Below are positions 1-60,965 of a stretch of 60,965 bases of DNA, piece after piece. Location: the NCBI RefSeq assembly GCF_004010195.1, contig NC_057759.1:3329878-3390842 (forward strand). The letters run 5' to 3'. Within the stretch, counting starts at the first letter, position 1. Every line of letters starts with the position of its first letter. Below the pieces are notes generated by a model. The model had not been told where the DNA came from, did not search any database, and was given only the letters and a program-made list of their open reading frames with translations. This stretch comes from Chiloscyllium plagiosum (Eukaryota). Made by a program: the position numbers and the translations under genes.

Positions 1-184
1 GTACCATTGAAAGTACAGTCCTGTACCTCGACACAATACACATTCTCAAACAAGACGATTCCCAATTGGATCCTCCATTTTATTGACTCTGGGGGTGAGG
101 AAAACGTCAGCAACAGGAACTGGAACAAAACAAGACAAAGAGGAAATAAAAGATTGGATGTTGAAATTGTCTTTTTTTTCGCAG

Positions 185-231
185 ATGTTATCTTCTATGA
201 CAGGATAATAACTGACAGAAAGGAGAAATAA
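185..231 (+). CDS. Probable last coding exon of an upstream Ig-superfamily receptor paralogue: (D)VIFYDRIITDRKEK*
   Basis: Polypyrimidine tract plus gcag acceptor ending at 184. The phase-1 frame ends in TAA at 229-231 and contains an ITIM-consensus IFYDRI. It resembles the cytoplasmic exon at 59523 (DIMYSAVQANRKEG). Confidence 0.55.
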
Positions 232-614
232 AACAACTGAGATTTCACGTCATTGTAAAGTCTCCATCTGTTGTAAAATCTACACTTCGAAAGATGTGTG
301 TTAACTATGGATGGTCAAATGGTACATCATCCAACCATTGCCCTCCTGATGTTCAATGGTATTACAACGCAGTCCCCAACCCCTGCAGTGTCAAATCTTG
401 GGGGTTACCGTCACTGTTCCCACCCCCCCACTGTCATCATCCTGCGGGTTACTATCACAGTCCATCCCACCACACTGTCAACATCCTGGGGGTTGCTATC
501 TCTGTCCCCATCCCGCACCCCACTTTGATCATCATCAATGCCAGTCAAAAGCAACCACCTCTTTGTTTTCTAATACCATACTATTGTGTGTACCATACAA
601 TTCTGTTCGTAAGG

Positions 615-945
615 TCACAGAACAGAAATAGGTCCTTCATCCCAACACATCTATGCTGACCAGGTCTCCAAATGGAACTAGTTCATTTGCTTGTGTTTGG
701 CCCATATCCGTCAAAACCTTTCTTATCCATGTATCTTTCCAAATGTCTCTGAAAGGTTGTTACTGTACCCACTTCTACCACTTCCTCTTGCAGCTCATTC
801 CAAATACACACCACCCTCTGTGTGAAAAAGTTACCCCTCAGGTCACTTTTAAATCTTTCCCATCTCACCCTAAACCACTGCCCTCTGGTTTTGGACTCCC
901 TGCCTTGGGGAAAAAGACCTTGGCTACTCACCTTATCCAAGTCCC
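615..945 (-). mobile_element. CR1 LINE 3' fragment
   Basis: ORF 683..985 contains the CR1 ORF2 C-terminus (GLFP..ESKTRG..FFTQRVV..WNEL.EEVVE). Confidence 0.85.
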
Positions 946-2324
946 TATTTCTGCAACAATATACATATGAAACATTAAGGATCACTTAATCTGACTCTAA
1001 CCTTGGATTGGAAGTGCACATCTAAATCGTTCTTCAATGTGATGAGGATTTCTGCCTCTCCTACCCTTACAGGCAGTGAGTTCCAGATTCCCTCCCACCC
1101 TTTGAGTGAAAATGTTTTCCCTCACATCCCCCTCTGAACCTCCTGCCCCTTACCTTCAATCTATGCCCCTCCCCAGTCATTGATTCTTCTTTCAAGGGGG
1201 TGGGGGAGGTTTCTTTCTGTCCACACCTCTCATCATTTTATACATCTCAATCATGTCCTCACACTCTCAATCTGCTCTGCCCTAAGGAAAACAATCTCTC
1301 TCCATCACTGAAACTCTCCAGCCCCCAAGGCAACATCCCGGTAAATCTCCCACTGCATGCTCCCCAGTGCCATCACATTGCTCTGATAATGTTGATTTGT
1401 ATAGAGGTGCTTAACAACTCACTGAAATGGTGATACATTTGCTATTCAGGAGAGACTCTGCCTGCTGGTTAGAAACAGCACAGTGCTAATTGCACGCTTG
1501 ACGTTTGCTGATGTTGATGATTGTGTGTACAGTTCTGCAGTGATTGGAGTATTCCCACTAAATCTCTTCACCACCCTTACAGAAAATATATTCAACTGGG
1601 GTCAAACAGAGTAGTTTAACGAGGTACTGTCTCCCCCCACTACTTTATTTCCAGGAGCGGGCAGTCAGCTCTAGGACTAACACAGGGATGCCCGTGATTA
1701 AAGCAAACTGTTAGGCACTTTTCTAAGGCAGGAGTTGTTGTTGTGTTCAGCAAGAAACAGTACTCTCACCATAGTCTGAGAGAGTTAGAGTCACTGCGTC
1801 AGAGAAAGACACAGGGTCACAGAGAGGTAGGGAGACATAGACACACACAGGGACATAAGAGTTTTAAAGAAACAAAGTCAAACAGAGTCAGAAAGAGGCC
1901 CAAAATCACAGCGTCATCGAGATTAATCGACAGAGTTAAAGCAAGTCATAAACAGTCAAACAGAGAGAGAGATAGAGACACAGAGATACATAGAGAGAGA
2001 GACTTCGCGTTTGTACAAGATCAATCGACCTAGTCAGAGAGTTAAAGCAATGGATAATCAAAGTTACAGAGAGAAATAGATGTAGAGACAGGGAGACGGA
2101 GAGAGACCTCGCGGTTTATACAAGATGCCTCACTGGGAGGGGGGGATCTCTCCTGTCCCCCTCACCCCCACACAGACAGAGAGGTGGGAGTGAACAAGAA
2201 ATTGTGCGGCGGCACATCAAGACCAAAGGCCACTCTCCCGAAGGACGGCTGCCCCGGACTCGAAACGTTGACTCCGCTTTCTCTCTATCTGTCTCTGGAC
2301 AGATGCTGCCAGGCCTGAAGCACA

Positions 2325-3250
2325 AACAAGGTAATGTGGTGACCAGAACTGGACACAGTATTCTAAATGCAGCCGAAGCAATGTCTTGCAGAATTTTAAC
2401 ATGACTGTCAGCTTTTATACTCAATACCCCGTCCAATGAAGGCAAACATACCGTATGCCTTCTTGACCACTCTACCCACCTGTGCAGCAACCTTCAGGGT
2501 ACAATGGACCTGAACTCTCAGATCTCTCTACTCATCAACTTTTCCCAAGGCTCTTCCATTTACTGTATAATTCGCTCTAGAATTAGACTTCCCAAAATGC
2601 ATCACCTCACATTTGCCTGGATTGAACTCCATCTGCAATTTCTCCACCCAACTCTCCAGTCTGTCTATAGTCTCCTGTATACTTTGTCAGTCCCCTGTGC
2701 TTTCTGCTACTCCACCAATCTTCGTGTCATCTGCAAACTTGCTGATCATACCAACAGTGGCCCCAGCACTGATCCCTGTGGAATACCACTGGTCACCTTT
2801 CTCCTTTTCGAGAAACTCCCTTCAACTACTTCTCTCTGTTTCCTGTTGCTCAACCAGTTCTTTATCCACCTAGCTTGAACACCCTGCATACCACGTGACT
2901 TCACTTTCTCTGCTAGTTTACCATGGGGAACCTTATCAAACGCCTTACTAAAGTCCATGTGTATGACATGTACAGTCCTTCATTTATCGAACAACTTGGT
3001 CACTTCCTCAAAGAACTATATTAAGTTGGTAAAGCACGATCTCCCCTGCACAAAAGCATGTTGCCTATCACTGATAAGCCCATTCTTTTCCAAATATAAA
3101 TAGAGTTTATCCTTCAGTACCTTCTCCAGCAACTTTCCCACCATTGACATCAGGCTCACTGGTCTGTAGTTACCCGGAATATCCTTACTACCCTTCTTGT
3201 ACAGGGGGACAACATGAGCAAACCTGCATTCCACTGATGCCTCACCTGTG
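2325..3250 (-). mobile_element. CR1 LINE ORF2 RT part (minus-strand arm of an inverted CR1)
   Basis: Motifs PGNYRPVSL, MDFSKAFDKVPH, PQGSVLGPLL and LEYCVQFWSPHY. Confidence 0.9.
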
Positions 3251-4229
3251 TTTAATTTTCCCAACATTGACTGGGATACACTTAGTGCCAGAGGTCTGGA
3301 TGGGGCAGAATTTGTAAGAAGCGTCCAGGAGAGTTTTCTAGAGCAGTATGTCAATAGTCTGATGAGGGAAGTGGCCATATTGGACCTGGTTTTGGGGAAT
3401 GAGCCAGGCAGGTGGTAGAAGTTGCGGTGGGGGATTTCTTTGGGAACAGTGACCACAATTCTGTAAGTTTTAGAATACTATTAGACAAAGATGAGAGTGG
3501 TCCAAAGGGAAGCGTACTCACCTGGGCCAAGGCCAATTTTACCACAATTAGGCAGGAGCTGTGAAATGGGGATTGGACATAGCTCTTTGAAGGGAAGTCC
3601 ACATTTGATATTTGGGAGGCTTTCAAAGATAGGTTGAAAATAGTGCAGGATAGGCATGTCCCATTGAAAACAGGGGTTCGGGAAAACCAGAATCGTGAAC
3701 CATGGATGACAGGAGAAATCGTATGACTAGCCATGAGGAAAAGGGAAGGATACATAAGGTGCAGGCAGCTAAGAACAGAACGGGCCCTGGAGGAATATCA
3801 GGAGAGTAGGACCATTCTTAAACGAGGAATCAAGCAGGCTAAAAAGGGTCATGACATTGCTTCAGTGAGCAGAATTATGGAGAATCCCTAAGCCTTTTAT
3901 GCTTAAATAAGAAGCAAGCGGGTAACTATAGAAAGGATTGGTCCACTAAAGGATAAGGAAGGAAGGCAGTGTGTCGAACCTGAGAAAATGGGGGAGATTC
4001 TGAATGATTACTTGGCATCAGTGCTCACGGAGGAGAGGAACATGATGACTGTTGAGATTAGAGGTTGAAGCTTGATTACTCTGGATCATGTTGACATAAG
4101 TCGAGAAGATGTGTTAGGTAGGCTAGAAGTTATTAAGGTGGACAAATCCCCAGGACCGGACGGCATTTATCCCAGGTTGCTAGGCGTGGCGAGAGAAGAA
4201 AGACCCTGACGGATATCTTTGTAGCATCA
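3251..4229 (+). mobile_element. CR1 LINE ORF2 endonuclease-to-RT linker (plus-strand arm of an inverted CR1)
   Basis: Runs from FNFPNIDW at 3251 through GNSDHNSV to DKSPGPDGIYPRLL at ~4141-4182. Confidence 0.88.
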
Positions 4230-5783
4230 GGTTTTCTTCCTCCAGACTTTAGGTGGTTATATTAAAGTAAGATTTGAGACGGCCCAGGGAATCCCTTGTG
4301 GCCTCTCTCTTGGTTCGTCCCAGAGATCATACTCTTTGGAAGTCCGGAATAAAAACCTCTGATAAACAGTTTAGTTTAATTTTAGTCATCTCCTTTATTC
4401 ACTATTAGCATCACTATTACAACATAACACTGATACCTAGAAGCTAAACTAACTAGGCCCTAATAACCTAGGAGAGTAGAGTACCAGCTCTTCAAGTGCC
4501 CTAGCAGGTTACTCCGATGTACTGCTACAAACTGGCTTCCTTTATACAATAGTTTACAAAAACATTGCATGTTCTTAATTAGACAGATAACAGTGAAAGA
4601 CAATAATTTGGAAGAAAGCAAATTTAACTGATATATCTGTGTGCGCTTGACTGATCACTCCCACAGGACTTGAGCTATCCATCAGGTGGGAAAAACATAC
4701 CCAGCTGAGTTAGGCATCTGCTGGAGTGATAAGTTCCTATAAAGAAGTACCAGTCTAAATTAAATGGGAGATGTCATAAGGTAACCTTGCACAGCTCGCA
4801 TGTTTGACATCATTGTTTTACAAATTTGCTTCTTAGCGAGGAACGCAAACTTGACCACAGTGACTTCCCAGCAGATTGTGTCAGAATCTCGTCGGTGTTA
4901 GGTTTAGAATAATTTTAGGCTGTGAGCAGATTCCTGCTTTTTATCTTCAGCACAGAATCATTCTGTACCTGAGGCTGAAATGTTACCACAAGGTTGTATT
5001 TAAAATGATTAATTAGTCTCGAATTAACCATACCTTCTTTTCAAGTTTGTGATTCAAATTCAAATAAAACATAAGATCTGACTTGTTAAAATTGACAGTA
5101 GGGCAGTCTGTTAGGTGTGTAGAGTGGTCTGCAAGAACAGTAAGTAAGTTCATTAATATTAGCTTTTGCAGAGTTAGTATTAGTAACTGGTAATGGCTAC
5201 TCAATATTGTCATAGAGTCCCAAAATGCAGTTAAATTCAATCCATAGCAGATAAGCACTAAGAGTTAATTTTCTACAGGCTCCAATACCCTCAGCACTAA
5301 AATGGTCTCCCTCTGTCATGTCCTTTTGAACTCCAGTCAGCAATGTTTTTTTTCTTTCTCTGTGTCCGCCCCGCTTGCAAGGGGTAAAGTGAATCCATTA
5401 TGATTGGCAGCATCCGACCGTTAATTACAAAGATTTTGATAGTACCGTGTTTCATTTCAGAGTCACAATCAAACACTCTCTCATTAATTTCACAAGGGAA
5501 TGGCTGTGAATGTTATGACTTGGTATCCTGTTCACACCGATTCACCAATGCTAAGGCAAATGTTCTTAATTGCCTTACAGCATCCTGTTATCACTTGGTG
5601 AGCCCAGATGTCCCTATCTTCTACGTTCCTCGAGATCCCCCTTTTTCTGAGCCTTCCTGCCTGTCTATTTTTTAGTGCAGTAAATGTGTTCTATAATTCA
5701 GCATTATGTTTTAGTCTAAATGTTTAAAGACAGGTTTTAAGGCTATAGACATTCTTATTTCCTTGTTTTGTCATTTCATGACA
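4230..5783 (-). repeat. ERV 3' LTR (~1.5 kb)
   Basis: Direct-repeat homology of ~4400-5750 with ~10525-12260. Candidate TGTCATG start at 5783 and AATAAA on the minus strand (tttatt 4394-4399). Ends approximate. Confidence 0.75.
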
Positions 5784-5859
5784 ACTACTTAGCTTATATA
5801 AGTATACTTAGTCCATTCAGTCAATTTGTATTCTTAATAAGTCAAGCGCCTTCTCTTGC

Positions 5860-6843
5860 GAGTCATCGTCCGGAGGAGCAGAATCTGAAAAATACTGGAT
5901 TTCAGCATGGAGGTTCAAGCATGGATGTAGAGGGGGAAACATGAGTCAATTAATCAGATTCCTCTTTGGCTTAGGTGAATGGCAATGTACGGTCCATTTC
6001 ATGCATAAGTGGACAGCACTGTATCATCCTAGGATGAAACCAAGGATTATCAGTACATCCCACATGGGATCCATCCTTACAGTGACCATAGGCAGCAAGT
6101 AAAACTCCATCCGTAACTCGGATGATGGTGGGGCAGGTACCTTCCCTGCACCTTGACGCTTTTTGTTGATGACATCTGTGTTGTCCAAAATGTCTTTCAA
6201 GAAATCATCGATGTAGGTGCAACTTTGCAGGCCAATGACTGAACAGGCGTCTCCTTCTTTAGCAAGGAGGAAGTCTAGCACTTGTAGATTCTGAAGCGTC
6301 ATCATCCGAGTCTCCTGTAACTTTTAGTTCACCAGTTTCAAAACATGGGCAGTAGAGTTGGCAAGATTTGTGATATCATATACAAGATTACTTATCTGAT
6401 ATAGGGCCATCTCAACTCCCCAGCCAGGAATAATGCCTCCCAGCAAACTGGACCACCAGGTTTGTTGATGGAAGAAGTTGTCAGTCCCATTTTGTTTTTC
6501 TTCTACTTATTGTTTCAAACTGATTCATCTGCTGGTGGGTGTTCCATTCATCATCTACTTCAGGCATCTCATAGTGGGGGGTGAAAAGTGGTAAGGGCAT
6601 TAGAATGATGGCAGAGTAAGCAGATAACACATGGGTCGGGGGCTTAGCTTGAATAAAGAAAACATTAGTAACAGGAGGAGGATTGGGAGTGCATAGTATT
6701 TTTGGTCTTTCTTCATCTTTCCAGCTTGTCTTGTTAATTACTGTAGCTACTGAATACAGGAAACGTATAAAGGTATTTCTGTCAGTGGCGGTAGGTTGGA
6801 TAGGATAGGATTCCGTCAAGAAGGTATAAGTGGTCAGTCTCAT
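5860..6843 (-). pseudogene. env: ERV env remnant (SU core with internal deletion, cleavage site, TM)
   Basis: SU-start-like NTFIRFLYSVATVINKTSW, basic site SRRKTK, fusion peptide WWSSLLGGIIPGWGV, and immunosuppressive domain LQNLQVLDFLLAKEGDAC...SCTYIDD (degenerate CX6CC). Contains stops and frameshifts. Confidence 0.9.
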
Positions 6844-6995
6844 GGCAATAGGTGCCTTCGGGTTTGGTGATTTCTGTACTATGTGCTTAATACTGCAATC
6901 TGTTACTGCAATCTGTATGGTTCATTTTGAAAAGGGAACAGACAAGCATCTCAAGGTAGCAATTTGCGGTTGACAGAATGGACGAGGTTATGGAA

Positions 6996-7316
6996 TTATG
7001 CTATCTCGATGACTGGCATAAAAGTGTTGCAAGGATGACAATAAGGTCGAGAGTGATGTTTGGATACGCAATGTAAGTAGTTTAAATGAGTTTCAGCTGG
7101 GCAGCTGCATTCATAACTTCCAATGGTATTAGTACAGGTATCATACATACAGTCACATTGGAGTTTTAGCTGGTCTGAGTTATCACAGAAGGGTTGGTTA
7201 CATTTGGGCGCATGTACTTGGGTTGGGCTTTCATCGGATGCCTGTATCAGGACTAACACTAGAACTGTGAGGGGGTTACAAACTTGCAATGTCCTTTTTA
7301 AACCCATGTTGAGCAT
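6996..7316 (-). CDS. ERV signal-peptide plus EGF-like cysteine-rich ORF (env N-terminus or accessory gene)
   Basis: Hydrophobic LTVLVLVLIQAS followed by CNQPFC...CDCMYDTCTNTIGSYECSCPAETHLNYLHC. Matches the EGF Asx-hydroxylation pattern C-x-N-x4-Y-x-C-x-C at 7101-7136. Confidence 0.65.
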   Translation of the reverse strand: MLNMGLKRTLQVCNPLTVLVLVLIQASDESPTQVHAPKCNQPFCDNSDQLKLQCDCMYDTCTNTIGSYECSCPAETHLNYLHCVSKHHSRPYCHPCNTFMPVIEIA

Positions 7317-7399
7317 CCTTCTACATTTACTGCAGTTTCAGTTGTCAGAAGAACTTGATAAGGACTTTTCCAGGGGGTCCCAATTTCCCACAATTAAAG

Positions 7400-8400
7400 T
7401 CTTTCAATAGTATGTAGTCACCAGGGTTAATGTCTTTAAACATTGGAGCTCTTTCTTCTTCCTTCCCTGGTATCTGATAAGCTTACTTGACTTCTTGATG
7501 ATAAGATAGTACACTTGGATCGGCTCAGGCTTGAAGGGCCAAAGGGCCTGTTCCTGGGCTGTAAATTTTCTTTGTTCGTTCTTTGTTCTGAGACTGCCAT
7601 GCTTTTGTTAGCTTAATAAGGTACCTGTGCATCTTTTCTGCCATGAAATGCACATCCACAGGGTGTTGGGCAGTTAATGGTGCAGACCAGGGAGTCCTCA
7701 AGGGCTTTCCATATATTAGTTCAGCTACCGAGAATCTTGTCTTTTTCTGTGTCATGGATCTCATATTAAAAAGGGCGATTTGGAGTACTTGCAGCCAATT
7801 AAGGCCTGCTTCTTCTACCAATTTGCTTAGCTGACATTTTAGGGTACCATTGGCTCTTTCTACAATTCCCACTGCTTGGGGATGGTTGGCACAATGGGAT
7901 TTTTGATTCATATTCAAGCTCTTATAGTTCCTTGTTTAGCTCCACACAGAAGTGGGGGCCATTATCAGAAGAGACAGTTACTGGTATTCCAAATCTGGGT
8001 ATGATTTCCTAAAACAGAATTTTACAAGTAGTTGTTGCTGTGCAGTCAGTACAGGGATAAGCTTCAATCCATTACTAAATACATCGATTATCACTAAACA
8101 ATACTTATAACCATGGCATTTAGCTAACTATAAAATCTAACTGGATAGTATCAAAAGGTGCACTTGGCAAGGGAGTTTCACCTGGTGGATACTTTATTCC
8201 TTTCCCAGATTATACTTTTGATGAATTAGGCAATTTGCAGATACTTGTTTTGCTTTTTCTTGCTGGTGGGAATTCTACCAAGATTGGAGAATTCTGTCCA
8301 CCATTCCCTCCATACCTACATGTGTATGCGTATGAACATAATCAACTAGAATAGGCAAAAGTGAGTAGGGCAGATGTCTGTCCAACCAGTGTAACCCAAA
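7400..8400 (-). pseudogene. pol: ERV pol integrase remnant
   Basis: HTHTHVG zinc-finger part, PFDTIQLDF, LVIIDVFS, IIPRFGIP..SSDNGPHF, and HPQAVGIVERANGTLK (ORF 7525..7917). Confidence 0.92.
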
Positions 8401-8443
8401 GCTTATTATAACTATTCACATAATAACCATGCTTCATCCGTCT

Positions 8444-9400
8444 TTATCTATTCCCATCAGAGGCGTCCCCCTGCTGGGTCCATATTTGCTCTCGGTCTGG
8501 CATGGTTGGGGTGTCAGAAGAGGAAATAGGAGGGTCTCTCTTTAGTTTCCTATTTGTCATTTGAGTATCCATGTCTTTTTGCTCAAGAGCTGCTTTCTTA
8601 GCAGCTGTGTCAACAGCGTTGTTGCCTTTAGTGACTTCGAAAACATCAGAGGAGTAAGCAGAACATTTGATAATTGCCAATTGACAGGGAAATTGAATAG
8701 CAATGAGATTAGCATCATAGGCAGCATTGAGTTTAAGGGTTCCTGATGAGTTAAGGAAGCCGCGCTGCTGCCAAAGTTGAACAAAATTATGGGCACATCC
8801 AAAGGCATAGTGGAAATCAATATAGATGTTAGCTGACTTTCTTTTAGTAAGTATATAGGCACTGGTGAGAGCAAGGAGTTCAGCTTGCTGGGTGGAACAG
8901 GGTGTGTTGACAGAATAAGCTTCTAGTGTCTGGGGAAAAAGTGACAATCGCATATCCTGACAAGCGTTTGCCTTCTGGAGAGATAGAAGAAGAACCACCG
9001 ACATAAAGTGTAAGGTTTGGGTTAATAAGAGCCTGATCGGTAAGATAAAGACGTGGTTTAGTAACAAGGTAATTTATGAGAACACAATCATGGGGAGCAT
9101 CAGGCAGTTTAAGATGTTCTCCCTGTAGGAATGTAACCGGGTTAATGTGAGAGCAGTATTTAAGGAGAGAAGCGTATTCTGAGCTGAGTACGTTTAGAGG
9201 TAAGCAAGAATATTGCAGAATGGAAGGTACAGACTTCTACATTTAGATGTAAAGTTCTATTAGAGGCAGCCAATCCCATAGTATGGATGGCTGGGAGAAT
9301 CTGGGTGCAGTTTTAAAATAATCATGTAGAAACTACATGTCCTTACTACTTTAATGAATTAAATGTGGTACCAGTAGAATGCCACAGGCTGTCTGTAAAT
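8444..9400 (-). pseudogene. pol: ERV pol tether and RNase H remnant
   Basis: QQAELLALTSA, IYIDFHYAFG, LWQQRGFLNSSG, AIIKCSA and GNNAVDTAAK, with upstream PHDC and QPVAFY. No RT core or protease seen. Confidence 0.9.
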
Positions 9401-9499
9401 ACTAATTAGGGGACAGAGTTGTAATTGTCAACCTGTACGGTGGCCTGATCCTTCCAAATGGAATCTTAAATTGTATTAGTTTGAATTTGACTTGCACTT

Positions 9500-10461
9500 C
9501 TGGTTGTTTTAAAGTTGAACTGAAATACTTTTTTTTGAAAAACTAGCAAGGTTTTGGTTCTTTCAGCAGTGCATCATTTTCTTTCACTGTCTGGTTAGAG
9601 TACGAACTGATATTAAAAGCAGCAGTGAGATTTGATCAAAATCTGTGGCCTTAAATTCACTCATCTGTGCAATTGCAAACTCCTAACACACGGTGACAAG
9701 TGATTCATTGGGGAAAGGGCATGGGTCTCAGCACATTGGTCCTCAGAGTAGGGAGGGGGGTTCAGGCGACTTTGTTTTATGAAGTGTGTTCGCCTTGGCT
9801 GTACTGTGGGTGAGTTTTGAGGAGGTCGGCTGACAGGAGGAGAGGCATTAAATATTTCCTTCTCCAAATCAGAATCCCATTCCTCATGCACAGATGGATC
9901 CGGATTCTTTATGGATCTTTGGGAGAGGGGAGGATGAGGTATAAGGAACAGTCTCTGTCTTTCGTCTGGTCCTGCCCTGGCTGCAGCCTGTTCTTATTCT
10001 TATTTCATTTTCATTGGGGCCCCTGACATTTCAGCATTTCTAAATCTTTGCTTTCCTTTTTTTTCTAGCCAATTCCAATTCTGCTTCTAAATCATATGCT
10101 TCACATTTACGTTTTAGTTCTGTCCAATTTAATTCAGATCCTTCCTCAGTTAATGAACTAATTCCCTATTTTAATACAGTTTTGTCTCCATGATGATTTG
10201 CATGGATTTTTCCTATTTTTCCCTAGCTACCTTTTTCTACACTGATATGACTTCTTTCTGCTTACTTCCCTTTTTTCCCCAAATCCTTTGTTCAATTTTA
10301 ATGAGTAGAGTTAAATCATGTGTGCCTCCTAGAGACCAATCCTTGTCTTGTTGAGCAGCTGCAGCCGATATTCCCTTTAATTGTTTCTCATAGTTAGGAT
10401 ACAGACTTATTATTTCCATTTGAGGACATTTGTCTTTCATCTTATCTAGAGTTACACCCAT
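9500..10461 (-). pseudogene. gag: ERV gag N-terminal remnant (matrix and late domain)
   Basis: MG start (myristoylation-type), WSLGGTHD matrix-like motif, and PPPY late domain at ~9748-9760. Capsid and nucleocapsid not recognisable. Confidence 0.75.
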
Positions 10462-10726
10462 ATTTATCCTACCTACTTTAAATCTTCACAAAACTACTGA
10501 TCTACAGGGGCACCAACCCCAATTCACCAATAGCATCACTGTTACAACATAACACTGATACCTATAAACTAAACTAACTAGGCTCTAATAACCTAGGAGA
10601 ATAGGGTACTAGCTCTTCAAATGCTTTAGCAGGCTACTCTGATGTACTGCTACAAAGTGGCTTCCCTGTATACAAAAGTTTGCAAAAACATTGCATGTTC
10701 TTAATTAGACAGATAACAGTGAAAGA

Positions 10727-11000
10727 GTGCAGCAGGTCAGGCAGCATCAAAGGAGCAGGAGAATTGACATTTCGGGCATAAGCCCTTCTTCAGGAACCTA
10801 TAAACTAAACTAACTAGGTTATAATAACCTAGGAGAATAGGGTAGCAGCTCTTCAAATGCTTTAGCAGGCTACTCCGATGTACTGCTTATGCCCGAAATG
10901 TCGATTCTCCTGCTCCTTTGATGCTGCCTGACCTGCTGCGTTTTTCCAGCAACACATTTTCAGCTCTGGTCTCCAGCATCTGCAGTCCTCACTTTCTCCT
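10727..11000. mobile_element. Penelope-like inverted pLTR insertion enclosing a copy of target DNA
   Basis: Inverted gcagcaggtcaggcagcatc...ttcgggcataag arms; agataacagtgaaaga duplicated at 10711-10726 and 11001-11016. Confidence 0.8.
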
Positions 11001-11533
11001 AGATAACAGTGAAAGACAATAATTCATAAGGAAGAAAGGTTAATTGACAGATCTGTGTGCACTTGACTGATCACTCCTACAGGCCTTGAACTAACCATCA
11101 GGTGGGAAAAACATATCCAGTTGAGTTAAGCATCTGCTGGCGAGCTAAGTTCCTATAAAGTACCAGTCTAAATTAAATGAAAGATGTCATAAGGTAACCT
11201 TGCACAGCTCGCATGGCTGATATCATTGTTTTACCAAATGGCTTATTAGCAAGGAGGGCAAACTTTTAACCATAAAATGGCTTCCCGACAGATTGTGTCA
11301 GAATCTCTTCGATGTTAGGTGTAGAGTAATTTTAAGCTGTGAGCAGATTCCTGCTTTTTATCTTAAGCACAGAATCATTCTGCACCTGAGGCAGAAATGT
11401 TACTGCACAGATGTATTTAAAATGATCAATTAGTCTCGAATTAGATGCCTTCTTTTCAAGTTTGCAATTCAAATTCAAATAAAACATAAGATCTGACTAG
11501 TTAAAATTGACAGTAGGGCAGTCTGTAAGGTCT

Positions 11534-11762
11534 AGGCAAAAGTGAGGACTGCAGATGCTGGAAACCAGAGTTTAGATCAGAGTGGTGCTGGAAAAGCACA
11601 GCAGGTCAGGCAGCATCTGAGGAGCAGGAAAATTGACGTTTCGGGCAAAAGCCCTTCATCAGGAATAGAAGTCTATGAAGGGCTTTTGTCCAAAACGTTG
11701 ATTTTCCTGCTCCTCAGATGCTGCCTGACCTGCTGTGCTTTTCCAGCACCACTCTGATCTAA
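11534..11762. mobile_element. Penelope-like inverted pLTR (hairpin) insertion
   Basis: Inverted arms of about 90 bp; TSD agtctgtaaggtct at 11520-11533 and 11763-11776. Confidence 0.85.
11636..11663 (-). ncRNA. Minimal hammerhead ribozyme core (Penelope pLTR)
   Basis: Minus strand reads CCTGATGAAGGGCTTTTGCCCGAAACGTC: CUGAUGA, stem II GGGC/GCCC, GAAAC, GUC. Confidence 0.75.
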
Positions 11763-12663
11763 AGTCTGTAAGGTCTGCAGAGTGGTTGGCAAAAACAGCA
11801 AGTAAGTTAAAGCTTCATTAATATTACCTTTTGCAGAGTTTGTAATTAGTAACTGGTAATGGCTACTCAATATCATCATGGAGTCCCAAAATGCAGTTAA
11901 ATGCAATCCATAAAAGATAAGCACGAAGAATTAAATTTCTCCAGGCCTCAGCACTAAAATGGTCTCTCCCTCTAGTGTCCTTTTGAACTCAAGTCATTAA
12001 TTTCACAAGGGAACGGCTGTGAATGTTATCACTTGGTGTCCTGTTCGCACAGATTCACCAATGCTAAGGCAAATGTTCTTAATTGCCTTACAGCGTCCTG
12101 TTATCTCTTGGTACGACCAGATGTCCCTATCTTCTGCATTCCTTGAGATCCCCCCTTTTTCTGAGCCTTCCTGCCTGTCTATTTTCTGGTGCAGTAAATG
12201 TGTTCTATAATTCAACATTACATTTTAGTACATCTACAGCCTTAAAACATTTAAACTAAATTAAGGTTCGGTGATGGAGGAGGCCCAGGACCTATATGTC
12301 CTTGCAGGTGTGGGAGGGGAGTTAGTGTTCAGCCACATGACAATGGGGTTGCTTGGTGCGGGTATCTGAGAGATATTCTCTGAAATGATTCGCAAGTTGC
12401 TAACCTTGCTAGCCAGTCTCCTATGAGGAACCTTATCGAATCCCTTACTGAAGTCCTTATAGATCATGTCCACCGCTCTTCCCTCATCAATCCTCCTTGT
12501 TAATTCTTCAAAAAACTCGATCAAGTTCGTGAGACATGATTTTCCATGCATAAAACTATGCTGACTATCTGGAATCAATCATTGCTTTTCCAAATACATG
12601 TCCTCCTCCATCGCCAGGCTCACCAGTCTATAGTTCCCTGGCTTTTTCTTATCACATTTCTTA

Positions 12664-12937
12664 GGGTAGCACGGTGGCACAGTGGTTAGCACTGCTGCCT
12701 CACAGCGCCAGAGACCCGGGTTCAATTCCCACCTTGGAAACTGTGTGGAGTTTGCACATTCTCCCCGTGTCTGCATGGGTTTCCTCCGGGTGCTCCGCTT
12801 TCCTCCTATAGTCCAAAGATGTGCAGGTGAGGTGAATTGGCCATGCTAAATTGGTTGTAGTGTTAGGGGTTGCTCTTCGGAGGGACTTGTTGGGCCGAAG
12901 GGCCTGTTTCTGCGCTGTAAGTAATCTAATCTAATCT
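12664..12937 (+). mobile_element. HE1-type tRNA-derived SINE
   Basis: Head ggtggcacagtggttagcactgctgcctcacagcgccagagacccgggttcaattccc, V-domain-like core and ctaat-repeat tail. Confidence 0.88.
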
Positions 12938-13699
12938 TATACAGTGACACCACGGGAGCTAACCTCCAATCTTCCAGCACCTCACCTGTGCCTATCAATG
13001 GTAGAAATATCTCAGCAAGGGGCCTAGCAATCACTTCCCTAGCTTCCCACAGGGTTCTACGGTACACCTGATCAGGTCCTGGTGATTTATCTACGTTTGT
13101 GCGTTTCAAGATATCCAGCACCACCTCCTCTCTAATATGGATATTTTTCAAGATGTCGCCATCTATTTACCCATATTGTAGAATTTACATGCCCTTCACC
13201 AAAGTAAGCACTGATGCAAAATACTCATTTAGTATCTCCCCTATCTCCTTGCTATTCTTTGAGGGGCCCTATTCTCTCCAGAATTACTCTTTTGTCCTTA
13301 ATGTATTTATAAAAACCCTTCAAATACTCCTTAACCCTATTTACCAAAGCTATGTCATGTTTTCCTTTTTGCCCTCCTGATTTCCCTTTTAAGTATGTAC
13401 TGTCTTTATACTCTGAGGATTCACTTGATCTCTTCTGTCTATTCCTGTCGTATGCTTCTGTCTTTTTTTAACCAAAACCTTAACTTTTCTAGTCACCCAA
13501 CATTCCTTTTACCTACCAGCCTTTACTTTCACCCGAACAGAAATATACTGTCTCAGGACTCTCGTTATCTAATTTTTGAAGGCTTCACATTTTCCTGCCA
13601 TCACTTTACCTGCAAACATCTATCACCAATCAGCTTTTGAAAGTTCTAGCCTAATACCGTCAAAATTAGCCTTCCTCCAATTTAGAACTTCAACTTTTA

Positions 13700-13920
13700 G
13701 ATCCGAGAGTGTGGTGCTGGAAAAGCATGGCAGGTCAGGCAGCATCACAGGAGCAGGAAAAATCAACATTTTCAACAAAAGCCCTTCATCAGGATGATAA
13801 AGGGCTTTTGCCCGAAACGTCAATTTTCCTGCTCCTTGGATGCTGCCTGATCTGCTGTGCTTTTCCAGCACCACACTCTCAACTCTAATCTCCAGCATTG
13901 GCAATACTCACTTTCGCCTA
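13700..13920. mobile_element. Penelope-like inverted pLTR insertion in CR1
   Basis: Inverted arms meet at ...cccttcatcagg|atgataaagggc...; imperfect tttagat duplication at the flanks. Confidence 0.8.
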
Positions 13921-14159
13921 ACGTTTAGATTCAATCTATACTTTTCTATCACAATTTTAAAACAAATAGAATTATGATCGCTGGCCCCAAAGTGCTCCCC
14001 TACTGTCACCTCAGTCACCTGTCCTGCCTTATTTCCCAAGCGTAGGTCAAGTTTTGCACTTTCTCTAGCAGGAACATCCACACTGAATCAGAAAACTTTC
14101 TTGTACACGCTTAACAAATTCCTCTCCATCTAAACCCTTAACACTATGGCAGTCCCAGT

Positions 14160-14552
14160 TTCAACCCCAGGGCATCAATGTGGATTTCACCAGTTTCCTC
14201 ATTTCCCCTTCCTCCACTTCATCCCAGTTCCAAACTTCCAGCTCAGCACTGTCCCCATGACTTGTCATACCTGCCTATCTTCCTTTCATCTCTCCACTCC
14301 ACCCTCCTCCCTGACCTATCACCTCCATCCCCACCCCCATTCACCTATTGTACTCTATGCTACTTTCTCCCCACCCCACCCTCCTCTCATTTATCTCTCC
14401 CCCCTGCAGGCACTCTGCCTGTATTCCTGATGAAGGGCTTTTGTCCAAAATGTCAATTTTCCTGCTCTTCAGATGCTGCCTGAACTGCTGTGCTTTTCCA
14501 GCACCACTCTAATCTAGAATCTGGTTTCCAGCATCTGCAGTCATTGTTTTTA
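14160..14552 (+). mobile_element. Penelope-like element 3' fragment with pLTR
   Basis: Pyrimidine-rich tract, then cctgatgaagggcttttgtccaaaatgtc and the shared pLTR tail; cccagt at both flanks. Confidence 0.8.
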
Positions 14553-16009
14553 CCCAGTCTATGTTTGGAAAGTTAAAGTCCCCGACCATAACTATCCTAT
14601 TCTTCTTACAGATAGCTGAGCTCTCCTTGCAAATTTGTTTCTCAATTTCCCTCTGACTGTTAGGGGGTCTATAATATAATCCCAATAAGGTAATTATCCC
14701 TTTCTTATTTCTCAGTTCCACCCAAATAACTTCCCTGGATGTATTTCAGGGAATATCCTCCCTCAGTACAGCTGTAATGCTATCCCTTATCAAAAACACC
14801 ACTTCCCCTCCCCTCTTGTCTCCCTTTCTCTCCTTCCTATAGCATTTGTATCCTGGAACATTAAGCAGCCAGTCCTGCCCATCCCTGAGACATGTTTCTG
14901 TAATTGCTATGATAACCCAGTCCCATGTTCCTAACCATGCCCTGAGTTCATCTGCCTTCCCTGTTAGGCCCCTAGCATTGAAATAAATGCAGTTTAATTT
15001 ATTAGGCTACCTTGTCCCTGCCTGCCCTCACTGTTTGACTCGCTTCTGTTCTCAACTGTACCAGTCTCAGATTTATCTCTTTCCTCACTATTTCCCTGGG
15101 TCCCACCCCCACCTTACTAGTTTAAATCCTCCTGAGCAGCTCTAACAAATTTCCCTGCCAGTATATTAGTCCCCTTCCAATTTATGTGCAATCCGGCCTT
15201 GTTGTACTGGTCACTTCTACCCCAAAAGATATTCCAACAATCGAAAAATGTGAATCCATCTCCCAAACACCAGCTCCTCAGCCATGCATTCATCTATTCC
15301 TGTCCTCACTAGCTCGTAGCACCGGGAGTAATCCAGACGTTACTACTCTCGAGCACCTTCTTTTTAAATTCCTGCCTAACTCTCTGAAATCTCCCTTCAG
15401 AATCTTAACCTTTTCCCTTCCTATGTCATTAGTTTCAATGTGGACAATGACCTCTTGCTGGCCCCTCTCCCCCTTGATAGCATTCTGAAACAGCCTTGAT
15501 CCTGGCATCAGGAAAGCAATACACCATGCTGATTTTTCACTTCTGATCACAGAAACGTCTGTCTGTACCTCGGACCAGAGAGCCCCTAACACAATTTATC
15601 TCTTGGAACCCGATGTATCCTTCATTGCATTAGAGCCAGTCTCAATACCAAAATCTTGGCTGTTCGTGCTATGTTCCCCTGTGAATCGATCACCCTCTAC
15701 ATTTTCCAAAACAGCATACTTGTTTGAAATAGGGATAGCCACGGAAGACCCCTGCACTAGCAGCCTACCTCTCTTACCTTTCCTGGAGTTAACCCATCTA
15801 TGTGACTCTATCTGTGACTTTTCCCCCTTCCTCTAATTGCCATCCATCACATACCGTCGCTGTTGCAAATTCCTCATTGCCTCTGTCTCTCCAACCAATC
15901 CATTCGATCTGATCGGATTTGCAACCAACAGCATTTATTACAGATATAATCCACAGTAACAGGTAAACTCTCCTTAAACTCCCATATCTGATATATTGAC
16001 AACTCACTA

Positions 16010-17390
16010 CATTGACAGGTACAGACTGATAGCAACAGTCACTTAAGAAACTGACAGGTACAGATTGATAAATAACTCACATCTGACTATAAAACAATTG
16101 ATAACCACACTCAAATGTTGACAGCACAGAAACTGAATACAACACTCGCATTCTCAAAGCTGAAACTGACCATAACAGAATAATACTAACACTCCTGGTT
16201 TCACGTATCAAAATGTACCTCTCAGTTTTTGATAATTATACACACACAGTCACGAAGCAGGAACTGACAGGGATAGATTAATAATTAAATTCACATTATT
16301 ACTTAGATTAGATTACTTACAGTGTGGAAACAGGCCCTTCGGCCCAACAAGTCCACACCGACCCGCCGAAGCGTAACCCACCCATACCCCTACATTTACC
16401 CCTTTACCTAACACTACGGGCAATTTAGCATGGCCAATTCACCTGACTTGCACATCTTTGGACTGTGGGAGGAAACCGGAGCCCCCGGAGGAAACCCACG
16501 CAGACACGGGGAGAACGTGCAAACTCCACACAGTCAGTCGCCTGAGTCGGGAATTGAACCCGGGTCTCTGGCGCTGCGAGGCAGCAGTGCTAACCACTGT
16601 GCCACCGTGCCGCCCCATTATGACACAGCAGAAACTGACAGGAATACACTGACAGCTGCACTCATACGTTCACATAGCAGAAAATGACAGGCACAGATGG
16701 GTAATCACACTGACACAGAAGAAACGCAGAAAATGACAGGCACAGATGGGTAATCACACTGACACAGAAGAAACTGACAAGAACAGGTTGGCAACTATTT
16801 GCATATTAGAAACTGAGAGTTATGGATTGATACCTAAACTTTCACGTTCACACAGCAGGAACTGACCGGTACAGGTCAGTAGTGACTCTCACTACTTCAC
16901 TCAGCAGAAGCTGGCAAGTACAGATTGATAATTGTACTCAGGTATTCATCTAGCAGAAGCTGATAGGGAAAGTTGAGAACTACAATCACTCATTCACAGA
17001 GCAGAAAGTTTATTATAACTGGATAACTAGACAGTCTTATTCATGTAACAGAAAGTATCAGGTACAGTTTGATAACTACGCTCCCAGTTTCACATTGCAT
17101 AACCTGATGGGTACAGGTCAAGAATAAGACTCTCACATTCACACAGCAGAAACCACACTTTGTCTGCATTTATACATTTACTCCACAGAAATTGTCAATT
17201 ACAGATTGATAAATACATGTTCATATTCGTATTGTAGAAACAGGTAGAGACTGATAATTATTCTTTCACATTCACATAACAGAAGCTGGCAGGGATAGGT
17301 CATGCTCCCGTTTTCACTTAGAGATGGAAAGTGATAGGGCAAGCTAATCCTCAAAAAACCTGAAACTCTGAACAGCACAGCACAGGTCAC
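16010..17390. repeat. Degenerate ~50-bp minisatellite (agaaactgacaggtacagattgataa...cacattcacacagc)
   Basis: The motif recurs many times, including a near-exact ~49-bp tandem pair at ~16677-16775. Confidence 0.75.
16304..16617 (-). mobile_element. HE1-type SINE
   Basis: Reverse complement of the SINE at 23802, with a ttagattagatt tail. Confidence 0.9.
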
Positions 17391-17769
17391 TCTGTAATCC
17401 AGACATCACAGTCAGTGAGACAACTAAATAAAATACTTATGAAGAAGAGATTGTCATGAGCTGAATAAAATAGTAGTTACAATTATAATTCTCAAAGGTA
17501 CTGTGTTCAAAATAGCTGTAACTGACAATAGGTTGCTCTGAGTGAGTATAACTAACTTGTCAGCAATAAAAGATAAGAGCAAATCCAGATAAAATTGTCA
17601 ATTTCGTGGATTTTTCAGAAAGTGACAAGCTCTGTGTTAATTATAGCTGGTACAGAGGACCAGAAACTGACATGCTGGGCTAGAAACACATCTCTGAGCT
17701 CCCATATCATCATAACAATGAGCAAAAGATAGAGATCCAACACCACAGTCATTTTCTGTGTCACAGAAT

Positions 17770-18705
17770 CCAACTCGTCCATGCCGAACAGATATCCTAA
17801 GCCAATCTAGTCCCACCTGCCAGCACCCGGCCCATATCCCTCCAAGCCCTTCCTATTCATATACCTATCCAACTGCGTGGGTTTCCTCCGGGTGCTCCGG
17901 TTTCCTCCCACCATCCAAAAGATGTGCAGGGTCCAACTGCCTTTTAAATGTTGCAATTGTGCCAGCCTCCACCACTTCCTCTGGCAGTTCATTCCATACA
18001 TGTGTACCACTCTCTACGTGGAAACGTTGCCCCTTAGGTCTCTTTAATATCTTTCCCCACTCACCCTGAATCTATGCCCTCTAGTTCTGGACTCCCCGAC
18101 CGTGGGGAAAAGACTTTGCCTATTTACCCGATCCATGCCCCTCATAATTTTGTAAACCTCTATAAGGTCACCCCTCAGCCTCCAACGCTCCAGGGAAAAC
18201 AGCCCCAACCTGTTCAGGCTCTCCCTATAGCTCAAATCCTCCAACCCTGACAACATCTTTGTAAAGCTTTTCAAGTTTCACAACATCTTTCCGATAGGAA
18301 GGAGACCAGAATTGCACGCAATATTTCAACAGTGGCCTAACCAATGTCCTGTACAGCCGCATCATGACTTCCCAACTCCTGTACTCAATACTCTGACCAA
18401 TAAGGGAAGGCATATCAAATGCCTCCTTCACTATCCTATCTACCTGCGACTCCACTTTCAAGGAGCTATGAACCAGCCAGTACGCCATATGCCTTCCTCA
18501 CAGCACTATTTACCTGGGTGGCAACTTTCAGAGATCTGTGTACATGGACACCAAGATCCCTCTGCTCATCTGAATCAAACTCCATCTGCCACTTCTCAGC
18601 CCATTGGCTCATCTGGTCAAGGTCCTGTTGTAATCTGAGGTACCCTCTTTGCTGTTCACTACAACTCCAATTTTGGTGTCATCTGCAAACTTACTAACTG
18701 TACCA
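17770..18705 (-). mobile_element. CR1 LINE 3' region with a small SINE fragment
   Basis: ORFs 18044..18274 and 18225..18488 (LGLFSLERWRLRGDLIEVYKI; YCVQFWSPSYRKD). Confidence 0.9.
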
Positions 18706-20284
18706 GATTAAAAAAGAAATCTCCATCAGTCAGAATGAGAGGGTCAGAATCTACTGCTACTTTACATGTCATTGCAGATACTGAATCCCACACTGTTTCA
18801 GGTTCAGTGACCCTTCTTCAAACTTTCCCTAAGTGCCTTTGAACTGAATACTTTGTTCAGAGATGGGCTCATTTCCAATCTCAAACTGACCATCGATCCA
18901 ACAGGGGGCAATTTATATCCCCTTGGAGACAGGCTCCTGTAATGGCAGGGCTTTGTCCCTTGCTCAAACCTTTTACTATGTGGGTATCGGGAATTCTGAA
19001 TGTCCCAAAGCATTTTGCACTTCACCGCAACTTTATTGAAGGGTTGTCACTTGGAAACCACTGCAGCCAATTAACGCACAGCAAGCTCCCACAAGTAGGA
19101 AGGTGACAGTGCTACGGATTGGATGTGTGCGTATCACAATGATTGTTGATGGAAGGTCCTTTTACAGGACCCTGGGAGAACTCCATGGCTCTGCCCACTC
19201 TTCCCCAGATAATGGCGGTGGGATCGTTTACATCCACTCAAGAGGGCACCACTGTAATAATGGGAAGGGATGCAGATATTCAAAAAGCCAAACCTGTGCA
19301 ATGAAAATTTTATTTTCTTCTCAAACACCCAATCAGATATCAGTGTGTAAACCTTTCATTGAAAAGCTACATTGAATACCAATGACCTACCAGGAGGCTG
19401 TCAACCTTTTGGTACTGACGTTCTATCCTTGATCAGTCATTGCTGCCTCATGATTATCTGATCTGCTGCGACCTTTGGCCTTTCCAACATCAAACAAGCT
19501 GTGAACAGTTTCACTGGCTGTATCAATCCTCCAGTCGGTGAGTTATTGCTGAAGACTGGCTAAATATTTGGAACATTCATAATATAGTCTACAGCCCAGG
19601 AACACTTTTTTTCCTTACCTTTTTATTGACCCTTCGATGGTGCAACACACTCACAGCGCTGAATAACAGTGTTTGCTGTCTATCCTCAGTTGCTCTTTCT
19701 GAGGGCAACTTAGTGTCATGGAACTGGAGTCACATGGAGCAATGTCCTGTATAATCTGTATCTCTGAAGATTTGAGGAAGTGAAGGGATTGCATTATACC
19801 AAGTCTAGATTCTAGGGCTGGGAATTTGCTGCCATGATGGAGAAAGTGATGGAGGAGGGTAATGTCACTAAGAATGCTCAATCGGGTGAAGATGGCTGCT
19901 GGTTGATTGAAGTGGGATGGGGGTGGGTGGGGGGAAGCGGGGGGAACATGAATGGACAAGATTAGGTTCCTCAGTAAGTGCTGAGTGATTCTCGGTGATT
20001 GTCACTGATAGGTCCGTTCAAATCCCAATGATGAAATCAGCTTCAATTCCACCAGCACTGCTGCTCCTTTCAAAGTGATATCTCCGAAAACAGCCCCTCC
20101 TCAATCAAGCTGGTTTTATTTCAAAATAGTGAATTCATCAGCAAGTTCCTTAGGAAATGAAACCTTCATCCATTTCTGGAGAAACTTAACCTGACAGCAG
20201 TATTCAAGTAATTAATTATACCAACATGAAAATAATGGCCATGCTCACTGCTGCATTGGAATATCACATAAAAGATGTCAGCTC

Positions 20285-20745
20285 ACAGAGTGCAACAGTG
20301 CCTCAGTATGAAATCTCTGACAGTGCATCAGTCCCTCAGTACTTACCTTATATCAATGCGGCACTCCCTCATCACTGATCCTCCAACAGTGCATCACTTC
20401 CTCAGTTCTGATCCTCCAGTGTGGCACTCCCTCAGCACTGACCCTCAGACAGTGCGGTGCACCCTCAGCACTGGCCTTCCAACAGTGTGGCAGTGTCTCA
20501 GTGTTGCCATTATGACGGTGCGGCACTCCCTCTGGTGCAGCACTCCCTGAGCACTGACCCTACATCAATGCGGCACCCCCTCAGCACTGACCCTGTGACA
20601 GTGAGGCACTGCCTCAGCACTGACCTTCGGATGCTATGGCACTCCTTCAGTACTGATCCTCCAACAGTGCGGCACTGCCTCAGTTCTGACCCTTTGACAG
20701 AACGCCACTTCCTCATCACTGACCCTCCGACAGTCCCACGCTCCC
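20285..20745. repeat. 33-bp minisatellite (cagtgcggcactccctcagcactgaccctccga)
   Basis: More than ten diverged tandem units; the 11-aa periodicity of overlapping ORFs (TDPPTVRHSLS) reflects it. Confidence 0.88.
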
Positions 20746-21627
20746 TAGAATCATTTATTAAAATCCTTATTTCCTGTTTAACAGCAGTGTCTGCTGCCCA
20801 TCCCAAATGCCCTTTCTGATGGCAATTAAGTGTCATCAAGGTGAGAGTAGAACTGGAGTCACATGGAGCAATGTCCTGTAAAATCTGCATCTCTTAGTCT
20901 GAGCAAGTGAAGGGGCTGCATTATTCCTCGTGCTGATTGCAGGCCTGGGAATTTGGGGCCACGCAGGAGAAAGTGACTGAGGAGGGTAATGTCACTAAGA
21001 AGGCTTGATCAGATGAAGGTGGCTGCTGGCTGACTGTGTAGGGGAGATGAATGAACAAGATGGGATTCTTTAGTAACTGCTGAGTGATTCTCAATCACTG
21101 TCACTGACAGTTTCCAATGGTTTCAAACACCAGTAAGTACATGAATACAGTTAGTCTATTGCTAACTCAGAATTCCAGACACAGCTTGCCACAATGTAGC
21201 ATTCATATGTGTACAACAATCAAAACATTATTTGTGCACTACCCAGGCCCTGGTTCCCTTTGTGAAAGACACATCGGTTACGCAATGTGTCTTTCACAAA
21301 GGAACAAAATGGGTGGGAGTAATTTGGTAGTTTATAAACCCATAGAAAATGGAAAAAGGAGTCGGCCATTCGGTCCCTCATGCCTAAACCATCATTCAGT
21401 AGGATCATAGCTGATCTGACATTCCTGATGTCCACTTTCCTGCACTTTCCCTTGATTTCCCCAAGTAAGCAGGAATCTGTCTCCACCTTCAATATACACA
21501 AGCACTCTAGCCCCCACTCTCTGTGGCAAGGAATTACAAAGACTCACAACCCCTGAGGGAACGAATTCCTCTTCATCTCAGACTTAAATCTACATTCTTT
21601 TATCCTGAGACTGTGCCCTCTGAGCTT

Positions 21628-22688
21628 TACTGCCCACCGACACCCACAGCTACCTGGATTACACCTCTTCCCACCCTACCTCTTGCAAAAATACCATCCC
21701 ATATTCCCAATTCCTCCGCCTCCGCCGTATCTGCTCCCAGGAGGACCAGTTCCACCACAGAACACAATCAGATGGCCTCCTTCTTTAGAGACCGCAATTT
21801 CCCTTCCCACGTGGTTAAAGATGCCCTCCAACGCATCTCGTCCACNNNNNNNNNNNNNNNNNNNNNNNNNNNNNNNNNNNNNNNNNNNNNNNNNNNNNNN
21901 NNNNNNNNNNNNNNNNNNNNNNNNNNNNNNNNNNNNNNNNNNNNNNNNNNNNNNNNNNNNNNNNNNNNNNNNNNNNNNNNNNNNNNNNNNNNNNNNNNNN
22001 NNNNNNNNNNNNNNNNNNNNNNNNNNNNNNNNNNNNNNNNNNNNNNNNNNNNNNNNNNNNNNNNNNNNNNNNNNNNNNNNNNNNNNNNNNNNNNNNNNNN
22101 NNNNNNNNNNNNNNNNNNNNNNNNNNNNNNNNNNNNNNNNNNNNNNNNNNNNNNNNNNNNNNNNNNNNNNNNNNNNNNNNNNNNNNNNNNNNNNNNNNNN
22201 NNNNNNNNNNNNNNNNNNNNNNNNNNNNNNNNNNNNNNNNNNNNNNNNNNNNNNNNNNNNNNNNNNNNNNNNNNNNNNNNNNNNNNNNNNNNNNNNNNNN
22301 NNNNNNNNNNNNNNNNNNNNNNNNNNNNNNNNNNNNNNNNNNNNNNNNNNNNNNNNNNNNNNNNNNNNNNNNNNNNNNNNNNNNNNNNNNNNNNNNNNNN
22401 NNNNNNNNNNNNNNNNNNNNNNNNNNNNNNNNNNNNNNNNNNNNNNNNNNNNNNNNNNNNNNNNNNNNNNNNNNNNNNNCCATTGTACTCTACGCTACTT
22501 TCTCCCCACCCCCACCCTCCTCTAGCTTATCTCTCCACGCTTCAGGCTCTCTGCCTTTATTCCTGATGACGGGCTTTTGCCCGAAACGTCGATTTTGCTG
22601 CTCTTTGGATGCTGCCTGAACTGCTGTGCTCTTCCAGCACCACTAATCCAGAATCTGGTTTCCAGCATCTGCAGTCATTGTTTTTACC
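21628..22688 (+). mobile_element. Penelope-like element fragment spanning an assembly gap (N 21846-22479)
   Basis: PTDTHSYLDYTSSHP..KNTIPYSQFLRLRRICS motif before the gap; pLTR with cctgatgacgggcttttgcccgaaacgtc at 22562-22590. Confidence 0.85.
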
Positions 22689-23689
22689 CCAAAGCAATTC
22701 CCTGACCAATTAAGGTTGTATAAAACTGAAACAATATCTGCCATGTGAAGGCAGTCAGCATCAGTGACTGCATTCTCAATTGCAATGCCTTTGCAAGGCA
22801 CAATCCACTTGGTAAGCAATCAACACTCTCCTCTCCTGCAGAAGAAATATTGTTGGTTGTTTTTCAGAATTGCCCTCAAGAGTGCATGAGGATTGTCTTT
22901 GAGAATGTGTGAAACTTATTTGGATATACTGAAGCATTTTTGCTGTAGGAAATCAGTGGTGTTAATACCTGGGTTACAATACAAAGAAAAATCATAGAAA
23001 CACAGAAGCTGGAGTACCCTTGACATTTGACCCCTCGAGGCAGCTTCACCATTCAATAGGATTGTGGCTGATCATCGAGCGCAATACCTTAATTCTGCAC
23101 CCCGCTGCCCTGCCACCACTGCATCCCTTAGTCCCTTCGGGCACAAGAGTGATATCTACCCCATTCCTGTAAACACAATGCTTTGGCCTCAGCTACTTTC
23201 TGTGGCAGTGAATCCCCCAGGCTTGCCACTCTCTGAGCGAAGACATGGCTCCTCAGTTCTAAAAGATTTATCCCTTATCTGTAAACTTTAATTCCTGTTT
23301 CTGGAATCCTGTGGATCATTGGGAACATCTTACCTGCATCCAACTTGTCAAAGTCATGTTTGAATGTTTGTAGGTCTAAGACATTCCCCCACCCCACCGC
23401 AACTTCTCCTTTGTCTAAACTCCAGCAAATATAATCCGAACTGACTCAATCTCCTTCGTACGTCAGTCCTACCATTTCAGGAATTAATCTGATGAACCTT
23501 TGCTGCAACCCCTCGAGAACAAGAACATCCTTCCTCAGATAAGGAGACCAAGACTGTACTCAATCTTCCAACCGTGGCCTCAGCAATGCACTGTACAACT
23601 GCAGCAAGACATCCCTGCTCCTATAATCTAATCCTCTCACTATGAAGGCCAATATGCAGTATATTTACTGTCACCTGCATCTGGACCTG

Positions 23690-24815
23690 GGCAATGGGAT
23701 GATTCTGGGCAGTGTTCCTGAACAAAAAGACCTAGGGGTGCGGGTGCATAGTTCCTTGAAAGTGGAGTTGTACGTTAACAGGGTGATAAAAAAAGGCATT
23801 GTGGGCAGCACGGTGGCACAGTGGTTAGCACTGCTGCCTCACAGCACCAGAGACCCGGGTTCAATTCCCGACTCAGGCGACTGAGTGTGTGGAGTTTGCA
23901 CATTCTCCCCGTGTCTGCGTGGGTTTCCTCCGGGTGCTCCGGTTTCCTCCCACAATCCAAAGATGTGCAGGTCAGGTGAATTGGCCATGCTAAATTGCCC
24001 GTAGTGTTAGGTAAAGGGGTAAATGTAGGGGAATGGGTGGGTTGCGCTTCGGCGGGTCGGTGTGGACTTGTTGGGCCGAAGGGCCTGTTTCCACACTGTA
24101 TGTAATCTAATCTAATCTAAATTTGCCACACTTAGGACATTGGTGAGGTCACTTTTAGAGTACTGTTTTCAATTCTGGTCTCCCTGCTATAGGAAGTATG
24201 TTGTTAAACCTGAAAGGGTTCAGAAAAGGTTGGCGTGGTTGGAGGGTTCGAGCTAGAGGGATGGGCTGAATAGACTGGAGTGTCAGAGGATAAGGGACGA
24301 CAAAGAACAGGAACTAGCCCTTCGGCCCTACAAGCCTGTGTCAACACATTTGCTATTCCAACCTAAAACTGCCTCCACTAACAGGATACAATCCCTCTAT
24401 TTCCATCCCATTTCACATATTCTTTAGCACCAGGATGACCTGCATAGAGTTTATAAAATCATGAGGGACATGGATAGGGTTAACAGCCAAAGTCTTTTTG
24501 CTAGAGTAGGGAGTCCGAAACTAGAGGGAAAAGATTGAAAGTGAGCGGGAAAATATTTAAAAAGCTACCTGAGGGGCAACCTTTTTATGCAGAGAGTAAT
24601 GACTGTATGGGATGAGCTGCCAGACGAAGTGGTGGAGATGGTTGCAATTACGAAATTTAAAAAGCTTCTGGATGTGTACATGAATAGAAAGGATTTAGAG
24701 GGATATGGGCCAAATGCTAGTAAATAGGACTAGATCAGTTTGGGATATTTGGTCAGCGTGGATGAGTTGGATCAAAGGGTCTGTTTCTGTGATGTCTAAC
24801 TCTCTGACTCTATCT
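23690..24815 (+). mobile_element. CR1 LINE 3' region interrupted by a SINE
   Basis: DLGVRVHSSLKVE, the downstream CR1 3' sequence and a ctctgactctat tail. Confidence 0.85.
23802..24120 (+). mobile_element. HE1-type SINE, full length
   Basis: tRNA-like head with A and B boxes, conserved core and (ctaat)n tail. Confidence 0.92.
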
Positions 24816-26714
24816 GCATACTTACTTTCAATGACTGGCGTATAGGGGACATCCAAATCTGGTTTAACATCGCCCCTTCTCAGATTTCGATTTTGTTCTC
24901 CGTGTACTCAAGTACAGGAGTACAGTGAAAAGTGTTTAATGTCGCCACACAAGGCATCATCTTAGGTACAAGTAACTAGGTACAGAATCATAAGAACAGG
25001 GTAAAAAGAAAGAACAAAGTTAAAAGTTACAATAATTCTTTGTATTGAGTCAAAAAATTATGAAATAAAGTTAAAAGTCCAACATTCCAGTCTTTCGAAT
25101 GTGCTTAGCCACCCTGGACTGCACTTGCTACAAGGGTCTGATCTCCTCCTCTTTGCCATGTTTTACCCACATAGTCTATTCCAGGAGAGCCCACACTGGG
25201 TCGCCCACACTGCTACTGAAGCAACTGCTGCTCCTGTTGTTCTACCCGGAGTATGGATTCAGACCTAATACATTGCTACAGCTATCTGACACCGACCATA
25301 GATGCTGTCTTCTACATCTATTGCAGAGACTCCCTGTTGTTGAAAGCCAATGTCAATGTTGCCACCTCGAGTCCTGAACTGGGCCCAATGATGTCGAAGA
25401 CAACTCACACCAATGCCATAACTCAAAGCTTGGAGCTTGTGCTGATGCATTTTCATCTATTTTCTTCCTCTCTACTGCCGGTGACAAGGCCATCACTAAA
25501 TTGTGGATATATCAGAAATGTTGAGATGTTGCCTCCAGTTGGAATGCTGCATGGTGCCCTCACATTAAAAAAACGATTCTGCCTATTGCATACTGCAGAA
25601 TGAGATACAATTCTAAAAAAAAGCGCTGATCCCCACCCATCTGCCATAGCAATATGGTTTTGCTTTCTTGCAAGTTTTCTCTTATTATTTCCATTGAGCC
25701 AAGCAATTGCGACATCGCTTTCACGCATCTTGTTAAAAAAAACACTGCACTGACTATGTTGGAAGTTCTTTAGTAGATAAAACAAGATATAAAATGGGAA
25801 GTGTCGAAATAAGAAAGTAGTGTGCAGATTCTTGCAGAGTTTGTCAGTGCAATCCCCACACTCTGTGGGGAGAGAGATACTTGGAGAGGCTGCTAGCTTC
25901 AGGACTGTTTCTGTTCTGGGAAGAATTGACACCTATTCGTTTTTGTTGTGAGCTGTTATGCGCAAATATTAGCTGGATTCTTCTGTTCCATCTGTAAGTA
26001 ACACATCAAATGGTTTATTAAGTGTCTAAATTCCAGTACAAATTCAGTGGGAAGCATTGTCAGATGATGTAGCATTTCTATAGATTTGCTGTATTCTGTT
26101 GTTGTTGAATTAGGGCTTTTTATTTTACACACAGGTTAAGAGTTAATGTTCATGATTGGAATTTTTTTTACTTTTAAATCTCACTGGAGAAACCCTTTTC
26201 TGAACAGTTTATGTTCAGCAACAAATCCTTGCAATTAATAATTGATATTTTCCCCCAATGGGACGATGTCTGAAAGGTGGTCAGGTACATTAAACCAGGG
26301 CTCAGCAGTTACATTGTTAAAGGAATGGTGAAATTTTGATGGATGTGTACTCCTTTTGTCAGTCTCTCTTAAACACTGGTGTCTTTACTGCAACATTGTT
26401 TAACATGGTGTTCAAACTTTAAGCAGAAAATGTCTTATCTGTATGTCTATCTATTCAGCTAATCTATCCTATCCAATCTATCTCTCTTCACAGACTCCAA
26501 TTTACTTGGAGTGTACATGAAATAGCAGAGTTGCTAATGCAGCTTTTCTGGGCCAGGAGTTAAATAAAAACATGTTGAAGCTGTCATTTACAGAAACACC
26601 AAATCGTCCAATATTCTTACCGGACATGCTTGCTTCGATTTGGCTTGACACAGTCATTGCTAATCTTCAATCCCTCCCTGAGACAAAGGACAGCTCGGGT
26701 CTAATCTCACACAT

Positions 26715-29168
26715 TAAGGATAGAAAGGGAGGCAAGAGGAGGGGGACTGGCGTGTTTGATAAGGGAAGGCATTACAGCTGTGCTGAGGGAGGATATTCCC
26801 AGAAATCATCCAGGGAAGTTATTTGGGTGGAACTGAGAAAAAAGAAAGGGATGATCATCTTTATTGGGATTGTATTATAAACCCCCTAATAGTCAGAGGG
26901 AAATTGAGATACAAACTGGTAAGGAGATCTCAGCTATCTGTAAGAATATTAGGGTGATTATGGTAGAGGATTTTAACTTTCCAAACATAGACTGGGACCG
27001 CCATAGTGTTAAGGGTTTAGATGCAGAGGAATTTAAGTGTGTACAAGAAAATTTTCTGATTCAGTATAACTACTGATAGATACCTACTAGAGAAGGTACA
27101 AAACTTAATCGGCTCTTGGGAAATAAGGCAGGGCGGGTGACTGAGGTGTCGGTGGGGAAGGCACGTTGGGGCCAGCGACCATAATTCTATTAGATTTAAA
27201 ATAGTGATGGAAAAGACTAGACCAGGTCTAAAAGTTGAAGTTCTAAATTGGAGCAAGGCCAATTTTGACGGTATTATGCAAGAACATTCAAAAGTTGATT
27301 GGGGGCAGATGTTTGCAGGTAAAGGGACGGCTGAAAAATGGGAAGCCTTGAGAAGTGAGGTAATGAGAATCCAGAGGTAGGTATAGGGAATACTGGATCA
27401 CTAAATAAATTGGGGGTTTTGTTAAGAAAAAGAAAGAAGCATATGTCAGGTATAGATAGGATAAATTGAGTGAATCCTTAGAGGAGTATAAAGGAAGTAG
27501 GAGTATACTTAAGAGGGAAATCAGGAGGGCGAAAAGGGGACATGCGTTAGCTTTGGCAAATAGAATTAAGGAGAATCCAAAGGATTTTTTACACATACAT
27601 TAAAGACAAAAGGGTAACTCGCGAGAGAATAGTGTCCCTCAAAGATCAGCAAGGCGGTCTTTGTGTCGAGCTGCAGAAAATGGGGGAGATACTAAACTAC
27701 TATTTTGCATCAGTATTTACTGTGGAAAAGGATTTGGAAGATATAGATTGTAGGGAAATAGATGGTGACACCTTGCAAAATATCCATATTAGGAGGAAGT
27801 GCTGGATGTCTTGAAACGCATAAAGGTTGATAAATCCCCAGGACCTGATCAGGTGTACCCTAGAACTCTGTGGGAAGACTGAAGGTTTGCTAACGTGGTG
27901 CCACTGTTTAAGGAGAGTGGTAAGGAAAAGCCAGGAAACTTTCGACCAGTGAGCCTGACCTCGGTGGTGGGCATGTTGTTGGAGAGAATCCTGAGGGACA
28001 GGATGTGCATGTGTTTGGAAAGGCAAGGAGTGATTAGGGATGGTCAACATGGCTTTGTGCGTGGGAACATGATTGAGTTTTTTTTTTGAAGAAGTAACAA
28101 AGAGGATTGAGGAGGGCAGAGCGGTAGATGTGATCTATATGGACTTCAGGAAGGCGTTCTACAAGGTTCCCCATGGGATACATTAGCAAGGTTGTATCTC
28201 TCAGAATACAGGGAAAACTAGCCATTTGGATACAGAACTGGTTCGAAGGTAGAAGACCAGAGGGTGGTGGTGGATGGTTGTTTTTAGGACTGGATACCTG
28301 TGACCAGTGGAGTGCCACAAGAATCAGTACTGGGCCCTCTACTTTTTGTCACTTACATAAATGATTTGGATGCGAGCATAAAAGGTACAGTTAGTAAGTT
28401 TGCAGATGACACCAAAATTGGAGGTGTGGTGGAAAGCGAAGAGGGTTACCTTAGATTACAACAGGATCTTGACCAGATGGGCCAATGGGCTGAGAAGTGG
28501 CAGATGGAGTTTAATTCAGATAAATGCGAGGAGCTGCATTTTGGGAAAGCAAATCTTAGCACGACTTATACACTTAATGGTAAGGTCCTGGGGAGTGTTG
28601 CTGAACAAAGAGACCTTGGAGTACAGCTCCTTGAAAGTGGAGTCACAGGTAGATAGGATAGTGAAGAAGGCATTTTGTATGCTTTCTTTTATTGGTCAGA
28701 GTATTGAGTACAGGAGTTGGGAGGTCATGTTGCAGCTGTGCAGGACATTGGTTAGGCTACCGTTGGAATATTGCGTGCGATTCTGGTCTCCTTCCTATCG
28801 GAAAGATGTTGTGAAACCTGAAACCTTATAGAGGTTTACAAAACTCTGAAGGGCATGGATAGGATAAATAGACAAAGTCTTTTCCCTGGGGTCAGGGAGT
28901 GCAGAGCTAGAGGGTATAGGTTTAGGGTGAGTGGGGAAAGATATAAAAGGGTGGTACACGTATGGAATGAGTTGCCAGAGGAAGTGGTGGAGGCTGGTAC
29001 ATTTGCAACATTTAAGAGACATTTGGATGGGTATATGAATAGGAAGGGTTTGGAGGAATATGGGCCAGGTGCTGGCAGGTGGGACTAGATTGGGTTGGGA
29101 TAGCTGGTTGGCATGGACAGGTTGGACTGAAGGGTCTGTTTCCATGCTGTACATCTCTATGACTCTAT
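26715..29168 (+). mobile_element. CR1 LINE ORF2, degenerate and near complete
   Basis: YKPPN, DFNFPNIDW, PGNFRPVSLTS, GVPQESVLGPLLF, FADDTK and the 3' tail ctctatgactcta. Confidence 0.93.
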
Positions 29169-29597
29169 TAAATTTTCATCACCACTGCATTAATTTAGAG
29201 AACAAACCTTTGAGCTAATAAGTCTATAAATTGCACATTTCCAAGCAGAGTTTCATGATTAGGGGAGAAAAGTAGTTCAAAATATTTCTGAGAATGATAA
29301 GAAACACGAAGGGCTGCTTTCGCAACAGAGAAACATAGGAACATGAGTGGGCTATTCAGCCCCTTGAACCTGCTGTTCTATTGAATGCATTTTACATATC
29401 CCATTCCCATAACCCAATTAACAATTGATACTCATTAATCTACCAGCCTCTACCTTAAACATACACAGAGATAGTTTGACCCAGACCCCTGTAGGTACAG
29501 AAATCTAAAGGATCACAAACCACTGAGCAAAACAAAATAAACTCTCTTCTCGGACCAAAGTCCCACTTGTTTCAAAATCCTGCCTGGCTCTAGTTAC

Positions 29598-29825
29598 GTG
29601 TTGAAAAATGTGGTGCTGGAAAAACACAGCAGGCCAGGCAGCATCCGAGGAGCAGGAGAATCGACCTTCTTCAGGAATGAGGCTGGTGTGCCAAGTGGGC
29701 TGAAATAAAAGGGAGGGGATTTGGGGGAAGGGCGCTGGGAATACGATAGGTGGAAGGAGGTGAGAGTGATAGGCCGGAGAGGGGGTGGGGGTGGAGAGGT
29801 CGGGAAGAAGATTGCAGGTCAAGAG
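29598..29825 (-). mobile_element. Penelope-like pLTR fragment
   Basis: gtgctggaaaaacacagcaggccaggcagcatccgaggagcagg motif; ctctagttac duplicated at both flanks. Confidence 0.78.
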
Positions 29826-31944
29826 GACTCTAGTTACCTCTAAGTAGTAAAGATTAAACCTGTATCTACCATGTCCCTCCCTTTAAGGGTTGGGTTACTG
29901 TATTTTCAATGATATAATTGCTCATCTGTCCAATCTCTCAATAACACAGGCCCAGTTTGCCCACTTGCTCTTTATATGATATCGTCCCCAAACCAAGGAA
30001 AAGTTGCTGAATCTTCATGGTTCTTGCTCTACATGGAAATACCATCTTCCCTGAGATAAGAAGACCCAAACTGCACACAGTCCTGAAGGTACATCCTAAC
30101 CAAAGTCTGATGTGTTTGAAACAAGACTTCACTGCTCCTGTGCTCAAATCCTGTTGGAATAAAGGCTCACATTCCATTAGCCTTCCTACAAATACATTCT
30201 GGCATTAAGCAAAGCATCAGAGATTTCTGCAGTAATGGTTCATCTGTAACCTGGATGACTTCAATTTGTATTTGGATTGGACAAAATGAACTAGTGGACT
30301 ATTCTCATGAGTATGGGTGTATATGTGTGTTCTTGACATGTATTCATGTATAAGATGTGAGTGTTGCTGGCTGTCCAGTATTTACTGCTCAGCCCTAGTT
30401 GTCCTTGAGAAGGTGGTGGTGAGCTGCCTTCTTGAAGTTTGTGTGTGATTGAGAATGCCTTTGGCATGCTTGCCTTCATAGGTCAAAACATGGAGTGTAG
30501 GAGTTGGGGTGCCATCTGGTGGCTGTGCAGGACACTAGCGAGGCCACTTTCAGGAGATTGTGTACAATTCTCATCATCCTTCTACAGGAAGGATGTTGTT
30601 AAACTTGATGGTGCAGAAAAGATTTACAAGGATGTTATAGAGATATAGAGTCATACAACAGAGAAACATTTAGCCCACTATGTCCATGATGTCCAACAAA
30701 CACCAGACTGCATTCAGGGTGGGTGCTCTAGTTTCCTTCCAGAGTTCAAACATGTGCAGTTTAGCTGGATTAGCCACGGTGAATTGCCCTGGAAAAATTC
30801 ATCAACGTGCAGCCTAGATGGGTTAACTACGGTAAAGGTATGGTTATGGGGGTCACGTAGGGCCTATATCTGGGTGGGATCTCCTTACATATTTGCTCTC
30901 AATCTCCCACTGTCTGTTGGGGGAAGCCTGTAGTAGATGCCATTAAAGTGAGCTTGCCCTGTCTATTTCTCAGTTCTACCCATATAAACTCAGTGAATCA
31001 TCCCTCAAGAATGTCCTTTCTCAGGACAGCTGTGATGTTCTCCCTAATCAAAAATGAACTCCCCCTGCTCTCTTGCCTCCCTTTATATCCTTCCTATAAC
31101 ATCTGTTCCCCGGAACATTGAGCTATAAGCCCTGTCCCTCTCACAGCCATGTTTCTGTAATAGCTGCAATATCCCAGTCCCATGTAACAATCCATGTCCT
31201 CAGTTCAGTTGCCTTACCTATCAGGCTTCCCACCTTGAAATAAATAGTTTAACGAAGATTTCCCTTGCTTCCTGCCATGCCTGTGTCTGTCCTGTCTAAT
31301 ATAAGGATTACCAACACTGCCTTTGCCTTTGAATTGCTGTAATTACCTTCTGTACTGACCGCAACCTTCTCTTTCTTTTCCACAATGCTTTGGATCCCAC
31401 TTCCCTACCAGACCAGATTAAACCCTTCCGATTGGCTCGAGCAAATCTCTCGAGAAGATTGGTCCCCCTCTAGCTTGAATGCAACCTATCCCTCTTGTAC
31501 AGGAGATCTAACTGAGACATATAAGACGCTGAAAAGATGATTGGCAAAGGAGTTGGAGAAAGAATGCTTCCTTATGTGGAACAATCTAAAACGAGAGGAT
31601 CACTGTTTCAGGACAATGGGATGGGACAGATTGGAAACAGAGATGGTGAGGAATGGCTGAGCCTATTTTGCCCCAAGAACTGGATGGGGGGGAAGAGAGC
31701 TGACCTGAAGGGTCAGTTTCTGTGCTATCGGTGATGAGGAATTCCTTCTCTCCAAAAGGATTCAATCTGTGGAATTATTTACCACAGAAGGCTGTCGAGG
31801 CTGCGTCGTTGAGTGTATTGAAGGCTGAGATTTTTAATTAGGAGGGGGAAATGGAGGGTAATGGGGTGTGGTGGGTGAAGAAAGGTCCCAATGACTGATG
31901 ACTGTGTCACACCTCAACCTCTCTCAGACCCTTTGGCTGTGCCC

Positions 31945-32046
31945 ACTTCGCCGCCCACTTCCCTGCCATCAGCAGGATCAGACAAGCAGGAAACAGCAGA
32001 TTGAGTCACTGACTGAATACACACATCGATCAGACAGGGCACTGTG
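31945..32046 (+). promoter_or_regulatory. Candidate TATA-less promoter and 5' UTR of the Ig-receptor gene
   Basis: GC box ccgccc 31951-31956, ETS-like acttcc 31957-31962 and caggaaa 31987-31993, AP-1 TGAGTCA 32002-32008, all just upstream of the ATG at 32047. Confidence 0.4.
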
Positions 32047-32077
32047 ATGGAGATCTTCTCTGCTTTCTTACTGCTCG
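32047..32077 (+). CDS. Exon 1, signal peptide MEIFSAFLLL
   Basis: gtgATGG start context, 31 nt, phase-1 donor gtacgt at 32078. Confidence 0.75.
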
Positions 32078-32249
32078 GTACGTATCTCCAGCTTTTATTA
32101 CTATTTTGGGGTGGGTGCAAGGAATAAATCTGTAATTCAGCTCCTGCCCTCCACTCAGTGTACAACGGGAATGTGAACAGAGGCACAATCCTATTGTGTA
32201 CGGACAGCAGTGCACATGTGTGCTGGCATTTCCCAGACTGTTTAACAAA

Positions 32250-32840
32250 TACACACACATACACACACGTGTACACGCTCTCTCACTCACACACACAGAC
32301 TCTCACACTTACTCACACACACACTTTCCAACACTGTTGTTCTCTCACACAGCCACCTTCTTACATGCAATCCCACGATCTCTCACACTGTCTCACGCAC
32401 AGTATATCTCTCTCACGTACACACTCTCTAACACCCTCTCTTACATGCATTTCTCACAATCTCTCACATTCTTCACGCACAGACTCTCTCTCTCTCTCTC
32501 TCTCTCTCTCAAACTCTCTCGTCCAAACACTCTCACAAACACAGCGTGCAGGAGAGAGAGATTGAAGTTGCGAGGGAGAGAGTGAAGGTGTGTGTGTATG
32601 AGAAAGAGAGGGTGCGGGGTGAAAAGGAGATTGAGGATGCAGGAGAGAGAGTGTGTCTGAGTGTGCGGGAGAGTACAGAGGGGGGACAGAGAGTGAGGGT
32701 GCAGGGGAGAAAGGGAGAGTGAGGATGTGGGGAAGAACCAGAGAAAGTGAAGGTGCAGGAGAGAGAGTGAGTGAGGGTGTGGGGAAGAGAGAGAGAGTAA
32801 GGAGGGGAGATAGAGAGAAAGAGGCTGCAGGAGAGAGAGC
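32250..32840. repeat. CA/CT/GA low-complexity microsatellite tract
   Basis: Visible (ca)n, (ct)n and (ga)n runs. Confidence 0.9.
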
Positions 32841-32959
32841 ACAATTAAAGACAGGCAATAAATGCTGGTCTCGTCAGCAATGCCCAAATCCCATGCATGT
32901 ATAAAGATAATGTGTGTGTTTGCGAGTACACGTGCTGGTGTACATGTAAATGAAAATGC

Positions 32960-34050
32960 ATGATTGAATTGTAGAATTTGGAAAACAAAGACAAAAAATA
33001 GCGAATGAGTTTAAAATTGCAGGGAACATTAAAAACTGACTGTAAAAGATTCTGCAAACATGTGGAGAAAAGTATTTATGAAGATACTTGTAGGTCCATT
33101 GCAGTCTGAATCGAGGGGATATTATAATGGCAGAAGATTTGAATGCATAATTTGGTTATCTTCTCAAAAGAGGGAAATAAAACATCTCCCAGTAAATGTT
33201 AGATAACCAACATCTATTGAGAGGGAGGAACTGAAAGAAATCAGTAAGAGTAGGGAAATGGTGTTGGGGAAATTAGTGGGATTGAAGATTGGTAAGTCTT
33301 GAGGGACTCTTAATTGATATCTCAACATCCTTAAGAAAGTGGAACTGGATATAATGAGTTCATTGTTGATAATGCTTTAAGATTCTATAGACTTAAGAAC
33401 AATTCCCACATATTGGAGGAGAGGTAATGTAATCCCTCTGTTTAAAAAGTAGGCGGCAGAGAGAGACAAAAAAAACAGAGTATTACAGACCAGATAGCTG
33501 AATCAGTTAGTAGGGGGATTTCTGGGACTACCTTTCAAAGGCATGATGACAGAACACTTAGAAAGCATTAAAAACGTTGGAAAGCCAGAATGGATTATGA
33601 GAGGCAGAAGAATCTTAATAAATCAAGTGTCATTTTCTGAGGGTCTAAGGATAAATAAGGGAGAAGCAGTACATGTAGCTTATTTGGCTTTTTCAGAAGA
33701 CATTTGAGACGAGGTGTATGTGCAAAGTGAAAGGACAAGAGGCAAATCGAGACTAGTGGGATACTGTAGGAACTAATACATGGGCCCCAGCCACTCTCAA
33801 TATATATTATGACCTGGATGAGGGAGCCAATTGTAATAGTTCCAAATTTGCTCATGACACAAAACTGGCCAGGATTGTGAGGAGGATGCAAAGGAAATTA
33901 TTTAGACAATTTGAGTGGGTGGGCAAACACATAGCAGTTGCAGTACAACGTGACTAAAAGTGAAACAGATGTGGGGAAAATAGAAAGCGAGTATGATTGA
34001 AATGGTGACAAACTGGGAAGTGGGGATAGACAAAGGGGATAGACAAAGAA
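32960..34050 (+). mobile_element. Old degenerate CR1 LINE
   Basis: Decayed CR1-type RT sequence (tggaggagaggtaatgtaatccctctgtttaaaaag; tccaaatttgctcatgacacaaaactgg). Confidence 0.7.
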
Positions 34051-34112
34051 TGGAGAGATAATTGTCAAGATTTGAAAGGAACCAAGTGAAATGAAGACAA
34101 AATGGGGAATGT

Positions 34113-34465
34113 GGGGGTGGCATGGTGGCTCAGTTTTTAGCACTGCTGCCTTATAGCACCAGGGACGCAGGTTTGATTCCACCTTCGGGCAACTGTCTGT
34201 GTGGAGTTTGCACATTCTGCCCATGTCTGTGTGGGTTTCCTCCCAGTGCTCCAGTTCCCTTCCAAAATCCAGTGATATGCAGGTTAAGATGAATTAGCCA
34301 AGGGGAATTACCCTTAGTGTCCAGGGATGTGTAGTCGAGGTAGGTTCGCCATGCCAAGTGCAGGGTTAATTTAGGGAGATGGGTCTGTGTGGGATGCTGT
34401 TTGGAAGGTTGGTGTGGGCTCATTGGGCTGAATGAACTATTTCCACATTGTAAAGATTCTATGGA
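34113..34465 (+). mobile_element. HE1-type SINE, diverged
   Basis: Head ggtggctcagtttttagcactgctgcc and core gtgtggagtttgcacattct. Confidence 0.82.
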
Positions 34466-35798
34466 TATGGCTTTGAGATACAGGATCGGCTGTAATCCTA
34501 CTCAATAGTGCAGCAGGCTTGAGGGTCCGAATGGATGCTTTGAACCCAATCACATTAGTAATTGATGTGTCTTTTTAATGCATTCACAGTATGTAGGCAT
34601 TGTTGGTTGGGCCCAGCATTAGTTGCAGATTTTTATAAATTCAGCATTCGCTCTCTGCCCATACTGGGAATTAAATGCAGGTCCTGAGAACATCTCTCTC
34701 CCTGTGTGTCTCTCTGAATCTGTTGGTGTTTCCCTCTCTCTCTGTCCCATCTCACTTCTCCATCTCTCCATCTTCTCATCTCTCTCTTTCTCTCCCCCTT
34801 CCATTTTTTGTCCCACATTCACNNNNNNNNNNNNNNNNNNNNNNNNNNNNNNNNNNNNNNNNNNNNNNNNNNNNNNNNNNNNNNNNNNNNNNNNNNNNNN
34901 NNNNNNNNNNNNNNNNNNNNNNNNNNNNNNNNNNNNNNNNNNNNNNNNNNNNNNNTCTCGCAGTGTCTCTATCGATCCCCCACACCCTTCCATCTCTCTC
35001 TTCCTCCTTCTTTCTCTCTCTCCCTCTGTGTTTCTCTGTAATTGTCCTTGCTTCTCTCTTTATTTACCCTTCTTCTGTCCCTGTCTCTCTCCCTTTCTCC
35101 ATCTCCCTCACTCTACATTCCTTGCTGTTTATCCCTTCCATCTCTCTATCTGTTTCTCTCTCTCCACCTCTCACTCGTATATAAGCACACTTTTCCTCTC
35201 TCACATAGACCCCTCTCTCTCAGGCGTGAGTGGGTACTGTAGATGCTTGAGATTCGAGTCAAGATTAGAGTGGTGCTGGACAGGCAGCATCCGAGGAGCA
35301 GGAAAATCAACATTTCGGGCAAAAGCCCTTCATCAGGAATCAACTCCTTTCTCTCTCACACAAACAGACTCCTGTCTCTCTCATACACATACACATACAC
35401 AGACACCTCCCTCTCTCTTTCTCGCTCTCTCACACAAACACACACATGCGCGCTCTTACAGGCACATGACCCCACCCCCTTATGTACACTGCTTCACACA
35501 CATATACACTCTCACTCTGTCTCGCTCTCTAACGCACACACACTCATACACTGTTTCTCATGCACACACAATTTTTCTCAAACACACAAAAATGCACGTG
35601 ACCTCAACAAATGAGTCTGATTATATATCAGCGCTAAGCAAATTAAAGCAAGGGCCCTCATGTCAAAGCATAGGATCACAGCAGGCCATTCGGCCCATTG
35701 AGTCTGCTCTGCCATTCGATGAGGTCATGGCTGATCCGATCACCCTCAACTCCACTTTCCATAAAACTTATTGATCGTGTCTCATTGTGTATTTTCAG

Positions 35799-35828
35799 AG
35801 CAAGTGATGATTCTACAAATACGAGAAG
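35799..35828 (+). CDS. Exon 2, 30-nt leader mini-exon (E)QVMILQIRE
   Basis: Acceptor attttcag and donor AAG|gtatgt; phase 1-1 and open in frame with exon 1. Confidence 0.6.
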
Positions 35829-36049
35829 GTATGTTAAGATCCAGTGTGCCTTCCTTTCATGTTGAAGAACCCCACAGTGTCTGCACTAGCGTCAGTGCTT
35901 ACATTATGGAAAACAAAGTCTTGCAGGTTTGGGAGATCTGAAACAAACACAAAGTGTTAGATAAGCTCAGCAGGTCTGGCAGCATCTGTGCACTGAGAGG
36001 GAAAGAGAAAAACACAGTTAACATTTTGTGTCCATCATATTCCTGATTT

Positions 36050-38850
36050 AGAGTCATTGAGCTGTACGACACAGAAACAGACCCTTCGGTTCAACTCGTC
36101 CACAGTGACCATAGAACATCACAGCGTAGCAGAGGCCCTTCGACCCCTCGAGGTTGCACCGACCTGTGGAACAACTCTTAAGCCCACATATCTTACACGA
36201 TTCCATTTTCATCCATATGTTTATGCAATGACCATTTAAATACCCTTAAAGTTGGTGACTCTGCTACTGTTGCAGGCAGTGCATTCCATGGCCCATACTG
36301 CTCTGAATAAAGAAACTACCTCTGACATTGGTCCCTCTATCTATGATCACTCAGTTTGAAGCCATGCCCCCTTGTGCTAGCCATTGCCATTTGAGGAAAA
36401 AGGCTCTCACTGTCCACCCTGTCTAACCTTCTGATTATCATGTATGCCTCAATTAAGTTATTTTTCGACCTACTTCTCTCTAATGAAAACAGTCTCAAGT
36501 CCCTCAGCCTTTCCCCAGAAGACCTGACCTCCATATCAGGCAACATTCAATAAATCTCTTCAGAACCCCTTCCAAAATTTCCACATCCTTCCTATAATGC
36601 GGTTACCAGAACTGAACACAATCCTCCAAATGCGGCCACTCCAGTAGTTCATACAACTGCAGCATGACCTCATGGCTCCAAAACTCGATCCCTTTACTAA
36701 CACACCGAATGCCTTCTTAACGGCCCTATCAACCTGGGTGACAACTTTCAGGGATCTATGCACATGGAAACCAAGATCTCTCTGCTTATTCACACTATCA
36801 AGAATCTTAGCATTAGCCCAGTACTCTTTTTATTCTTGTTGCTCCTTCCAAAGTGAATCACCTCACACTTTTCTGCATTAAACTCTATTTGCCACCTTTT
36901 AAGCCCAGCTCTGCACCTTATCTATACCCCTCTGTAACTGCAACATCATTCAGAACTATCCATAACTCCACTGACCTTAATGTCATCCGCAAATTTACTA
37001 ACTCATCCTTCTATGACCTGATCCAGGTCATTTATAAAAATGGCAAACAGCAGTGGTCCCAAAGCTGATCCTTGCATTACACCACTAGTGTAATGAACAT
37101 TTTCCATCAACCACCACCCCCATTTTCTTTCAGGTAACCAGTATCTAATCCAATCTGCTAAATTATCCTTAATCCCATGCCTCTGTGTTTTGTGCGGTCA
37201 TTTATAAAAATGGCAAACAGCAGTGGTCCCAAAGCTGATCCTTGCATTACACCACTAGTAACTGAACTCCAGGATGAACATTTTCCATCAACCACCACCC
37301 TCATTTTCTTTCAGGTAACCAGTATCTAATCCAATCTGCTAAATTAATTATCCTTAATCCCATGCCTCTGTGTTTTGTGCAATAGTCCACCATGGAGAAG
37401 CTTATGAAATGCCTTACTGAAATGCATATACACCACATCAGCCACTTTATCCTCATCCATCTCTTTGGTCATCTTCTCAAAGAACTCAATAAGGTTTGGG
37501 AGGCATGACCTACCCTTCACAAAACCATGTTGACTACCCCTTATCAATGTATTGCTCTCCAGATGATTGTCACTCATATTTCTTATAATCTTTTGCAAAA
37601 CTTTACACAAAACCGATGAAAGGCTCACTGGTCTATAATTGCCAGGCTTGTCTCTACTCCCCTTCTTGAACAAGAGGACAACATTTGCTACTCTCCAGAT
37701 ATCCTAAATTAATCTATCCCATTTGCCACAATCAGGCCAATATCCTTCTAAACCTGTGCTATTCATAAACCCATCCAGATGCCTTGTATATCTTGCAATT
37801 GTACCTATCTTCACCACTTCCTCTGGCAGCTTATTCCATACATACACCACACTCTGCATGAAAAAGGTCCCCCTGAGGTCCCTTTTAAAATTTTCCCCCC
37901 TCACTTTAAACCTATGCCTTCTTGTTTTGTACTCCCCTACACTGGGGATAACACCTTGACTATTCACACTTTCTATGCTCCTTATGATTTTATGAACCTC
38001 TGTCATGTCACCCTTCAGCCTCCAACATTCCAAGGAAAATAGTCCCAGCTCATTCAATCTCCCCGCACAGCTCACACCCTCCAACCCTGGCAACATCCTT
38101 GTTAATCTTTTCTCAAACTTCACAACATCTTGCAGCTATCAATGTGGCTGAGTACATGTCCTGTATAGCCATGACATGACCTCCCAACTCCTATATTCAA
38201 TGCATTTACGATTAAAAGCAAGCGTACCAAATACCTTCTTCATCTTGTCCCCCAACTGCAATGCTATCTTCAATGAACTACGAACCTGCATTCCAAGGTC
38301 TCTTTGTCTGACAACACTCCCAGAACCCTGCCATCACGTGTGTAAGTCCTGCCCTAATTTGCGTTATGAAAAACCTCACATTTATCTAAATTTAACTCCA
38401 TCTGCCACTCTTCAGCCTATCTGATCAAAGTCCCGTTGTACTCTGAGACAACTTCCTTCACTGTCCACTTTGCCATCAACTGTGTTGTTGTGTGCTATTT
38501 TATAAACTATACCTCCTATATTCACATCCAAATTATTTAAATAAGGAAAAGCAGTGGATGCAGCACCGATCCTTGTGGCACCATGCTGATCTCAAGCCTT
38601 CTCTCTGAAAAGCAACCCACCACCTTCTGTCTCCTACCTTCCTGCCAATTGAGTGTCCAATGGCTGGCTCTCCCTATATTCTGTGATCTAACCTTGCTCA
38701 ACAGTCTATTATGCAGATCTTGTCAAACACCTTGCTGAAGTCCAGATAAACCATATTCACCACTCTATCTTTACCAATCCTTTTTTACTCTCTTCTCCAA
38801 AAATTCAATCAAGATATTGAGATACAATTTACCCCGCACAAAACCATGCT
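36050..38850 (-). mobile_element. Cluster of CR1 LINE fragments, including a ~170-bp internal tandem duplication (37026-37380)
   Basis: ORFs 36337..36546, 37344..37673 (PGNYRPVSLSS) and 37704..38123. Confidence 0.88.
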
Positions 38851-39700
38851 GCCTGTCACTGCACCTTGTTGATAGCGGACAGGCTTTGGGGAGTCCAAAG
38901 GTGAGTTACTCACTGCAGGCTTCCCAGCCTCTGACCTGCTCTTGTAGCTATTGTATTTACGTGGTGAGTCCAATCCAGTTTCTGGCCAATGGCATACCCA
39001 GGATATTAATTGTGGGGGATTTAGTGATGATATTAATACTGAAAGTCAAGGGCCGTTGGTTAGATTCTCTCTTGACGGTCATCGGTATGATGTTGCTAAT
39101 GGGTGATTCAGTGATGCTAACACCAATTAGATTTGCTTTTAATGATAGCAACCCAAATGTTATTGTGGAGCAGGGAGGATGGGTGGCAATGGTTATGATC
39201 TCTCAACATAGCCTCCAGAATGTTGATAATGGAGAAAATGAAGGGGATAATTGTTAAATTTTCCCTCAATAGTAACTTCAGCATGTGGATAGTGGGGACT
39301 TTAGTGATAATAACACAGTAGAACACCAAAGGGAGATGGTTCAATTCTCTCTCAATGGTAAACCACCCCCCCACCCCCACCCCCAATATTGATAGTGTGA
39401 CGGATTCAGTCATGGTAATATCTTTGAAAGTGAAGGGGCTGGTGAGATTCTCTCTCACTGGTAACCCCTATATATTGATAGTGAGGTGAGATGGTAACAC
39501 CATTGAATGTCAAGGGGTGATGGTTTGATTCTCTCTTATTGGAGATAGTCGTTGCCTGGAATTTGTGAGGTGGGAATGTTACTTACCACTCATCAGCCTA
39601 AGCCAACTTGAGTTGTCTGAGTGGCAAGCTACTGCAGCAATCAAATCTTAGTGCTTCCCATTGTGGCTGTGTATGTTTTTCTATGGATTAGATTCCTCAG

Positions 39701-39968
39701 TGGAGACTGGAGCACCCTGTACTAACGATGGAGCCAATGTGGGACAGATTCTTAGCAGGCGACCAGATCACTCTTAGCTGCGATGCCGGTCGGGAACTTC
39801 ATTCGACGATCTATAACTGGATCATAAACAAAATTACCAAAGAGTTCAGGAAGAAGACTTACATCATTGAGGCTGTAGAAAGGAGGATAATGGGGAGTAC
39901 AGATGCCAATATTCCACAACGGCACATTAAAAAACCCTACAGTAACAGCATTCTCGTGAGAGTATCCT
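39701..39968 (+). pseudogene. Ig domain 1 exon, frameshifted
   Basis: PVLTMEP..GDQITLSC..YNW..; the DNGEYRC motif (39886-39906) lies in another frame; ends SNSILVRVS with donor gtgagt at 39969. The acceptor could also be at 39691. Confidence 0.82.
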
Positions 39969-41619
39969 GTGAGTTTGGGTGTGTTTCTAATAATTCCCAA
40001 AGATAGGCAGGGGTAGGAATAGTAAGGATATTGGTCTTCTCATGGGTTAGGATCAGTGCAGCTGTGATGCGCAAAGGTTTGCGGGTCTTCACTGAATCGA
40101 TTGACGGTGCCTTCCACACCCCCACCCCCCACCCCCCAAACTTTCTCAGGCATTGCTGCCACATTGTGAGCCACATGCCCTTGAAATGGGCAGCTTGTCC
40201 ACTTGAAAGTTGGTGGCAATTGGATCTGGAAAGGGAAAGGGAAGTGCTAAGAACAGACAGCAGTCTCCCAGAAGGACTCTTCTGATGATGGGAAGTGGGT
40301 GGGTGGCATGGTTTCGACAGACACCATCTCATGTGCAGATCTCACTGAGCCTGGATCACTGTTACCCAGCGGCTCTTGTAGGGAAGCGGGGGGATTCAAA
40401 TTCACCCTTTTGGTTGTCACCCTGGTCCACTTGATTGCTAATCTGTGATACGACCGGTACATATGACCCCGCCCCTTATGTTCATATATAGTTCGTTATT
40501 AAAGCCGTTAAAATGGGGAACGGGACTGAGACTATACCATTGAATGACAGAGCTCTCTCGAAGGGCCGAATGGCCTACTCCTGCCCCTATTTTCATATTT
40601 CTATCATCGTCACCCAACTCTTCAGCCTTCGACTTAACTGGCTCCTTCTTTCCATTTCTGTCTTTTCAATGTCATGTTTCATCCACGAGTCTGTTTGTGT
40701 GACAGTCTCGCGATTTTGAGGGCGTGAGTGTTTTATTATATATTTTACACCTCTGAGAATTTTAAGTTTCTATATCAAACTGCCCTGGCTTGGAGGCTTT
40801 ACAAATTAAAAGAAAAACAAGAAGAAAACATCCTGCTGGTGCACTCCCAGAGGGAAAATGATCTGAACTGAAATAATCTCTTGCTAAGAGAAAACCAGCT
40901 CCCTTTTAAAACCAGATTCCTGGTTATTTCCCAATTTAAGTCAAAACAAAGCTCACAGTTTAATGCAGATACCGTGTCTGTTACAGACTGAAAAGCATCA
41001 TACTCCACTAAAGCCCGAGCGATGAAGTTTCTCATCCATGGAATCTTGCCTGTAAACCGCCTCTGTGTTCCCCTAAACCCCGCCCCATTCCCCATTATGT
41101 TGTTATAACATGGTGCCAACAAGTGTACACAGTACTCCAGTTGATGTTTAACTGGTGTCTTGTACATATTCAAAATCACTGCCCTGCTGTCAGACTCTAC
41201 AACTCTATTAATAAAGCCAAAGGCATTGTGTTTTATTAACTGCTCTCCCCATGTCGTTCCACCTTCACTGATTTGTGGGCATGCGCCCCAGCTCCCTCTG
41301 CTCCTACACCCCTCTGTAGAATTGTATCCCCCTACTTTGTATTGTCATTCAATGTTCTTCCCACCAAAGTCCCGCACCTCACAATTCTCTTTACATTGAA
41401 TTGCATCTGCCACCGCTCTGCCCATGCCACCTACTTGTCAATGTCCTATTGGATTTCCGCACTATTTCTCCTTACAGTTTACGATTCTCCTGGGATTTTA
41501 TGCAATCTGTAAAGTTGGAAATGCTGCCCCTGCACAACAAGATCCAGATCATCAATTATGCATTTCGGGAAAAGAGGAGCCACTACTTCAACTACAAGCC
41601 TACCTCTGGCCTGAAAAAG

Positions 41620-42440
41620 TGATTGGGTCAGTGGGCTGAGGAGTGGGAGAAGGAGTTTAATTTGGATAAATGTGATGTGTTACTTTTTGGTAAAACAAAC
41701 AAAGGCAGAGCTTCTACAATTAAAAGGGCCTTGGGTAGTGTATTGAATAGAGAGACTTGGGATTCAGGAGCACAATTCTTTCAAATTTGCATCACAGGAA
41801 GACAGGATGGTTAAGAGGGCATTTAGCATGTTTGTCTTCATTGCTCAGACCATTGAATATAGGGATTGGATGTCATGTTGAGGTTGTACAGTATGTTGGT
41901 GAGGCCTCTTCCGGAGTCCTGTGTCCAGTTCTGGCTGCCCTGTTAAAGGAAAGTTGTTATTACGCAGAAGGGGGTTCAGAAAGGATTTACCAGAATATTG
42001 CTGGGAATGGAGGGTTTGAGTTATAAAAAGATGTTGGATTGGCTGGAGTGCACGAGGTAGAAGGGTGATCTTAGAGGTTTTTAAAATCATGAGAGGATGG
42101 CAGGTATCTTTTTTCCCGAGGGTGGGGGATCCCAAGACAAGTGGGCATATTTTTAAGATAAGAGTAGAAAGATTTAAGAAGGACACGAAAGACAATTGAT
42201 TTTACACAGCGTGGTTCATGTGTGGAATGAATTTTCAGAGGAAGTGATGGATGTGGGTACAGTTGTAAAGTTTGAAAAACATTTGGCTAAGTGCATGAAT
42301 TAAAAAAAAAATGTTTGCAGGGATCTGAGCCAAGCTCAGGCAGATGGGGCTAGTTTAGTTTGGGATTATGATCATCTTGGACTTGTTGGACCAAAACGTC
42401 CATTTCTGTGTTGTATGAACCTATGCGTTGATGACTCTAT
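41620..42440 (+). mobile_element. CR1 LINE 3' fragment
   Basis: GQWAEEW.KEFNLDKC motif and the CR1 3' UTR. Confidence 0.82.
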
Positions 42441-43719
42441 GACGCTAAATCTGATGCATTCTTTTCATCCTTTTGTAATCCCCCACCCACTTGACAGTTT
42501 CTCTTCCACAGTCAATGCAGGACATTAAGAAATGGTTCTCCTTTCCAAACATTAACAGCACAGAAAGAATAGTTGATCTCAGCAGTATCTGTTCCGTACG
42601 TAGCAGGCACTAACTGCTATATAAGCAGAGCAGTGACTTGTGACACTTGCATTCTCAAATTCTTGAGCTGTGGGATCAGAATTAGGCCATTCAGCCCATT
42701 GCATCTACTCCAGTGTTACATGATATCGCAATCCGTCTGATCATCCACAACTCTACTCTCCCCAGTCACCCTCGACTCCCCTTCCCAATTAAAATTTTCA
42801 GCCTTGGATACACTCAATGATCCAGCTTCAACAGCCCTGTGCGGCAAAGAATTCCACAGACTCACTATCCACGGACAGAAGGAGTTCCTTCTTATCTCCA
42901 ACTCACAGGCTGCCCGCCACACACCCTTATTCTGAGACAAAGCCCCTCTTGTCTCAAGCTCTCCGAACAAGGGGAAACAACCTCTTCTGCATCAATGCTG
43001 TAAAAGCCTTGAAGAATATTCCATAAGGTCGCCTCCTTCTTGTAAACTCCAGTGTGAACAGGCCCAACTTACTCAATTTCTCCCTCATTAGACAGTCCCT
43101 CCCTACCCATCTCAGCTGAGTGAACCTTCTGTGGACTGCCTCCAATGCTGGTCTAACCATCCTTAGATATGGGGCCCAAACTGTTCACTGGATCCTAACT
43201 AATGCATTGGCTGTATAGCTTTAGGAAAACTTCCCACCTTTTATAGCCAATTTCCTTTTGAAATAAAAACAATTTGTGTTCCCTGAAACCCACTGTATTT
43301 GCATGCTAGCGTTTTTTGTGATTCACAAACAAGGACTCCTCAAATCCCTCTGATCCATAGCTTTCTGCAGTCTTTCTCCATTTAAATAATACCCAGCTCC
43401 TCTATCTTTTCTGTCACTTGGAAGCACTGTTCCTGAGAATTACAAATTATTTTTGCCTGTATTTTGGATAGCGGGATGAAATGGGGAAAAGACACTGCGA
43501 AAGCAAAACTCTGTTCCCATTTTGGAAGTTTGTTTTATAATCATAAGTGGAAGGGTTGGTTACACAGCTGCTTGTTGAAGCACGAGGGAATGTCGTGTTG
43601 GATGATGAGCTGGAGTCAGGGGGCTTGTATGAGTAGAGACTTTGCTGGCAGCAAGCAGCTGATTGATCTGGTTGGTTCTTATGCCCTGTTATTAATTCAA
43701 GTCATTTCTTTCTTGACAG

Positions 43720-44009
43720 CTCATGATTCACTTATAAGTATTGAATCTTAGCCAGCAGGTCTGTGGTAAGAACAGACACTGAAGTTGAGTTATCAATTCC
43801 CGTTCCGTGCGCAAGATGAATTCCTTTACACATTTTATCGGGAAGGCTATGTTGTGGCTGAGATCCAGACAAGAAATAAAAGTGTTTCTTTTGAAAAGCA
43901 ATGGGTTACGTTTGAGAATGCAGGACGGATGGTATCGATGCCAAATGCAGCTTGTTAAGTATCCCAATGGTCCTGTATATGTCAGCTTACAAACATGTGG
44001 ATGTGCGAG
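43720..44009 (+). pseudogene. Ig domain 2 exon with stops and frameshifts
   Basis: Acceptor ttgacag; HDSLISIES*PAGLW*EQTLKLSYQF..YTFYREG..ENAG / GWYRCQ / KHVDVR. Stops at 43749-51 and 43767-69, first Cys replaced by Tyr, donor gtacgt at 44010. Confidence 0.82.
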
Positions 44010-45981
44010 GTACGTTTCACTTTAGAATATAAGGGTTAGAAGCAGAACGAGGCCATTCAGTCCCTCCAAAACCTGCTTCCCCCATTCCGTACGATTGTGG
44101 CTGATCATATCTCAGCCTCATCTCCACTTCCCTGCCCCCACTCTCTTTAACCCGTCATGATGACTTGGAACGATGGCCAATGTTGAACCCTCAACATGTC
44201 GCTGACACTCAAAATTCCGACATCAGGCTGACTGGTCTATAATTCCAAATGGATGTAGTCTATATGGACTTTAGTGAGGCCTTTGACAAGTTCCTGCATG
44301 GCAGACTAGTCACAAAGGTTATGATTCTGTGAGAGTAAGCCTTATTGGATTCAAATTGGCTCAGTTCTAGGAAGCAGAGAGTGATGTTTGAAGGTTGTTT
44401 CTCAGACTGGAGGCCTGTGACTTGTGGTGTGCCACAGGATTCAGTGCTGGGACATGTGTTATTTGTTATTTACATAAATGATCTGGCTATAAATATACAA
44501 GGCATGATTAATAATTTGGCGGATGATACAAAATTAGAGGTACGGTTGACAGCAAGAAAGTTTATCAAAATTACAAAGGGATCTTGATCAGATGGGGAAG
44601 TAGCCTGAAGATCGGCACAATCAAAAATCCTTCTGCCTCCTCCTCAAATTTATTACATGTTCTGGCATCTCCCGGAACCTCTGGGGAGGGCGGAGTGGTG
44701 AATTTCTACAGATTCACGCCTCCCTTCCCTGACTCCCAACTTTCAGAAAAGGGAACCCTCCTTATCTCTGCTTTCAGTCTGCTCAGTCCCTTATCCTGAA
44801 ATAATGACCTCTCGTTCTCGATTGTCTCACAGGAGGAAACATCCTCTCTCCAGTTTATGGAAAGGGACATGGATTTGTAATTAGTTGTTGCCTAGTATTC
44901 ACTATTAGAGTTCGGAAAATAAGTTATTATTTTTCTTTAAATAGTAGAAATTAGGAGTTCTCTGTCACACACTCACATTTTAACAGATCACGAGCTGAGG
45001 TGAGCTTTTCTGGGTGTATGTTTTTAATTAACAGAGGATTTCGTTGGGTCAGAGGGCCTTTTCCATGCTGTATTACTGTATGACTCTACTTCCCTTTTTA
45101 AATAGCAAGGTTACATCAGCAAACGTCTTATCTGTACGAACTGCCCCACAGTCTGTTGGATCCTTGAACACTGTCACCAATGCAACCATAAATTCTATGG
45201 CCACTTCCTTAACCACTCTGCGATTGTAGATTGTCAGGCCCTGAGGATCGATCTCCCTCTAATCTCATCAATTTCCCTAGCAATATTCCTTTATTTCCTC
45301 CCGCTCAACTTCTGTGTTCCCCATCACTTCCAGCACATTTTTCATCTCCTCCTGTATGAAGACAGAAGTGAAGCATAAATTCAGTTCATTAGCCATTTCT
45401 TTGTTCCTCATTGTTAATTCTCTTGTTTCCGAGTGCAATGGACTTACATTAATTTACAGCAATACTTTTCTCTTTACATATTTTCAGAAGCTTTTGCAGT
45501 CAGTTCTTATGTTCTCAGCAAGCCTACACTAATACTCTAGTTTCCTCTTCTCATGCAATCTTTTTGTCCTCCTTCAGTGACTTCTGAACTGTTCCTCATC
45601 CTCAAGGCTTTCTTGTTCATTTGAAAGCCTTTTCTTTGCATCTAATGCTAACAGAAACTTCCCTTGTAAGCCATAGTTTGGCCACTGTTCTCATTTCACT
45701 TAAATCAGATTGGAATAAATAATTTTAGTAGTTGACCCATTTGCTATTTGAATGCTCGCCACTGCCTACCCACTCTCATTCTTTTCAGTAACATTTCCCA
45801 TTCCATCATAGCCTACTCACGCTTCATACTACCATAGTTTACCTGATTAACATTCAGAAACCTAGCCTCAGAATCACACTCTCCATTCTAACGAAAAATT
45901 CTATCATGCTATGAATGACCAAGGGATCTCTCACAAGTGCACTATCAATCATTCCAATAAAAAGCTATCTAAATACATAAC

Positions 45982-46300
45982 GGCGGCACGGTGGCACTGC
46001 AGCCTCACAGCGCCAGAGACCCGGGTTCAATTCCTGCCTCAGAAGACTGTCTGTCTGTGTGGAGTTTTCACATTCTCCCTGTGTCTGCGTGGGTTTCCTC
46101 TGGGTGCTCCTGTTTCCTCTCACCATCCAAAAATGTGCAGGTTAGGTGAATTGGCCATGCTAAATTGCCTGTAGTGTTAGATTTCCACAAGTGAATTTAA
46201 AAACAAATAATAAAACACCTATGTGGGAATGTGCTTTGTGAGGATGTGGACAGGCTGAACAAGTGGCAGAAGGGCCTGTTTCCACACTGTAATCTAATCT
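45982..46300 (+). mobile_element. HE1-type SINE, rearranged
   Basis: cagcctcacagcgccagagacccgggttcaattcc head and ctaatctaa tail. Confidence 0.82.
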
Positions 46301-46638
46301 AAAAAAAATACATAAAGGTATTCAGTCTATATCCAGGCTTTCAAATTGGTTATGGATGGAATGGTGTCAGAAATACCTGCTAGTTAATGATTAACATCAG
46401 ATGCAGAGATGAAAATACATCAGTTAATTGCTGCTGAAATAACTCCACAGGGGTTGGCATTCAGTCAAGTCACCCTTTAATTACATGTGTATAGTACATG
46501 ACATTGACCCAGATAGCTTAGAGCTGGCTGCTAGATTGAACCCCTGAAACTTCCATTTACATCTTTCATTGAAAATGATTCATCAAAATCCTATGGTTTA
46601 CATCACAAAACATTTTAACCACTCTCTGTCAATTTCAG

Positions 46639-46905
46639 AAAGTCCAGTGTTATTGAAGATGGATCCCAGACTGCAGAGAGCCGGTGATTCCATCACACTG
46701 AATTGTACCTGTGCCCAGGATCACGTGTGTGGGAGAGGACAAATTTCCTTCTACAGAAACGAAAACCTCGTGAGCTCTAAGTCTGTGTCTCACAACATCT
46801 ATCACATCCACCAAGCGACTCCAATGGATTCAGGGTGGTATCACTGCATGTTTTTCCAGAACTTTTCAATGTTCACATCCCTCCGGGTAGAAGTCACTGT
46901 CCAGA
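46639..46905 (+). CDS. Ig domain 3 exon, intact C2-type
   Basis: Acceptor tttcag and donor A|gtgagt; SPVLLKMDP..GDSITLNC..SFYRN..DSGWYHC..VEVTVQ; 267 nt, phase 1-1. Confidence 0.92.
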
Positions 46906-49544
46906 GTGAGTGAACAGAGTAGCCGAGGTGCAGTGGGGGTGTGGGGGGAGGCTAACACGGGATGGAAACCATGGTTCACGAGCACTGATCTGGCTAAATT
47001 GAAATGGTGTCTTTTGTTTCTCGTGTTGAAACCAATCAGGATACTTTGCAAGAGTTCCAATTTGAGGTGGAGGAAATTGACATTGGCAATGGAAGAGACA
47101 GGATGGATTGGCTCTCCAGTTGCCATACAGGACGCATACCAGTCAATGACTATTTGCCATAATAGGTCTCTCGGGTTGAACGACATCTGCACATCATCTT
47201 TTATTGCTGTTGGAATAGTTCCAGTTTTACTCTCCAAATTTAGCTGCTGCGGATAAGGGTTAACTTCATGAGAAGTGTTCTGTATTTGGTAGATCGCCTA
47301 CTTTCACCTCTGCTCTGATCCTGAGACCAGTTTCTCATTGGAGATCATTTGGCTGTGAGGGACCTCTTACCATGAAATTTGGGCCAACTCTGTGCAAGTG
47401 TTGCATCTGCATGGTGCTTGAAACTCGACTGTTTTCAGAATGTGAAGACCAAAAGATGTTGGTCTAGGAATAAGCTATTCATCCCCTAGAATCCCATAAA
47501 TGGGAACACTTCTGATCTAATCATCCTCAACTCTACTTTCATGTCATTCCCACCCCACTCAAACACTCTCACTGCCACAAAACACCCACCCATCACCAAA
47601 AATTCCCCTTCCTGATTAAAAATCTCTTTATCTCGGCTTGAATACACTCAGTGAGCCAAGCTCAACATCACTGTGTGGTAAAGAATTCCACAGATTAGCT
47701 CCCTCAGAGAAAATAAATTCCTCCCCATTTCCATCTTCAATGGGCAACCTCCTTTATTCTGAGAGAATGCCCCTCTGGTCCTAGATTCTCCCACACAAAG
47801 GGAAACAATTTCTCTCCTTCTCCCTTTTCAAGTCCCTCTAAGAATCTTCAATAAGGTCACGTCTCATTTTTCTGAACTCCAACCAGGACAGACCCGACCT
47901 ACTCAACCTCTTCCTCATCAGACAGTCTCTCCATATCTGGGATCAGCTGAGTGAATCTTCTCTGCCCTGCCTCGCTGCCCAGACTACATATTCTTAGATA
48001 TGGGGACCCAGAACTGTTCAAGGTATTCCAAATTGGATAACTATTAGATAAAGTGTGGTGTTGAATTTTGGTAAGGCAAATCAGGGCAGGATTGATACAC
48101 TTGGTGGTAGCATCCAGGGGAATATTGCCTCACAAAGAGATGCAGGTTCACAATTCCTTGAAAGTGGAGTTGCAGGTGGACAGGATAGTGAAGAAGAAGG
48201 TGTTTGGTACACTTACATTCATTGGTGAGTGCATTGAATATAGGAATTGGGACGTAATGTTCTCGCTGTACAGGACATTAGTTAGGCCATTTTTTTTTGT
48301 AATACTGCATTCAAATCTGGTCTTCTTGCTGTAGGAGAGATGTTGTTAAGTTTAAAAGGTTTTGGGAAAAGATTTACAAGGATGTTGCCAGGGTTGGAGG
48401 GTTCGAGGAATAGGGAAATGCTGAACAGGCTGGGGCTATTTCCCTGGAGCGGTTAAGACTGAGTTTCGTAAAATTTGGAGGTTTATAAAAAACATGAGTG
48501 GCATGGATGGGGTGAATAGACAAGGTCTTTTCTCCCAGGGTTGAGTTTGATTGAAGTGTCTGTTTCCGTGCTGTTCATCTCTATGATTCTACTCTTCAGT
48601 TCCATTCCAAATGCCTCAGGTACAGAAGCAGTCTGCGCCAAAATGTAGCAAGATCTGGATAATACCTAGACTTGAGCTGACAAGTCGCAAGTAACATCTG
48701 CACCACGCAAACACCATCTGCAATAAGAAAGATTCTAACCATCGCCTCTTGATGTTAAATAGTGTTTCCATCACTGAGTCCCCTCACCATCAAAATTCTG
48801 GGGGTAACCATTGAAAGAGAATCTAACCATCAGCCCCTTGACCATTCTGTAATACCATTACGGAGTCTTCCCACAACCAAAGTCCTGGGTATCCCTACTG
48901 ACCAGAAACTGAACTGGACTTGCCATATCAATACTCCCCACTTGCCTGGATGCAGCCCTGATAACTCTGAGAAGCTCAACACCATCCAGGACAAAGTAGC
49001 TCCCACTTGATTAGCACCACATCCACAAACATCCACTCCCTCCATCATCAATGCTCAGTCTCAGCAATGCGTGCCACCTGCAAAATTCACCAAAGTTCCT
49101 CAGAAAGAATTTCCAAACCCATGACCACTTCCATCTCGCAGGGCAAGGGCAGGAGATACATGGGAACACCACCCTCTAGAATTTTACCCTCTGATCCACT
49201 CAACATCCTGACTTAGAAATATATCAGCTGTTCCTTCAGTGTCGCTAGGTGGACATCCTGAAATTACCTCCCAAAGGTCATGGGGCGTACCTAAAGCACA
49301 TTGACTGCAACTGGAGACTAGGGTGATTAATGCAGGGCACAGCCAGTCGCGCACACATCTGTAAGTAGAAAATAAAGTAGTGTCAGTAAGGGACAAAGAG
49401 TTCAAGTGAGGTTTATTAGAAATTAGTTAAGTGTATTACTGTTAGTTGGAGTTTTCAGTGCTAGTAAGGTTGATCAACCATTGTTACCTTTTCTTCTGTA
49501 CGGACAAATAAAATAAAGTTATTATAATGTTGCGCCTCCCACAC

Positions 49545-52240
49545 ATAGGCTCTACATTCTCGAGCATAGTGCCCTGTCTGCCCGCAGTGGTAGCACCACG
49601 CTGGCTGCCACATGTTCCCTGCTGTGTCTTTCTATCTCTCCCTGTTGCTGGGTTCCTTTGATAACAATTACCTCCTCTTCCTTCATTCCTCCATACTGGA
49701 TTGAGACTTGGAAAGGAAGCATTTTCCTTTCTTTCCCTGTATTATTTTTGTTTAGTTTGTCTGCTTCATTCCCCCATTTCAGAGACATTCTCCTCAGAAT
49801 CCACACCTCATTGTGGGTTGGCTCTGAAGGATCGAAGTTCACACTTCTTCCTGCTCTCTTCAGTGGCATGTGAAATTAGAGTCCTAGCCCACTTCATTAA
49901 ATCAGCCTCAGGTAACAGATCCCTGTTTAAATCCCCATAGACTCACAAGAAATATACATATGAATGATTGGTGGGGGAGACTGTTCTCTCTTCTTTTGAC
50001 TGCATTTGTTTAGCCCGTCAATGGGGTCTCGTTTATTGTACCCAATTGCTGTGAGAATTGCTTCTTTCATGGCGGCTTGGGATCCTTCCTCTACATCCAG
50101 AGACTGTGGTTGCACACTGTACTGACTGGCTCAAACACATTACGATGAGTTTTATCTCCTCTCTCTCAGCTAACTGCAGCAGGGGGTATCTCCTGGGTGC
50201 TAAACAGGTTGGATCCTCTGGGAAGGCTAGCAGAGAATCACAATCCTCTGTTCACTTGGCATATTGTAGCACATCTTGCCTGAACTCATCCGAAGCTACC
50301 TCCTGTTCTTCACTTTTAACATTTACTGCTGCTTGTGGATCTGCACATTTACTTTTTAACTGACTGACTTCATTCTCAGTGGTGTCTTCAGCTGAAACAG
50401 TTTGCTGGGTGTCCTGGTACGCTTTCTCACATTAGGTTTGGTATTGCCCTGTGTGTAATAGTTTGGCCTGATTTCTTTGGTCCTGAGTCGTGGATCTCCG
50501 TTGCAACTCTATTTCCTTCCTTGCGTTCTCTGTTTCTTTACAAAACTTTTTTCACTTCTTAGGCGAGAGTGAGGATTGCAGATGCTGCAGATCAGAGTCT
50601 AAAGTGTGGCAGTGGAAAAGCACAGCCAGTCAGGCAGCATCTGAGCAGCAGGAGAGTCGACCTTTTGAGCATAAAGTCTTCACTTCTGATGCTCCTGCTC
50701 CTCGGATACTGCCTGACCGGCTGTGCTTTGCCACCGCCACACTTTTAAAATTTTAAAATTCATGCTGAGTTCCTAGCAATTGTCTGAAACAGCATATTAT
50801 TGCTGTAGTTTTTTCAAGTTTGGATGACCACCTACTGGGAATTTTCCTCTATTTGCCTCAATATTTTTGTCTTAGGGATCCTGGTCCCATTTCATTATTA
50901 CTGCAAAATTGTGCTCATTTCGGCCACCTTTCCTTACTATATATATGTATATATTGCCTTAACTTCTTTTCAAAATCAGACAGTCGCTTTCTCGGCCATT
51001 TATCTGCTATTCTAAATTAAACTAAGGGTATGGCTTTCCCTGTGTTACAGTTTTAATCGCATCGGGTCTGTCCCAATTTCCAGTGTTTTACCTTGCCTAT
51101 TCTTCTAAGGATCTCTCTCTTTCTCTCTCTCTCACACACACACCTACACAAACATACTAACCTACCTACCTACTGGATTTATCCTTTAAAGAACAGTCCA
51201 ATGTAGACCTTTCTATTCCTTCAATTTACTTGAATTCCCAACCGTCACGTGGGACTTTGTCCTCTTAATTCAGGCACAGGCAAAATTTGAGGGAATATTA
51301 GGTTCCATGGGGTCCAATTTTGCAATAACAAAGTCACTTCTTATCGAGTGCTACCAAAGTCACCAATTTCTTGCGTCTGCCACGCAATGCAATTTGACTC
51401 TTATATTCAGTAAAGAACTGCAGGTCGACTCATAACATTAATAAGAAATGAGTTTTTATCAATTTCAACACAGCTAATACTATAATAACAATACACTACA
51501 AACTAATAAGTAACACTAAGTCTAATTAACTATCTGAACTCTTTAACTTTGAATGTACAAATACCACCACACTAGATATTAGCCTTCATCCACATGGCAA
51601 TGATCATTTGGTCTTCTTCTGGTGGTCCAAGGGTCATCTTCTTTTCATGTTACTTTGTCTTGAGCTACCGCTCTTGAGGGTTGTATTGTGGTGATTATAA
51701 TACCTGTAAGTGTTCTTATCTCTTTGGGAGAGTCTTTGATGCCGACAAATAGATCGATCAGAGCTTGATCACCCTGATCAATCGGGCCTAATCAGGCGTT
51801 GATGTGTTGATGGTGGGTGGTCCTCGGGCCTCCATTTCTAAGCATTTGGGGCATGGAGGTCAGGTAGCCTTTACTATATAAGGTTGTGAGAAACCTCTCT
51901 GTTCTAGAAAAGAACCCTATTGTTCAGGGAATGGGCTGTGTGAATTGTATATTGTACTATCTGCAGCTACTGCCTGTCTGGGTCTGTAGCTTGTTTATTT
52001 CAGTGCTTTTATGCGATACTTTGGTCACAGTCTGGCTAGATTTCCCAGCGTGCTTTATTTATTATCCAGTTTTTCATAAACCTGCCATTTTGAGCGTTCC
52101 GTCTGGCTACAGTAAGTGAATAATAGTCACATTGCATTAACCAATTTGAAGTGAATTACGGTATGGCAGTATAGCTCAATGATGTGGAATGTGTGTGTTT
52201 TAATATGTATGAAATCTTGTAGGTAACAGATGACCTGACA
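49545..52240 (-). mobile_element. Truncated LTR retroelement (LTR-like region, leader, decayed gag-like ORF), family uncertain
   Basis: TGTCA start at 52240 on the minus strand, TATA-like sequence near 51875, candidate PBS-like TGGTAGCA at 51349-51356, and a broken coding-like frame from the ATG at 50999 (..EEIKLIVMCL..KEAILTAIGYN..DP). Confidence 0.45.
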
Positions 52241-52780
52241 TGATTCCTTCTTTCATAGCATCACAAAAAAAAATAGGAGGAGGAATATGCCATTCAGCCC
52301 TTCGAAACCTGCTTCACCATTCAGTCTGATCATCCAACTCAGTGCTCTGGGTCTAGTTTGTAGTGTATTGTTATTATAGTATTAGCTGTGTTGAAATTGA
52401 TAAAAACTCATTTCTTATTAATGTTATGAGTCGACCTGCAGTTCTTTACTGAATATAAGAGTCAAATTGCATTGTGTGGCAGACGCAAGAAATTGGTGAC
52501 TTTGGTTACTCCGTGCCCTTTGATCCCTGTAGCCCTAAGAGGTAACCCTGATGAAAACAGTGTTAGAATAGAAAGGTGCTTGTTTTTAAATGGTAACACT
52601 CGAGAGTTCGAATGGCCTCTTTCTGTACTGAAGATTCGATGTTTATATCTAACTCTGGACCTTATCACTGGCAATGTGTCTTTGTGTGAAAAAAAATCAT
52701 GTGTGTTCAATTTGTGATGGGGTCATTACTTTTGTTGCATGGGCTTTAATCAATGCTGGAATTTTCTCTCTCCTTCCTAG

Positions 52781-53065
52781 TCCTAGTGAGCTGTCCATCC
52801 ATCAACTCCGACCTGAAGGGCTCCACTGTATCCGTTGGTGACCGCTTTACCGTCCGGTGTACCTCAGAAAGAGGGACGCTCCCTCACTTGCTGTACCGTC
52901 GTCGTTATGAGCTCCCGGGTAACACGACACTCATTGACTTCAGGACAGCCACTTTCCATGTTACCGTGCTATCTGAAGAGGAGGATGCCGTGTACTCCTG
53001 TGGTGCTGAAAATGCCGTTACCCGTGTTGTCAACTATAGTGAGCCACTCACCCTCACTTTGTCAG
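52781..53065 (+). CDS. Ig domain 4 exon, open, FCRL/PECAM-type
   Basis: Acceptor ttcctag and donor G|gtatgg; VSCPSI..VGDRFTVRCTSERGTLP..DAVYSCGAENAV..SEPLTLTLS; 285 nt. Confidence 0.92.
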
Positions 53066-56000
53066 GTATGGATCAACATTGTAGATTGCAATGTTGTCTG
53101 AAGGGCCAATCAAATTCTGTTAACTTGCAGACAAAAGGCGGGGAACCGACTCAGTACTTAAATCAACAAACTCTTCTTTATTTAACCTTTCAGATAGCAG
53201 CGCTCAACATAAAACATGCATTCACTTCTTACCTCATCTGACTTAACTTCAGCTTTAACTCACTCCATTTAGCTTTAGTTTGCTTGATTTAATTGACATT
53301 CAACCCTAACTCAATACATTTGGCATCAGTCAAAGACTGATTGAGTTACTGTAGAGCTTGCCTTGTGATTCTTTGTTTGCTCTGAAGATCACTTCAGGGC
53401 ACATACAGATCGTTTTGCTATAATGCATGTTTCATGGACAGAATTTGCTGTAACACCATTGACAAATTGGGGCATTATTTTTAAAGTGTGAACTTTTAAA
53501 ATGTGTGTTGGCTGTAACGCAATTACTCACCAACATATTAAGCATTGTTTCTAAAGAGAGATTTTCCGATATTGTGGGCTTGCACAAGAACCTGAATATT
53601 GGTCTCCAGCGCTCCTCATGAGAAGTCCTTTACTTCCCTCATTTTATCTCAAAGTGTGCTCCTCCTTCCAGAATTTCCCTGGTGGTCAGCCAAAGAATTG
53701 GTCAAATCCTGACCACATTGTTTCAACTCAGCTGAAGAGTTTTACTGAGTCACACAGAACTGAATCAGGGCTTTCAGCCCAACTAAGCCATGCTGGCCAG
53801 ATTTTTTAAACTAAACTTGTCCTGTTTGCCTGCCTCTCAACCTGTCCTATTTATGTACCTGTTGAATTTTTAAAAAAAATGTTGTAACTGTGCCTGCATC
53901 TGCCACTTCCTCTGGCAGCTCATTGCATTCACGCATCATCATCATCCAAGCAAAAAAGTTACTCCTCACAGACCTTTTAAATCATTCCCCCTCAGCTTAA
54001 ACTTGTGCCCTCTATTTAGGACTCCCCCACCAGGGATAAACACCTTTACTATTCACCTTTCTATGCCCTTCATGTTGAATTACCCCTCGACTTCCTACAC
54101 TACAGGGAAAAGAGTCCCAGCCTGTCCTGATAGTTCAAACCCTCCAATCTCAGTAATATCCATGTTAATCTTCTGCATTCTTTACAATTTAATAACAACT
54201 TTCCTACAGGAGGGTGACCAATTCTGTACACAGTACGCTAAAAGTTGCCTCATCAATGTCCTGTATAAACGCAACATGATGCCTCAACCCCTACACTTTC
54301 AACTACCACATTCTTCCTGTGTCTGTGTGGTTTTCCTCCGGGTGCTCTGGTTTCTTCCCATAGTCCAAAGATGTGCAGGTCGGATGAATTGGCTATGCCA
54401 AATTGCTCATAGATTTAGGAGCATTAGTCAGAGGGAAATGAGTCTAGGTGGGTTATTCTTCGTAGGACCGGTGTGGACTTGGGCCTGTTTCCACACTGTA
54501 GGGAATCTAATCATCTCCTGATTGTCCCCAGCCTTAATTTAAACCATCTGCTTGTTGAAACTTTTCCTTCTTTTGAAAATGAAGCATCCAGTCCTCATAG
54601 TTGATATCATGGAAATGAGTGACNNNNNNNNNNNNNNNNNNNNNNNNNNNNNNNNNNNNNNNNNNNNNNNNNNNNNNNNNNNNNNNNNNNNNNNNNNNNN
54701 NNNNNNNNNNNNNNNNNNNNNNNNNNNNNNNNNNNNNNNNNNNNNNNNNNNNNNNNNNNNNNNNNNNNNNNNNNNNNNNNNNNNNNNNNNNNNNNNNNNN
54801 NNNNNNNNNNNNNNNNNNNNNNNNNNNNNNNNNNNNNNNNNNNNNNNNNNNNNNNNNNNNNNNNNNNNNNNNNNNNNNNNNNNNNNNNNNNNNNNNNNNN
54901 NNNNNNNNNNNNNNNNNNNNNNNNNNNNNNNNNNNNNNNNNNNNNNNNNNNNNNNNNNNNNNNNNNNNNNNNNNNNNNNNNNNNNNNNNNNNNNNNNNNN
55001 NNNNNNNNNNNNNNNNNNNNNNNNNNNNNNNNNNNNNNNNNNNNNNNNNNNNNNNNNNNNNNNNNNNNNNNNNNNNNNNNNNNNNNNNNNNNNNNNNNNN
55101 NNNNNNNNNNNNNNNNNNNNNNNATTCTTCTATGTTCTATGTTCTATGTTCTAAACAATCACTTTGCATGTTCTGTATAAGGTACAAGTAGTTCTGGGAT
55201 AATGCGCATTTCTGTAGCGGGATTTGGCTTTGAAGAATTACAGAACGGTATTTTCAAGAACGCGTACCTCTGTTCACAGTAGCATAATTCCAGCAGGGAT
55301 CGGTTTGGACACTTTGTTCTGTGCATGCATGATGTCCATGCCAGTCTTTGTGCTGTTCTGCCCATGGTTTCCACAGAAATCATGTGCCATTCTGCACGTG
55401 TACCGACGTCCACGCCAAAGTCTCTGTGTGGCTCTGTGCATGCACAATGTCAGGTGCTGGTCTTTGTTTCATTTTGCACGTGCACCGATGACCCCAAGGT
55501 GTTCTGTGCATGTGTGATGTCAGGCCCAGTCTTTGTGCGGTATTGCACATGTTCCAATGTCCGCTGCTAACAGAGCAGCTTTCTGTGAGAAGTACTGTGT
55601 AGAGAACAGCTTACATTTTTGATTGCACGTTTTTGATTAAATTTACTTTAGTTTCATTAATAAATATGGTTTCAACCTTCATTCAGGCTGTGCTATACGT
55701 TGCGTTAGATTTTTGGGTGACTTATAAGAGATCATGCGTAATTGTTTTTGCTGGTGTGCCCCAACTCTACTTTTCCCATCAGCCACATTGTTTCTATTAA
55801 ATTGTTTTCTATTAGGAAGGTTTCGATAGAATGTAACTATAGCGTTATGAGAGAACTAATTGTAATATGGTCTGTCTCAGTGACACCCTGGCACTTGTCT
55901 CATTCGGCCAAGGTCAGAAGTCAGATGACACCAGCTTAGAATCCAACAGGTTTATTTGAAATCACAAGCTTTTGGAGCATTACCCCTTCGTAAGGTACTG

Positions 56001-56295
56001 CTCCCGCTCCCCCATCTCATTCTTGCTCCTTTCCCAAGTGGGAACAGCTTCTCCGTATTGACTCTGTTCCAACTCTCCCTCCTTGCCCCCACGCATGATT
56101 TTAAAAATCTCTCTTCACACAAACACACATCCTTCTCTTCTCCCAGAGTGAACAGTACCCAATTCTTTGATCGATTCACATGGCTGAATTTTCTCATGCC
56201 TGGAACTGTTCTTGAAAACTGCTTCTGTAGTCTCTCTCTCTGAAATGACCATAACATTTCCTATGGTGCCCATAACGGTATACAATATTACAGCT

Positions 56296-56622
56296 GGGGC
56301 AGCAAGATGACTCAGTGGTTAGCACTGCTGCCTCACAGCGCCAGGGACCCAGGTTCGATTCCAGCCTCGGGTGACTGTGCAAACTCCACACAGACATTCT
56401 CCCCGTGTCTGCGTGGATTTCCTCCGGCTACTGTGGTTTCCTCACACAGTCCAAAGATGTGAAGGTCAGGTGGATTGGCTATGCTAAATTGTCCATAGTG
56501 TTGGGTACATTATTCAGGAGTAAGTGTAAGGAAATGGGTCTGGATTGGTTACTCTTTGGAGGGTCAGTGTGGACTCGTTGGGCTGAAGAGCCTGTTTCCA
56601 CACTGTAGGTAATCTGATCTAA
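56296..56622 (+). mobile_element. HE1-type SINE
   Basis: ctcagtggttagcactgctgcctcacagcgccagggacccaggttcgattcc head and SINE tail. Confidence 0.86.
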
Positions 56623-57696
56623 CTGGTGTTGTGTATAATTTCAACATCACTTATGGCTCTTGGACTCTGCACCCAATTAGTAAAGCTGAGGACACTGAGC
56701 TTTATTAACTGCTGTCCCTCTGATCTGTCACCTTCAGTGATCTGTGCACATATACCCCCCAGCTCTCCCTGCTCATACACCTCCCTTTAGAGTTGTACCT
56801 CCCTGTTTTATATTGTCTTTCAATGTACTTCCCACCAAATTGCATCACTTCACACTTCCCTCTACATCGAACTGGACCTGTCACCAATCTACCCACTCCA
56901 TCAATTTGTCAATGTCCTTTCAAAGTTCCACACTGTCCTCTTCACTGTTTATGATCCTCCCATGTTTTATGTCAGTTGCAAACTTGGAATTGGACCCCTG
57001 TGCTGCAAGATCCAGATCATTAATATATCAGGAGAAGTGAAGCTCCTAAAGGCATCCCCTGAAAAGCTCCACTAGAGACTTACTCTATCCCAAAAAATAT
57101 TCATCAACCATCACTCTCTGGTGCCAGTCACTTTTCCACATTTCTACTGTCTTCAGAATTCCACCATTTGCAGGGGAAACTTGTATCCTAGATGCAAGAA
57201 GGACGTTCCTGGTGATTGGGAGAGAGTCCGGAACCAGGAGTTCACAGGCTAAAGGTGATGAGATAGGACTGAGATGATGAAAAGTGTCTTCACCCAATGA
57301 ATAGAGTCCGTGGAATTCTTTACCACGGAAAGCCGAAGAATTTTATTTGTGCAGATTTGGAACAGAGGAGTAGGAATTCACTCCCCTCAGAGCATCTGCA
57401 GGATGCCAGGACACTGAATAAATTTCAGGAGGAGAAAGATTTTTAATCAGTGACGGGTTAAAGCGAGTGCTGGCAGGGAAGTGGAGTTGAGGCCAAGATT
57501 AGATCAATTGAGGTCATACGTATCGAATGGGAGGAGTAAATGGCCTACTCCTGCCCCTAAGTCTTATGTATCTGGTTCTCCCTGCATACTCTGCCATTTC
57601 AATAGGATCAGTTGCCTGCTTTCTCACTGAGCATGTTAAATTTAGTGATTCTGCGACAGTCAGAATGATCTTTCATTTCACGATTTTGTGTTCCAA

Positions 57697-57840
57697 ATCG
57701 CCCTGGGAATTTTGCCTTGATCGTTGGAGGTTCTGCTGTTGCTGCTGTTCTCCTCATCACTTTCCTGCTTCTGTTCGCTGTTTGCAGACTCCGTCAGAAA
57801 ATGGGAGTTCAGGATACCTCCAATTCCCACCCCAGCAGAG
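57697..57840 (+). pseudogene. Transmembrane exon with mutated acceptor
   Basis: RPGNFALIVGGSAVAAVLLITFLLLFAVCRLRQK: an uncharged TM with a basic stop-transfer. The expected ttccag reads ttccaa (57691-57696); donor G|gtcagt at 57841. Confidence 0.82.
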
Positions 57841-58027
57841 GTCAGTTTGTGACTAGGCACGTGAGAGATAAAGGCAGCACTTCCTTGTATAGCTGCTGGT
57901 AAAAGTACGGATCGGTGCTTGGCCCACTGTTGTTTGTCATATATACATATAAAAGATTTAGGAAGTATTGTTCATACATTTGTGATTGGCACCAAAACCC
58001 GTGATACAGTCAGCAGTGAAGAAGGTT

Positions 58028-59061
58028 CAAAGTTTGTGAAAAGATTTGTAGCTCGGGTGTTCGTTGTGGTTCTGTTCACTGAGCTGGGAATTTGTGTTAT
58101 GACATTTCATCCCCTTTCTAGGTGACATCCTCAGTGCTTGGGAGCCTCTTATGAAGCGCTGTGATCTTTCCTCCAGCACTTGGAGTGGTTTGAATCTGCC
58201 GCTGCCGGTTGTCAGTTCCAGCTGTCCGTTGTGGCCGGTATATTGGGTACAGGTCGATATGCTTATTGATTGAATCTGTGGATGAGTGCCATGCCTCTAG
58301 GAATTCCCTGTCTGTTCTCTGTTTGGCTTGTCCTATAATAGTAGTGTTGTCCCAGTTGAATTCATGTTGCTTGTCATCTGCGTGTGTGGCTACTAAGGAT
58401 AGCTGGTCGTGTCGTTTCGTGGCTAGTTGGTGTTCATGGATGCGGATCGTTAGCTATCTTCCTGTTTATCCTATGTAGTGTTTTGTGCAGTCCTTGCATG
58501 GGATTTTGTAGACTACATTGGTTTTGCTCATGCTGGGTATCGGGTTCTTTGTTCTGGTGAGTTATTGTCTGAGAGTGGCTGTTGGTTTGTGTGCTGTTAT
58601 ATTAGTCCTAGTGGTCGCAGTAGTCTGGCTGTCAGTTCGGAAATGCTCTTGATGTATGGTAGTGTGGCTAGTCCTTTGGGTTGTGGCATGTCCTCGTTCC
58701 GTTGTCTTTCCCTTGGGCATCTGTTGATGAAATTGTGCGGGTATCCGTTTTTGGCTAATACATTGTATAGGTGTTCTTCTTCCTCTTTTTGCAGTTCTGG
58801 TGTACTGCAGTGTGTTGTGGCCCTTTTTGAATAGTGTCTTGATGCAACTTCTTTTGTGTGTGTTAGGGTGGTTGCTTTCGTAGTTCAGGACGTGCGGCTG
58901 TATGCAGGACAACCGGAAACGGCAGATTCAAACCACTACAAATGCCGGAGGAAAGATCACAGAAGCGCTTCACAGGAGGCTCCCAAGCACTGAGGATGTC
59001 ACCTAGACAGGGGACGAAACGTCTGCAACACAAATTCCCAGCTCAGCGAACAGAACCACAA
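58028..59061 (-). mobile_element. Penelope-like element with GIY-YIG endonuclease and inverted pLTR
   Basis: LNYESNHPNTHKRSCIKTL and NVVYKIPCKDCTKHYIG*TGR..RIHEH; inverted pLTR copy at ~58910-59061; 14-bp TSD cagtgaagaaggtt at 58014-58027 and 59062-59075. Confidence 0.93.
58990..59023 (+). ncRNA. Minimal hammerhead ribozyme core (second Penelope family)
   Basis: CTGAGGA-TGTCACCTAGACAGGGGAC-GAAACGTC. Confidence 0.7.
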
Positions 59062-59522
59062 CAGTGAAGAAGGTTATGTAACATTACCAAGCAATTTTGA
59101 TCAATTTGGGCAATGGACTGAGCAGTAGCAGATAAATGTGAAGTCAAGCATTTTGGTAAAACAAACAAGGACAAGACCAATACACTTAATAATAGGGGCC
59201 TGGGTCGTGTTGATGAACAGAGAGATTGAAGGGTTTAGTTACATAGTTTTGTGAAAGTAACTTCACCAAAAGACAGGGTGGTTAAGAAGGTGTTTGGCAC
59301 ATTTGCTTTCATCAAAGCATTGATCCCAATACCTCTCCACCTCTCCCTCTTTAGTTCTGATGGAGATTCACACTGGATCTGAAAAAATTTTCACTCTCTC
59401 TGTCTCTCCACAGATGTTGCCAGACGTGCTGAGTTTCTCCAGTGCTCTGTATTGGTTTCAGATCTCCAGAATTCTGCACTATGATATTTCTCAAACCTTA
59501 AAAATTGGGTTCTTTGTTTCAG

Positions 59523-59588
59523 ATGTCAGTGGTTCCACTTTTGGTGATATTATGTACTCTGCTGTTCAAGCGAACAGGAAAGAAGGAG
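59523..59588 (+). CDS. Cytoplasmic exon with ITIM (IMYSAV)
   Basis: Acceptor tttgtttcag and donor GAG|gtaacg; (D)VSGSTFGDIMYSAVQANRKEG; 66 nt, phase 1-1. Confidence 0.85.
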
Positions 59589-60779
59589 GTAACGTTTCAA
59601 AATAACTGTGCATTGCTCTGTCAGAAAGGAAACACAAGATTATATCTTCGAGGAATGGGATCCATTCAACTACAGGAACAGAACTAGGCCATTCAACTTA
59701 TCGAGTCTGTTCCACCATTCAACATAATTATGGATGATGTAATTAATCTCAACTCCATTTTCTCCCCATATCCCTCACTGCCCCTTTCTGTTTAAGAATC
59801 TCAGCCTTGGATATATTTCATGATCCAGTCTCGACTGACCTCTGCTGTAAAGAATTCCATAGATTCGCTCTCCTTGTCATCAAGAAATTCCTCCTCCCTT
59901 CCATCTTCAATGGGTGCCCCCATTTATTCTGAGGCAATGCCCTTCTGATCCCAGACTCACCCATACAAGGGGACACAACCTCTCTCTGCATTGCCCCTGT
60001 CAAGTCCCTCAAAGAATATTGAATAAGGTTGTCTCTTCTTCTAAACTCCAACCAGGACAGTCCCAACCGACTCCCTCATGGTACAGGCCTAACCTCATTC
60101 CTCATTAGACAGTCACTCTGTAGCTGGGATCATACCTTCTCTAAATTGCCTCCAATACCCAGATTATCTTTCCTCAGATATGGGCCCCCAAAACCTTATC
60201 CCAGGCATGGTCTGACTAGTGACTTGTACAGCTTTAGCAGAAGCACCCCCATTTTCATATGACATTCTCTTCGAAATAAAGGCCACAATCCATTTGCCTT
60301 CCCTATACACATTGGTGAGAAGGGGCATAGATGATTTTCTGGAAAGACTAAGAAAATCTGAAGCACAAAGTGGCTTGGGACTTCTAGATCAAGACTCTAT
60401 TCAGGTTAACGGGCCGTTTCAGTTGGCAGTTAGGAGGTCAAACGCAATGTTATCATTCATTTCAAGAGAGATAGAATACAAGAGCAGGGATATACTGCTG
60501 ATGCTGTCTAAGGCTCTTTTCAGACCATATTTGAAATATTACGAGCAGTTTTAGGCTCTGTATCTAAGGAAGCATGTACTAGCCTGATAGGAGCTTCAGA
60601 GGAGGTTGCCATGAAGTATCCTGGAGATGAAGGGCTTGTCAAATAAGATGCAATTGAGGATTCAGGGACTGCTCTTGATAAAGTTCAGAAGGATGAGGAT
60701 GATCAATTTGAAACTTACAGAATACTGAGAGGCTTGGATAAAGTGGACGTAGAGAAGATGTTTCCATGAGTGAAAGACA

Positions 60780-60965
60780 TGAGGAGCTGGAAATGTGTTG
60801 CTGGAAAAGCGCAGCAGGTCAGGCAGCATCCAAGGAACAGGAGAATCGACGTTTCGGGCATAAGCCCTTCAGGAATGAGGAAAGTTTGTCCAGCAGGCTA
60901 AGATAAAAGGTAGGGAGGAGGGACTTGGGGGAGGGGCGTCGGAAATGTGATAGGTGGAAAGAGGT
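60780..60965 (-). mobile_element. Penelope-like pLTR, cut by the window end
   Basis: gcagcaggtcaggcagcatcc..gacgtttcgggcataagcccttcagg. Confidence 0.8.

Follow-up and report, generated by a model that had tools for sequence, protein, structure and literature searches.

A host-type EGF and mucin-like module at the N-terminus of a shark retroviral envelope family, truncated to a hybrid form at a Chiloscyllium plagiosum locus

We analysed a 60,965-nt stretch of the Chiloscyllium plagiosum genome (contig NC_057759.1, positions 3,329,878 to 3,390,842), referred to here as the window. It contains a provirus of about 7.9 kb on the minus strand, flanked by LTRs at approximately 10522-12270 and 4397-5751 that differ by 10.3% mismatches across aligned blocks. 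An earlier note, made from the sequence alone, had placed its subject inside an endogenous retrovirus (ERV), and the LTR-bounded element confirms this. The features of the provirus are the following:

10522..12270, minus strand: 5' LTR, a direct repeat with 4397-5751, interrupted by short repeat insertions; outer edge approximate
9911..10493, minus strand: gag remnant (blastn against L068 and L045)
8447..9269, minus strand: RT connection and RNase H remnant (Pfam RNase_H, E 5.9e-09)
7260..8400, minus strand: integrase, broken, its 3' end overlapping the env start (translation)
7507..7590, minus strand: 84-nt later insertion within the integrase (a gap relative to all seven copies spanning the site; repeat family D11)
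7239..7307, minus strand: probable Env start and signal peptide (ATG conservation; strongest N-terminal hydropathy peak)
7146..7202, minus strand: N-terminal half of a Cys-rich cap with four Cys (kept in 30/35, 34/36, 33/36 and 33/35 short copies)
7144..7146, minus strand: junction left by the 543-nt in-frame deletion characteristic of the short form (copy comparison)
7068..7143, minus strand: C-terminal half of a calcium-binding EGF (Cys 3-6, C-x-N-x-x-G-S-Y-x-C-x-C; Pfam, PDB, alignment)
6996..7010, minus strand: frameshift and stop cutting the env frame (2-nt indel near 7008 relative to L002)
6481..6995, minus strand: SU remnant with the CxxC region, lacking about 440 nt of SU at about 6597
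5982..6476, minus strand: gamma-type TM remnant, broken, with ISD, CX6CC region and membrane anchor (61% identity to the TM of L013)
4397..5751, minus strand: 3' LTR, direct repeat; edges approximate

The 3' part of gag, the protease and the RT are mostly deleted: about 640 nt remain where a fuller copy has about 4,600 nt, a loss of about 4 kb. The integrase of a relative, L032, matches rve (E 4.9e-13) and MLVIN_C (E 7.1e-11), and the RT fragment of another copy, L031, matches MLV-type p80 chains at E 6e-19 and foamy chains at 3e-15. Because the RT is closest to MLV-type structures and the integrase C-terminus is of the MLV type, the element is classed by sequence similarity as a class I (gamma/epsilon-like) ERV. 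The window copy is a dead, multiply deleted provirus, likely without a host function. The 84-nt insertion in its integrase resembles the 3' tail of a repeat seen three more times in the first 30 kb. Degenerate tandem arrays lie outside the provirus at 15996-17215 and 20288-20747 (periods of about 40-49 nt and 33 nt).

The minus-strand frame from 7337 to 6996 is free of stops and contains a hydrophobic stretch and the sequence C-T-N-T-I-G-S-Y-E-C-S-C, so that the frame, the hydrophobic stretch and the C-x-N-x-x-G-S-Y-x-C-x-C-type motif described in the earlier note are all present. Across its six frames the window has a single EGF core motif, and 100 shuffles produced none. Four EGF-clan Pfam models match the ORF, every one below its cut-off (best E values 0.0038 for EGF_3 and 0.022 for EGF_CA). 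A PDB search with the ORF recovers fibrillin calcium-binding EGF (cbEGF) pairs at E 6e-5, its top row being a designed repeat protein matched through a short word. The bounds originally proposed for the ORF, an ATG at 7316 and a gene end at 6996, hold less well than the open frame itself. The ATG at 7316 is found in 22 of 50 copies of the family, with a CpG decay pattern elsewhere, against 34 of 45 copies for the ATG at 7307, and 7307 is therefore the likelier Env start by copy comparison. The frame breaks near 7008 through a 2-nt indel relative to the natural copy L002, against which the window carries further lesions. Judged by this alignment, the stop at 6996 is a lesion private to the window copy and no gene end. 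The window ORF is the 5' end of a class I ERV env rather than a separate gene.

Searches of the shark's own genome gave at least 43 matches at the DNA level (40 of 129 candidates scored) and at least 153 at the protein level (150 of 307 candidates scored). The earlier note had named three observations that would speak against an EGF module: no EGF profile match, cysteines not conserved in other copies, and a segment absent from related proviruses. None of these was made. All 30 loci fetched first have the EGF segment.

Natural copies show how the frame continues. L002 has a 259-aa open frame that leads from the signal peptide via the EGF into the SU, past the point at which the window frame breaks, and in L031 an open frame of 357 aa covers signal peptide, EGF and SU; open frames cross the EGF-SU border also in L016, L023, L027 and L029. 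In a motif test on 60 copies, 46 were testable; 32 of these have the two motifs, EGF and SU, in a common frame, and 21 are stop-free in between. Among the codon columns from EGF to SU a stop is never the majority, the highest count being 13 of 59, at a CpG site. Hydropathy analysis detected no second hydrophobic segment of equal strength before the TM. Fusion of the module to the Env N-terminus, one of the two possibilities raised in the earlier note, is thus what natural copies with EGF and SU in one frame exhibit. The module uses the sole strong N-terminal hydrophobic segment, in agreement with the note's remark that no separate signal peptide was seen ahead of the SU core.

The marks of gamma-type Envs are CxxC in the SU, CX6CC, an ISD and a membrane anchor (available text of PMC9967133). 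In the family, both Cys of the CxxC are present in 34 of 50 copies and all three Cys of the CX6CC in 29 of 43; an ISD lies ahead of the CX6CC in the TM, and the C-terminal membrane anchor has a hydropathy of 2.9. A furin site R-x-K-R occurs in the natural copy L047, its last position being strongly decayed in other copies. TLV_coat matches the TM of L013 at E 2.5e-07; a match of this value, above cut-off, came from one of three TM frames tested. By its CxxC, ISD, CX6CC, basic site and anchor, the family env qualifies on sequence as a gamma-type Env. As a control we took two gamma-type envs of this genome that are unrelated to the family (35-39% TM identity class); they have a TLV_coat match and no EGF match. 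No EGF-free version of the family env was found that would delimit the insertion; the eight TM-bearing loci without EGF are without upstream env entirely. Among the copies examined there is no intact env of this family.

The protein collection (longer proteins only) gave no match to the window ORF or to a TM frame as queries. A phmmer search of the L002 frame against 1.84 billion representatives returned three matches, all generic EGF-repeat proteins and none an Env relative, and the viral contigs searched contained no relative of the family. In one poly(A) single-cell run, of which about 2% was read, 22 reads fell on a copy of the long form described below; none of them reached 95% identity and none covered the EGF region. 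The stretch of about 95 aa that separates the EGF from the SU core (window 7040-6790; L031, L033 and L034) contains four conserved Cys. Pfam, the representatives and the Atlas gave no match to it, and it is a candidate novel receptor-binding domain. An unrelated gamma-type env at L071:1343-2749 (minus strand), with a 469-aa open frame from signal peptide to tail and degraded gag-pol adjoining, is a member of a second, multi-copy ERV family.

Many of the protein-search matches start only at the EGF, and fetching 20 of them exposed a long form of the env, for example in L031, whose Thr-rich stalk and second EGF the earlier note had missed. Its order is signal peptide, Cys-rich cap, Thr-rich stalk, EGF, consensus cbEGF, SU with CxxC, and TM with ISD and CX6CC. 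At least 25 loci contain the long-only segment. The stalk of L031 is 73 aa long, with 32% Thr and 45% Ser, Thr and Pro together, and the first 347 aa of this copy contain 10 N-glycan sequons. The first EGF begins with C-x-x-C-H. The EGF pair alone exceeds the Pfam EGF_3 cut-off of 28.5 bits in 6/6 frames (29.9-39.2 bits), and EGF_3 passes in 3/7 of the longer frames; each of the 12 EGF Cys columns is kept in 15-20 of 20-23 long copies. Cys spacing and Pfam score indicate that the pair consists of EGF-like domains. The full cbEGF pattern, applied as D/N-x-D/N-E before Cys1 plus C-x-N-x4-Y-x-C after PROSITE, is found in L034, L041, L044 and L045 and in no short-form copy (70 loci). By this pattern the second domain is a putative calcium-binding EGF; its best Pfam EGF_CA score is 24.4, below the cut-off of 27. 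The cap weakly resembles stabilin-type EGF (EGF_STAB1-2, E 0.0045 and 0.0085 in two of four frames, below cut-off). AlphaFold2 models have mean pLDDT values of 32.2 (L031, long) and 35.0 (L002, short), too low to inform on the fold, and the ESM Atlas gave EGF clusters at 0.89 for the EGF pair, which we take as a lead only, and nothing for the SU (0.75).

Among 70 env-region loci, we classified 23 as long and 37 as short and left out 10 in which the region is missing or interrupted; some of the loci are probably assembly or segmental duplicates, such as L050/L058. Relative to L031, the short copies lack 543 nt (181 codons) in frame. The junction, at 7146/7144 in the window, is identical in 32 of the 37 short copies and within 15 nt in the remaining five, and an extra 504-546 nt is present in 17 of 19 measurable long copies. 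The two ends of the deletion lie in similar sequences in register, each just ahead of a third-position Cys, with a likeness of about 12/18 nt by eye. Twelve cysteines are removed, and two cap Cys come to stand before Cys 3-6 of the cbEGF, which gives a hybrid of six cysteines with a C-x-C start. This joining of cap Cys to the C-terminal half of the cbEGF accounts for the atypical spacing of the first two cysteines that the earlier note had pointed out. The deletion also takes out the N-terminal calcium-binding motif, and no short copy matches the cbEGF test. The label "calcium-binding" originally given to the window domain is not supported: the domain is a deletion chimera without that motif. 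EGF_CA is matched by 6 of 14 short frames, below cut-off (best E 0.0029). Further partial deletions of the module are found in L034 and L043. Since the long form has complete canonical domains and the short form half of one, a change from long to short is the likely direction, the tree being unrooted. The similar in-register deletion ends would fit a template switch during reverse transcription.

This unrooted tree rests on 1,036 columns shared by 46 copies; the other 14 of the 60 were excluded for incomplete coverage. It unites the 14 long copies in one clade (support 1.0, branch 0.087), and both groups are nearly star-like. The median divergence from the per-column yardstick is 6.8% for the 14 long and 6.7% for the 32 short copies, which points to similar ages of the two groups; a shark mutation rate of 7e-10 per generation is given for one species in the available text of PMC10587355. 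The long and short subfamilies have different LTRs. Unrelated LTRs surround near-identical internal sequence in the window (4397-5751) compared with L045:5600-7000 and L037, pointing to an LTR swap by recombination between subfamilies. The window falls in a small C50 subclade that also lost the ~440 nt of SU; this deletion is the same in five short copies, and a matching joint occurs in organism B. Members of the window subclade (L001-L006, L010) cluster on one 8-Mb contig, G000:C50, with shared extra deletions, which suggests local amplification of a defective element there. In the sequencing run of organism B, a contig covers L031 3304-4055 (long form) and a second one passes over 3451-4087 (short-like); in that of organism C, one piece reaches into the long-only segment, which a contig bypasses. 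Both forms are represented in these runs.

We counted variation against the commonest codon of each column. Within subfamilies, pN/pS is 0.69-1.08 with many stops, a near-neutral decay as expected after insertion. Between subfamilies, dN/dS is 0.15 in the integrase (p 1e-5), 0.22 in the C-terminal SU and TM (p 6e-5), 0.41 in the N-terminal SU (p 0.035) and 0.15 in the retained C-terminal half of the EGF (2 N, 5 S; p 0.017). The constraint is not significant in the mid-SU (0.58, p 0.12) or in the signal peptide and cap (0.60, p 0.31). The EGF value, from seven changes in one of six regions tested and assignable to neither the long nor the short side of the branch, is suggestive of constraint on the retained half. 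The low values between subfamilies indicate that the env was constrained while the virus replicated, and from this purifying selection we infer a role of the Env in fusion and entry.

The origin of the module was sought by profile and DNA searches. All 25 matches of a profile search of the protein collection are EGF-repeat proteins, mostly animal, with 29-52% local identity, and of the PDB chains uromodulin alone can be aligned without interruption across the two domains, though weakly (E 0.033). The shark's own genome yielded no donor gene, the best host EGF domains reaching at most 21.8 bits against 21.2 for a chance match to the viral profile. A cbEGF-array gene (C9), a SUSD1-like gene (C2) and five further weak matches were considered as donors and none is close; a match at L095 is due to chance, as are most of the 495 matches of a DNA pattern search of the genome. 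The C2 gene (L096:4446-4682 / L129:1782; G000:C2, ~112.18 Mb), which we take to be SUSD1-like, has the same EGF-then-cbEGF order as the virus and scores only 13 bits. The C9 gene has two giant exons of tandem cbEGF repeats (L091:3746-5947 and L092:926-3622; G000:C9, ~28.62-28.63 Mb), with open frames of 734 and 899 aa; cbEGF repeats usually come one per exon. Because the genome contains such giant multi-EGF exons, the absence of introns from the module is no proof of capture. We infer a host origin from domain identity.

In the full-text literature searched, which leaves most subscription papers outside its coverage, we found no natural Env with EGF domains. The term "EGF" is absent from the available text of bioRxiv 10.1101/2021.11.23.469661, PMC6001957, PMC4299795, PMC9967133 and PMC4977317, and "mucin" from that of bioRxiv 10.1101/2021.11.23.469661 and PMC9967133. 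As far as these partial texts describe them, the Envs of anamniote gamma-type ERVs resemble the present family in CxxC, basic cleavage site, ISD, CX6CC and anchor (bioRxiv 10.1101/2021.11.23.469661; PMC9967133), and the ERVs in an env start that overlaps the pol end and in an MLV-like RT and integrase. Unlike them, the family has an N-terminal extension of ~330 aa made up of cap, Thr-rich stalk, EGF and cbEGF. It may be among the shark ERVs catalogued in bioRxiv 10.1101/2021.11.23.469661. Captures of host genes by ERVs include, in the available text of PMC4299795, crocodilian KIT ligand as an extra ORF and nectin3 as an env replacement, and, in that of bioRxiv 10.1101/2021.11.23.469661, amphibian OGFr as an insert in pol. 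The present family is like these cases, so far as they are described there, in that a host-type coding sequence in the provirus was co-amplified under purifying selection. It differs from them, with their named donors, in having host-type domains inside a complete Env and no donor found.

The v-sis, v-mpl and v-sea genes of acutely transforming retroviruses are in-frame env-oncogene fusions that use the env signal peptide, destroy Env and need a helper virus. The family shares with them host-type sequence in frame with env, and unlike them retains a constrained SU core and TM. In filovirus GP, a glycosylated, Ser/Thr-rich and partly dispensable mucin-like domain sits on a gamma-type fusion protein; the shark module has a comparable Ser/Thr-rich, partly dispensable segment, whereas filovirus GP is without EGF. 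The arrangement of a C-x-x-C-H first EGF followed by a cbEGF recalls the pairs of uromodulin, SUSD1, ADGRE (CD97) and fibrillin, with identities of 30-50%, which do not establish orthology. Engineered EGF-MLV Envs indicate that N-terminal EGF display is compatible with Env folding (available text of PMC3265223). Unlike the natural family, these chimeras are artificial and carry an EGFR ligand, which cbEGF repeats are not.

Our favoured reading, which we consider probable, is that the ORF represents the 5' end, now broken, of a gamma-type env whose EGF domains, accompanied by a Thr-rich stalk in the long form, were likely captured from an animal gene for a cell-surface or matrix protein and likely served as a disulfide-bonded, glycosylated spacer and shield in front of the SU core. 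An ancestral retrovirus would have packaged a host mRNA together with its own RNA, and recombination would have brought part of that mRNA into env. The fused Env would still have served entry, and both subfamilies may have spread by infection, since the env was under purifying selection between them. The short form would have arisen from the long form by a template switch in reverse transcription that retained a six-cysteine hybrid EGF. The module would be structural rather than an essential receptor-binding part, because two thirds of it were lost in a lineage that kept spreading. The role of a heavily glycosylated extension acting as spacer and shield, perhaps host-like to the immune system, is suggested by the loss of stalk, first EGF and calcium site while the lineage spread with a constrained TM, and by the retention of the EGF half that abuts the next domain.

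The main rival is attachment: the module would be a borrowed host adhesion unit that bound a host partner, and the short hybrid would keep or change this binding. EGF pairs mediate binding in CD97-type and fibrillin proteins, chains of which are among the weak PDB matches, and the retained EGF half is constrained. The module also occupies the SU N-terminus, the usual site of the receptor-binding domain in gamma-type Envs according to the available text of PMC9967133. However, the short form, deprived of stalk, calcium motif and first EGF, yet reached an at least equal copy number; the ~95-aa Cys-containing domain between EGF and SU core could be the true binding domain; and MLV Env engineered to display EGF conferred binding but no infection (available text of PMC3265223). 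We therefore think attachment rather unlikely. It is improbable that the module was a tolerated passenger, captured once, never useful, kept against free cysteines or misfolding and lost stepwise. The viability of losing most of it, the further deletions in L034 and L043, the weak constraint on cap and mid-SU and the even number of cysteines removed (12) would suit such a history, but the long form gave rise to at least 25 loci, most copies retaining the full set of 12 EGF Cys, and a retroviral env rarely retains useless sequence for long.

Convergence of a viral Cys-rich region on an EGF-like pattern, with nothing taken from a host, would agree with the lack of a donor and with the low confidence of both structure predictions. 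Against it stand two tandem domains with 12 Cys in EGF spacing, Pfam scores above cut-off, the cbEGF motif and the in-register, if weak, alignment with uromodulin over both domains, and we deem it very improbable. The other possibility in the earlier note, a separate secreted accessory protein encoded between pol and env, could draw on the putative signal peptide and terminal stop of the window ORF. That stop, however, follows the indel private to the window copy relative to L002, no column between EGF and SU has a majority of stops, and an equally strong second hydrophobic segment is missing before the TM. The natural frames open from the signal peptide through the EGF into the SU refute an accessory protein unless a regulated truncated product exists, and its probability is close to nil.

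A more far-reaching reading can be put forward only tentatively. It holds that a working Env bore a host EGF/cbEGF-plus-mucin module as a mimicking attachment arm or camouflage, and that a later template switch, between two EGF-like repeats, produced a hybrid EGF from which a second successful lineage, with another LTR, descended. If true, the family would match in nature what ligand-display envelopes achieve by engineering, and would be direct fossil evidence for domain shuffling in a receptor-binding region. The SU N-terminus is the most variable part of Env, and its origins are mostly untraceable. The module, which is family-wide and more elaborate than first read, comprises host-type EGF and mucin-like parts, the window holding a truncated hybrid form. 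It bears on the question of how retroviral Envs acquire new N-terminal host-facing domains. With dozens of fossil copies in two forms, both under selection and one clean in-frame deletion apart, the family offers a natural before-and-after comparison of domain gain and trimming in an Env, and would add a new kind of host capture, within a complete Env, to the published extra-ORF, env-replacement and pol-insert cases.
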